Of a stretch of 64,000 nt of DNA, positions 1 to 64,000 are shown piece by piece (positions within the stretch are counted from its first letter, which is position 1; each line of letters starts with the position of its first letter). The translations under genes and the position numbers were made by a program. The stretch comes from Phyllosticta citribraziliensis (lineage: Eukaryota): contig NW_027117346.1 in assembly GCF_038025025.1 (NCBI RefSeq), positions 682,001 through 746,000 on the forward strand. The letters are read 5' to 3'. A model generated the notes under the pieces. It saw only the letters and a list, made by a program, of their open reading frames with translations. It made no database searches and was not told the origin of the DNA.

Positions 1-801
1 ACCAATCAGAGATTCCATCATAAAAGTCTTGTTGGGTTGGTTCCCTGGTGGACTTTGCGTGAGGGAAACCATTGCGTGTGCCTGACAATGTTGTTGGCAG
101 GAGTAAAAGTTTTCGAAGGGCTTGTTCTTTCGGCATAGGTATCTGGGATCCAAAGTTTCCTTCAGGTAGTTCCACGAAAGGCCTGTGTGATTGCAGATGT
201 GTGTGAGTCCATTCTGGCCTCGACACTTACGCAACTTGACCGGATAATGAAGCTGGATAATCGAGAAATGGTCCTTTGTATGCAACTTGTGGCAACCCGC
301 ACATGCCCGCGTTTCGGGGTCCTCGTTGTGTAACTCGCTCTTGTAAGCCCTGGAAAATGCATCCCGATTTAGGTATCCGGTGAAATCTTTCTGGGTAATA
401 TAATCTTCAGGCGCAACATGGGGAATGATTGCCCGGAGTTCCTTGCAAGTTGCTGCCAAAGAAAGGGATGAGCCATGCGGCAAATATCGGTTTATGTTGA
501 GAACCAATTCTGGTGATAAGTTCCCCAAGTGAAATCTGTCCCGAGGATCGTCGATCTTGAATTGCTCCAATCGCCTGACCATTTCATCGATTTCTTCTTC
601 AAAATGGGTGTCCGGAAGTGGGTCCAAATCCATGTATGTGGGAACACCAGTCAAGTCAAATTCCCCAAATTCTCTCAACAGAATTTTCGAGTTGGCTGGC
701 AGAGCTTGTGGAGACATAGTGGTGCTCTTGTCGTTGGTGGGCTCCATATTGCAGTTAGATGCTGGGTAGAAGTAGGGGCGAACTCGGGAGGCTTTAGGCA
801 T
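1..801 (-). CDS. F-box domain protein (3' end runs off the window)
   Basis: Manual translation shows a stop-free minus-strand frame from 900 to 1, with the first ATG at 801. It contains F-box-like LGNLSPELVLNINRYLPHGSSLSLAATCKELR followed by a Cys/His segment (RACAGCHKLH...KCRG...HICNH). It is absent from the ORF track, presumably because no stop lies within the window. Confidence 0.75.
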   Translation of the reverse strand, partial: MPKASRVRPYFYPASNCNMEPTNDKSTTMSPQALPANSKILLREFGEFDLTGVPTYMDLDPLPDTHFEEEIDEMVRRLEQFKIDDPRDRFHLGNLSPELVLNINRYLPHGSSLSLAATCKELRAIIPHVAPEDYITQKDFTGYLNRDAFSRAYKSELHNEDPETRACAGCHKLHTKDHFSIIQLHYPVKLRKCRGQNGLTHICNHTGLSWNYLKETLDPRYLCRKNKPFENFYSCQQHCQAHAMVSLTQSPPGNQPNKTFMMESLIG

Positions 802-3150
802 TGTGGAGACAGGCCTGAGGGCAGAAGTCGTTTTCAGTTCGGCGATGGATATACTTTGAATTTGACCTCTCTCATTCAAGTGTTGGGGTTGACCGGGTTC
901 CTAAACTAGCGCGTCCGGCGTTGGTCGGGGGGAGTCGTTATGTGGCCGTGAACCAGGCATGATTTGGAGCGTCATTGTTGAGCCAGGAAACAGCCAAAAA
1001 GCTTTGTCAGAGCCTGTTAAACCAATTCATGACCAGGGAGGATGGCACTCTCCATGATCAATCACCTAATTGATGATGAAAAAGGTGAAAATGCGCGAGC
1101 ACGCGAGTAAAGGAAAAGCGCAAACGGCATGGCTTCATAACGGCAAGATGCGCAGACGGAAGCATATCAGAATCGTAGATCTAGAGAGATGTAAAAGGAT
1201 GGACACAAGGGGTAGTCGAGTGGTAGCGCGTCCCACAACTTGGCACTCGCTTACTATACCCGTTTGGTCAGGGCAAGCAACGGAACCACGGAAGCTGCGC
1301 GCGTCGTGACGCGACACCGCGATTCAACAACAGAACGTCATCTGTCGCCTCCCACCGTCTTTCGCACCCTAAAAATCGTCCATCGGCCGTCTTCCAAAAA
1401 CGCAAGCTTGCAACACTGCAGTGTTCAGTACCGGGCTCGCAGCTCTCCCTCACGAATCGAGTATCACCGCCCAACCGACGCGCTACGACTTCTTGGGCTT
1501 CCGGGGCGTCCGGCTCCCCTTGGCAGACTCATTTCTTGATCATCACTTGATTTGCAACGGTTTTGACAGGATCAAACTATCCGAACCACAGGCATGGTGG
1601 GGTGCGTAGCATGCGCTGCTCGATCGCCGGAGGCTTGCCGTCTGAAGACACTGTCTAAAGTGTTATGTTCACTACATTTCCCGTCAGATCATCCTGAAGC
1701 ACATGTTGCACTATTGGAAGAATTTGAAGTGCAGCTCATCCAGCTAATGTCCAAATGCGGAACCGCGTCCTCTAGTCGTCAGTCAGATCAGGTTGGAAAG
1801 CCTTCATCTGAACATCTGAAGTCGCGCTCTCGAACTAGCATCCCAGGTCCACGACGAATGTGCATGAAAACCAGCGAAAGCACGAAAGACAATGCAAATT
1901 TAGTGGCCTACCAGCACTGAAAGCCTCGACTCGCTGCGCACGCCACAACCCTACGCCAGGCGCAACTTACCAACTTGGAGCCTTGCTGGCATGGATGGGT
2001 TGGGAAACTAGTGTCGGCAAGTCCCTTTGTGGGCAGACTTTGCGACTGTTTGGGGGTGTTATAAATCTCTGACGACAGCGGTTCCGGCCATAGTTGCCAA
2101 GCGATGATCCGACACCACTCGCACACAATCGCGCCTTCCAACAAGCAAGCTGCGCGAACAGGACGCCGATTGTGCTTACGTTGCGTTGCAATCTGGTGAT
2201 GCAAAATTCGGATTCAGCGGAACGCCCGTTTCGCTTCTCTGAATATCCTCTTGACATCTAGCTCTACATCAACTTTTTGCCGTAGTCAGCCATGGTTCAG
2301 TTCAGCTCCAACAACATGGGCTCTTGTGCTGGTGGAGACTGAAATCTCGGTGTTTGCGATCCTCGGTCACGGCAGATGTCTTGACTCGGCCTCAGAATGT
2401 GATAAGGCTGAACAGTTGCAAAAGACGTCATAAGGGATTAAGTGTTCCTGGTTATGGTCCAAGGGTCAAAGGATCATTATCCTGCGCTTCGAACTACTTG
2501 ATGGCAGGCCCTGGATGATGACTTTCATCAAGAGATAAGCGAATAAATCATCGCAGCAGTCGCTCATTTGTTCAAAGCTCTCTGCCCGCCATCAACTATT
2601 CTATCATCTTGCATGTCGCAATACTGGACCTTAATGAGCTGGAGAAATCCTGGTCAGCCGCTCTTCAGGTACGATTACGAGTCTCGCGCTACCATTCCCC
2701 GAGCTGCGAATGCTTAGCAGAGCTGATTCTTCGAGATGAAAGTTGGACTTGCTTGCTCAAGAACTTCCCGGGCTTCCCCATTGCCAACGGCCATTCCTTG
2801 GGCTTGCAAGGTATATCATTGGTGCGTGGCTCTCAGCGCCGAAGACGCCCAGCCCAGATCCTCGCGGACCCGCTACCTTCTTCGGGGAAGTGACTTGTTC
2901 CTCTCAGCCTAGCAGAACCAGCTCCCACGAAAATGGTAACTACGTCGTCCCGACTAGCCCAGCCTGGAAACCTCGGTTTGTTGTCGAGTCCGAACGCAAT
3001 CAATTTGAGTCCTCCAAGAGACCGCAGTCGGTACCATGTGTCCTGTGCACAATGCGAAAAAGACCTTTATGTACAGACTCTTGTCTTAGTTGTTGTACAG
3101 CCAGTTATCGCTCTTTCAGCTCGTCACTCGTTCAACCACTCACGTCGGAT

Positions 3151-4848
3151 ATGCTTTCGAAACTTTCTTTCCTAGTTTTTGGGCTTTCCCACGTTATAAT
3201 TGTCCAGGTCGCGGCAGCGCCACAGCCGCCACAACAACCGCCCCAAGAACCCCGGGTAGACCTGCCATGCGGTCCTGTCATAGGAAAGCGAGACCCAAGT
3301 CTCCCAGTGAATAGCTTCTTGGGGATTCCATACGCTGCCACACCTCCCAAACGGTTTACGCCGCCGGTGGATCCGGCTTCTTGGAGACAGCCTTTGAAGG
3401 CAACTGACTACAAGACGACGTGCCCGTCCTTGTATCGTGGTAAGTTCTTTGTACCTGTTTGTCGATCCAAAGTCCCGCGCTCACTGGCATCAGATAATGT
3501 GACCACAACCCTTTATAACACGCCCCCACTCGACGATAGCGAAGATTGCCTCTACGTCAACGTGTTCGCTCCAGCCAGCCCGGCTCCTCCGGGTGGACGA
3601 GCTGTTGCTTTTTGGATCTATGGAGGCAACTATGAATTCGGCGGTTCCCAGTTCCGCAACTACGATGGCAAATACCTAGCTGCGTATGAAGATCTTGTCA
3701 TGGTTACGTTCAACTACCGGACAAGCTGTACGTTTCCCGAATTATTGCCTGGTGAAAACTAACAGTGGTCACCAGTTCTCGGCTTCACAATGTCGCCAGA
3801 CATGCCTCTCGAGGAGCAAAATTTGGGATACTTGGACATGCGGAAAGCCTTGGACTGGGTCCAAAAAAACATCATGTTTTTCGGAGGCGATCCAAGAAAA
3901 GTAACCATATTTGGTATCTCCTCTGGCGCCATATCAGTGAAAGACCTCGTTGCATACCCACCCCAACCAGTTCCGTTTCGAGCCGCATACTTTCAGAGTC
4001 GAGAACCGGGCCAGTTCCAGCCGAGTGACAGTTGGGCCCGATTAGCCAAGGAGCTGAAGTGTCCAGACACTGCGCGGGAGCGGCTCGACTGCATGGCCCG
4101 CCAAGACTACTCCCAGGTGTTCGCTGTCATGCTTCAAAAGTCGATACGCTTTGCCCCTGTTTACGACAGCAAGACGACGGCCAAAAGCCTGGTATGGAGA
4201 ATTCAACAAGGAAAAGCGGCCAACATCCCCATCTTATACAGCGCTATGTACAACGACGCCGCTGTTTTTGTTCTGCCACGATCGACGTACCAGCCCGTCC
4301 TTGACCAGGATCCCAAGATGACGGCTGAGTACGCCATCCGGCAGCACGGTGGTGATCCGAGCAAGGTGCCTGACTTTGTCAAAGCTTATAACGTCGCGCC
4401 GCGGCCGGATCCAGAACGAACTCGCGCATCTGTGGCCAAGATTTACACGGACGCACAGTTTATTTGCCCTGCCGAGGGCCTCACGCGCGCAGTTGCTGCT
4501 ACTGGCCAAAAAGCTTTTCGATTTGTCACAAACGCCACGTTTCCCAACACGCAGTACATCCCGTACATTGGAGATGCGCACCACACCGCGGACACCCCGG
4601 AGATATGGGGGACGTATCCTAGGGACGGCGCAACTGAGCAGCAAATCAAGCTGAGCCGGTACATGATGCGCTCTTTCGCCAACTTCGTCAAAAACCCTCA
4701 AAAAGGACCTGGATGGCCAGATGTCACCTCGGGCAAGGTGCAGCTGCTGGGTAGTAATGGTGACTTCGGTGGCTACCCGGTGGAAGAGTCGGAAATAGAT
4801 TCGAGGTGCGCCATCTTCCGGGACGCTATCGCTGCGGTAGGGGGTTAA
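3151..4848 (+). CDS. Secreted carboxylesterase type B (cholinesterase/lipase-like alpha/beta hydrolase), 2 introns
   Basis: Signal peptide MLSKLSFLVFGLSHVIIVQVAA. Motifs FLGIPYA, SEDCLYVNVF, WIYGG, NLGYLD, FGGDPRKVTIFGISSG (GxSxG) and AHHTAD. GT-AG introns at about 3440-3493 and 3728-3775. Confidence 0.92.
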
Positions 4849-5792
4849 GCATGATGAAAGTGTTTTCCAGCATCGAGGAACTGCGCAGGCAGCCAGTTTT
4901 TGTTACATCAGCGGGGAATATGTCACTCTCGACATACTTTTTAGGTGTCTGAGATTTCAAAAGATCAGTGATGTTTGAAAGACGCGCCGGGAACTATTTT
5001 TGCCATGTTTGCTGAGATGTTTGCCGCAGGTTCCGCCATTCTCATGACACGAGCGTACTTGCCAAGTTCGACGCCTCCGCACACAACTAAGTTAACCTAG
5101 GCATTTACGCAGTGCTCCACAAAAGCTTGTCGGTTGTGATCAACGATGGAGGCTGAAACAAAGCATTGCGCAATTCTTTCCGTTTTCCAGAACACGCAAG
5201 GCTTCTGCTGGAAAGCCATGGCACAGCAAGTGCCGCAGCTAGTCTGTGGTAGCGGTAAGAGTGCGTGCGACTAGCAGTTTGGTTGCAGACCAGTGCGGCG
5301 GGGTTTGGTTTTAAGCTTTGAAAACAGCGGCTGATCCCTACCCCGTGTTTTACGCCGCAGATTGCAGTATTCAAGCTTTGAAAACTACCGCATTGGGAGA
5401 CTCGGCAGCAAGATAAACTGCCAAAATGCAGGGTTGACCTGCCAGTTTCTGACGTGGACCGGTTAAATCCGCGTTGACCAGTCGCGTGCTTCCACTAATG
5501 CTTGCAATACAAGCAATGGATCAGCTGGTCGGCAATGGCGTCCTAAATTGATATACACAAAAGGTCGCCGATGTTTGCTTTTGCCGATGAGGCGCTTTCT
5601 CCAACAGCGGCAGGCGTAAGTTCACCATCTTCCCTCTTCTACGCCCTCGATCAATTCCAAAGACTTCCATGAAGCACCCGAAAACCGAGGATTCAACATA
5701 CCGGCTTCAAAGGGAAGGCAAGAGCGACAGTCCCAAATGTCCACGTTCCCTGCCGTCCTCTTGCTAGCTGCGGCCCGGACAGAAACCCCTCC

Positions 5793-7846
5793 ATGCTCGA
5801 GCCTCCTGCTTCAACAGACGACCCATCGTCCCATCCTACACAGACATCTTTTGAACTAGTACCTGCACCAGCAAGGTGCCACTTTTCGCATGACCGCGAC
5901 GAGTCGATGGAGGAGCGCGGTTCATCTTGCAGCCTGCGAGATGGAAAGAGGGCGTGCGATGCAAAGACTTCGAGCGAGAGGCTGAGCAGAAGCAATATCG
6001 AGCTTTCCTCGTATGAGCTGGCAACGGCCAATCAAGTAGACTGGGAAGTGGGCGATCCGGGAAACCCAAAGAACTGGACTCGGTGGAGGAAATGGGGTGT
6101 AAGTTGGGCCATTGATGCGATTATCGAAGCGCACTGACAAGCGCAGGTCACACTTATTGTTTCCGCATTCGCCTTTATCTCGCCTCTCTCTTCGTCCATC
6201 TCCGCACCGGCCCTTTCGCAAATCGGCCAGGAGCTCGACATTCCAGAAGGCTACCGACTCCAAATGGTCTTGTCAATCTTCATGCTGTCTTACGCGGTAG
6301 CTCCGTTGGTACTATCGCCATGTTCCGAAATGTTTGGCCGCACGCCCATCATTCGCTTTTCCAACCTCATCTTTGTCGCATTCAACACTGCTTGTGGATT
6401 CTCTCGGACTGAGGCGCAACTTACGGTTTTTCGTCTTCTTGCTGGATTCGGAGGTAGCGCAACACAAGGCGTGAGTCCATGGAATGTCCAGTTTGAACAC
6501 GCGCTGACTGGCTTTTCAGATGGGCGGCGCAATGATCTCGGACTGTTGGCATTCTGAGGAGCGCGGACGAGGCATAAGCATATATCAACTGGGCCCTTTG
6601 CTTGGCCCTGCAGTTGGTCCATTTGGTAAGTCTTTCAACTCCGGCCTAGAGAACAGCACTGAATCATGTCGAAGTTGGTGGCTTTATTGTTGAACATACA
6701 AGCTGGCGCTGGACATTCTGGGTAACTTCCATTGTCAACGTTCTCATTCAAATTCTCGGACTCTTCTTCCTTCGCGAAACCTATGGACCACGTCTTCTCG
6801 CCCTGAAAGCACGCAGGCTCCGACATGAAACTGGAAATCCGCATCTGCACACTGCACACGAGGCGCGCTATCAGGGGTTCTCTGCACATTTGCTCAACCA
6901 TCTAACCAGGCCATGGAAGCTCTTCTTCTCTAAAATGCTGTTGATGATACTTGCGATACACACAGCGTACAATTACGGCACCATCTATCTGATCATTTCG
7001 ACGTCACCAAACCTCTGGAAAGACCACTACCACTTCTCACCCTCAAGGGCCAGTCTACACTACCTCTCCCTCGCTCTGGGAACGCTGCTTGGCTCCCAGC
7101 TCTTCGGCCCCGTATCCGATCGCCTGTACCGGTGCATCACGAAACGCTACGCACCGAGGCAATGCGACCGTGGAGCATTGCAACCATCTCGCTCGCCATC
7201 TCCTCCTCCAACTTCAGGAACCGAGCACAGCCAGACGCCGCTGAACGGCAGCAGTAAAAAAGACGACAGCGGCAGATGCAGCAACGCTAGCATCAGCCAT
7301 AGTCGACTCGGCAGCGTCGAGACGAACGGTCCACCGCCGTGTCCCCTGGCACGCCTCCCGCTCGTCCCCTTTGCCGCGCTCCTCACGCCCCTCGCACTGC
7401 TCCTGTTTGCGCTCACCGCCGCCGCGCGCGCCCCTGTGCCCGTCCCAGACGTCGGCGTCTTTTTCTTCGGCTTCGGCAGCATCGTGGCGTACCTCTGCCT
7501 GCAAACCTACATTGTCGAGGCCTTTGGAATACATGCGGCGAGCGCGGCAGCAGGAGCGTCGGCCGTGCGCAACCTTGCGGCTGTGGTTGTACCGTTGTGG
7601 GGACGAGGGCTGTTGATAGGGGGCATGGGGTGGGCAAAGGGTGGCGCGCTCATGGCTGGAATAGGGGGCTTCTTGGGTCTTGTTGCTGTGGGTGCTTCTG
7701 TGTGGTTTGGGTGGATCAGAGGGATCAAAACGTGGACGAAAGTGGACCTTGGTCGAGGCGGAGCTACGGACGAAGCGGAGGTGAGGTGTTGTGGATGTTC
7801 TTGGTTTTGCTCCGACAGCGGCAGTAGAGGGGTACGGAACGTTTGA
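5793..7846 (+). CDS. MFS transporter, DHA1 (drug:H+ antiporter) family, 3 introns
   Basis: VDWEVGDPGNPKNW, LSPCSEMFGRTP, FRLLAGFGGS, ERGRG..YQLGPLLGPAVGP, WRWTFW, ETYGPRLL and AASAAAGASAVRNL. Introns at about 6099-6146, 6471-6519 and 6626-6673. The start codon is uncertain. Confidence 0.88.
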
Positions 7847-8463
7847 CCAGATCAGGAGGGACCGGATGGTTTCTTCATTTTGCGATGAGGTTGTCCACAA
7901 AAGACGGATTTGAGTTGTTTTTCTGGAATCACCCAGTGTCACGATGTAGAGGACCCAGCACATTGGTCCATTTACGACATATGTATAGATGACGACGACA
8001 TGTAGCCCATACAAATAAGCACAAGCATGTATCAATTCGGCTCGCAGGCTATCTCTTTCGAATCCAATGGAAGAGAATGAAGCTCCCATCCGACCATCGC
8101 AAGATTCTCAACCAAACTGCCTTCATTGCACTTCCAACTTCATTGCACTTCCAAGGGGTAACCTCACATGCGCCCCGTCTGTTTCAAATTCCCCGCCGTA
8201 CACAGAGCAAAACAGAGCTCCAACCTAAAGGTCGAGCAACAACCGACAGACATCCGCTCATCAGAAATCCAGACTGGAGACACACCCGACCCGACATGCC
8301 CGTCCCGGCTCAGCACTTTGAAAACATACTTTTCGGGTCCTGGACGGAACGGCCGAATCCGTCTGCATGCCGGCACGCTGCGAGGATCTTCAGGTCGGCC
8401 AAACTCCTGGTGTCTCTTCTAGCAAATGAGATGTCTGTGAATGGAGAAAATTGACCAGAGCGT

Positions 8464-9942
8464 CTAAGGGGCGAAAACGAGAAGTGAAATGGCGACAGAC
8501 GTTGTTGGTTGCGCTTCTTGGCAGCGTCTCTGCTGAACTCCATACCATCGGTGTTCAAACTTTCTGTGGCTTGATGTCATATGGCTTTCGTCTCGGGACG
8601 GCTTGGTTTGAGAAGATGCCTGGAAACTCCCAATCCCTGGAGCGCTGAGTTGCGCTGATGATCTGGCTGCTGTTGCGACGGCGGCGCAATGTCCATAGTA
8701 TTTGGATACTGCCGAGTTTGTGCCCTCAGGAAAGCATTTCGAAGGTCCCACCGAGGACGTAGTTCGCACAGGACGTGTCTTGTCAGTGCTGGATCTTCGG
8801 TCGGGGTTCTGGCAGCGTCTGAAGTGGTCCAAGATATCGGTCAAGTCTTGATGCCGAAAACATGATTAGCGGCACCTGGAGGTGCGTGGCTCGGCTTTGT
8901 CAGACTATCGACTGCCGTTGAGCGAGATGTGACGATGCTCGACGATCCAGACTCCCCGGTCTTGAAGCCTTTCTGTCGGTTCCGGAATGGCTAGAGGACT
9001 TTGTCCACCACGGTCAGCCTTTTAAGCTCGGGGAAGCTGAACAATGGAGAGTCGAGCCATGAAGACAGAAAGTGGTGAATGGACACTTACCACTTATACA
9101 ATGAAGCGCATGTCGAAAGACGAGCTCCATGAGAGTAGACTGTCTCGGAACGAAGTTTTGGCATCCACAGGTCAAACCCCACCCCAGCACCCCCTTCGCC
9201 GTGGCGAAACGTTCCCGATGAAGCTATCGCGTGCACTTCGTTTTCCTGCTATAAATCCAAACGGCTCAGTAAGGCCTGTCGCCAGTGAAAATTGTTTCTT
9301 GAATGTGTACTTACGACTAGCATCTTCATGGCCACGACCTTCCAGCGCCTCCAAAGCCTTGGCTGTGTCACATTGCCTCCTAGCCTTGGCCTCCTCCTCG
9401 GTTTCCTTCTCGCCGTTGCTCTCTCCGTCGACATCCTTGGCTTGCTCAACCTCGTGGTGAAAATCACCTTCCAAGCTCTTCAAAGTTTCGTTGCGCCACC
9501 ACACCTTCGTCGTTTCCGGATCTTCATTTGCATTCAACGGGCCTACTTGGAATCCAACAGCATTGAGGATTTCTGCTTCCAGTGGTGAAATCTCGCTGTC
9601 TTCGCAGCCAGTCCCCACTTGATGGCTGCGGTTGGCTCGACGTTGGCTCCGAGGGTCATGATGCGGCTGCTTTGGAGACGTGGGTAGTGCTTCATGATGC
9701 TCGAATATCCAGTGATCTTTGGTTGGCTGGTGGTCTTCGGCTGTCTGGAACTCGATGGTTGCTTCGCAGTACTTCGTTGCATCGTAGAGTCCACTTTTCA
9801 TACCGTTCATGTCGTCTTCAGCGACAAAGTCGACCCTCTTGCCAGATTTTCACTGGACATGTTCCGAGCGGGGTCGAGTGGAAATGTTGTTTTCGTCCCT
9901 TGCATTTCTTTCCGAAGTCCAGGCCGGCCCCGCTCCAAACAT
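8464..9942 (-). pseudogene. Possible decayed hypothetical gene
   Basis: The 212-aa ORF at 9172-9810 has protein-like composition. Its frame continues upstream to an ATG near 9942 through a single TGA. Downstream there is a GTAAGT...CAG intron-like segment (about 9037-9090) and fragments interrupted by stops. No family was recognised. Confidence 0.3.
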
Positions 9943-10494
9943 GCAGACTGCTGATCGCTATAATTAGTAGCCAGATGGATGGCGTGAGCCCAGGCAGGCC
10001 ATGTTGGAATGGCTCAATAAACCTTCTTGGGCCATGGTCTGCAATGCGACGAAGTTGGGGGAGGAATGGGGGCGATCAAGAGCCACGGCGCGTCGGCCTT
10101 TGATCGCGAAACTCAAACAGCATCAACCGCAGAAACCACACCTCGGCCCGAAAGGCTCGAATCATTCACTTCAAAGGAACAAATTAAAACATCCAGTATA
10201 TTGTTGGCGATAAAGAGAAAATATGGGACCTCCAACGTGGAAAGTGTGCCACAGATACCTCAGCCAATACCCTCACACAGTTCTGTTAGGAGAAAGGCAT
10301 TGGAAGCGGAGGAGTGGCGTGCTTCTCTGGTATCAAAGCAAAGACAAGACGTCTAGACATTTGACGATTTCCAGAGGCGATTTGCTCTTCGCACACAGAC
10401 TCGATCAACACGTCATAGAATCTCGTCCATCATGAGATGTAGAGTGGCGTGTCGGCTCAAAGGTGGGCGGTTCAATAGGATGCAAATCTGCTCA

Positions 10495-11615
10495 CTAGCC
10501 TTCATTGGCGGTAGCAGTTGAGGGAGGGTCGTCTTCGTCATCTTCGTCGTCGCCTCCAATGTCCATGACTCGATCTGAAGCCTTTTCCAGTGTACGACGA
10601 GCCACTACTCGAACAGCTTTCCACAGACCCTGCACAATTAGCAAAAGTTCCAATACCGCCATGTACGACTTACGTATAGGAAGGTTGCAACACCGATCGC
10701 GACAGCAAGCCAGCTTATGTTTGCCAGCCTGTCACGACCGGTGTTACCTGTGCGGACGGTGCGGCCGGAGTGCACAACGATCCGGGGTTGAAACAACCGC
10801 AGCGGATTTGTCAAGAGGAATTTGATGAAACTCAGCAGCCCCAAAGACGTGAATCCTTTGATGAAATGCAGAGGCCATCCTTCAATGAAGTCTTCAACGG
10901 GGAACTCTTCTGAAGGTACTGGATACGTATCGTAATCCGTACCAAAAAAGATGGTTGTAACCGGACTTTGGTACAGATTGATGATTGGGTCAGCAATGAA
11001 TCCAAGGAGAAAAATGGCCACGAGGAAGACGAAAAGCGTCAGGACGATTTGAGCGGCGGAACTGCTGAGGTAGGCTCCCCACGTCATCCGCTCCAAGCGG
11101 TATTTGAAGCCACACGTGGGACACTGCCAATAATTTCTCCGCCCATACGAAGGATCGGCGTGGCGCCAGCCTTGAAGGCAGCCGTCGTGGACATAACGAG
11201 ATGAGCCTCTGCATTTGCAAGGGCTGATCAAGCGGCCTTCTTCGGATTCGTAGGTCACCTTGGGTGCAGCAGACTGGAATAGACCAGGAAGGTTTTCAGC
11301 AATGGGATGAAAGGTAGGCAAGACGGTCTCTAGGCAGATTCGGCAGGTCCGAGGTTTGTAATGCCTTTTCCGTTGCTGTTGTTTCGGTGACTCTTGGGCA
11401 GCATCTTGCTCTTTCTCGGTCCAAGGCGGATTGGGTAAGGAGTCCTCTTCTTCGGTCTCGTAGCTTCCTGGGACATTACCTGGCGATGTTGACCGTCGGC
11501 GCCGGCGGAATGAGCCCTTTTCCGCAAATGGCGAGCTTTCATCGCCAGCCGTGGAATAGGCTCTGTCTTGCGAGTGTGTCCAGCCAGGGACGTCTTCGCA
11601 TTCGTTTGATGCCAT
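10495..11615 (-). CDS. RING-CH (RINGv/MARCH-like) membrane E3 ubiquitin ligase, 1 intron
   Basis: CRICLE...LISPCKCRGSSRYVHDGCLQGW...CPTC (C4HC3) followed by hydrophobic TM segments. Intron at about 10630-10673. The last exon reads GLWKAVR...ANEG*. Confidence 0.9.
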
Positions 11616-12138
11616 GTCTTGTTGGTACAGATCGAACGGGGTGCAGGTTGGTTGTGGACAAAGTACAAGGGTCGGAGAGCACTGAGGGGGAAACCTTGAA
11701 GTTGTGGCCAGGGTGGCGTCGAGTGAGAGATGCCTAGAGAACAAAGATCGGTTTATATTAGGCAGGTGCAGACAAAACTGCGATACAGGTCGGATCAAGG
11801 TGGAATGTTGAGCCCACGAGCATTTCTGGGAGCATTATGGGCCGGGGAGTTGACCATGCAGAATTGTGGTGTGGGTGTTGGGGCGACGTTGAAGGTGGAC
11901 GAAGAAAATGGCCACTTTTTTCTGGGCGGAGCCGCCCACGTGACCGTCTTGGCCCGCGCGAGCATCCGCGTAACGGAAGCTTGCCTACAGCTCCGACCTG
12001 AGCTACCTATCGACAACAGCTTCACACGTCGTCGCCTTCCACCACTCGCTCACTTCCTCCAACGCCGCTCACAGTCGGCGATTCTTCATCGCTCTTCTCT
12101 TCTACGCCGTCGTCTTTCCCCTCGTCCAAGCGCTCAAC

Positions 12139-13190
12139 ATGGCCGACCGTTACTCCTTCTCGCTCACAACCTTCTCACCCAGGTCAGTCCTGTCATAAGC
12201 GCTTAGAAATTGTCAACGTGCTAACCCTTGGAATAGTGGCAAGCTGGTCCAGATCGGTATGCACCATATTCGTGGTTGAACATGTGGTTGAAGAGAGCAC
12301 CGCTGACGACTTGCGCAGAATATGCCCTCAACGCCGTCAACCAAGGTGTGACCTCATTAGGCATTAAGGGTAAGCTGCCCATCAACCGGGCCAAACGGAA
12401 CCAGAGCTGATCAGATCTGCAGCGACAAACGGCATCGTTTTGGCAACTGAGAAGAAGTCGTCCTCGCCGCTCATTGACGCGCACTCGTCGTCCAAGATCA
12501 GCCTAATAACACCAAACATTGGAATGGTCTACTCGGGCATGGGTCCCGACTACCGCGTTCTCGTCGACAAGGCGCGCAAAGTCTCGCACACGGGCTACAA
12601 GCGCATCTACAACGAATACCCACCAACGAGGATATTGGTTCAGGACGTTGCACGGGTCATGCAGGAGGCCACGCAGTCTGGTGGTGTGCGGCCCTACGGC
12701 GTCAGCTTGCTGATTGCGGGCTGGGACGATGGCATCGAGCCGGAAGAACAGGCCAAGGAGGGCGAGTCGGAAGCGGAGAAGACCAAGGCCTCTGGAAAGA
12801 CGGGCGGCATCTTGAAGGGCGGGCCCAGCCTTTACCAAGTCGACCCCAGCGGCAGCTATTTCCCGTGGAAGGCCACTGCCATCGGCAAGAGTGCAACGAG
12901 CGCAAAGACTTTCTTGGAGAAGCGCTACACGGAGGGTCTTGAGCTTGAAGATGCAATCCACATTGCTCTGCTCACCTTGAAGGAGACCATTGAGGGCGAG
13001 ATGAACGGAGATACTGTGGAGATTGGTAGGTTATCGAATCAGAGCGCGAGGTTCTTGCTGACATTTTGCAGGCATTGTTGGCCCGCCGGAAGACCGCCTC
13101 CTGGGATACGAGGGAGTTGAGGGCGCTACGGGACCGCGCTTCCGGAAGCTGAGTCCTCAGGAGGTCGAGGACTACCTGACGAACTTGTGA
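12139..13190 (+). CDS. PRE8: 20S proteasome subunit alpha type-2
   Basis: The spliced product reads [31 protein letters not shown]...[15 protein letters not shown]...[10 protein letters not shown]...[16 protein letters not shown]. It has 4 introns and a micro-exon of about 20 nt (12237-12256). Confidence 0.97.
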
Positions 13191-13750
13191 TGAATGATTG
13201 TTCGGCTGCATCATTTCCATGCATCGCCTCGAGCTGGGAATATGGTCCTGGGTGTGGGAGATGGCAGGCGTTGGTAGTAGAATAATCAGCTATGAACGAA
13301 AATACAATGCATCAAAGGCCACGAGAGAGCATTACTTCCGCGTGTTGATTGTTTGATTCTACGAGAAATGTAGAGCAGGTTAACATGGTTAAAGCGCGTC
13401 AATGTTATTGACGTTTCTTTCGGAGACCAGTCCTTGAGGGAGAGATGTTGTCAAAGAATCCGCAGATCGCCGCAAATTGCAGACGATTACCCCAAAGAAA
13501 ATATCATGGGGAGGCTGGGCAGCTATTCAAGCTTCAAGGTGGTTAGACAGGTCGGGGCGTCGGTAGTCATCGGCCTCGGCCTATGGTCCCGCATTCGGGG
13601 CATTGTTCGCCCCGGCATCCCGGCAGAAATTCATGACGATTTGACTCATGGATTTGAGAAGACTCCACCATCTGCCACCGTATCTCAATTGCCTCTGCGC
13701 GCTCCCCCAGACTACGATCCCCAACCTACTTCGGACGATCGCTTTCAATC

Positions 13751-16202
13751 ATGGCCGACCACATTCGCAAGACGTTCCAGCAATGCAAGAAAGAGCAAAG
13801 GGTGCGTGCACGCGACTCTCGTCTCGGTCAATTTCGGTGTACTGATAAGTCAATAGGCGGCTCTCGTCACATACGTGACGGCTGGATTTCCCACGCCGCA
13901 GGAGACTCCTGATGTCCTGCTGGCCATGGAGGCCGGTGGTGCTGGTGAGTAGCAGCGAGTGTTCCAGCGCGTCACAAGTTGACTAACGGTATCCAGACGT
14001 CATTGAACTCGGCATGCCCTTTACTGATCCCATCGCCGACGGTCCTACGATTCAAAAGGCCAACACCGTACGTTGAAAAGGAAGGGACTCGGGTGCGAAT
14101 GGCAGCGGCTGACAGGAATCAACAGATTGCGCTCAAGCATGGAGTCAACACCCCTCAGGTCCTGCAGATGGTCCGCGACGCCCGCGCAAAGGGTCTCCGC
14201 GCTCCCGTCATGCTCATGGGATACTACAACCCGCTCCTCAGCTACGGCGAGGAGAAGATGCTTCAGGACGCCAAGGAGGCTGGTGTCAATGGCTTCATCA
14301 TTGTCGATTTGCCGCCCGAGGAGGCCGTGAGGTTCCGCAACTTCTGCTCGACCTACGGGTACGTTACATGATCGAACGACGGAGTATACCGCTGACTTGG
14401 GACAGACTTTCCTACATCCCCCTGATTGCCCCTGCGACCTCTGACGCCCGTATGCGCGTCCTGTGCAAGATTGCCGACTCGTTCATCTACGTCGTCTCCC
14501 GCATGGGCGTTACTGGTGCCAGCGGCAGCCTCAACGCTGCGCTGCCCGAGCTCCTCAACCGCGTACACAAATACTCAGGCAACATTCCTGCAGCAGTCGG
14601 TTTCGGTGTCAGCACAAGAGACCACTTCGTCAGCGTTGGTAAACTGTCCGAGGGTGTCGTCATCGGCAGTCAGATTATCAATGTCCTTGGCGCTGCTCCC
14701 GCTGGCGAAGGTGCAAAGAAGGTGCAGGAATACTGTTCATCCATCACCGGTCGTGGTCCCGGCCATAACGGTGTCAACGGTGTCACAAGGGAAGTCGGCA
14801 TCGTCGAGGCCGTGAACGAGGCTCGGGAGCCCGAGGGCGTCCAGGTGGACAAGGTCATCAAGGACAGCGACGTTCCCTCGGGTCCTGGTCTTGCAGACCA
14901 GATCGAGGCTCTCAATGTCGACGGTGCCAACCCTCAGGCTCTTCCTCCCCGCTTTGGCGAGTTTGGTGGCCAGTATGTCCCTGAATCACTCATGGACTGC
15001 CTGTCGGAGCTGGAGCAGGGCTTCAACGAGGCCCGGAACGACCCCAAGTTCTGGGAGGAGTACCGAACTTATTACCCTTACATGGGAAGGCCGGGCCAGC
15101 TGCATCTGGCGAACCGCTTGACCGAGTACGCTGGTGGCGCAAATATCTGGCTCAAGAGAGAGGATCTCAACCATACGGGATCTCACAAGATTAACAACGC
15201 CCTCGGACAGATTCTGCTTGCCCGCAGACTGGGCAAGACGGAGATCATTGCGGAGACTGGCGCTGGTCAACACGGTGTCGCCACCGCAACGGTGTGCGCC
15301 AAGTTTGGCATGAAGTGCACCATCTACATGGGTGCCGAGGATGTCAGACGTCAAGCCCTGAACGTGTTCCGCATCAAGCTTCTCGGCGCTCAGGTTGTGG
15401 CTGTCGAGGCTGGTTCAAAGACGCTCCGCGACGCCGTCAACGAGGCTCTCCGCGCCTGGGTCGTCAACCTATCCACCACCCACTACATTATTGGTTCTGC
15501 TATTGGACCCCACCCCTTCCCCACCATTGTCCGCACTTTCCAGTCCGTCATTGGCAACGAGACCAAGGAGCAGATGCTTGCCAAGCGCGGCAAGCTACCA
15601 GACGCAGTCGTTGCTTGCGTCGGCGGCGGCAGCAACGCGGTGGGCATGTTCTACCCCTTCTCCAACGACCCCAGCGTCAAGCTTCTCGGTGTCGAGGCCG
15701 GTGGTGATGGTGTCGACACTGCCAGGCACAGCGCCACGCTCAGCGGTGGTACCAAGGGTGTTTTGCACGGAGTGCGCACCTACGTCTTGCAAGACAGGCA
15801 CGGGCAGATTAGCGAGACTCATTCCGTGTCGGCTGGGCTCGACTACCCCGGTGTCGGGCCGGAGCTGTCGTCTTGGAAGGATTCGGAGAGGGCCAAGTTC
15901 ATCGCGGCGACGGATGCCGAAGCCTTCACGGGCTTCCGCCTCATCTCGCAGCTCGAGGGCATCATCCCCGCGCTCGAGACGGCGCACGCCATCTACGGGG
16001 CTATTGAACTGGCCAAGACGATGGAGAAGGACCAGGACATCGTCATTTGCCTTAGCGGCAGAGGCGACAAGGACGTGCAGAGCGTCGCCGAAGAGCTGCC
16101 CAAGCTCGGGCCTAAGATTGGTTGGGATCTGAGGTGTAAGTGTCCTTATCACGTCTTCTATAAAGTCGAGTTTAGTGCTAACGTCTTCGGCACACAGTCT
16201 AA
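13751..16202 (+). CDS. TRP5: Tryptophan synthase (fused alpha-beta chains)
   Basis: [49 protein letters not shown]-lysine motif [18 protein letters not shown] and [12 protein letters not shown]. Ends WDLRF* via a 5-nt final coding exon (16198-16202). 5 introns. Confidence 0.97.
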
Positions 16203-17740
16203 GCGGGGATCCTGTACAGGACGCCGGCGCGCGGGGACGGGTAGACGGCAGTGGAGGAGCGGATTGATACTTCTCTTGCACGCGACAAAAATAGAGCCGG
16301 TACCAGGGTGGTTGCAAGCAACCTTGTTCCGGTTGAGCCAAACGCAGCGAATGATTTCATCTGTGGCTGTGCCAGTCGACATCGGTGACGGTGAATTTGT
16401 GATTCGCTGGGGCGTGGGATCGGAATTGTGGGATGGCGAGTCCGAGACATGGGTTTCCGATCTCAGAGTGAAACCGGGGTCGTCAATGGCCTGACTGCAC
16501 GTGTGCCCTTCTTGTTTGTTGTGGTCGAGTGGACGTTGTCTACTTGGATACGCGCCTGAATGACGCACATTAACACGGCGCTACTCGGTGCTAGTTCGCC
16601 CATTCGGCCTGATGAGGAAGTTTTTATCGTGAGCAGTGGCTGGACTGGCACGTCTCCAGCCATCAGGTATTCCCCGGGCTTGTGGCGGTGTGGTCGTGTG
16701 TCGTGGAGCAGACCGGGAGGCAATTCCCCGTCTGAAACAATTCGCAGCGCAAGGTGTTGAGTCGGAAGCAGGCGGTCTGCCTATAGCAACCCACGGCGGG
16801 GCGGTAAACGGGCGTGGTGCGCCGGCATTATCCTCGATTGCTCCGCACTCGCGCCAGAAATGAGTGAGGCTGGGCTCTGGCATTGAAGCGGCGTCTTTGT
16901 CTTTTGCCAGAGTTTGAGCAGTGATAAGTGAGCAGAGCGTGTGTGGATTGGCGCGGAGGAGCGGATGGAGCGTCAATAAGGCTTTGTCCAGCCAGCTGAA
17001 GGCAAGTGGATGGCGGATGGTGGTTGACAAGTGTTGGCAGCGTTAACCGGGGTCGTGGCGCCTCCGGACCACACCCACACCCACCTCAGGGCCTTGACTG
17101 CCTAGACCGTTTCAAAAATAAAATGTTTGGACGACGATGAGCGGAGGGCAGGCGTTGGACCTGCACTGCTTCAGCATGCACGCCCGCCTGCAAGCCGTCG
17201 ACTGCTCCACCTGCATTTGTGCGACAGTTCCTACAATTATTCTCGCCGACGTCACGACGCTGTCCGTCTGTTCGTTCAGTTGTCCCTCTGGTCCCAAGAC
17301 TCCGATTGATCTACAGGGAGCGTCCTCGTCAAGGGCGCCGCCGCTCGCCCTGATCGCCGTGTAGACACACCTCATCCACGCCCACGCCCACGCCCACGTC
17401 CCCTCGCCGCTTCCCTCTCCCGCCGCCTCTCTAAACCTCGTCTCGTCTCGTCGTAGGGTGAACACCTCACCACAGCAACCCTCCGTCTCCACTCTTCGCT
17501 CTTCGCCCTCGACCGCCGACAGCCAACGCCCCAGACGCTCCCCACGACTTATGAAACTCACCCCCCGTTGACGCTCTCTGCTCGTCATTTTCTCGACTCT
17601 GCGTCACACCATCAACTGCCACAGCCGTCTGACAGCTCCATTCGGGACTAGTAACCATCAGCCCCAAGGACCCCGAATCTTCTAGCTCCGCTCTCGACGC
17701 CCGCATAGAGCCAGCCACCTTCCAACCCAATCCAGTCAAA

Positions 17741-20732
17741 ATGGACGGTGATTATTCCAGGCCGCTTACCGCTAGCTCGGACAACGATACTGTGAGTCCC
17801 CGTCCCCGCGTGGAGGAGGCTGCAAGGGAACTTTTGGCCCACGTCCAAACCAGGTCGCTAATGCCACCTTCCGTCGACAGGACAACTTCGAAGACGCGAA
17901 CACGGAAATGGCGAGATCAAACTCGACCGAACGCTCCTTGACTGCCCGCCCGCTCTCTACTGCTTCGTCCTCGACCGCCAATTACAACAACAAGCGGGAA
18001 GCCGACTCCCCCGCAAATATGCCCCCTACGCCCATCGAACATCTTTCTCCGAGCCCGCCTCCAGAGTCTCCAATCGAAGCCAGTGACGACGACAAGGACG
18101 AAGTTCCTCGGAAAAAGTCCCCCCCTCCGACTTCACACCCTCAAATTTCGACCGAGACTATGGACGAGGTCAACTTGGACGAAGGTAGGCACGCCGCCCA
18201 CACCAACAAGTCTTTAATCCAAGGGTTTCCAAACTCTCTTCACCGAGAGCTCGTGCCTGCGGCCGACGCGTGTGCTCGCAGGCGCCAACGCACTCTTCAA
18301 TTTTGACATGCGCCACGAACCCACTCGCTGATGCTCTGCAGAAGCCAAAAAGTCGCCCGAGCACTCTCGCACCACGACCCTCGAGTCTGCCCCACCGAAG
18401 ACTGTAGAGGAACCGACGATACCGGCCACTGCTCAAAGACCAGCTGTTCAGCTTTCACCGCCGCCCCCACCGCAAGAAAACAAGCCTCCACCTGCCGAAG
18501 AAAGACCAACCGCAAAGCGCACATTTACAAGCCCTTTCGCATGGATCGCTCGAGCCAGCGAAAAGAAGTCTTCACCGCCTGGCTCGGCTAGGGGTGATAA
18601 CAGCCGGCGCGGTACAAATGCGTCAGTCATGACCAATGGTAGCTCTGATCTCATGTTGAGCAGGCTCGAGGACAATGGTTTGTCGAGCAGCACAAGTCAC
18701 CCACGGTCAAGTCGGAACAGCTTGAAAGACCGTTTCAAATTTGCACGCATGCGGGAAGAGGCCGGAATCACTTTGGACGAGGACAACTTGCCAGACGCCG
18801 TCAAGATTTCTACGCCGAATTTCGCAAGCCCGGCCGACGATGGTGAAGGTCAAGCGTCGCCTCCAGGGGGCGGCGTAGCCAGCCCAGGAGGAACCGCCAC
18901 GTCTCTCGTCAATCCCACTCTTGCGCCCGGGACGGCGTCCGGTACAGCTCTCGGACCAGACGGTGATGCGGCGGCGCCAGTCGACTGGGACTTGTGGCAA
19001 TCGGTCGTCTACGAAGGTCCCGCGGCAGTGGCACGGACCAGCCCCGAGGAACTCAATGCCGCCATTGCGAGTGGAATTCCTCAGCCGATCCGGGGCGTCG
19101 TGTGGCAAGTCCTTGCGCAAAGCAAGAATGAGGGGCTGGAGGAGGTGTACCGGGAGCTGGTGAACCGAGGCACGGACCGCGAACGTGTTGCGTTGAACCT
19201 GCCCCAATTGAACCGCAACGACAGCAGCGCTGATGTCAGGAAGAACGAATCGGTGACATCGTCAGCATCTTCGGTCCACTCCAATTACTCGACTCCGGCG
19301 ACGACCACCACTGGCGGAACTGCTCACGGAAATGGCGTTTCGTCGCCCACAACCAACGGCCAAGACGGTGACATTAGTGACGCTACGGCAAAGCTGCAGG
19401 ACGAGAAGCGGAAAAAGGCCAAGGCAGAACAGGCGGCCGCCTTGGCAAAGCTTGAAAAGGCCATCAAGCGCGACCTTGGCGCGCGAACGAGCTACTCCAA
19501 ATATCTAATGGCTGCTGGGTTACAGGATGGGCTGTTCAACTTGTGCAAAGCGTATGCTTTGTTTGACGAGCAGGTCGGATACCCTCAGGGTGTCAACTTC
19601 ATCGCCATGCCTCTTTTGTTTAATGTGAGTACACCATTCGTCTGATCTGGGTAGCCGCTAACTGGTTTACAGATGCCAGAGGAAGAGGCGTTCTGTCTCC
19701 TGGTCAAGCTGATGAACAAGTACGGCCTCCGAGATTTGTTCATTCCAGACATGCCCGGTCTCCACCTCCACCTGTACCAGTTCGAGCGCCTGCTGGAGGA
19801 GTTTGAACCAGCACTGTATTGTCATTTGCACCGCCGCGGTGTCAACCCTCAGTTGTACGCCACGCAATGGTTCTTGACCCTCTTTGCCTACCGATTCCCG
19901 CTTCAGCTCGTTCTCCGCGTCTTCGACTTGATACTCAGCGAAGGCCTCGAAGGCGCGATTCTCAAGTTTGGTATCTGCCTGATGCAAAAGAACGCGCAGA
20001 CGCTGCTGGGCATGAAGGACATGTCACAGCTGACCACGTTCCTCAAGGAACGTCTTTTCGACGTCTACATTGACAAGGCACCAACGCAAAAGTCGCTTCT
20101 CGAGTCTGGCTTCTTTGGCAGCGCCGCGGGAGTCGACAACGAGACATATCGCGCCGACAGGCTCGTCCAAGATGCTTGTTCTGTCAAGATCACGCCCGAG
20201 ATGTTGCAAGTGTATCAGAACGAGTGGAGGGAAAAGCAGCATGCCGAGATGATGCGTGAGAATGAGCTTCTCGACTTGAAGTCTTCAGTCGCCTCTCTCA
20301 CCTCCAAGGTACGCACTCTGGAAGAGCGCGCAGAAAAGTCGGACACGGAGCACGTCGAGCTTGCTTCGGAACTCGTCCGGACAAAGGTCGAGAACGAACG
20401 TCTCGAAGACGAGAACGAGTCGCTCAAGGGCCAGGTCGAAGAATTGCGCAAGTTGGTGGACGCCCAGGCTGCCGACGTTGAGGCTCGCATGCAGGGTGAG
20501 CTTGAGGCTGCCATGGCCAGGAATGCCGAAGTCCACGACGCGAACCGAGCCCTAGAGGAGCAGCTTTCCGAGATGGAAAGAGAACTTGTAGAGACAAAGA
20601 TGCAGCATGCACAGGTAAGTTGTCCGACTCGATATCTACAAAACAGCTACTGATTCGTGATAGGTCCATTCGGATCACGAAACGCTTAAGCAGAAGTGGA
20701 GTAACATCCAAAGTATGCTTAACGCGCAGTAG
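17741..20732 (+). CDS. GYP5: Rab GTPase-activating protein, TBC domain with C-terminal coiled coil (Gyp5-like)
   Basis: Low-complexity N-terminus, GIPQPIRGVVWQ, IKRDLGART (Arg finger), VGYPQG (Gln finger), YATQWFLTLF and a coiled-coil tail. Introns at about 17792-17880, 18185-18281, 19625-19672 and 20615-20663. Confidence 0.9.
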
Positions 20733-23147
20733 TGGGTTCCCCGTTCGTAGCTACTTCCACCCCGTCTTACATATACATCATGTTCTTTCATGTCGTTGTA
20801 TCCTCTCTATACCACCCTGTCACCACTCCACCCGCCTTTCTTTCCTCTTTTCCGATCGTTCATCTCCGTATCTGGAGGCTTCGTCCACAACATGAATCCA
20901 ACGAACACATCGAGGAACCACCAGGCTTAACACGACATGCGCGTTCCGCGCTTCGCGCCGCTCCAGCATTCAGAAAACGGTACATTTCTCCGCTACCGCA
21001 TCCAGCCTGCCATCGTCGTCGACGACACCGTCTTCGCCCACGACGGGCGCCACGCCCCCGACCCTGACCCTCAACACGGGTCTCCCACTGCAGCAGCGTC
21101 GCAGCATCATCTACGCGCCCAACTCGCCGCACCGCCCTTCGCCCTCCGAGCTCTTTGGCGCCTTCGACCCGGCGCCGCATCCGCATGTGCGCCACCACTT
21201 ACACAGCAAGCCAGGCCACCGCCGCTTTGACTCGATTGACGAAAACGCCACGCTTTGGGACTGCGAAGACTTTGCCCTGCCAGCTAGCCCGATGACCACT
21301 GGCTTCAGCGGCGCGTCTATTGCTGATGAGGACGGCCTCTCGCTCTTTTCTCCTACAACCAACGGCACGACGGGCGATGATGCTGCGGTCTCTGGTGCTG
21401 CTGCGGTCGGGGAGCATTCATCCTCTTCGTCGCAGAGTACTGCTGCTCGACAAAGCATCAGTACCACTACCAAGCGCACTTCGACGTCATCGTTTGCATC
21501 TTCTTCCGTTTCGGCGAAGCGGCATAGCAGCAGTGTCGGTCTCGCACCGCTGTCGCAGCGCCACCGCGCTAGCGTTTGCCCGTTTGAAGCCGTCGCGCCG
21601 CCTGGCGAGGACGATGCCGATGACCGCAAGGCGTTGAAGAGGGGGAGCTTGTTTGTTGGGTAGGGAGCTATTTAGCTGGCGTATGGGTGGTTTTGCTTTG
21701 GGGTGAGTCACGTTTTTCTCTTGATCTGGGTGGGCATCGTGGGTGATGGGGTGTGGGTTATGCTGGACGAAGCATTTGCATGAGGGCAGTGGGCATGATG
21801 GGGGAAAAAAATGGATTGGTGGTCTTGATGGCCTTGGGGTATCGGCTTCGTGAGGACATTAAAGGGGGTTTCTTTTTCTTGTGCATTGATATTGTCATTT
21901 TCGTCTTTGGGGTGTTTTGTCAGTGGTCTGCGGAGGGAGGGAGAGGCAGGAGAGGTCCAGGACAAGCAGTCTATCAACGTGGTTTGATACTTCACTGAAA
22001 TTGGCCGATCCTTTCGCACTGCTCCAAGCAGTCAGCCAGGCTGGCAGGAACATCTCTCCAGGCCTTTTCGTTGACAGTATTCAAATGAGTCTTCACAGTA
22101 AGCGGCGCAATTGTGGGTACTGGGTTGGCACACAGGGCGTTCCTCTTTTTCTCTATTTAGGTAGTTGGGACTTGAAAGGCTTTTTTCTCTCCTCGTCCCA
22201 GTTTATCCATTTGGTATGATTTGGGTGCTGGGTGTATTTGGATGTGTGGGTGTGGAATGCTGTGTTGGATGCGTGCGCATTTGCTACGTGTGGTTGAAGC
22301 AGGATTTCCCAGGGAATATTGAAAACGGCATAGGAGTACGGGCAAGGCAATCAATTACTCACTCACCGGTCAGTAGAGTAGGGGTGCGTCGTGGTAGTAG
22401 GGACACAGACAGATCAGACAAATAGCACTCGCAGGCCCGATCGCCCATTTCCCGCCACCAGCAGAGCAACCGATGCATGTGTATGTAGGTAGGCACCGGT
22501 ACGTAGATGCGAGCGAGTAGGGTGTCTCCTCCCCTCCCCTTCCCCTGCCTTCCCTTTTTCTCTCCTCTCTCAGCTTCTCTCATACCCTCTGATTCGCCCG
22601 GCCGTGCTCATCGTCGATTTAGGCTGCATTCCACACGTTCACGCCTTCGCGCATTCCAGACATGTGCATGTGCCAGCGGCGGGTGAGTGAGTGCCCCGGT
22701 TACCCGCCAACCACCTACTTGAGTGCTCGCGAGCAACGGTCCGGTCCGTGGCGTGGCGTGGCGGGGCGTGGCGCTGCCGTATCACCACGCTCATCCGTCC
22801 TGTACTGGTCAAGGGAGAGAGGAGGTCATGCGTGTATTGCCATAGGGCTGCCGCGGCAAGATTGGCGAGTTGTGATGGAGAAAGGAGACGAGAAACGGCA
22901 CGGCATATGACGGACCAGAAGTGGCCGTGCAAATGCATTGATTGCTTGCCTGGCCGACTGTGTGGCTAGCTAACTCGCAACCGGTAGTAGTCCTCGGTGA
23001 GAAAACAAGGAAAAGGCAGTGCTCAAATGATGGACAAGACGAAGCGAAGCGAAGCAAGATAAAATCGCAAGAAAAAAACGAGCGAAAAATCGAAGACTGG
23101 AAAGACTGGAAAGACTGGCTGGCAATAGCAATGGCGATGCGTGCATG

Positions 23148-23150
<3 letters not shown>

Positions 23151-23178
<28 letters not shown>

Positions 23179-23190
23179 CGCTGCCGCTGC
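23151..23190. repeat. (CTG)n/(CTGCCG) microsatellite
   Basis: About 9 tandem CTG units followed by CCGCTG variants. Confidence 0.9.
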
Positions 23191-23607
23191 AAGCCAAAGG
23201 AAAACAAAGTAAGGGTGCGTTTAGATATACCTGGTTTGCTATAGATCGGGGGATTTATAAAGGGGGTGTTGGTAGATAATGTTGGAAAAAAGCAAAAGTA
23301 CTTGGGGGAGAGGGAAGGGAAATTCGTGGCTCATTACCGCCTCTCTCTGCCTGCCTGCCTCTGCCTGCCTCCTTTTGTAGATGTTGTTGTGATGTGAGTG
23401 TGAGAAAGGCCCAAAACAAAGGGGGGGAGGGGGGCCAGTCGGTGAAGGCGGTGGTGGTTGGTTAGTTGAAAGCGAATGATGAAATGACAGCTGAGCGAAT
23501 AACGACAGACGACGACGATGCGAGAGACGAAAGGGACAGTGATGGAGGATACGACGACCGCCTTCTTCTCCAGCCACATGCACATGATGCACATCCTCGC
23601 GCATACA

Positions 23608-23635
<28 letters not shown>
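23608..23635. repeat. (CT)n microsatellite
   Basis: About 13 CT units just downstream of the LPMO stop codon. Confidence 0.9.
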
Positions 23636-23639
<4 letters not shown>

Positions 23640-23659
23640 ACTTACCCCAGCCGCCTACC

Positions 23660-25577
23660 CTACGCAGCGACAATCTCGCTGTCCCTACACGTCGTCCCCT
23701 CAGCAACATCGCCCATATCAATCCACCCACCATGATCACACACGGCAAACCCCATGCCGCCATCGCTCTCGGGCACGCACTGGACGTCGCCGTCGTCAGC
23801 GCAGTCGCCGAACGGGCGCGCCCGCACGTATCGGTCGTCGCGGGAGCCGTCGGGCGACAGGAAGGGCAGGCACATCATGCCGGGCGCGACGGGGCGGCTC
23901 CAGCCCCACGCCCAGCCGTTGTCGGTGCTGATGTTGAAGAGCTCGGCCGGCTGGTTGCATGTGTAGAAGGCGGATTCGCTGCCGCAGAGGAAGGCGCCCG
24001 GCGTGCAGGGGATATAGGGCGATCCGGCTGCGTTGGGGTCCGATGTCACGTACGGAGGGTGGGCGGAGCCCGTTGCCGTGGCCGGAGCCGTGGCCGTCGG
24101 GGGCGAGTCGTCGCTGGCAGGCGTCGAGACGTAGGGCGTTGTTTCGGCGAGGTTGGTGATGACTGGTGGGAAGGAGAAGGAGGGGCTGCTGGTGGGCGTG
24201 GGAGAAGAGCCTGGGTTTTGTTAGAATGCTGAGAGTTGGGGAATGGTGTTGGAACTTACTGCTGCTGCTGCTGCTAACGACAGTGCTCAACGTGCTCAGT
24301 CCCAAGCCTCCACCAACACAGGTGGTGGTGCAGGCATTGACAGGAGAGCAGGTAGCCGGTGCAACGCAGTCGCAGCTGACGAGCGGTGCGGCGCAGGTAG
24401 ACGCCGGCGCTGGCGCCGTGTAGGTCGAAATGATGGTCGGACGAGGAGGGCAGCTCGAGCTCGAAGAAGCGAGAACGGTGCTGCTGGGAGAAGAGGTGCT
24501 GGCAGTCGAGACGCCCTCAACGAAATTGGCAGCAGATGAAGAAGACCCAGAAGTCAGGACGCTCTCGATGAAGTTGTTAATCACGGCCGAGGTCTCTGAC
24601 TCGGATCCAGACGTGATGGAGACGGTCGTGGTGCTCGTGCTCGAAATGGTCGTGGAAATCGAGGTGGAAGAAGAGCTCGAAGACTGGGTCAGAACGGAGT
24701 TGATGAAGCCGTTGATGGCGGACGACGCTGAGGGAGAGCTGGACGAACTCGAAGACGACGACGACTCTGCCGCCGCCGCCGCCGCATTCTCCGCCATGGC
24801 AATGCCGCTGTTGCTGTTGGTCTTGGACGAAGACTGCTTTTGCGCGTTGGAGCTCGATCCGCTCGCGCCACAGGTCGAATCCGGGATTTCGCAACTGCCC
24901 TTGAAGGCCGGCGACGAGGCAGTCTCGGTGCCGTCATACTCGACATCGGGTCCAGGGTTCGGGTAGACGGCGTCAGTCCCTTCAGGGACCACGCAACTGT
25001 TGATGCTGTCCAGATTGGCGACAAAAAGATTGGGCAGCGAGCACAGATTGCCCGAGCCGCTGTTTTGAATGTTGACCACGGCGCAGTTCATGTAAAACTC
25101 GCGGTTTCCCGTGTGGTTTATCCACGTCCAGGCGAAGATTGCTTTGCCGGCCGGCGCCGCCTCTGGCATCTGAAAGTCATACGTCGCCGTGCCCATGGTG
25201 GGACAGCCACCAATGATGCTCTTAATGACCTTCCACGTCTTCCCCGAGTCGTAGGATAGTGACAGCTGGCAGGAGCCGCCATTGTGGACTGCACTTCCGG
25301 CGAGGCTCACAGTGTAGTTTTGGCCGGCTTGATACTTGGCAGTGGCAGTGAGACCAGACAGCTTCGAGGTCATGCCCTGGCAGGGGAAATTCGAGCCGCT
25401 CGACTCCAGGGGGGAGGTAATGTCGTAGTCGCGAAGGCCGGCATTGGAAGCTTTGGGGCTATCCCAGGGCAGAGGGTTCGTCATTTGTACATGTGCGCGC
25501 ACAGTGGGTAGCAGCGCGCTGCTACATAGCGTCGTGAGGAGTAGAGAGCGAATGGAACGGTGGTTAGATAAACTCAT
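23660..25577 (-). CDS. Secreted lytic polysaccharide monooxygenase, AA11-like, with Ser/Thr linker and Cys-rich C-terminal putative carbohydrate-binding module
   Basis: The signal peptide ends VRA|H (His1). Motifs FPCQG, HNGGSCQLSLSYD and WTWINHTGNREFYMNCA. An intron at 24211-24259 joins the gene to the C-terminal exon PYIPCTPGAFLC...FAVCDHGGWIDMGDVAEGTTC. Confidence 0.88.
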
Positions 25578-26243
25578 GATGGGCGAACGACAGACGCAAG
25601 AAACGAATGAATGTGATGGGGATGTGATGCTGGAGTGGAACGAGAGCCAGATGGCAGTCTTAAGAGAGGCCAGCAAGGAGAAATCCTTCAGCCCCCTTCG
25701 CCTCGTCGAGGGTGGAATTGACCAGACGCGTCACGGCGAAGTAGGACGAATCGGCCTTGGCTAGAGCAAAGGTCGAACATGTTCAGCCACACAGCCACCG
25801 GGACTGCTTCTGGCCAGCTCGCACATTTCTGACACGGTCTTGACTGGTCTGTTGGTCAGCCGGCGGGAGTGTTGCATCGCTCAGGGTGGCTGTGGGACGG
25901 GTGCTGCAGATTTTCAGGTGATTCGTGTGGTCCCAAGACACATTCTTCATCCCTTGAAAGTAAGGAATGGCCGTCCACCCCTGCTCTAGCCACCTCCAAG
26001 ATCGCAAGAGGTCAAAAGAGAACAGTTCACAAATAGCATGGAGCGGATGATCCCGCGCTATTGCAGCGTGAACATGGCGTCGGGGCGCCCATCGCCGGCC
26101 ACACTAACGAAAGAACCGCATTCCATGACCTAACTGCTTCTCTTTTTTGCTCTTGAAAGAATCCACCAGGCAGACCCTGACCGTACGAGGACCAACGCCA
26201 CCCAGCCCGACTGCGGAGCGGACGACCCGCCACGGCATTCGAC

Positions 26244-26803
26244 TCAATCCACGAGAAACTCTTCGATATCTTTGTCACTGTCGGCATCTCTTTGAGACTT
26301 GAGACGTTCCTCTTGCTTGACCAGCAGGTCGCGAATCATCTTTCTCTGCCGCAGGCGCGCCGTCCGGCCCCAGTCATTCTTTTCCTCCTCTTCGCTGTCG
26401 CTGTCCACGCCGGGAATCGCAATCTTCTTTTCTAGTTCATTCCTCCTGGAACCGCCGCGTAGATCGGCGGCCGTCGCGCCGCGTCCGTCTTGCTCACCGT
26501 CCATGGTCGCTTGCGAGTCTTTCTGGTGCTGCTTCATCTGCATGTGGGCTCCGAGCTTCATCAGGTATGGCCGCAACAGCGCGTACGCGCCGATGATGAC
26601 AACCAGACGAATGTAATCCTGAGCGCGGAGGTTGGTGAACTGTGTCAAAGTTAGACGCGTTCATCAACGAAGAAGCAAGACGAACGCACGGTCTTGTGTG
26701 TCTGGGTCGTGAAGTTGTTGCCCCAGGTGGAGAGTAATGTCATGATGTCCGGCGTCGAGCCGGGGGTGCTGGTCTGTGTCGAGCGCGGTGGTACGTCGGC
26801 CAT
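26244..26803 (-). CDS. PGA2: ER protein-trafficking protein Pga2-like, 1 intron
   Basis: TWGNNF.../FTNLRAQDYIRLVVIIGAYALLRPYL (single TM), WGRTARLRQRK and C-terminal DSDKDIEEFL. Intron at about 26640-26689. Confidence 0.8.
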
Positions 26804-27231
26804 GGCGGCGATGGTCATCAAAGCGAGGTCAACAGGTCAATGCAAGCAATGCGGATCGCGGGTGCCGTTTGATGAGTGTGTTTGGACGGTCTTGAGGAAA
26901 GAAGCGGGTTGAGTTAAGGTAGTGACCTAGCCAACGCGACCAGCGCCTCGCGCAACGCCAGCAGCGCCTTCGCCCAGTCTAACCCCAACATCCCTGCGCA
27001 CATCATCTCTCCCCGGCCGACGCGTCCTCGTCGCGTCCCCCACATTTTGTTTCTCAACTCGACTAGCCTCGTCTCACCCAGCACGCATCGCCGAAAGCTT
27101 TCTTCTACCTTGTAGCCACAGCGGGCGCATAATCAAAACCCAGTGTCCCAACAGTGGTCAGCCACCGCCGTGGACCGAAAGACTCCAAGCGCAACCGCTT
27201 CATCACTGCAAACAACCGTCATCACGGCGCT

Positions 27232-27831
27232 ATGGCATCTCGCGACGACCAAGAGGACGCGGCGCTGCGCGAAGAGGTGCGTCCCCTACCAATCCACCCA
27301 CACGCGCCACACACTAACAGCCCACAGCGGCTCAAATCCACACTCTGGTTCCACCTAGGGCAATACATCGACACATCGCTCCTATCGTCGCCATCATCCT
27401 CGACCTCCGTCTCAAACGCAACGCCACAATTCATCGCCGCGCTGACCGAGCTCGTCTACACGCACATTGCCAGCACTTCGCGGGACCTCGAGGCGTTCGC
27501 GGCACACGCCGGGCGCCGGCAGATCAGCACCGCCGACGTGCTGCTGCTGGCACGGCGGAACGAGGGGCTGGAGGCGCTGCTGCGCGGCTTTGTCGAGCAG
27601 TGGAGGGCAGAGCGGGGCGTCGATGCGCCGGTGGCCGCGGGGAGAGGGCGCGCTGCGCGGGCCCGGGGAAGTGATGGTGAGGACAACGACGAGGGTGCGG
27701 GTGCGGCGGGTGCGGTGAGGAGAAGAGGAGGGGGTGCCGCGAGGGGGCGCGGACGGGGGCGGGCGCGCGGAATGGCTGCAGCAGCCGCTGGCAGGGCCAG
27801 GGGGAGAGGCAGGGGAAGAGGAGCGGGGTGA
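27232..27831 (+). CDS. MHF1: CENP-S/MHF1 histone-fold protein with Gly/Arg-rich tail, 1 intron
   Basis: EE/RLKSTLWFHLGQYID...NATPQFIAALTELVY...DLEAFAAHAGRRQISTADVLLLARRNEGL. In-frame intron at about 27277-27327. Confidence 0.9.
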   Translation: MASRDDQEDAALREEVRPLPIHPHAPHTNSPQRLKSTLWFHLGQYIDTSLLSSPSSSTSVSNATPQFIAALTELVYTHIASTSRDLEAFAAHAGRRQISTADVLLLARRNEGLEALLRGFVEQWRAERGVDAPVAAGRGRAARARGSDGEDNDEGAGAAGAVRRRGGGAARGRGRGRARGMAAAAAGRARGRGRGRGAG

Positions 27832-28526
27832 GTTCGCGCCGCGAGCCGTCCGCCTTTGATGATATCAAAGAGGTGGTGTCATGGTCACTTGGTACTTGGG
27901 AGCATGTGCGGAGTTGTGTGGCTGGTGCTTTTGGGACGGCGTTCAATAGACGCTCTGGACTAAACTTGGCGTCCAAAAGGTCTGCATGATCGATGCTTGG
28001 GGACTGCCCAAGGTTTGCTTGGTGTGCACCATGGCAGCTGAAGATGCAGATTGCATTGCTGCCTGCTACTGTGCCCGGGTGGGGTACCAAGAATTGATGG
28101 GTGCCAAATCGGACCGGCCAAAGTTTGTTCATCCGTAGCTCCTGATGCGGACGGATGCTTTGATTGCGCTCGTCTTGCGCAGTGCAGTTGATACCGACAT
28201 GACAGTGATTGTAAGATTCATATTTGTTCATTGGTCTTTCGTGCTTTTGTCGTTATTAGCTGATTCCTGGCATAACCCCGTGTCGGGGCCTTTCCTCCCA
28301 TCCCTGCCGTCATCCTAGTCATTCGCAGACGCTGTCGTGCGCAAATGTGGTATCCTGCGTAGCATTTATGAAACCAGAAAAGCACCGAAACACCGTCGAA
28401 ACACCGTCCGTGAGAAACGAAAAAACGCAATGATCGCATGCCAGCAGTGGTGATCATGATGATGTAATGAGAAAAAAGGCATTTCAAGCCGATCCATGCA
28501 CTCCGGTACTCCGCGGCATGCAGAAC

Positions 28527-29494
28527 TCAAAAGTTGTGATGAGCAGCGGACTTGTCGTAGCCATATGGATTCGACATGGGCGGAGGAGTTTGCTGGGTGA
28601 AGTATGGTCCGGTGGTGATGGGCTGAGCGGGAGCTGACGGTCTGTACGGCTCGTACTTGGTTGTACCGCCGTTATTCGGGGCGACTGTCGAGCCCGTGTA
28701 GGCCGTCTCGCCGCTGGGCCTTGTTCCAACGGCTTCGGCACCCGAAACGGTAGTTGCGGGAACGCCGGCGCCAAAGTCTCCAAGGGTCGAGTCGCCGTTG
28801 TCAACCGTCTTGGCGCGGTTGCGGCGGAAGAATCCCAAGGGATTGCGGCCGCTGCCAGAAGTGTAGTTGTTGGCAGGCGAGGGGCCATAACGCTTTTCCT
28901 TTTGCTGGACACGTGCAAAGAAGAATTGGCACAGGGCAGCCAAGAGAAAGAGGAAGCTAGGGTCGTGTGTCAGTTGACAGGTTGCGCTGGGGCGCTCGAC
29001 AAAGAAGCTCACACTGCAATAATGGCCACTGCGCAACAGACTTTGTTGAATCGACAAGCAGTTCCGAAGGTGGTCTTGTACGTCGTTTGCTCGCCATTGC
29101 TGGTGCCGAATCCGCCAGCGCCAAATCCGTTGCCTGCATTGGAGTCTCCGCTGCCAATGGGCGTGTCGATGTTCCTGCCATCACAGGATTTCAGGCCGTC
29201 GCGGGTGAGGATAGCCACAGCAATGAAGGCGGCAGCAAAGGCAATGTCGAGGACCATGCCCAGGAAGGCAAAGAAGCGGACGCCGCCGAGACATGGAGTG
29301 AGAACAATGGCCACGATGGTGTAGACGACGGCAACGCCAGTAATGCCTTCAACGGCCTTTTCCCATGACGGAATGACAGAGTTTCGGTCGGACAGGACAG
29401 CAAGGAAGTAGCTGTAGAAGCCGAGGATGATGGCGGAGCAGGCGAAGCAGAGGAAGTACGGGATGGTCCCCACGAGACGGCCGAAGAAGCCCAT
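28527..29494 (-). CDS. Four-TM MARVEL-like membrane protein, 1 intron
   Basis: CSAIILGFYSYFLA, WEKAVEGITG, LDIAFAAAFIAVAILTR and CRFNKVCCAVAI, then the C-terminal KRYGPSPANNYTSG motif after an intron. Confidence 0.82.
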
Positions 29495-30623
29495 GGCGGC
29501 GGAGAGGTGTGGTCAGGCTGTGAGAGGTGGTGATTTGGAGGTCGAGATGGAACCGGTCGACGGCGTTGGTGTCGAGGTGACGGAGGCAGGTGGACAAATT
29601 GCAACAGAAGTCAAGGCCAGGCCTTTGGGACAGGGTGACAGGGAAGAGGGTGAGGGAGGGAGATTGGATCCAATGTTTTATACAAATGACGCACCGCCCA
29701 CTTCCCCATACGTCACATGGGGTGTGGCTGCGGGAGAGCGATTGGCTGCGGGCGCGGGGGATGGCGGTGCTGTGGAGAAGCAGAGCAAAGCCTGAGCCCA
29801 CATTACCCTGGCGATCCAAATTCTAGTCCTTCAACCTCTTTCGCCCTTCGACAACACCTGACTGGCCGCCACGCTTTTGCCGCCGCTGTACGTCCGTTGC
29901 TACTACTGCTGCCTCCTCGCCTGCGCCTGCGCCTGCGTGTGCAACCCCCAGCCTCCATTCTCCGCCGTCGTACCGTCTCAGCCGACTTGGCAGCCTGCCG
30001 TAGCTTGTCTCTAACCAAAACCCAACGTTGCTCAACACCACCGCATTCGACCTCGCCCTAGCCAATGGCCCGGCCGATGGGAAAAAGAACCGTTACAACC
30101 CCAATCTTGCCCAGCTCCCGCTCTCGACAGCGGCTAGCTAGCCATCTCGGTGCACAATGACAACATGGACAAGGACACGTCTTGGTCTTCTCAGCCTAGC
30201 CCGGCAAGCTACCACGTAGCTGCAGGCATTGGCCGCGCCCTTGCGCTGCACCTAGCCAGCCACCCGGTATCAAAATTTATTGTCCTCGAGGTCAGAGGAG
30301 TTGGGCGCCTTCTTCAGTACAAAGACCGATTTCTGAGCGAGCAGGCTCCAACTGTCCCATGCTACCTTGGCCTCGGGCTGTGACATCATTTCCACCTCAC
30401 GTGCGCCGTCACCGGCACTCGGCGTCTACGCAATAGAGTAATTCCTTTGTCCTCTTCGCGCCGAATGGACGAGACTGGAGCTGATGGGCATTGTTAGCGG
30501 CAGCCTGAGTGACAAGAGATCCCAATTAAGCCTAGCTGCCTCGACACTGGCTTATTTGGGAACAACGCGTCACAGTGGATGTCGAAAGACGTGATATCCC
30601 CAGGACCGTGGCCGCGTCCGGGA

Positions 30624-30722
30624 AGCATCCATTTCCCACCGTGACTGCACTCAAGGAGCATCCGTTCCCCACCACGGCTGTGCTTCAGGAGCTGTCATCC
30701 GCTACTACGGTTAGACCAAGGG
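30624..30722. repeat. Degenerate 33-bp tandem repeat (about 3 units)
   Basis: agcatccatttcccaccgtgactgcactcaagg and agcatccgttccccaccacggctgtgcttcagg, plus a weaker third copy. Confidence 0.7.
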
Positions 30723-32338
30723 AGTCTCATTCCATTCGACACCCATTGTGGCGTGGAGTCATTGGAATCTCGCTTTTACCAAGGTCAATTGTGTATCACG
30801 CATCGCCCCCTATTCTCTCCTCCTACTTTTTCCGCCAGGTACCAAATGAGATGAGTGGGAGGCCTATCTTCACAGCGCCGCCTTGTACGCGCCCAATTCC
30901 GCTGTACAATGCTCCTGTGCTCACGACGGGGGCAGCAAGGCTGGTATGACATGGCAATCAAGTCCATCGGACCCAATGCATTCATTCAATCTGATCTTTC
31001 CAAAGCCTTCGAGATGGTCGTCGTATGTAAAGTCTGCAGCACTTCCGCAGGGCCCAACAGCTTCGTCTATCCCATTTTGCTTTTTCGACAAAAAAAGAAA
31101 AGTTGTGCCTGTGCCTGTGCCCGCATGGCTTACGTCCTCCTCATGGGCTCGAAAAGGTTTCTGTTATGCGCGGCGGGCGGTTATGCGCGATTCGGACGAC
31201 TGGCTGGCCGTTCCCCTGTGGTACAGTACGCAGTCCTTCTTCCAAGCTCAAGTCTCGACAGCCATTGGATCCGGCATCTTGCTCGCTCCCACGGTGCGGA
31301 TCATTAGGACTCTTTCGCCTGTCTTCAACATGGCTACTCGCTCGGATCAAGTCTGTCCACACCACGGATGCGATGCGACCACTCTATGCGAAGTCCGCAA
31401 GCTTGGTCGAGCACACCGTGTCCAGATCGTAGCTGTCGTCGGACGTTTTTGACGTCGCCTGATGACTGGCGAGATGTATCCGCCCTGTACGCCAGACAGA
31501 CAGACACTTGAGAACATCATGCACGCGTATCTTCTCGATTCAAGGATATCGATGACCAAGTTCGACGTGCGGATAATGCGAGTCCGCATACTCTATCTAT
31601 CTAACAGGGCTGTAGGCTTCCTCTAAACTCCAGATATGAAAGATGCGTGCTTCAAAGACGACCGCGGCGTTTCCACTATCCAGATCTATCTGCCTTTCCT
31701 CCTGTCCTCAGCGTGTCAGCCACCGTCCAGCGACCCTTCTTTACTGACACGTCCCAGACCACCCCTTCTCTTCCCAATCAGCACATCCTTCTCCATTCTA
31801 GTCAGCACCAGTAACTCAACCGTCCTTCCCTGCTACACCAAAGAAACTCCCTCATAACTCCCCGTCATCCCTCAGGAATCAAATAAAAGCAAGAAACGCA
31901 GTAAAGACCCTCCACCGCCATCTCCATTGCTCAAAACTAAGCTCATCGCTATACCCATCACGCTGCCTCTCTGCCAGCCCGATCAACCCCTCGCCTCGCC
32001 TCGCCTGCTTCAGCACTGGCAGACCCTAGTAGACACACTCGCCCGTCGGCCAAAAAGCCGCTACGACCGACTCTCCTGTTAACGTCCCCGCTGCTGCGAT
32101 GCCACTGCTGCTGCTTGGAGATGGGAGATGGTAGGCTGTACGGTAGACGTGAATGTGCGGGGAGAGCAAGAGGGAGAAGGAGAAGAACAAAGATGAAGGA
32201 GATGACGATGATCAAGGAGATGGGCAAAGACAAGAAAAAGGCAAAGATGAAGGATAAGGCGAAGGAGAATAACAACGGGACGCAAGCAAATGCAAAAGCC
32301 ATTTTCTCATTGGGTACCTGTAGAGAGAGCAAGCAATC

Positions 32339-32560
32339 CCGCAAATCTTTTGACCCCGGACAAAGGGGACTCCTAACCCAAATTCTGTCCTCTGGGAAAA
32401 GAAAGAAAAAGAAGAAGACCGCAAATCTTCTGCTCTAGGACAGAAAAGAACTCCCAACCCAAGTTCTGCCCTGAGGAAAGAAAAGGTACCGCAAATCTTC
32501 TACCCTGAAACCCAGCCCCAATCTCTTTCCTTGGAAAAGAGACCGCAAACTTTTGCCCTT
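32339..32560. repeat. Diverged minisatellite, four CCGCAAA(T)CTT-headed units (80, 70 and 54 bp spacing)
   Basis: The motif occurs at 32339, 32419, 32489 and 32543. The first two units share actccYaacccaaRttctgYcc...ggaaa. Confidence 0.75.
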
Positions 32561-32683
32561 GGATACAAGGGGACGATCTACCGGGTGGCCAACCACTCGC
32601 TCCAGCAGTCTGTAGGGACACTCTGCCACAGGCCAAATGAAAGCTCATCCACGAGCGGGAAAAGAAAAGAATGAGGACCCAAA

Positions 32684-33890
32684 TCAAGGAGCCTCGGGCA
32701 GCAAGAGCATGGAGCCCTGCGCAGCGGGCGGCAGTTCGAAAAAGTCGTCTTCGTCGTCCAGAAGCCTCTGCAGCTGGAGGAGCTGGACGCCAGTGTCGGG
32801 AGAAGGGACGACGACCTGGTTCGTGATGCGGCCATCAGCCGAGTGCACGAACGCTTCCCGGAGTATGAGGCCCAGGCGCCACGCCGGGCGCAACGTCTCC
32901 TTGAAGAGGGCTTGTTCGTCCAGCGACTCGATGCGGAGGTGCTTGAAGAGTGCCTTCCAGAAGGCGCGCTTCAGCTGCTTGTGGTTGTTGTAGAAGACGA
33001 AGCCTCCATTTTCCATGGTGGTGTTGTAACCCGTAGACATCTGCACGATGTATAGTTCGTAGCCGAATTGTTCGTACTTGGCCGAGGCCCAGTCGACGAG
33101 GCCATTGATCTCGAACGTGGCGGGGTCGACGAGGAAGTTGGTCAGGTTGAGGTCGCCGTGCATAAGGATCTGACCGTGTGAGGGCTCGTGGACGTACGCC
33201 ATGTTCTGCTCCACAAGTTCGATGTGCTTGCCAACGAATGCGCCCGTTGGAGACTCCCTGAGGAGCTGCATCCTGTCCCAGGTCCTGACGACGCGTGTAT
33301 CCTGGCTGTCCGGGTGCACGAGGTGGTCAAGTTTGCTCACCCAGCAAGACTTGAAATATCTGCTTGCGGTTAGCCAAGGTCCCAATGTATGGCGGAGCGC
33401 AAGGTACTCACTGCGCGAGTCCTTCCATGAACTTCTCCAGCAAGCCATGCTGCGACTTTTTCATCATCGAAGTCGTGGGAGCCAAATCTCTTGGGCAAAG
33501 GCCTGCCTTCATCTCCGAGACGTAGACCAGCAGGTTTCCAAGCGGAGCGGCCAGCCAAGTCTCCGGTACGATGTCTCCATGAATGACCCGGGCAGTCTTG
33601 ATCAATTCCAGATTCAGGCGCGATTCTCCAAGGCGGAATTGCACGACTTCCACGTCGTACCACGTCTCGTCGCCCTCAGGCTTCATCGAGCGGGGTCTGC
33701 CTTCGCAGATCAAGGTGTAGCTTTGGCAACCCTGAGCAGACGCCGCCCTGCAGCGCTTGTGACCGGTGATAGACAAGGCATACTTGTCGCATTGCTCTCT
33801 CGACGGCGTGCCTGGAACACTGAAGAATGCGTCAAGTCTGGAGGCGGACAGAGTTGCAGAGGCGCGTTCTTGGTCCTGTCCTGGCTCCAT
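32684..33890 (-). CDS. Aminoglycoside phosphotransferase (APH)/kinase-like fold protein, 1 intron
   Basis: N-lobe QGCQSYT and VVQFR...ARVIHGDIVP, Brenner motif LMHGDLNLTNFLVD and GLVDW. A GTGAGT...CTAAC...CAG intron at about 33360-33411 joins the two ORFs in frame. Confidence 0.85.
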
Positions 33891-33944
33891 CAGAGATGGT
33901 TCTGTTGTAAAAAGAAGGTAGGTAGTTCTAGTCGGCGTAATGCA

Positions 33945-34190
33945 AAGTGGTGTTGTGGGATGAGAGGGAGAGGGTCGACGTCGATGCAGTGTGTCGGCGT
34001 TGTCGCCGAAACAGGAAGACGCGACCTTTTATCGACGGTCCTCTTGCCAGCGCAGCTTCGTGTCGAACAGTGCAGAGAGTGGTGGTGTGGGGGAGAAGGG
34101 AGTGGGATGTCGACGCAGTCGCCAAAACAGGAAGACGCGACCTTTTTATCGACCACGCTCTTGCCAGCACAACCACATGTGGAATCCAAA
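33945..34190. repeat. Tandem duplication of about 120 bp upstream of the APH-like gene
   Basis: The core gtcgccRaaacaggaagacgcgaccttttt?atcgac...ctcttgccagc occurs at about 33992-34056 and 34108-34173. Each copy is preceded by similar gtggtg..gtggg..gagRRgga sequence. Confidence 0.85.
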
Positions 34191-34782
34191 GTGTCTGTGC
34201 GGCCTAGAGTCAAGTGAAGTCGACAAAAAGCACTCATCTTTAGAAACGTAAACGACCGCGTTTACAATGCTTCCATCATTGCTGGGGTTGGGCAAAAGAT
34301 AATTGAAGCCAAATACGTAACGCGACAGGGAGACACAATGACAAGATACTACGGCAGTTTCCAGTCAACTAAGGATATCTTCTTCGATAATGTAGCGATG
34401 CCAGGCTTCCAAGCCCAAGGTAAGTCAATTTTGCCAATTGGTCTCTCACAGGACGAATTACTCAAACGAGACCACGTCCATTACATCCAAAGGTCCTTGA
34501 AATTGATCCGCCAGCAAAAAAGCAAACATTCGTAGATTCGTCAAGCATCGAGCCCGTCATTCACCAACGCATGGAAGGAACAGTGCCTTCCCCCAGGCAG
34601 GTAACCAGCCAAACGGGCCTCGTATCTTCCTCGCGGCTCCCTCTCCCCTTCCATTTGGTCATTCACCGCACAAACGCCACAATCTGAACCCAGAATATCC
34701 CATCCTCTACGCCGGTGGAGCAAGCATCTCTCCGAAAACGCCCTTCGTCCGCGTTTGCACGCTTGATCCCAAGGAGCGTTGG

Positions 34783-36594
34783 TTACTCGCCAACGTCATT
34801 CGCACGAATCAAGACCTTGACAAGGCGGTCTCTTTCCTCAATCAGACTCTTAAAGCCGCCGTCAAGCACACCCTCGAGCCCCTCGACGCGCTTCGAAATC
34901 ATGGCTTCGGGGGTTATCAAGCCCTGACTGACGGCGTCAATGACGGCAGCAAAATCGCCCTTGCGATACGTGGCAACGCCCATGTAGGTGCGCTCCTTGA
35001 AGCATAGAGAGTTGGCGTCGATGCGTGGCGGCTTCTCCCAAATGGCGACGTTAACGATCTTGCCTTCGGCGCGCACGCTCTCCACCGCGGCATCGAGGCC
35101 TGCCTGCACGCCGGCGCAGTCGAAGGCTACGTGGGCGCCCCAACCGCCGGGCGAAAGCTTGCGCACTGTTGCGGGGATATTGGTTGTGAGTGGCGAGAGC
35201 ACATGTGTCGCGCCAAAGGAGGCAGCGAGCTCGGCTCGTCGTGGGGATGGTTCGGACACGATGATGGTGTGGTTTGGAGAATGGGCGCGCAGCGACTGGA
35301 TCATGCTGAGACCAATAGGCCCGCCACCGAGGATGAGGGCCGTGATGGCCGTTGGTGGTGGGGGCAATTGGGCAATTTTGACGGCGTGCCAGCCAACGGC
35401 GAGAGGCTCGATCAAGGCTGCCGATGGTTAGTTGTGGCATGCGGTCAGGGGTCGTAAGAAATTAGGGAGCATACCGCCAACTTCGAGCGATACATTATCT
35501 GGGAGCTTATACACGGCATCGCGCGGAATGACCATGTGTTCGGAGAAACCGCCACCCCAGCCTGCGTGGCTTTTGTGTCAGTACATCAAATCATCGAGTT
35601 TGTCGTGTCTCGAGCAAGCATAAGGCTGAGACAAGACATCAACTTACCACTCAAACCGATAAACCCGTTGCTATAACAGCAATTGACCAATCCCGCCTCG
35701 CATGCCCCACAAGTTCCGTCGTAGATTATGGGCTGCACGCAGACGCGGTCTCCTGGCCTCAGATCATTTACTCCTTCGCCAACCTCCTCGACCACTCCGC
35801 TCAGCTCATGGCCAAATGTAACAGGGACTTTCTCACGCGTGATCGGATGCGGCGTTGTAGGGCAGAGATTAGGCCCACCAAGATACTCGTGGAGGTCTGC
35901 CATGCATCAGTATCAGAAGCTTCTTTGATTGGAGCGGAGTTCTGGGGGCCTGCGTGCGTGTGGGGAGCAGTGGCGGTGCAGCTGTTCGCGACTGGGGGTT
36001 ATGCAGCCCAGCTGCACGACACGTACTCCAGGTCGTCACGCGCTTGCGGCTGAGGGTGTTGGTGGGTAGAAAGATGATTGGCCAAACGTGCACCAACGCG
36101 GACAGGCATGTCAGATGAGATGCAGGAGACACGAGAGGGTGTGGCGCTAGCCGGAATTTTGCAAAAGTCTGCTGATGAGCGACGAGTAATTGGCTCGGGA
36201 GAGCTGAAGTGAAAGCTTGGTGTTCCAATTTGAAGGCCGACGAAAAAGGAAGCGCGTGGAAGTCATGCGGACAGAGCGGGGGGATGATGAAGAACTGGGG
36301 TTGGAAAAGACGAGGCTTGGAGATGAAGCGGGGCTTCTACCTGTTCCGCAAATTCCGACCCAGGCGGGTTTGAGCTGGTGAGGATATCAGCATTTGGCAG
36401 GCGGTTTTTGTCGTGTGGGTTTTGGGGGAGGATGCGCAAATGTTGTAATGGCGTACCTTGACTTGGGAGGGACCGACATGCGGCTCTGGGATGTTTTCAA
36501 GCCTGAGGTCCCCCTTGCCATGGAAGCGCACGGCCTTCATCAGGGATGGCTTGGAAGAGCCATTGATGCCGTTGGACAGTTCCTGTGGAGCCAT
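34783..36594 (-). CDS. Zinc-dependent (R,R)-butanediol dehydrogenase-like MDR, 4 introns
   Basis: MKAVRFHGKGDLRLE, GICGT/DLHEY, GHELSG, structural zinc motif CGAC...NCC, GCGGFSE-type segment (GWGGGFSE), IEPLAVGWHAV, LGGGPIG and AFDCAG. Confidence 0.9.
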
Positions 36595-36763
36595 TGCGGT
36601 CTGGGTATGGTTCGATGCGTGGTCAGGGATGTTTCCGGGGTTTTGTTGGTGAACAGTCGGGTGGGATCTCTTCTGCTTCGTGGGAGCGAAGACGGCGGTG
36701 GTAATTCAACCAGCATGGCAGCAGCACGGGAAGTCGAGGGCTTTTAAGGTCGTCGAGGGTCCA

Positions 36764-36765
36764 AG

Positions 36766-36801
<36 letters not shown>
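36764..36801. repeat. (AGCCAG)6 microsatellite between the two dehydrogenase genes
   Basis: Direct reading of six hexamer units. Confidence 0.9.
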
Positions 36802-36802
<1 letters not shown>

Positions 36803-37677
36803 ATCGTGGGCGGAGCAAGAGTCAAGTGGCCGCAAGCAGGGCGTTTGGTTGGCGAAAGGGCGATGCCCCCGCAAGTCGACAAAGGATTCGTCGGCATGCC
36901 AGTCTGGGGAAGATGGAGCCCGTTCCTTGGGTCCCCTGATCACGCTCCGAGAGGCGCAGACGATGGTTTGGCGTTACTCATGAATGGAAGGGCTGAGGGT
37001 CCTGTCGTGATGGATGGGCGGGGTCTTGGGTTGGATCTGGGATGGGCGAGCTGGAAGGTGAGCCGAGGGTCCATGTTGTTCTTCCATCAGGCCCCACGGC
37101 ATCCACCTCGCGTCATTTCATCCGAGTCTCGCTGAGAGAAAACATGAATGCCATCCCACATCTCCATCATTTGCAATTCCCGATCGCTCTGATCCAGATT
37201 CGCCCGACAAGGCTCCCGCTAGCCTGCGAACAGGAAGGATCCGCCCGCCGGCGTTGCACGCCATGATTGGTGGTAAAATGCATGACGTCTCCGACCAACG
37301 CGACAGCCGCACCAGCTGCGCCAACTGGACCTCTGCGAGACGCGACAGCTCCACCGCCTGCGACTTGGCACGCTGAAATACTCCATCGCCATGAGCCGTC
37401 GGAACCTTTGTCGTCGTCTGGATCCACCATTGTGGTGCGTGTTGGCGGGGCCAGCCGTACAACCAGGGCGAGAGTCGATGATGCGCCGTGTCGCCATTGA
37501 CGCAGATAGCCATGATAGACGGCCTAGGAGCTTTGGGCAGACGCGCCGGCAAGGATGAGCTCACTGCCCAGAAGCCTCTTTTAAACCCCTCCCCCGCCTT
37601 CCTCTGCCTGTTTCACCCCTCTACAATCCACCTGTCCTCTCAACTCACATCCGCTCTCCTACAAGCAATCACTCGCC

Positions 37678-38974
37678 ATGCCTTACCCCGAGACCACCAC
37701 CGGCTTCTGCGTCACCGACATCAAGAACTGGTCCAAGTTTACCAAGCAAGAAGTACTTTCCCCGCATTGCGAGCCCCCCACTCTTTCTGACGCCCTCCAG
37801 GTCAAACTGAAGCCCTTTGAGGACCGCGACGTCGACGTTGCCATTGACGCATGTGGCGTTTGCGCCAGGTACGTAGCAGCTCAATTGAATTGTCAAACAC
37901 CAAACTGACAAACACCGGCAGTGACGTGCATACCATCAGCGGCGGATGGGGCTCCGATATTCCGCTTCCTCTGTGCGTTGGCCATGAAATCGTAGGCAAG
38001 GTCGTCAAGGTGGGCAAGGACGTCACCACACTCAAGGTTGGAGACCGCGTTGGCGTTGGAGCTCAAATCGGCGGTGAGTTCATGCGTCTGTGGAGCTTCC
38101 TTGGAGCACTGGCTGACGAAATGGTGCAGCCGACCTCACCTGTGGCAACTGCAAAGCAGACCAGGAAAATTACTGCCCCAAATCCATCGACACCTACGGA
38201 GCACCATACCCTGACGGCACAATCAGCCAAGGAGGTTATTCTAGCCACATCCGCGCTCACGAGTACTTTACCTTCAAGATTCCGGAAAACATTGAGGACA
38301 GCCTTGCGGCGCCCATGCTCTGCGCAGGCCTGACTGTCTACAGTCCCCTCAAGCGTCTGGGCGCTGGTCCAGGCAAGACAATTGGTATCGTCGGAATGTA
38401 AGCAACCCACACTGGCCTTCACAGTTCAAGACTAATCTCCTACAGCGGTGGTCTCGGTCACTTTGGCATTCTCTTTGCCAAGGCACTCGGCGCAGATGTC
38501 TACGCCATCTCGCACACCCCCAACAAGAAGGAAGATGCGATCAAACTGGGAGCCAAGGGCTTTATCTGTACCAAGGACAAGGACTGGCAGGAGCCGTACA
38601 AGTTTGCGTTCGACTTCATCATCAACACGGCCGACGCGACGGACCGGTTCAACCTGCCCGACTACTTTTCGACGCTCAAGGTCAACGGCACGTTCCACAT
38701 GGTCGGCTTCCCGGACAACCCGCTGCCGCAGATCCAGGCCCAGGTCTTTGCCCCCAACGGCTGCTACATGGGCGCCTCGCACATTGGCAACCGCCCGGAG
38801 ATGATTGACATGTTTGAGCTGGCCTCGAAGCAGAACATCAAGAGCTGGGTCGAGACGATTGATATTTCCGAGGAGGGCTGCAAGGAGGCCGTCGAGCGCG
38901 TCTACAAAAATGACCGCGTGCGCTACCGCTTCACTCTTACTGGCTACGACAAGGTCTTTGGCAAGCGCGCTTAA
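37678..38974 (+). CDS. NADP-dependent alcohol dehydrogenase (Adh6/Adh7, cinnamyl-alcohol dehydrogenase family), 4 introns
   Basis: MPYPETTTGF, ACGVCA/SDVHTISGGWG, CVGHEIVG, GDRVGVGAQI, APMLCAGLTVYSPL, GI/GGLGHFG and VRYRFTL. Confidence 0.93.
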
Positions 38975-39706
38975 AAGGGTGCTGTGACTGGTCGACAATG
39001 GGGTCAGTTTGGGCGTTACCAACAAGTGAGTGAAGGGCGCGGCTGTTGACGAAGACGAAGACGACGACGATGATGACGATGAGGCTATGATTAGACAATT
39101 TGGATGGAAAGTAGAGACTGAATACAGGCGCAAGAGCCGTCAATGACCTGCCATAGCCATACCTTCCTCCTTCGTCCTCATGCTGTCCCCCTACTGAACC
39201 TAACAGACACAAGGCTTTTGAAAAGCAAAAACCATTCACATCAAGCCTTCGCTTTCGCTAAAGAAACTCCTCTTCTGCAGTCCATCCATCCATCCATCCG
39301 TCGATCCACCCATACAGCATCTCTCCCCTATCTTATCTCCGCCGCGTGCAGCCCACCCACCAGTCAGTCAATTAAGCACTTAGCGTGGCGGGGCGGGCCA
39401 GCGACCAGCGGCCACCGTTCGTGCGGACTGGGCCTGGCTCGTCGTCGTGAGCGTCGTTGGTGGGTGGTCGGCTGGAAGCATCGCGAGTACCAGCCCCAAA
39501 GCGGCAACCCGGTCCGCGCATACCCGCATCGGGCAACTCGAGCGTTTTTGTCCGCAAGGTAGCTGGCTCGGGTCAGTCGGTCAGCCACCGGTCAACCGCA
39601 TGCACGCCCTGGGTCTAGGCTCAACTAAGAGGCTAAGCGGCGAGAAGCCTAAACGCTTCGTTTTTCCCCGAGCGCGCCCATCGTACCCAGCGTCGCGGCG
39701 CGGTAA

Positions 39707-39740
39707 AAGCGAGCGAGCGAGCGAGCGAGCGAGCGAGCGA
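39707..39740. repeat. (GAGC)n microsatellite
   Basis: About 8 tandem GAGC units followed by (GGGT)3. Confidence 0.9.
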
Positions 39741-40791
39741 ATGGGTGGGTGGGTGGCTCGGGTCGAAAGCGGGGAAATGTAACCACGGCTTGATAGATTG
39801 ATAGACGTCTTTGGGAGATGGGGAAATGTTGGCGTGCGCGGTGATGATTCGCGTCGGTGTTGCTTTCCTGTCTGTTGATCGGTGGGCGGAGTGGCGGGCT
39901 TAGGGCGCGGCGGAGGAGCTTGGCTATCTTAGTTGACGATTGGAGTTGCATTGCGCGGCGGTGCTCCAGGTGAGGTGCTCTTTCATCAAATTGCTTCTTA
40001 GGTTTCTTCATTCGGTCTTGACGGCCGAGGCTGAGCACGCTTTCGAGCTGGGCGTGCCTAGCTAGCAGCGAGTATGGGAGGAAGTGCTTGTGTTGACTCT
40101 TTTTCGCTTTTCCACGTATTCACTTACCATGTTTGGACTTCATTCTGTTATTTTGTAAAGTGCTATCTAAACATGCAATCTATGTAAACATGCAAACCGG
40201 GTTTAGCTCCCTGTGAGCGCTGGCATAAACACGATGCCGGAGCAAAGACATCATGGCTGTCGGGCTGTGATGTGGTTTTTCCTTTGCAGTCCATGTACCT
40301 GTGCCTATAGTTCTTGCGGTTCTTGCGGAGCCAGGCAACAACACTTGCTGTTCCAGTGGGATAGGGGGATTCGGCTGCTCAGGCTAGAGGTCAACAAGGA
40401 CAGTCTACTGATTCCCGGTTGCTTCGTTGGACCTTGAGTAGCCCGTGAGCTGTTTAAGCCTGTCAAGCACTTGCGATATAGTCGTTGCAGCATCCTGCTA
40501 TGGGTCTCGTTGATTCAATGACGTCGTCACAGTACGAAAAGACGACGTGGGCCACGGAAAGCGTAGGTATGAGTGCCGCGTTGCTGAGTGGATCCTAGCT
40601 GCGGCGGAGGTGGAGAAGACAGTGAATGTTTTAGGAGAGCTAAGTCCATAGTAACGTGGAGCGATTCTGTTGCTCGAAGTCTGCTTCAGTGATCAATCAA
40701 TGTTCCATTTTATCAAGTCAAGTGAAAGCAATGGAAACTGAAGGCTTTTCCAGAGCGGAGTCTCTATTCATGGATTTTCCCGCTACCGAGG

Positions 40792-43700
40792 CTACCCGCT
40801 ACCCTTCTCGACGTCTTGAGCGCACCCATCAGCATGAGAATTCTCAGGCTCGGAGTTTTGGTCTTCGCCATGAGAAGGATGCTGAGGTGGTGATGGTGGC
40901 GGTGGCGGAACATAAGTGCCGTAGTCACCGAGCTTGTTTCCTTTTATAAAGTGGCCCTTGACTCCGCGGACGCGATATAGGGCCCCCGTTTTCATGTTTC
41001 TCAGCTTCCGCGCTTCTTCGACCAGCCTTTTTAGCACCAGTCCACTCACCCGAACCTTACTGTCCATCACTTTCTTCTGTAAGAGCTCTTCCACCTCAGG
41101 CTCGCTCTCCATCTCTTCACTTTCAATGTCTTCGGCGTCCATTTCTTCGGCTTCCAGGTCTTTACCCTCCACCTCTACGCCCTCCATCTCTTCACCCTCC
41201 TGCTCTTGGCCTTCTGTTTCTTCGCTTTCGAGTCCTTCGTCGTCCATTGGTTCATCCTTCACCTCTTGATCGACCATCTCGTGGTCTTCCATAGCTTTGC
41301 TCTCCATCTCCTTGTCCTCCATCTCTTCAATTTCTTCTTCAACGCCTGCCACGTTCTCGCCCCGCTCATATCCGACCTCCTCCTCAAACCTTTCTTTGGC
41401 ACGGGCATCGAAGAGGTCAAGATCATCTGTACCGTCGTCGGCGGCGTAGAATATTTGATCATCGTCGTCGTCGGGCAGTTCGACCCGTTCTCCCAGGTCC
41501 TCGTCAGCGCTCAAGTATACGCTGCTGCTGCTTTCCCGTGACTGTGTTGTTTGGCTTGACCGTGGCTCGAGTTCTGGCGACCAACTCTCTTTAAAGTCTG
41601 ACGTCGGCTCAGCACGGTCTCGAGCAGTTGCTTTTCTCCCCACAAGATGATACTTGATGCCTTCAGTGGCTGCGCGTCTCATCTTAAGGAACGCCCTATC
41701 TGCGCCCTCTCGTATCGCAGCACCCCTTGACTTTGCTTTGACTTCATCCTTCTGGATCAGCACGCGATTATCCAGTAAAATTCTGCTGCTCCAGAGTCCC
41801 GTCTCTTCGTCAAAAAATGCATGGAATTTGAACTTATCGCGCAAGTCCGCGGAAACGTAGCGTAGCAGACGTGCACGTTGGCCACCACAGTTGACATTGT
41901 CGCGTAAGATCCGGTTGAGAATTTCCAGTAGGCCGAGTCTTTCAAGGAATCCTTCGCAGGCAGACATTCCAGCGGCTTGGCCATCCAGCGGGCTTGGGTC
42001 GTCGGCATCTGTATCTGTGCCCGCATCTGCGGCACCAGTGGATGAAGGCGCCGGATTCTGGGCCGAGTCAATGAAAATGGCGCCAAGGATGGCCTCTACA
42101 ACGTCAGAGGGGACCTTAGTGATGGCTTCCGATGGGTTGAAGAATTTCCAGGGAAAGACATCGTCATTTTGAAGCGCCTCCCAGATCTTGCTGCGCATCT
42201 CTTCGTGCTGGGCCTCGCTTTCTTTGAATGTTTGCATCAATGTAGGCGAAGAGTGCCGGATCCAGTGCCACAGCGCAGTGCGCTTATACTCGCCTTGTTC
42301 CTCTACTGTGGCCTCACCAGTCTCTTGGTCGACCCTGACGCGATGAATTGGCCGTATCTGCGCGCATTCAAAAACCAGAAAATTGAGGATCCCCTCGTTG
42401 ACAACAGCAGTCTTGACCGAGTGCATACTTCCCGGACTAAGCTCTTTTCCAAATGCATACACGCGACGGGAGACAAGCATGTCGAGTATCGAGTCGCCCA
42501 AAAATTCGAGCCGTTGGTATGAACTGGTTGGAATTCCGTAGGAGCTGTTGGCGCTGCCATGGGTTATGGCTTCGAGGAGAAGATAGGGGTTGTTGAACTT
42601 ATACCCTAGGAGTTCTTCGAGTTGCTCGAGATGGAGGGGCTTGCCAACTTGTTCGGCTTGCGAGGAGGCATAGCAGGCAAGAACCGAACGACGATCATCC
42701 ACCGATTTCCAAGAATAGAATGGAAGCAGAGTCTTGACGCAGCGTAAAACCTTGGGCATTCCGCCCTCGACGTATGCTGCACCAATCAGAGATTCGACCA
42801 CGTCGGCAAGCAGCTTAGAAGACGCCTTTCTCCTGGTAGTCTGTCGGGATTTGGCATCGGAAATGATGTTGAAAGCAGATCTAAGCTTCCAGTGCTTGTC
42901 TGAATTGAAAACCTCCTTGACAAGGAACTTGTCCAACCCGACATTCAGGGAAGCCTTTGTGAGAACACTGTTGGATACTATTTTATCTTTCCGTCTTGTA
43001 AGATAACTCTCCGGCCACGTCAGGTGCTCGGCATGAATATTCAAGCAAGTGATGAATTTGAGGATGGAATCTCCTAGATTTTCGAGCCGTTCATAGTCCA
43101 ACTCCATTGCGCCCGAGGCGCTGATGGCGCGAAGTACGAGTTTGGGATCATTGTATCTGATCTCTGCAAGGGTAGTCTTGCATAGCTGATCGGCAACCAT
43201 GAGCAGCTCCATTTGATGGAGGACGGGAGGTAGGCACCGCGCCAATATTGAGTATCCGAGCGGAATGCTGTCAACCAAACATTCGCTTGCTGGCCTGGAC
43301 TCAACCTTGCGCTTGTGCACCGCATTGTGGTTGTTATTCTTGAGAAGCACGAGACCTTTGGGCTTCGGACAAGAGGTCAGCTCCATGTTCAAAATCCCTT
43401 CTGTCTCGGAAAATCCTTTGAACCGATACCGTGGGCCCATGGGCTCGCTGCGCATAGAAACTAGTCCGATTGTTGGTTTCCCTTGGTTACTCAAGACTTG
43501 GTGAACATATTCGGCGGGTAGCTTTGCGCAAGTAAAAGCCCGACCTTCCCTTGGAATGGGGTCCACCCATCGTTCGCAAAGAACGACCGGGTTTTTTGGT
43601 TCCTCAACCTGGATGGCAGCAGAGGAAAGCAAAGCATATGTGGAAGCTTGCAAAGTTTCGACCGCCTCGACAGTATAAGTCACAGGTTCTAGGACATTGA

Positions 43701-46299
43701 ACCTCAGCGCGTGTGTCTCGCCCGTATTCCAGTACACCTTGAGCTCAGAAGGCGGTGCAACTACGGGGGCTGGGAGCGACATGACTATTTCAAAATATCC
43801 TTCCTCCAGCTCCAAGGAAATCTTGACGCGAGACCACTTCTTCTCTCCATAATTTTGGAGCATATCGGCGGCAATTGGCTCCCATGGGTCAACTCTGTCG
43901 GGAATCTGGAGGAGGGATGGTGTGTCGGCAAAAGGGTTCTTGTCGGCGTCGTTGAACGGATCATGGTCGGAATACTCTGTCAAGGGAAGTAGATTGTCGT
44001 TCACAAGCCCGGATTGATGAAGAGCCTTGTAAGCTTGAAATGCCGCAGCCTTTCTTGCACATCGTTCTGTTTTCCAGGCGCCTTCGCTTTCATGGTGTCG
44101 CAACTTGGCTTCAAGCACTGCAGGGAGATCCACGGAGGCGATAATGAGGCCCGAATCATCTTGTTTGAAGGAGAATTCTGGTCGTGGATCCATGTGAAGA
44201 GGTTTGAAGCCCAGCATTGAACAAAAATGATGGAGATGCTGTACACTGTTGTCGAGGTTGAGGGTTGCTCTGTTTGACTTTGGTCAGCTTCTGTCACTGT
44301 CACTACGCAAACAGCAGTGGCAAAATGGTTGCTTGTAACCTACCCTGTGCTTTCAATTCGGTATTCAAGATGGCCTTCTTCATCTTGCTGTTCTTGATCC
44401 TCTGCGCGTTCAATCTCTCGAAGATGATTCTGATAGACAGCTTGCATTTCCTCCTCCAGGCGAGTCCAATTCTCGGGTGATTTTACGAGCGGCGAATCGT
44501 TGGGGAGCATAATGACATATTTGGAGTCCTGTTTTCGTGCCCGCCCCCGGCGTTGGACAAACGACTTCATATTCGGTGGGGCATCAAAACAAATGACCGT
44601 GTTGCATGTCGATATGTCGATTCCTTCTTCCAACACGCTTGTCGAAATGATGAGATTCTTCTTGCCGGTCCTGAAATCGTCCAGAGTCTCCTCTTGCTGT
44701 TTGACACTGGCCAGGTCACAAAGAGCCAGGCTTGATTTGCGCTTGCCTGCTATAGACGACATTCCTACAAAAGTCCCGATGCTGAACAGCTCTCTAGTCT
44801 GAGGGTGATTGGCCAGTAGAAACTGCATTGCGACAACGGTCGCTCTTTGCGTGGCGAAGACGATGCAAGTGAAATCAGGTCGAGCCTCAGAAACAAGGAA
44901 CTGGATCAAGGCTTCCATTTTTGGCGGAATCCATTCGGTTTGATTGCGTGGACAGCTTTTGAGCTCAGAAAAGATGTTCTTCAAAACTTTTCCTTCCTCA
45001 TCTGACCAATCGGCAAACATCATACGCATTTTAGAGGCGTAGTTTCCGAATTTTTCGATGACACTTCTCACGTAAAAATCCGTCGCTGCTGCACCGAGCT
45101 CGTCGAAGATATTGAGAGCGTGGAGATAGAGTCTCTTCAGCTGATCATGAACGTAGGTCTTTCGATTTTGCAGCAACTCGGTCAATTCGTGGAAAGTTTT
45201 TTCTTGAGCATGGCCTGTTTCCTCTAGAGATCTTTGGCGAAGCGAAATAATGTAAGGATCTTGTTCGATGTCATACCCATAATATGCACGGCTTAGAGCA
45301 AGGAGTATGGGAGCAGGTTCTTCCTGGAGTCTTGATTCAGAGGCTTCGTAAGAGAGCTGGATCAGTACAGGTTTGTGCGTATACTGAATAAGCTCGGTGC
45401 GATGTGTTTTTGGAGCCATGGCCAATGCGTTGAGACTTTTTTCAATGACACTGGCCAGTGTTAGCGTTGGAATGATCAAGGAGGCTTTGAGGGTTACCCT
45501 AGATCTTTGCAGCTTGCACTCACCACGGGAGTAGCAGTTAGACCGAGAATGTGGGGGAGGGAGGTCTGCTCGTCGTGGAATCTGTTGGAGTGATAGAAGT
45601 CCTGCATGATTTTAGAGGCTGGATGTCTTCCTCTGCACATGTGAGCTGCCAAAGTCAGTCGTTGCAACAAGAGGCTCAAAGAGTGGGATTTGAAAGAACC
45701 TTCGTCAAATATAAGGAGGGCTATCTTGCTCATTTTGACAAAGCCATGGCTGAGTGCATCGTGTAGTATTTGTGGAGTAGATACAACAATGCGGGTGTCT
45801 TTCAACACGGCATCCCAAATGCCTTGGTTGCTCCAGGAGTCGACATTGTTTTTGCCACTGAGAAAGCGAAGCGTGTATGCCGGCAAGTATCTTTCAAACA
45901 GGCGCGCTTGCTGATCGCAGAGAGGGACTGTTGGTGCCAGGAACCATACTAGCTGCTCATATTGTAAGCTTTTTGCCCCATCATCATGGGGCCTAGAAGT
46001 GGACAAACCTTGTCAGGATCGCATCTCTGCAATTCGGTATCGGTTCGAGCAATGGCGCTGTTCACGTGTTACCTGAGTGATCTGGACAAGGTCCTGGAGA
46101 GCGTACATGTGTGTCTTTCCGCTTCCAGTGTCCATCTAAAGCCAAGGTCAGCAGCATTGACACAGCAAAGACCGGAAAGTTTGCGCACGGTTACGATGAT
46201 ATTCTGCTTCAAGCTCTCCTCTACCATTTCGGTCTGATATGAGCGCAGTCGGAAAGAGAACTGGCTCTTGAGCGGGGATGCACTGTTGACTTCAACCAT
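40792..46299 (-). CDS. DCL2: Dicer-like protein 2 (helicase, DUF283, RNase IIIa, RNase IIIb, dsRBD); alternative upstream starts at 46476/46470
   Basis: LRSYQTEMVEESLKQNIIVT/MDTGSGKT, LVWFLAPTVPLC, IFDE/AH, ILGLTAT, STSVLEEGID, VQRRGRAR, DUF283 (QHLHHFCSML...AAFQAYKALH..GL..DNLLP), RNase IIIa ERLENLGDS...LADVVESLIGA and RNase IIIb QRLEFLGDS...SDVVEAILGA. 6 introns inferred, and no obvious PAZ. Confidence 0.95.
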
Positions 46300-46717
46300 G
46301 GTGATTGTTGGGTTATTAGAGTAAGCTAGCCGACTGCTTGTAAAGCAACGAATTGTGGGAGCGGAGGCGCGTCGAAAGCTACAGCTTTTGGTGGAGGTCA
46401 CGGCGGCGCGAAGTCTGAGCGAACCGACATGTCGAGATGCAAGGAAAGCACGGGGGAACGTCCGCAGCATGCTCATACCATTGTTGCTTCGGGCCAAGGC
46501 GCGTGATGTTGTCGGGGACGGGGACGGGGACGGGACAATCGGAAATATTGTAGGTACCTTTTTCATGGTGCCTGGCAAGCGGCAAGGAAGACGGGAAAGT
46601 ACGCCCCGGCCGCCACCCGAAAGAGACCTCCGCTGACCCACCTGGCACCTCACGCGTCTCCCCGGCTCCAACCTGGACCCAACCTACATCATCTCTCCTC
46701 CCACCAGACCGCTAGCT

Positions 46718-47743
46718 ATGCCAGCGCAACCAAGTCGCGCGCGAAAATCCGCCACCACCGGCAAGCGCCCACGCGGGCGTCCTCCATTGCCGGCGAAATC
46801 AAATCCCCCAGTCGTTGCCAAACCAGCAGCAAACAAATCTTTCGGGAACAAGCGCCAACGACAGGTCGCGCCAGACCCTGATGAGGACGAATTGCAAGAC
46901 GAATCGGGCACGACTTCTCTGCACCGCCCATTGAAAAGGCAGCGCTCCGCACACGCGAACCATGACAGGAATCATTCGGCCGACGAGAGCACCATGTCGG
47001 CCAGAAGCCTGTCGAAGCCGCGTGTCAAGTTCCCCCATCTAAAACCGCAGACTCGAAACGTTCCAAAGTCCACGATTGCGTCCAAGTGGAAGGCTGCTCC
47101 GATTCCGGCTCAGCAGGCAGCTCGCAACCTGCTCGTCAACGCGAAGCGTGCCGTGATGCTGGACCGCCACGACAACAAGCGTCGAACAGAAGCCGAAATC
47201 AACCTCGCCTCGGTCCTGCGCAATCTCGAGAAGAAGCTACCTCGCGTGCCATTCCCTCCCCGCACAGGAGAATCACATTTCGATCTGGACAAGGTGATGG
47301 AGCACAACAGGGCGTTGGAAAACGACCTGACGCCGGCAATACATGCGGTTGAGCTTCTGGAAGCAGCTGTGGAGGAAGAGCGGGACCGACTGCATGAAGA
47401 TGGCCAACGTCTCGCAAAGCTTGAGGAAGACGCTCGAAAAGAAGAGAATTTCCAGAGGCGAGCTTTCAAAATGCATCCACTGTTGAAAGGGCCACATGCG
47501 GCTGCAAGTGATGGGCCGGACCACATCAGCTTGGTTGCGCCCAGGGATTTGGAGGACCAAGGCCGGACAGATTGGGTACATGACGAGGACGTGGAACCAT
47601 TGCTCGGTCAGCTCCGCGACCATGTTTCGTCGTTGAAGACGAACACGGCGCAAGTCGACGGCCTTGACGAAGCAATGGGCGATGGCTATGCGGCAGTGGA
47701 TGGAGCGTTGACAAAGTATGCGGCATGTGATACCCTGGGTTGA
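46718..47743 (+). CDS. Kinetochore protein CENP-Q/Fta7-like
   Basis: Intronless 341-aa ORF with a basic N-terminus containing an AT-hook-like RGRP. It continues LKPQTRNVPKSTIASKW, LEKKLPRVPFPP, coiled coil NRALENDL, HPLL and LLGQLRDHVSSL. Confidence 0.8.
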   Translation: MPAQPSRARKSATTGKRPRGRPPLPAKSNPPVVAKPAANKSFGNKRQRQVAPDPDEDELQDESGTTSLHRPLKRQRSAHANHDRNHSADESTMSARSLSKPRVKFPHLKPQTRNVPKSTIASKWKAAPIPAQQAARNLLVNAKRAVMLDRHDNKRRTEAEINLASVLRNLEKKLPRVPFPPRTGESHFDLDKVMEHNRALENDLTPAIHAVELLEAAVEEERDRLHEDGQRLAKLEEDARKEENFQRRAFKMHPLLKGPHAAASDGPDHISLVAPRDLEDQGRTDWVHDEDVEPLLGQLRDHVSSLKTNTAQVDGLDEAMGDGYAAVDGALTKYAACDTLG

Positions 47744-48178
47744 TAGTACGGTACGGCTGGAGTTGGGGCGCTCATTGTACTTCGGAATGAAATGAATTAT
47801 TTTCTCGTGGCGGCCCATAGCCCTACCACATGCTTCTGTCCCGGTCCCTTGTAGGTACATGTAGTGAGTGACATCGGAGAATCAAGTCAAAAGCGACGCG
47901 CCAAGCGCCGGCGCAAAGGGAAGGCCATCACACGCCCCGCCTTCGCCCGCGCGCCCTCTTTTGCACCGAGCCTCCACTTGAAGCCCTCCAAGGCTTCATC
48001 TCCTCCCACGCCGCACCCGCCAGTCCTCTCGTCCTTCTTCGCCGTCGACCTGACGTTTCCATGTGTCCGCCACAGCTTCTGACGCGCCCTTCCGACGAAG
48101 ACCCGTATGCGCCTGCGCCGGCGCTGTTCCGATCCGCATCCGCTCCTCAGTCTTTTCCGAGCTCCATAACCCCATTCG

Positions 48179-50166
48179 ATGGTTGAGGCTACACAAGACA
48201 CCGCCGCAAAGGATTCTAATGGAGCTGCGCCTCCGGTTATGACATCGCCACGGGAATCCGGCTACCAGGGCGACGCCTCCAGCAAATCCTCGGCGTCCAA
48301 AGATTCGAAACCCGACTTTGACAAGAGTGCCGATGCCGCAACCAAGAACCAGAGCTCAGCGAAGAAGAGGAGGAAGGTCAATCATGGTGAGCTGAAGACC
48401 ATAACCGTTTGTCCTAGTTTTGCTGACATTGCCGACCGCCCAGCATGCATCTATTGCAGACGTTCGGTGAGCCGCCGCGACCCTTTCCTGCTGTCCTGCG
48501 CCGGGCGCAAGCGTATGTGGGCTGGGCACAGCTGTAGATGAACACGACATGCTGACTATGATGCTATCTGTGTGTCTACAGCACATGACATGCGACCTCG
48601 TAAGTCCGAGCCCTATGCGCCGGTGAGGCTGGATGCACGCGCTGACTGCAGCGCCCTGGATACTATTAGGAGCGTCCGTGTACCAGGTGTATCAAGCGGA
48701 ATATTGGCCATCTTTGCCACGATGAACCGCGCGAGCCTGCAAAGCGCCAAAAGACGGAGCCGCCGGGAGGAACCCCTGGGGATGCGGAAGCTTCGAAAAA
48801 GCTGGACCCTACTACGACCCCCGATGGCACACTGCGCCCAATAGATCAGCGTAACAACTCGCAAGACTCAGGGCTAGCTCTCCCGCCGCCTCCAATGCCC
48901 CAAGGCATCTCAAACTCTGCTTCCATTGCTCAGCCCGCGCCAGTCTCTGCGCCTCAAGCCTCCAATCTTGCGGGCAGTTCGCAGTCTTGTTCGTGACTTT
49001 GACACTTCCCCCTGGTTGACAAATTTGCTAACGCGAGGTTCGGGAAGTCTTGAACTACAATGACTGGAATTTCGGCACCCCTAACAACTTCCAGGACATG
49101 CACGCCTTTCATCCATCCTACATGTTCAATTCGAGCGAGGCTTCCAACGAGTACAATCTGCTAAACGACTTTTTGAGCACCAGCTTCTTGGACGATGGCG
49201 GCATGTACGCTGGTGAGGATACTCAGCAGGGACAAGTCCTGCCCGATCAATCCTTGACAAACACCATGAACATGCTATCTGGCCCGAATTCCATGCCACC
49301 TCCCAACCAGCTTAGTAGCCAACCACAACCGCCCGCCCAACCCAAAGCAGGCAGCCAAATCTCGCGGCCTTCGAGCAGCTTTCCGCTTGACAAAGCTCGC
49401 GAAGTCTACTACATGACGGCTGCTGATCCTGCTGGCACCGATGCGCCTGAAGAGCGCATGAACAAGCTGCTCAAGGCCAAGTTTGATGCCGGCTTGCTCA
49501 AGCCTTTCAACTATATCAAGGGTTACGCACGGCTCTATCAATACATGGAGCGCAAATTTCACCCAACGTCGCGGCAAAAGATTCTGCGCTGCATGGACAG
49601 ATTTCGGCCAAAGTTCAGAGAGCGCGTGCAGACACTAACCGACATCGAGCTCGTGCGGGTCGAAATGTGGTTCGAGAGGTGTCTGATGGAGTACGACCGC
49701 GTCTTTGCCAGCATGGCTATTCCAGCATGTTGCTGGAGGAGAACGGGCGAGATATTTCGGGCCAACAACGAAATGGCAGAGCTCGTCAAAGTTCCCACCG
49801 AGAATCTGCGCGATGTGAGATTGGGTCAGCTATCTACACTTCAGAAATGCTAACACTTTGTAGGGCAAGACTTCTCTCCACGAGATCGTCGAGGAGAAGT
49901 CTCTGGTTAGCTACTGGGAAAAGTTTGGCGCCATTGCGTTTGACAGTTCGCAAAAGGCGATCCTGACAAGCTGTCTCTTGAAAAACCCAGACCCGGAATC
50001 CAAGGAGCCAGAGATTCGTTGCTGCTTTTCTTTTACCATCCGTCGCGATGCTTACGATATGTAAGTCTTGCAGCCTTGGGCCATGTTTCTGGAACTAATG
50101 CGGCTCAGCCCATCCCTAATCATTGGGAATTTCTTGCCTATTATTACCGACAGTGACGACCCTTAA
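48179..50166 (+). CDS. acuM: Zn(II)2Cys6 gluconeogenesis transcription factor AcuM/Rds2-like with C-terminal PAS-like region
   Basis: Spliced KKRRKVNHACIYCRRSHMTCDLERPCTRCIKRNIGHLCHDEPRE, LLKPFNYIKGYARL, EYDRVFASMAIPACCWRRTGEI, YWEKFGAIAFD and IIGNFLP. Confidence 0.9.
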
Positions 50167-50626
50167 TTACTCGATCTTTGGGGTATATACTTGTTGCTTC
50201 CTCTCCAGCTCTTTGTGAACATAGACAAAAAGGGATAGGCCAACGGATCAGAAAGGAATTGGGTGGCCATCTGTCGATTCTGGTTTTGCTTTGGAGTTGT
50301 CGGGTTTGCGCTGAATAGGTGAATTCGATAAGCTCTGCTAGTAAGTCGCTCTGGGCGAAAGATAGTCTGTAAAATATGCTTGTGCAGGCTGAAATTTCGA
50401 CAGTCGAGGCGCAGATCGCTAGCCACAGTGACTTGACTCTCAGTCCATCTCGTGTGGTGGGAAAGTTCGAATCCTCTAGCATTTCTGCTCGCAAAACATT
50501 GCGCCTCGAGAGAGCGACTCTGCGCGACTGGCCTGCTGCCTCGGACCCAAATTCCGACGATTCTCTACTTTTCCCGCAAAAGTTCCAGCATTCACCCTCC
50601 CACCCACAACCCATCCTTTCATCGAC

Positions 50627-53600
50627 ATGCACTCCGGCCCCAAGGTCCGCCAAGCTGAGGAAAAGCACATTGCGTCGCTGACCTGTTGGTGCATCGGCGA
50701 CTCCGTCTTCACGCAGTCTTTGCTAACAGACACTTCGCGCAGCCTTTGCAAGCACCCTTCACCGCCGCTTCCATTCCAACCTTGCCGCTCCAGACCTCCC
50801 GCAGGAATTGCAGCACCACATTGACAAGTTTCCACTATCTCAATCCCCAGCGCTCGCGTCCAAAGCCGACATCTTTGATCGGCATGCTACGGAGCTGTGG
50901 AATTTCTCCACCCGAATCCTTCGAGACGAGCCGACTAGTAGAGATGAGTCTCGCAGGAAGCTCCTATGTCTCATACGCGTGTTTGCCGTCTTGCTACTGG
51001 ACTCTGCGCAAACGAGTGGGAGAGCCGTCAAGACCCTGGACAATGTGATACGAGTGTTGAGGGTAGCGCTCAAAGCGGCCAAGTTTTGTCTCGAGCAGGG
51101 ACATTTGGATGCTTGCACAAAAGCTTTGGAGCGGGCAGCCCACTGGCAAGACGAGTTTGCGGATCAACGTCAGGACTTGGACTCAGATGTCCGAGAAATA
51201 TACGACAGACTGACCGCCGAGTATTTTGTCCTCCGCACGGCGCATGTGGGTCGCGAAGCATTCTTACCACAACGTCCAAGACTGACATTTGCGTAGGCTT
51301 GGAAGCAATCCAGACTCGACCTTGCCGAATACTTCTACTCCAAAAGCGGCCTCGATTCTTCTCACCTTTCGCCTGAGACGGCCGAGATGCTTGCTGACGT
51401 CCTCTTTGAAATCGGCAAGGATCTGTTGCAGAAGCAAGAATGCGAAAAGGCTGTTATATGGCTCGACCGGGCCTACAATGTCATTGGCGAGCAAAGCATT
51501 GAGGAGCTGACAAATGATGCGAGCGAGCTCCGGCTCGCGGTGCTCAACTACCTCATACGGGCGCACCTCAAGCACAAGAGACCGGATGCTAGAGAAAAGG
51601 CGAGCGGTCTCATCGACGTGTTGGAGATGAGCCAAGGGGACAAAACGGTCGTTTCCCTGCTTCGAATGGATCTTCTCACTTCTCAGGAGAATCCAGACGT
51701 GGTCAACTACCATGAGGCCTTGGATCGCATGATGAGACTGGTTGTTCTTACAGAGCAAAATTTCAGGACTGTAATCCACCACATCCACAGGCTCATGAAT
51801 TGGAGCCCAGATCTGTCGTTAAAGACTCTGGACGATCTACTTTACTCACGGCTTTTCGAACACCAAAATAAGGCGTGGATCGAAAAGGCAATCGTCACCA
51901 GAATATGGATCACGGTGGAAAGCAACGACCAAGACTCTATCGAGGCCCTCTTCGAGATATTTGACAACGTACATCAGAACATGGGGGAGCCATTTAGTGC
52001 CCCAGCAACCCACGCATCCCAAACAATATTATGGAAACGAATCGAGGGAAACTGCAAACAAGAGCAATATGCCCCAGCGGAACGAGTGGCTCGACTGGCG
52101 CTGCACCCCATATTTGCCAAATCAGGAGAACAAAATCGAGCCAAGATTGCGCGAAAGACGATAATGTGTGCCACTGCGAGACAGGACTGGGCCGTAGCTC
52201 GTGAAATATTTTTCCAAATGTCCGGAGCGGGGAGAAAGGAGCCACTGACGCGATTCCTCATGTACAAAGTGGCTCTCAGGGACCACGACCGAGCCTTTGC
52301 TGCCGAATGCCTCGATGTGGTTTGCTCTCAATCGGAAACCGACGCGACCATCCTCTATGCCTGTGTCATGGACGCCCAGGTGGCGGACGACAAGCAGTCT
52401 ACAATTCTGGCGCTCCAAAGAATTTTGGAAAAGTACGACTACGAACCTCCGCCTGGTGTCCACCTACCGGCTCTGTTGCGCTGCACCGCTCGAATGCTTG
52501 TCAATGAGCTCGAGCCGCCGAACTCCTCGACTGACGACGTGATGGGGTACTTGGCAAAGCTGTTCAAGGGTGCTGCGGCGCAAGCAGACAAGCACAAGCC
52601 GGGAGAAGGGGGCAAGAGGAATCCCGTCTTCCCTCACGAAGAGCTGGAGTGGTTCTCGCGCAACAGCTACAACATCTGCATTAAGCACCTTGCCTCGATG
52701 CATCCCGCGCAGCTCCTTTCGATGCTCGACAGCTGCATCAAATTCACCAGCCTGCTCCAAACGAGCGGCGGGTCTGCCGGCGCGGCATCGTCGTCGACGC
52801 CAACGGACATCACCCTGCGCCTCTTGATCGCACACTTCATCGCGGGATCCAGCGCCGTCGTCCTCGCTCGCTCCTCGGACTCGACGCCCGACTCCATCAA
52901 CGCCTACGCCCGCGTGTCCCAGCACTCCAAAGCGTACCGCGCGCTCCTCCTCGCTTTCACGCCCAACGCCGACCTAGGCGGCTCCAGTCTGTCCGACCTG
53001 TTCAGCAAGCGCGCGCAGCTGCTCCGCCATGAGCTCGAGGCGGCGCTCATGTCGCGCAACTGGGACAGCCTCGACGCGCTCTTCACCGAATGCTCCGACC
53101 ATGACGCGGTGCAGAAGACGGGCGCAGGCGGAGACCAGGCGTGGTATGCGCATCATCTGGCGACGCTAGCGGACCTGGCGCTCAACGCACACGCCGAGCT
53201 GTGCAAGCAAGACAGTCGAAACGGGGACGACGCGTCCGCGCTGCCTTCCACGGCGCACCACCGCCGGCGCATCCTAGACGTCCTGCAGCGCATCATCAAT
53301 GCCAGCTGGCAGGTAAACGGCAGCAGCGGCAGCAACAAGAGCCAAAACGACGTCGCGCACCTCTCGCGCTGGCTGCGCTGCCTCTTCCAACTCTCTCTCG
53401 CCACGCCGTCGCTATCATCCACCTCCTCCTCTTCCCCGTCCTCCTCATCCTCTTCTTCCCCCGACACCATCGCCCTCTCCTGCGTCCACCAAGCCACAGC
53501 CATCGCGTCTTCCTCCTCGTCACCGGCGGCGGTGGCGTACCCCCAAACCGAACTCGAATGGCTCGCCACCTCGTCGTTCAATCGCGCCGTCGACTTCTAC

Positions 53601-53738
53601 TGCGCCGACGACGACGCGCGGTGTCGTGCGTGGGGCGAGGCGGCCGTGCGTTTAGCGGGCGCGGGTAGGGGCGCGGATAAGGGGCGCTTGGAGGAAGTGC
53701 TCAGGCGGAAGCTTGCGGAGTTGAGTTTGGGTGCGTAG
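50627..53738 (+). CDS. SPO22: Meiosis-specific TPR protein SPO22/ZIP4 (TEX11-like), 2 introns
   Basis: ATELWN, RVFAVLLLDSA, ALKAAKFCLE, EYFVLRTAH/AWKQSRLDLAEYFYSK, LADVLFEIG, ELEWFSRNSYN, LSRWLRCLFQ and YPQTELEWLATSSFNRAVDFY. Confidence 0.88.
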
Positions 53739-54564
53739 GGGGTTGTAGTGGGATGAATAAGTGCTTTTGCAGGAGAAGGAGTGGGTGGGTACGGGAGTCC
53801 TTGCTGCTTTTTTGCTTCGTTTGATGTTTGCTGTTTGCTATTTGCCACTGCGCTTGCTCATCATAGCTTACTTATCTTCTTCCTTCGTTGCAGGTTTTGG
53901 CGTGCTGTGTCCGTGACTGCTCCCTAGATCTCTCCCACATTGCCTGGCACGTTACCTACATTAATGGAACCTGTGATTTAAGCTTCACCGCAACCCTTTT
54001 CCATCCAACATAGATTTCACAGCACACATGCAGCCCAACACCTTTACTTTCACCCTCCAAGCCAATCACTCACTCAATCAAACACATGCATGCATTCATT
54101 TTATTCGCATATATAGTTAGTCAATTCGTCGTCGGTGCAGGTGACGGCTCAGCACCGACGAAAAAAGCGGGTATCATTACAGTAAAAGCGCCCACGCGCA
54201 CACGTACGCGCCTTAAAACACCTGCCTCGCTCCTCCCCTTTTTGGATTCGCTCTTCTCTGCTCTGCTCTGCTTTGCTCTGCTCTCCTCCCTCTCGTTCCC
54301 CTTTGCTTCCTTTCTTTTCGCTCTTGTTGAAGGGAGGTGAATGATGGTGTGCTTTCCTTGCCCTCTGGCTCATTTTCCTTTGGTGCGCTGCTTTTTTGGT
54401 AGGGGGATGGATAAATGAGAGTTCCATCGGCCCGAGCTCGCCTTGGGGCAGCGGGCAGCTTAGCGCGTTGTTGAATACAACCGACGCAGCCATTGCTACG
54501 CGGAGCAGTGGTGTTGAGGCGGTAGAGCGAGTGCCTCGACTTCTGGCACCTACCCACATCCACA

Positions 54565-57500
54565 TCACCCCCCTTTGTCGACCAACCGCTCAATACTGGC
54601 AATAAGCTCCCCCACGCGAAACGGCTTGCTAACCACATCGTCCATCCCCGCATCCATCGCAGCCTGCACCTGCTCAACGCGCGCATTCGCCGTAATGGCA
54701 ATGACGCGGACGGGCCCGGCGCCGCAGCCGCCGAGGCGGCCCTCGCGCTCCAGCGCCCGAATGCGCCGCACGCACGTCAGCCCGTCCATGACGGGCATCT
54801 CGATGTCCATGAGAATGACGGTGAGGTCGTCGGCGGCGGCGTCGGTGGTCATGGCCGACGTCTGAGAAGCTGCGGGCGGGCCCTGGCGAGCGAGGCTCGG
54901 GCCAGGGGGCCCCAGGAAACTGCCACCGCCGCCTGGGTTGCTGTCGCTGCTACCGTCGGCGTCGCCGGTGGGCGGCGTGAAGAGGACGTGCTCGGGGACG
55001 CCGCCGTGGGGCGGGGCGAGCATGCGGTCGTGTTCGGCGCCGGGCGTCTCGGGGGTGAGGGGCCCGTTGCCGCCGGCGATGAGAGGCGATTGCCCGTCCA
55101 CGAGCGTGTCGTGTCGCCACAGCTTGGTGCCCTTCAGGAACTCGAGTGCTTCGAGGCCGTGGTTCGCCACGTACACCGTGTGGCCCAGCTTGACGAGGCC
55201 TTTGGACATGACGGATTGGTTGACCTTGTTGTCTTCAACGATGAGGCAGGTGAACTTGCGCGAGGATGTCGGTTTGGAAGGTCGCGGTTCTGATGGTCGA
55301 GACGAGGGTGCCACTTTGTGGCTTTGTTCAGGGGAGGAAGACGGGTCGAGAGGGTCGGTATTGGATGCCGATGAGCTGACAGGGGGCGTGGCAGGGGGTG
55401 ATTGTTGAGGCCGATGTGGTAGTGACTCTACGGGCATGTAGACGCTGGGCACTCTGGAATCTTTTCTCTGCACCAGAGGCTGCTCAAATGCTTGCTCCAG
55501 GTTTTGGCTCTGTCGTTGCGCCGTGGGCTCGACTTCAGCAATATCGCCACAATCCCGCGTCTTGACCTTGACGATTTCTCCAGAAGATGCCCCAGGCCCG
55601 CTCTCCAGATGCAGCTCGTGCTCGACGCTTTTCCGCACCTTGAGAAAGAATGCAAACGTCGATCCGCGGTCAGCCTCGGACTCGACGCCAATGCCGCCGC
55701 CTTGGAGCTCCGTCAGCTCCCGACAGATGAAAAGGCCCAGACCACTTCCGCCGTAGTGCACCATGGTGCGAGGAGCTTGGGAGAATCGCATGAAGAGCAG
55801 TTTCTTCTCGTCGACACTGAGACCGCATCCCGTGTCGGTGACGGAGAACTGGAGGAAGAATGCGTCGCCTGTTCCCCACTCGCGACGGAGAGTAAGGTCC
55901 TCGCGCGGTCGGCGCAGCGGCAGGTACTCAATTCCTTCAGGGCTCTGGATGGGCTTTTCCAGCGAAGCGCTGACGCTAATGCTTATTTTTCTGGTTGAAG
56001 AGTATTGCGTAAACTTGATGCTATTGGTAACGAGATTGATAAGAATCTGTTTGAGACGTGACGAGTCCATGATGACGTTGTCGATCCCAAGGGCGTTGAA
56101 AGATTCTGAGACGTGGGTTGTTGCCGTGATGCCTGCGGCATTGTACTCGCCGGCGAACATTTTGGAAAGATCTTCGAGGAGCCTTATGGGCGCGACCTTG
56201 ACTGGAACAATGCTAAAGAGCCCCGAGTCCAGTTTGCTTATGGTCAGAATGTCGTCGACTGCTCCTTGTCAGATGGTCCAAATCATCGATGGTCGAGGGC
56301 TTACCTATTCGTTTTTGATGCTGACAGCAGTGTAGCACTGTTTGTGCAGCGTCGATGCTGTTTTTGACAACGGTTTCGAAATTCATCGAATCACTCTCAA
56401 GGGAGCATAGTGAAGTGATGATGTCGTCCGCTGTACGCAGTCAGCAGAATTCTTCTCTGAGCATGACGCCCATCGCGCTTACCAGATATCATAATCGCAC
56501 TCAGCGGATTCCTCATCTCGTGACTCGTGACGTCGATGAAGTTCTCCTGTTGCCTCTTCGCCTCCAACGCGTCCTCCATCCTCCTCTTCTGAATGCCCTC
56601 GGCCCACTTTACGGCAGTGATGTCCGTCGCACTGCCGACAATACTCCTCAACCACCCGTCTTCTGTGACAATCGAAAATGCGCAGCATAATATCCACGTG
56701 CAGGGAAAGCTTTCATCCACAGGCGGCCTAGGGAGGCGATTGACCTTGCTCCGGGGAATGCGAAACTCAAACGAGACTTCCGTCTTCTCCTCCATGAGCT
56801 TTCGCCACTCGACACGGACACCGGGCACATCGTCAGGGTGCATGAGCTGCCAGAGAGGCGAGCGCCACGAACCCGTGTCTTCGCGAGTGTCGCCCGTCAG
56901 CTCAAACCATTTTTCGTTCCTGTAGCGGTAGGTGCCGGCCATGTTGTCAGGGGTGAATTCGAGGACGAAGATGCCGGTCGGGACACCATCGGCAAAGTGC
57001 TTGAGTTGTAACTCGCTTTGTTCAAGCTCCTGAGTGCGCAAACGCAGCAGTTCCTCAATCTTGAATTGGTCGTAGGCGGCTTGCTCAGCAATAGTGCGGC
57101 CGCGCCTAGTCTCTTCTTCGAGGAGAAGCACGGAGGCCATGGAGGTGGTGATTTGGCGGTTGAGGAGGTTGATAAAGGTGCGGTACTCTTCGTCGTACGG
57201 ACGGTGCGAGTTCAAGCCAATGACCAAGAAGCCGACGGCAGTGTCGCGAGTGAGGGCATGGCCGGTGGTTGGCCGGATGGGGCTAATGACGACGGAATCG
57301 CAAGGCTCATGCCAGGCACGAGACTCAATTCCTTGCACTAGTGATTCTGGCAGAGTGCCATCCTCGACTCGGAGCAGCAACGGCTCATCGCATTGTGCAG
57401 CATTGCGAAAGTAGGCGGTGAAACCGTCTCGACCCTGGGTTACATCGATCGGGGTTGCTCGAGCTGGGTGCCCGTCTGGTACTCCTATGGAACCTTCCAG

Positions 57501-59090
57501 ATCGTATCTCTTCGGACCAGCCGAATCTGGTATTGTAATATGGCCTTCTGCTGTAGAGTCTTGAACCGAGTATAGAACGGCAAAACCAATGTCGTGACTG
57601 TTTGTACCCAATGCTTGCAGGACATGCTGCCAGTAAGCCTTGAGATCTTGTGAAGTGGCCAGAATCTCTCCAAGCCGAAGTAGTGTCGACATGCGCCGTT
57701 CACTAATCATTTGCTTGGTCGTCTCAAAGACCACCTCGTACCAGCCGACAATTTTGTCCTCTTCCAAGACCGGTGTGAAACTGAACGAGCAGTACATTTC
57801 TTCCTTGGGTCCATTTCCGCGGTTGAGAAAGAGCAACATGTTTTCAACCATCGCGCCACGACCAGACACTTCGCAAGTCCGGAAGAAGGGCTCGAAGTCG
57901 TCCCAAGCCTCGCTGAAGCCAACCCACGGTGCAGATCCAAGCAGCGCGGGGTGCTTTTCTCCAGCAAGTGGAAGATATTGATCGTTGTATATCATGGTAA
58001 GGGAAGGACCATAGAAAAGGATAGCCGGGTTTGGACAGGCCATGAGCAGGTTGCACATGTGTCTTAGAGCATTCGACCATTTGCCAATAGGCCCCAGGGG
58101 CGTGGAGGCCCAATCGACACTTCGAGCGAGCTGGATGTGTGGTGAGAGATTTGGAGGTGGTGGTTCACAGGTCCAGTCATGGCGGACACTAGCTGTCAGG
58201 GAGCTATGACGGACGTTGGTGCTGGTTCCTGGCGTGACGGGTGCGGCGCTCGTCGGCGGTGGTGAGCTCAACCTTCGCGTCGTCGCAATGGCAGGGACTT
58301 GTGGCTTTTGCGACGACGGGTGACTTTCGGTCTTTTCTTCCTGGGCAGTCTCCGCAATCTCTGGCATCCCATGGTCCACTTGTTCTCTCGGTCGATCGTC
58401 CGGGATTTGCGCAGCACGAGGCTCCGGTTGCTTCGGCACATTTTCAATCGTAGCCACCGTCCCAACCGCCTTGTTTGCCCAAACAACGTTGGTGTAGTAG
58501 CAGGTAATGTCCGACTCGTGGCGATAGGCATCTCCGACAACCACTTTCCACCTCCTTCGCACGGTTGTGGCGTTCCACTTCATCCCACCATACACGATAG
58601 AAGTTTTTTTCCTCCTCGGGGCCCAGTCCCTCATGCCATCGTCCATGATCCACGCTCGAAGGACGGAGTAGGTGACCCATGCTGGCTGAGTGTAGGGATC
58701 CGCGCTCTTTTTGCCCGTCACGACGTCGAGGAGACCGGGAACATCCAAAAGGAACGGGTTGCAGTATATGATGGGCAGCGACCTTGGCTCGGCTTGGATG
58801 TTGGAGTAGATGTCGGGAGCGCTGAAGGCTCTGGCGAGCAAATCGACGACGAATACGGGTTTCTGCTCGACTTCAAAAAAGTCTATGAGCGCGATTTCGC
58901 CAAAGACGTCGTCCCTTGCGTAAATGTCGGGCTCGGATTCCGGACCTTGAGGCGAGGCAGACGATGGGGAGCGTAGGCCACCGAATAGATACCACGGCAA
59001 GCCGGATACGCTGTGAGACTTTTCCGAGGGTGGACCGGCCTTGTGGTTGTGGGAGGCAGCGGGGCCTTTCGAGGCGAATGAGGCGAGCAT
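54565..59090 (-). CDS. Hybrid sensor histidine kinase/response regulator (PAS-like/GAF-like input, HisKA, HATPase, REC), 2 introns
   Basis: DWASTPLGP..W, H-box TSHEMRNPL, N-box QILINLVTNSIKF, G1 DTGCG, G2 GGSGLGL, and receiver IVEDN...LMDIEMPVMDG...AITAN...KPF. Confidence 0.93.
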
Positions 59091-59506
59091 CGCGCGTCAA
59101 CCCATGGGATCGTGCGTCGAGGAGAACCGGCAGCAGCAATTGGTAGAGTGGGTGGTGTAGAGAGGCGGCTCCGATTCGAGACGGCGGAAAGACGGACGGG
59201 GAGCAGCGGCGACTAGGGTGCAATGCGAGACACGAGGAGGAGGAGTACAGAGCCTCGTGCTCCTGGGTGAGGTAGGGCTGATGGGCAGCGCAGCTCAGAC
59301 AGGGACGACAGTAGCACGACCTGACGAGTGTGAAGAGGCGAGAGTTTGGAGAGGAGAGAGCCAGGCAAGGAAGCTAATTCTCAGCGGGCCGGGGCTTCGA
59401 ACGCGGCAGAGTCATTTCGAATACGGATACTGCTGATATGCGCGGATCGACCGATCTCTGGCTCGACCTAGGCGCGCCGGGTCTCGGGCCGACCAAGAGT
59501 CGAGGA

Positions 59507-59530
59507 CCTGAGCCTGAGCCTGAGCCTGAG
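59507..59530. repeat. (CCTGAG)4 microsatellite
   Basis: Direct reading. Confidence 0.85.
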
Positions 59531-59799
59531 CGTGACCGGGGGCGGAGAGGGGCGGGAGGAGCTGTTGATGGCTAGAGGGACAAGATGGACAAGAGGGAGA
59601 TGGGAGTGGCACGGCGAGCGAGGGCGTCGGAGGCCCAAAGGGTCAGACTGAGGTTTGGTGGAGCCGTTACCAGTCGCCCGGGTTTTCCCTGTGCAGATCT
59701 GCTCTCCCCGCGCTCCAAAGTCACCTCCGCGCTGCTCCAAAAAGATCGTCACAACGGGCGGGATGCTTGCAGCCCTCAAGTTTCATGCATTACGCCCTC

Positions 59800-62325
59800 T
59801 CACAGCACCACCTCCAACACCCGCTGCCGCCACTCCTGCACTTCTTTGTCCTTGGTCTTCAGCTCCGCCTCTAGCGCCTTGACCCTGTCTCGCAGCTTCT
59901 TCTCCTTCTCCGCCTCGTCCTCTTCCTGTTCGCCCTGTGTCTCCTCTTCCTTTTCCGCTTCGGCGCCATCAATGCTCAGACCCTGGATTTTGAACTCACC
60001 GCTGCACCCCCCTAAAAGCAAGCTCCAGCTGACATTAAACACTTCCTTGATCTTGCCGTCCTCGCCAGCCGCTGGCGTCCCGTCTGTTTGGCCGTCTTCG
60101 TCCTCTTCGTCGTCTATCGGACTCTCGTACCCGTCGCCACTGATTCTGTACTTTTGTACCGCAATCTTCTTCTGGCCCCCGGACACAGGTCCGTTGGCGA
60201 AACCGAGCTGCGCCGCATACCCCAGCCAGCAGGCAAAAGCCACCAGTTGCATTTCCAAGTCTGGCTTTCCGCTCGAGGAAAAGACAACTGAGGGCCCGTC
60301 ATTTTGTGAGCCCAGGCGTTTGAGCAGTGAATCTGCCAGATCCTTTGCTTCCTGGCCACGCAATCGCTTTCGACTTGTCAGGTCGGCACGCAAAAGGTCC
60401 GCAACCAAAAGCCGTTTGAGATCTTCCCGCGAGACCCTTGGTGCCGGCTTTCCGGCTGGAGCGAATTGCGGCACTTGATGCGCATGCGGACTGTCCGACT
60501 GACCGTTGACAAGCACCGTCGGAGTTACTAGATGTACGGGCCCGCCCTGGTGTTGAGGAACCTGCAAAGACAGACGCTGCCCAGCCCTGTTGTGTGCAGG
60601 CGCCATTTGCCCAGCCTGCGTTGCTGATGCTGGTGTCGGCGGGAACTGGTATGCTGGATGGACTTGCCGGCCTTGGTGTTGTGACGCTTCGAGTAGTTGC
60701 TGTCCCACGCTCTGGTCAACCGGAGTTTGCCCCGAACTGCTGTGTCGGCGGTAGTCAGATTTCGGTCCTTCTTTGGCGTTTGGATTGGCTGGAAATGTGA
60801 CGAATGGCCCATTTCGGACGGATCGATTTTGTGGCGGCCTGCCACGAATCTTCCCGCCCCCACCTCCACTGCTGCTAGGCCATGCTGATGAGACGGCCGG
60901 GCCATGTCGTCTTCGTTGTCGTTTTGACGTCGACGGTGTTATCGCAGACGACGCGTCGTCGGGGAATGCTGAGTCTGGAGGCCGATCGGTCATTGGACTC
61001 ACGGCGGACATTGGGTGCGGCGTATGTGGATTGTCTTGGCTGAATCGGAATTGTTGTCCTCCAGGAGCAGTCGCAGCGGATTGTGGCTCGAGACTTCTTT
61101 GCGCGTTGGCAACCGACAGCGAGGCCCACGGATCGCTGTAGTCGTTTGGCTGGGCACTCAGTGCAAGAGCACTCTGAGCGTAGGCTGAATGAGGGTGCTG
61201 GTGAGGAGTATTCAGGGCAAAGGACGTGTCCAGCTGTGGTCTTTTGGGGGGCGTTGGATTGCTGCCACCATCCACTTCGTCGACTTTTCTCCGACCGCGT
61301 TTCGGCCTGAACGTCGGATCGAGAGCCCGTACGGCAAGATCTTCCTCTAGTGCAACTCCATCCCGGACTTCTGGGACCGGTCCGTCTGGAGACGGAATGT
61401 TGTTGAGGTAATTGTGCGGCCGACCGCGCAAAAACTCAAAGAAACCATCAACGTGCAGTGCACGCATCCAGCGCTATTTGTGTCAGCTCACAGAGAACAA
61501 TCTTAAACAAGTAATGTTTGGAGAGATTTGCACAGTGGGTGTCGTAAGAAATGACAGCTCCCTCTGCAGAACGACAGCTCCCTGAACGCTAGCAGTGGTG
61601 CGCATGAAGTATCCATGGGCTTGGTAGGCTTCTGAATGACTGCTCCTCGAACGCTCGCTGAGGTATTCCATAGGCATGGCTGCGATGCAGAGTAGTAGCT
61701 CCTCAGGCTCAACCACAATGCAGGGTTCTTCCAACGCCCACTTCAAATTGAAACAACAACCATGATGGAAGAAACTCACCTTTAATCGAACTGCGTACTG
61801 TTGAACTTTTTGAGCGGACTGGCCAGGACCAGGCGAGTCGACGCCTAGGTCCAAGGCCAATTGAATCCAGGTCTTGATTTCGCCAGATTCGAGCTTGCCG
61901 ATGAGGCCGTAGAGTTTCCAGAGGTCAAACGTCTTGTTATCGCTCATGGGTGGCTTCTTGAAGATGCGTTTCAGCTCGGTAGTGGCAATGTTGGCGGGCA
62001 GATATGGGTTGCAGTAGACAATGAACTGGGCGTAGGCATCGTCGAGGTTGTCGGCAGTGACAGAATCTCTATCGGGCAATGCGCGATCGGTAGGCACGTA
62101 GCCATTGTGCTGGGCCGGGCCGGGAGAGCCGTTGAAATGTGGAGATTGGTTGGAGTAAGGAGAGGGAGATGCAGCAACGTGAGAAGAAAGCTGCGACGAG
62201 TTGGTGGGAGGGGTCGCGTTGAGACTGGGATCAATCGTCGCAAAGTGGGTGAAGCCAGTGTTGGGTCCACTGGTTTGATGAGCGAAGCTTTGGGCGGCGG
62301 TGCCTCCGCTGTTGGAATAATCCAT
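59800..62325 (-). CDS. abp2: ARS-binding protein 2 (Abp2)-like AT-hook protein, 1 intron
   Basis: DDAYAQFIVYCNP, PPMSDNKTF, IKTWIQLALDLGV, QKVQQYAVRLK/RWMRALHVDGFFEF, RDGVALEEDLAVRAL, RRHGPAVSSAW and AT-hook RGRPP. Intron at about 61474-61779. Confidence 0.87.
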
Positions 62326-63338
62326 CGTCCAGTCGTCACGCAGTTCCGGTTGGTTGGATGCTAAGGTTAGGTTGGTGCTTGATCTTTTTGGCTTCTACAG
62401 GTCTTGTCGCGACTGAGCCCAGGCCAGGCCAGTCCAGTCCAGCGTCAAAGTGAACCCTGACTTGACTTGACCTGACGACAACGCGTACAGCAGAACCAGG
62501 CAAGCAACGCGGGCCAGTGCAGGGCAGGAGGATGTCGGAGGGAATTAGTCGCGGACGTGGAGGACGTGATTGTCGTTAAATAGGCCGATTAGCAGAGTTT
62601 TGAGATGATTTGGGGACGTCAGGTCGTTGCGGTTTTCCCAGGCAGGCAGGCGAAGCCCCTTTCGAAACACGCCCGGGGCTGGCACAAGGGCGCTAATCGA
62701 CACACCCACCCACTGGACGAATTGGATGAACAGCCAAAGACGTGACAGTTGGCGACTGGAGGACCATGGATGTTCTCAATCACGGCACCTCAGGCAAATA
62801 CATGGCGACTTTGAATTGCGCCACCAACTCTTGGGCTTCGTTACGAATACGTCCACGGCTTGCTATCTACGGTCGGGTCGCGGCACGCAGCTTTAAAACG
62901 GCGGGCAGGCCGCAAACATGCGCACGGCACGCTCTGTGTAATGCTACATTACATTACCCTGAACTACTGAGCTTGTAAATCGACATGGAAGAGTCAGGGA
63001 GTGTCCAAGCTCCAATTTGGTGAGCTTTACGTATGGATGTACATGTAGGGCATGGATCAAATCCAACTAAGGTAGTGGCCTGTGCGCCGCCAAGCTTTCC
63101 CCGCTGTGCCGAGGTCATGGAAAGCCGACTGGCCGCGTGCATGCGTGAGGTGCAGTCATGTCGACCAGCAACCATCATTTTATTCATTCCATCATCTACA
63201 CAACCACCATCTCCAAATCGACTCCATTCCCGCTCAGCCTCCGCTTTGCCCTCCGTCATTGACAGCATCATCCGCTTGGACTCTGAAATTAGCTTCCGCC
63301 CTCTCCACCTCTGCCGCTCCACCACGCCCTGCCCCAAA

Positions 63339-64000
63339 ATGTCGTCCGCCCAAGCTCAAGATCTCAAAAAGGCCGACCAAGGCTCCCTCGCCACCTCGAC
63401 CGCTTCTCAACAGAGCGACAACGTCGCCCATGCCTTGGCCGGGGCTGGCGGAGGCCTGTTCTCCATGGCCTTGACGTACACGCCCCTGCCGGATGACTCC
63501 AACACCCATGCTGATGAATGACAGCTACCCGCTCATCACCCTGTCCACCCGCGCACAAGTTGAGTCCAAGCGCGCCCAGTCCTCCACCCTCGACGCCGCG
63601 AAGCGCATCGTCCAGCGCGAAGGCATCTCGGGCCTGTACTCCGGCCTCGAATCTGCCCTGTTCGGCATCAGCGTCACCAACTTTGTCTACTATTACTGTG
63701 CGTAACATGTGAAGAGAGAGGTTTCGCGCCGTGTCAAATTCCTGACAGCTACAAGGGTACGAGTGGACCAGGGCCGGCTTTGAGAAGGCGGCCATCAAGG
63801 CTGGACGAGCCTCCAAGAACCTGACGACCATCGAGTCGATGATTGCCGGTGCCCTGGCCGGCAGCGCCACGGTACTCCTCACCAACCCCATCTGGGTTGT
63901 CAACACGCGCATGACGGCCAGGAGCAAGTCCGAGTCGAGCGAGACGCTTCCCGGCGGCGCAAAGCCCAAGGCCCCTTCGACCATTGGCACCCTCGTCTCC
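63339..64000 (+). CDS. Peroxisomal membrane carrier PMP47-like (mitochondrial carrier family), partial
   Basis: DNVAHALAGAGGGLFSMALT/YPLITLSTRAQVE, REGISGLYSGL, NFVYYY/WYE and TNPIWVVNTRM. 2 introns. The gene runs off the window. Confidence 0.88.

Follow-up and report, generated by a model that had tools for sequence, protein, structure and literature searches.

A conserved basic N-terminal extension of Dicer-like protein 2 in Phyllosticta as a candidate mitochondrial presequence

The window analyzed here, a 64-kb stretch of the Phyllosticta citribraziliensis genome, contains a Dicer gene on its minus strand and, in divergent orientation, a gene of the CENP-Q family. Ordinary nuclear DNA makes up the remainder of the window; it carries genes for tryptophan synthase, a proteasome subunit, a RabGAP, CENP-S, SPO22/ZIP4, and a histidine kinase. 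Protein searches showed that the protein encoded at the Dicer locus is letter-for-letter a P. citribraziliensis protein, and its top named relatives were called "Dicer-like protein 2". In the public model P0123, Pfam detected an N-terminal DExD/H helicase (DEAD/ResIII and Helicase_C; PF00270, E 4.6e-19; PF04851, E 8.9e-18; PF00271, E 6.8e-18), a Dicer dimerisation domain (PF03368, E 1.5e-22), and two stretches of Ribonuclease_3 (PF00636, E 1.4e-33). PF26980, which is listed for most DCL2 homologues, was not among the entries for the models P0002, P0003, and P0004, and was absent on P0123 at E 0.01. Judged by its domains and best named matches, the enzyme is a DCL2-type Dicer, which bears out the first identification of the gene; the assignment to DCL2 over DCL1, made by best named matches, is tentative. 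Phyllosticta was represented by only three species among the best 120 of 525 DCL2 matches. The following features were delineated at the locus:

40792..46476, minus strand: whole coding region of DCL2, with a large 3' exon at 40792-44217
46136-46188, 46058-46106, and 45953-46008, minus strand: introns at the 5'-end of DCL2, given by CT..AC joints of RNA contigs
46189..46299, minus strand: remainder of exon 1, from the inner ATG 46299 to the splice donor, with the start of the helicase domain (RSYQTEM)
46300..46476, minus strand: 59-codon N-terminal extension of DCL2, a candidate mitochondrial presequence, with M1 at 46476 and M3 at 46470
46398..46430, minus strand: out-of-frame ATG with a 10-codon ORF within the extension, which adds to the obstacles for leaky scanning towards 46299
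46473..46481, minus strand: two-codon mini-ORF (ATG GTA TGA) in another frame, in the strong context gcaacaATGgt
46477..46566, minus strand: further open in-frame stretch to ATG 46566, the start of P0123, not conserved in relatives
46718..47743, plus strand: divergent neighbour, CENP-Q family gene (PF13094, E 8.4e-31)

A sequence-only reading of this DNA had proposed that the Dicer frame remains open upstream of ATG 46299 to in-frame ATGs at 46470 and 46476, and translation of the minus strand reproduced this. The retranslated extension was identical to the quoted string: it is basic and acid-free (9 Arg, 1 Lys, and 0 Asp/Glu in 59 codons), rich in Ser, Thr, Ala, and Leu, and contains RCFTSSRLAY. 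ATG 46299 has the strong context ascribed to it (atcaccATGgt), which is the best of the local start contexts. Its description as the conventional start does not hold for the public P. citribraziliensis models, which begin elsewhere, P0002 at 46476 and P0123 at 46566. The end of exon 1 was also revised; according to the joints of RNA contigs it lies at 46189, and not at the codon boundary assumed earlier. Three features had been missed. The frame stays open beyond 46476 to a further in-frame ATG at 46566 (ggcaccATGaa), followed by a stop at 46684-46686, the stop codon of the mini-ORF that begins at ATG 46481 overlaps ATG 46476 in an ATGA-type stop/start overlap, and the 10-codon ORF begins at the out-of-frame ATG 46430.

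The extension is present in both public models of P. citribraziliensis, in one of two from P. citrichinensis, and in six of the eight members of a P. capitalensis cluster, the remaining two of which are N-terminally short models. The long models of P. capitalensis and P. citrichinensis begin at the equivalent of 46476, and P0004, a public model of P. citrichinensis, begins at the equivalent of 46299. The starts of the two P. citrichinensis DCL2 models thus disagree. P0002 and P0123, which describe the same gene, differ both in their starts and in their splicing (44217-45760, minus strand), and more than 100 residues common to P0123 (1813 aa) and P. capitalensis are absent from P0002 (1677 aa). 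At the other end of the protein (40792-41700, minus strand), the Phyllosticta DCL2 carries a long, low-complexity tail rich in Glu and Asp, followed by a basic, proline-rich end, and through these additions it exceeds other DCL2 proteins in length by about 250-400 residues. The 5' region of the gene contains a (CCCCGT)n hexanucleotide repeat at about 46512-46536, inside 46477..46566.

None of the sequencing runs with the extension is catalogued as RNA; three of them, X1, X3, and X7, were classed as such solely by their contigs, from which the first three introns are missing at CT..AC joints (45952/46009, 46057/46107, and 46135/46189). Record 7 of X3, from the same species and with all three introns spliced, runs unbroken from 46189 to 46491 at low depth, and the mini-ORF at 46473..46481 therefore lies inside it. 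Record 20 of X7, from a close relative (organism C), covers 46189-46510 plus 27 more letters. Record 6 of X1, again from P. citribraziliensis, has no break from 46189 to past 47100 and spans both divergent genes; because the contig is unstranded, its gene of origin is ambiguous. No joint was found within 46300-46476 in these RNA contigs. Spliced mRNAs of two species thus include the extension, which contains no intron. Its junction with Dicer exons on spliced RNA rules out the case that the sequence-only reading had named as refuting its proposal, namely that all transcription start sites lie downstream of 46470. Contig ends and depths were not read as transcript starts or expression levels, and the end of the X3 contig at 46491 and the gap to 46645, where record 8 of X3 begins on the CENP-Q side, carry no information on the transcription start site. 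The ends of the DCL2 and CENP-Q contigs in X3 are about 150 bases apart (46491-46645); the deep X1 contig spans both genes, and their transcripts may therefore overlap.

The region ahead of the extension varies between relatives. By eye, the 27 extra letters of the X7 contig lack 17 letters of the repeat and resume at about 46569-46583; with about 29 letters missing, ATG 46566 would be deleted in organism C. In a further relative, organism B, the data (X6) comprise two related genotypes. The repeat region is 6 letters shorter in record 14 of X6, with indels of 1, 1, 3, and 1 letters at 46523-46536, and the alignment of record 15 jumps from 46443 to 46565, so that in this genotype the first 11 extension codons have diverged beyond alignment or been replaced, which counts against translation. 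Just after the inner methionine, a 33-letter in-frame insertion (11 residues; window position 46256-46258, minus strand) is present in the X7 contig and matches P. citrichinensis protein models. Within the N-terminal region of DCL2, variability is highest in the stretch with this insertion.

Comparison of the three species showed that the extension is conserved. It aligned with the N-terminus of the P. capitalensis protein end to end, with 26/59 identical residues, three one-residue gaps, and an E value of 9e-10. The two complete proteins are 54% identical (962/1776), and their alignment opens exactly at MSMLR/MRMLR. With the P. citrichinensis model P0131, 53/59 residues were identical and 6/59 were changed. 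Among 167 windows of 59 residues from the remaining DCL2, the identity of the extension ranked at the 43rd percentile for P. citrichinensis and at the 26th for P. capitalensis, and the indel-rich stretch just after the inner methionine was less conserved than the extension. The blocks best kept in P. capitalensis are the first ten residues (8/10 identical) and the last eight, the places at which import and processing would be expected to occur. Although 56% of the residues were replaced, the three species have R+K/D+E counts of 10/0, 10/0, and 11/1. Thus, where an open, acid-free upstream frame was to be looked for in orthologues, an open, acid-poor one was found, with no Asp or Glu in P. citrichinensis and a single Glu in P. 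capitalensis. The inner methionine, too, shifts by no more than one residue among the three species. In relatives whose exons are about 90% identical, the DNA immediately ahead of 46476 carries indels and then becomes unalignable. Between this species and its closest relatives, the differences listed inside the extension were mostly non-synonymous, 5/6 in X7 and 6/8 in record 14 of X6; this counts against translation, but is a count among listed differences and not a measurement. It is very probable, on the basis of this comparison, that the extension is translated, because a leader free of constraint would not still be read in one frame, without a stop codon and with 44% identity, at such a distance.

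Outside the genus no counterpart was detected, which counts against translation. The N-terminus was recognisable in 41 DCL2 homologues, and of these only the Phyllosticta proteins have a long extension that is basic and poor in acidic residues; the other N-termini were short, acidic, or of mixed charge, apart from the 27 acid-free residues of P0027 from Tothia fuscella. A search of a representative set of 15 billion proteins with the extension returned the protein itself as the sole match, a word-indexed search for short fragments matched the extension in 0 of 42 candidates, a search of the ESM Atlas gave no usable match, and a Pfam search of the 59 residues found no family. A resemblance seen by eye in the N-terminus of P0027 (R-H-x-G-S) was rejected as homology because BLASTP did not align it to the extension. 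P0027 and two metagenome loci, L052:9605 and L069:10009, do have an acid-free, basic, in-frame stretch ahead of the inner methionine, for which no homology to the extension was detected.

How readily such a composition arises by chance was quantified in three ways. Among the stop-free windows of 59 residues in all six frames of the 64-kb window (n=3426), 5.3% were without Asp and Glu, and 1.9% were without Asp and Glu and had at least 10 Arg/Lys. When the stretch was shuffled 5000 times with dinucleotide composition preserved, the frame was open in 23% of cases, open without Asp and Glu in 2.4%, and additionally endowed with at least 10 Arg/Lys in 0.9%; the shuffles averaged 1.7 Asp/Glu and 7.4 Arg/Lys. 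The coding strand of the extension is pyrimidine-rich (C 63, T 44, A 35, G 35). A natural control was provided by 76 DCL-like metagenome loci with 46 distinct 5' regions, which were scored for an upstream in-frame ATG followed by at least 30 acid-free, basic residues before the inner methionine. Three of the 46 (L051, L052, and L069), or about 1 in 15, passed this rule, and the upstream frame of L051 is not conserved, as its relatives L025, L030/L031, L035, and L039 are without the upstream ATG. The basic, acid-free composition that had been put forward as evidence for a presequence is therefore real, but it is weaker evidence than claimed, since it largely follows from the pyrimidine-rich strand (0.9-2.4% of shuffles). 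Taken from one genome alone, the pattern is unusual, not rare, and it is the conservation between species that raises it above chance. Codon usage was also compared. The log-likelihood of the extension was -0.035 per codon, which corresponds to the 6th percentile of true coding windows and to the median of open non-coding frames, and GC3 was 0.54, compared with 0.62 in coding sequence. Both values count against translation; a presequence, owing to its unusual amino-acid composition, would receive a lower codon score in any case.

Mitochondrial matrix presequences are cleaved by MPP and trimmed by Icp55 or Oct1. The hydrophobic moment of the extension over 18 residues was ordinary (0.45; the null distribution has its median at 0.37 and its 90th percentile at 0.53). 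Over 11 residues it reached 0.74-0.88, and the maximum was located at residues 1-12 in all three species. Near the end of the extension the patterns R-x-(F/L) and R-x-(x)-Y-S were found with regular expressions written from the general consensus. The R-10 motif for processing by MPP and Oct1, which had been noticed in the P. citribraziliensis sequence, occurs in 2 of 3 species; it is absent in P. capitalensis, the only species with R-x-Y-S. The secondary structure that AlphaFold2 predicted for the 96 N-terminal residues was disregarded because the mean pLDDT was 39.8. A peroxisomal PTS2 was considered and rejected, as its consensus did not fit the extension by eye, and no lysine/arginine cluster of a classical nuclear signal was seen by eye. 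The size of the full-length Dicer-2, about 190 kDa, makes it a large import substrate and counts against import. Taken together, these sequence features give the extension about an even chance of being a working mitochondrial signal.

The sequence-only reading had also proposed two in-frame starts as a route to dual targeting. Several yeast tRNA-modifying enzymes and tRNA synthetases reach both the cytosol and mitochondria by means of two in-frame AUGs. In Phyllosticta, the inner ATG 46299 lies where other DCL2 proteins start, and it is for this reason most simply regarded as the ancestral start. The conserved position of the inner methionine agrees with the proposal, but plain leaky scanning to 46299 is unlikely because four AUGs precede it (46481, 46476, 46470, and 46430). 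Possible routes to a short form are a downstream transcription start, a very short leader, or re-initiation after the mini-ORFs, and the mini-ORF at 46473-46481 could conceivably tune the choice of the start site. ATG 46566 may also be on the mRNA in this strain, as the X1 contig covers the whole intergenic stretch; a start there would place 30 proline-rich, acid-free residues ahead of the signal.

Mitoviruses replicate inside mitochondria. The explanation that we favour, with a confidence that is about evenly balanced, is that a translated extension of DCL2, kept across the genus, acts as a mitochondrial presequence. The Phyllosticta DCL2 would have gained a genuine N-terminal extension, which is transcribed and very probably translated from the conserved ATG 46476. 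Its most likely function would be that of a mitochondrial targeting presequence that directs at least part of the Dicer-2 pool to mitochondria. The imported enzyme may reside in the matrix or be stalled at import sites, where mitochondrial dsRNA or replicating mitoviruses could in either case come into contact with its helicase and RNase III domains. The ancestral ATG 46299, with its strong context, was retained and may still yield a cytosolic form, provided that transcription can start downstream or that ribosomes re-initiate once they have passed the small upstream ORFs. A bolder version, which we hold to be possible but on the unlikely side, is that Phyllosticta re-addressed its only DCL2 to the mitochondrial matrix and thereby obtained an organellar, dsRNA-dicing defence against mitoviruses or runaway mitochondrial dsRNA.

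Three other explanations were weighed against the mitochondrial presequence. The extension might be translated and conserved and yet not be an import signal, but instead a disordered, arginine-rich tail of an enzyme that is cytosolic or nuclear; such a tail could bind RNA, carry regulatory phosphorylation sites, or modulate the helicase. We consider this rather unlikely. Several observations fit it: conservation shows constraint and not purpose, the amphipathicity is ordinary, the processing motif is not conserved, the P. citribraziliensis extension contains an R-R-x-S site, and DCL2 is regarded as cytosolic while mitoviruses are described as largely shielded from RNAi in a section of PMC7082362. 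A tail of this kind would not readily account for the location at the extreme N-terminus with the first 10 residues best conserved (8/10 identical to P. capitalensis), or for the avoidance of acidic residues that persists through 56% replacement. In addition, the extension matches no known Pfam domain, and by eye it has no lysine/arginine cluster of the classical nuclear type.

An improbable alternative is that the stretch is an untranslated 5' leader and that the protein starts at ATG 46299, the basic frame being a by-product of a pyrimidine-rich leader that gene predictors included by taking the longest ORF. The non-coding-like codon usage and GC3, the 23% of open shuffles with their few acidic codons, the 3/46 other DCL loci with the same pattern but without conservation, the superior context of ATG 46299, the start of P0004 at the equivalent position, and the small upstream ORFs, which are typical of leaders, all accord with this view. 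Against it, a leader should not keep 26/59 residues in one frame without a stop when the overall identity of DCL2 is 54%. Each of the two remaining frames contains 3 stops, and in its degree of conservation the extension equals typical parts of the enzyme. In closer relatives, indels appear and alignment is lost directly upstream of 46476, and a scanning ribosome would reach AUG 46476 and 46470 first. Less probable still is a start at ATG 46566 in this strain, which would yield an 89-residue extension (P0123) with 46476 as an internal codon and a species-specific, proline-rich tip. This ATG is in frame and in a good context, the frame is open, all 89 residues of P0123 are acid-free, record 6 of X1 covers the entire region between the genes, and by eye the RNA contig of a relative reaches the equivalent of about 46583. 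Against this start, the X3 contig stops at 46491, though its depth is low, and neither of the other two species has the stretch in its long models. By eye, organism C has lost the ATG, and an unstranded contig over two divergent genes does not show a single transcript.

The sequence-only reading had known of no comparable system, and a literature search likewise found no paper on a Dicer with a mitochondrial presequence; "mitochondrial Dicer" was encountered only as a model for mammalian cells, in a portion of PMC8138316. According to the relevant passage of PMC7082362, mitoviruses are largely sheltered from RNA silencing in the cytosol, and an excerpt of PMC9413294, citing Shahi 2019, states that mitovirus levels in Cryphonectria did not differ between the wild type and a dcl2 mutant. 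The only virus of the genus that came up in the literature was a partitivirus of P. citriasiana, mentioned in an extract of PMC6655640. Because public gene models already include the extension, its sequence is not new, only its reading. If this reading is true, a Dicer with a conserved, gene-encoded import signal would be a concrete host route into the compartment of mitoviruses, and in the bolder version would provide a dicing defence where fungal RNAi has been thought unable to reach. Should import prove not to be its function, the extension would remain a conserved, lineage-specific addition to an antiviral enzyme that evolves fast, and an example of how inconsistent choices of start codons in public gene models hide features of this kind.

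In comparison with known systems, the extension resembles cleavable matrix presequences trimmed by MPP and Icp55 or Oct1 in being N-terminal, arginine-rich, acid-free, and hydroxylated, with a possibly amphipathic first turn. It differs from them in its length of 57-59 residues, which is longer than typical, and in a putative cleavage motif that is not conserved among the three species. Dual targeting to the cytosol and mitochondria, as in yeast tRNA-modifying enzymes and tRNA synthetases, likewise involves two conserved in-frame AUGs that bracket a signal; in contrast, the Phyllosticta gene has two out-of-frame AUGs between and around the starts, and the second form is only putative. With other fungal Dicer-like 2 enzymes, such as Neurospora DCL-2 and Cryphonectria parasitica DCL2, the protein shares the DEAD/ResIII, Helicase_C, and Dicer dimerisation domains and two RNase III domains, but it adds the basic head of 57-59 residues and the long acidic C-terminal tail, and has a length of 1677-1830 residues, compared with about 1400 in the others. 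The proposed mammalian mitochondrial Dicer/AGO2 (PMC8138316, Figure 1B) also has Dicer acting inside mitochondria; it is one of two models in the portion of that article, whereas the candidate signal in Phyllosticta is encoded in the gene and conserved.
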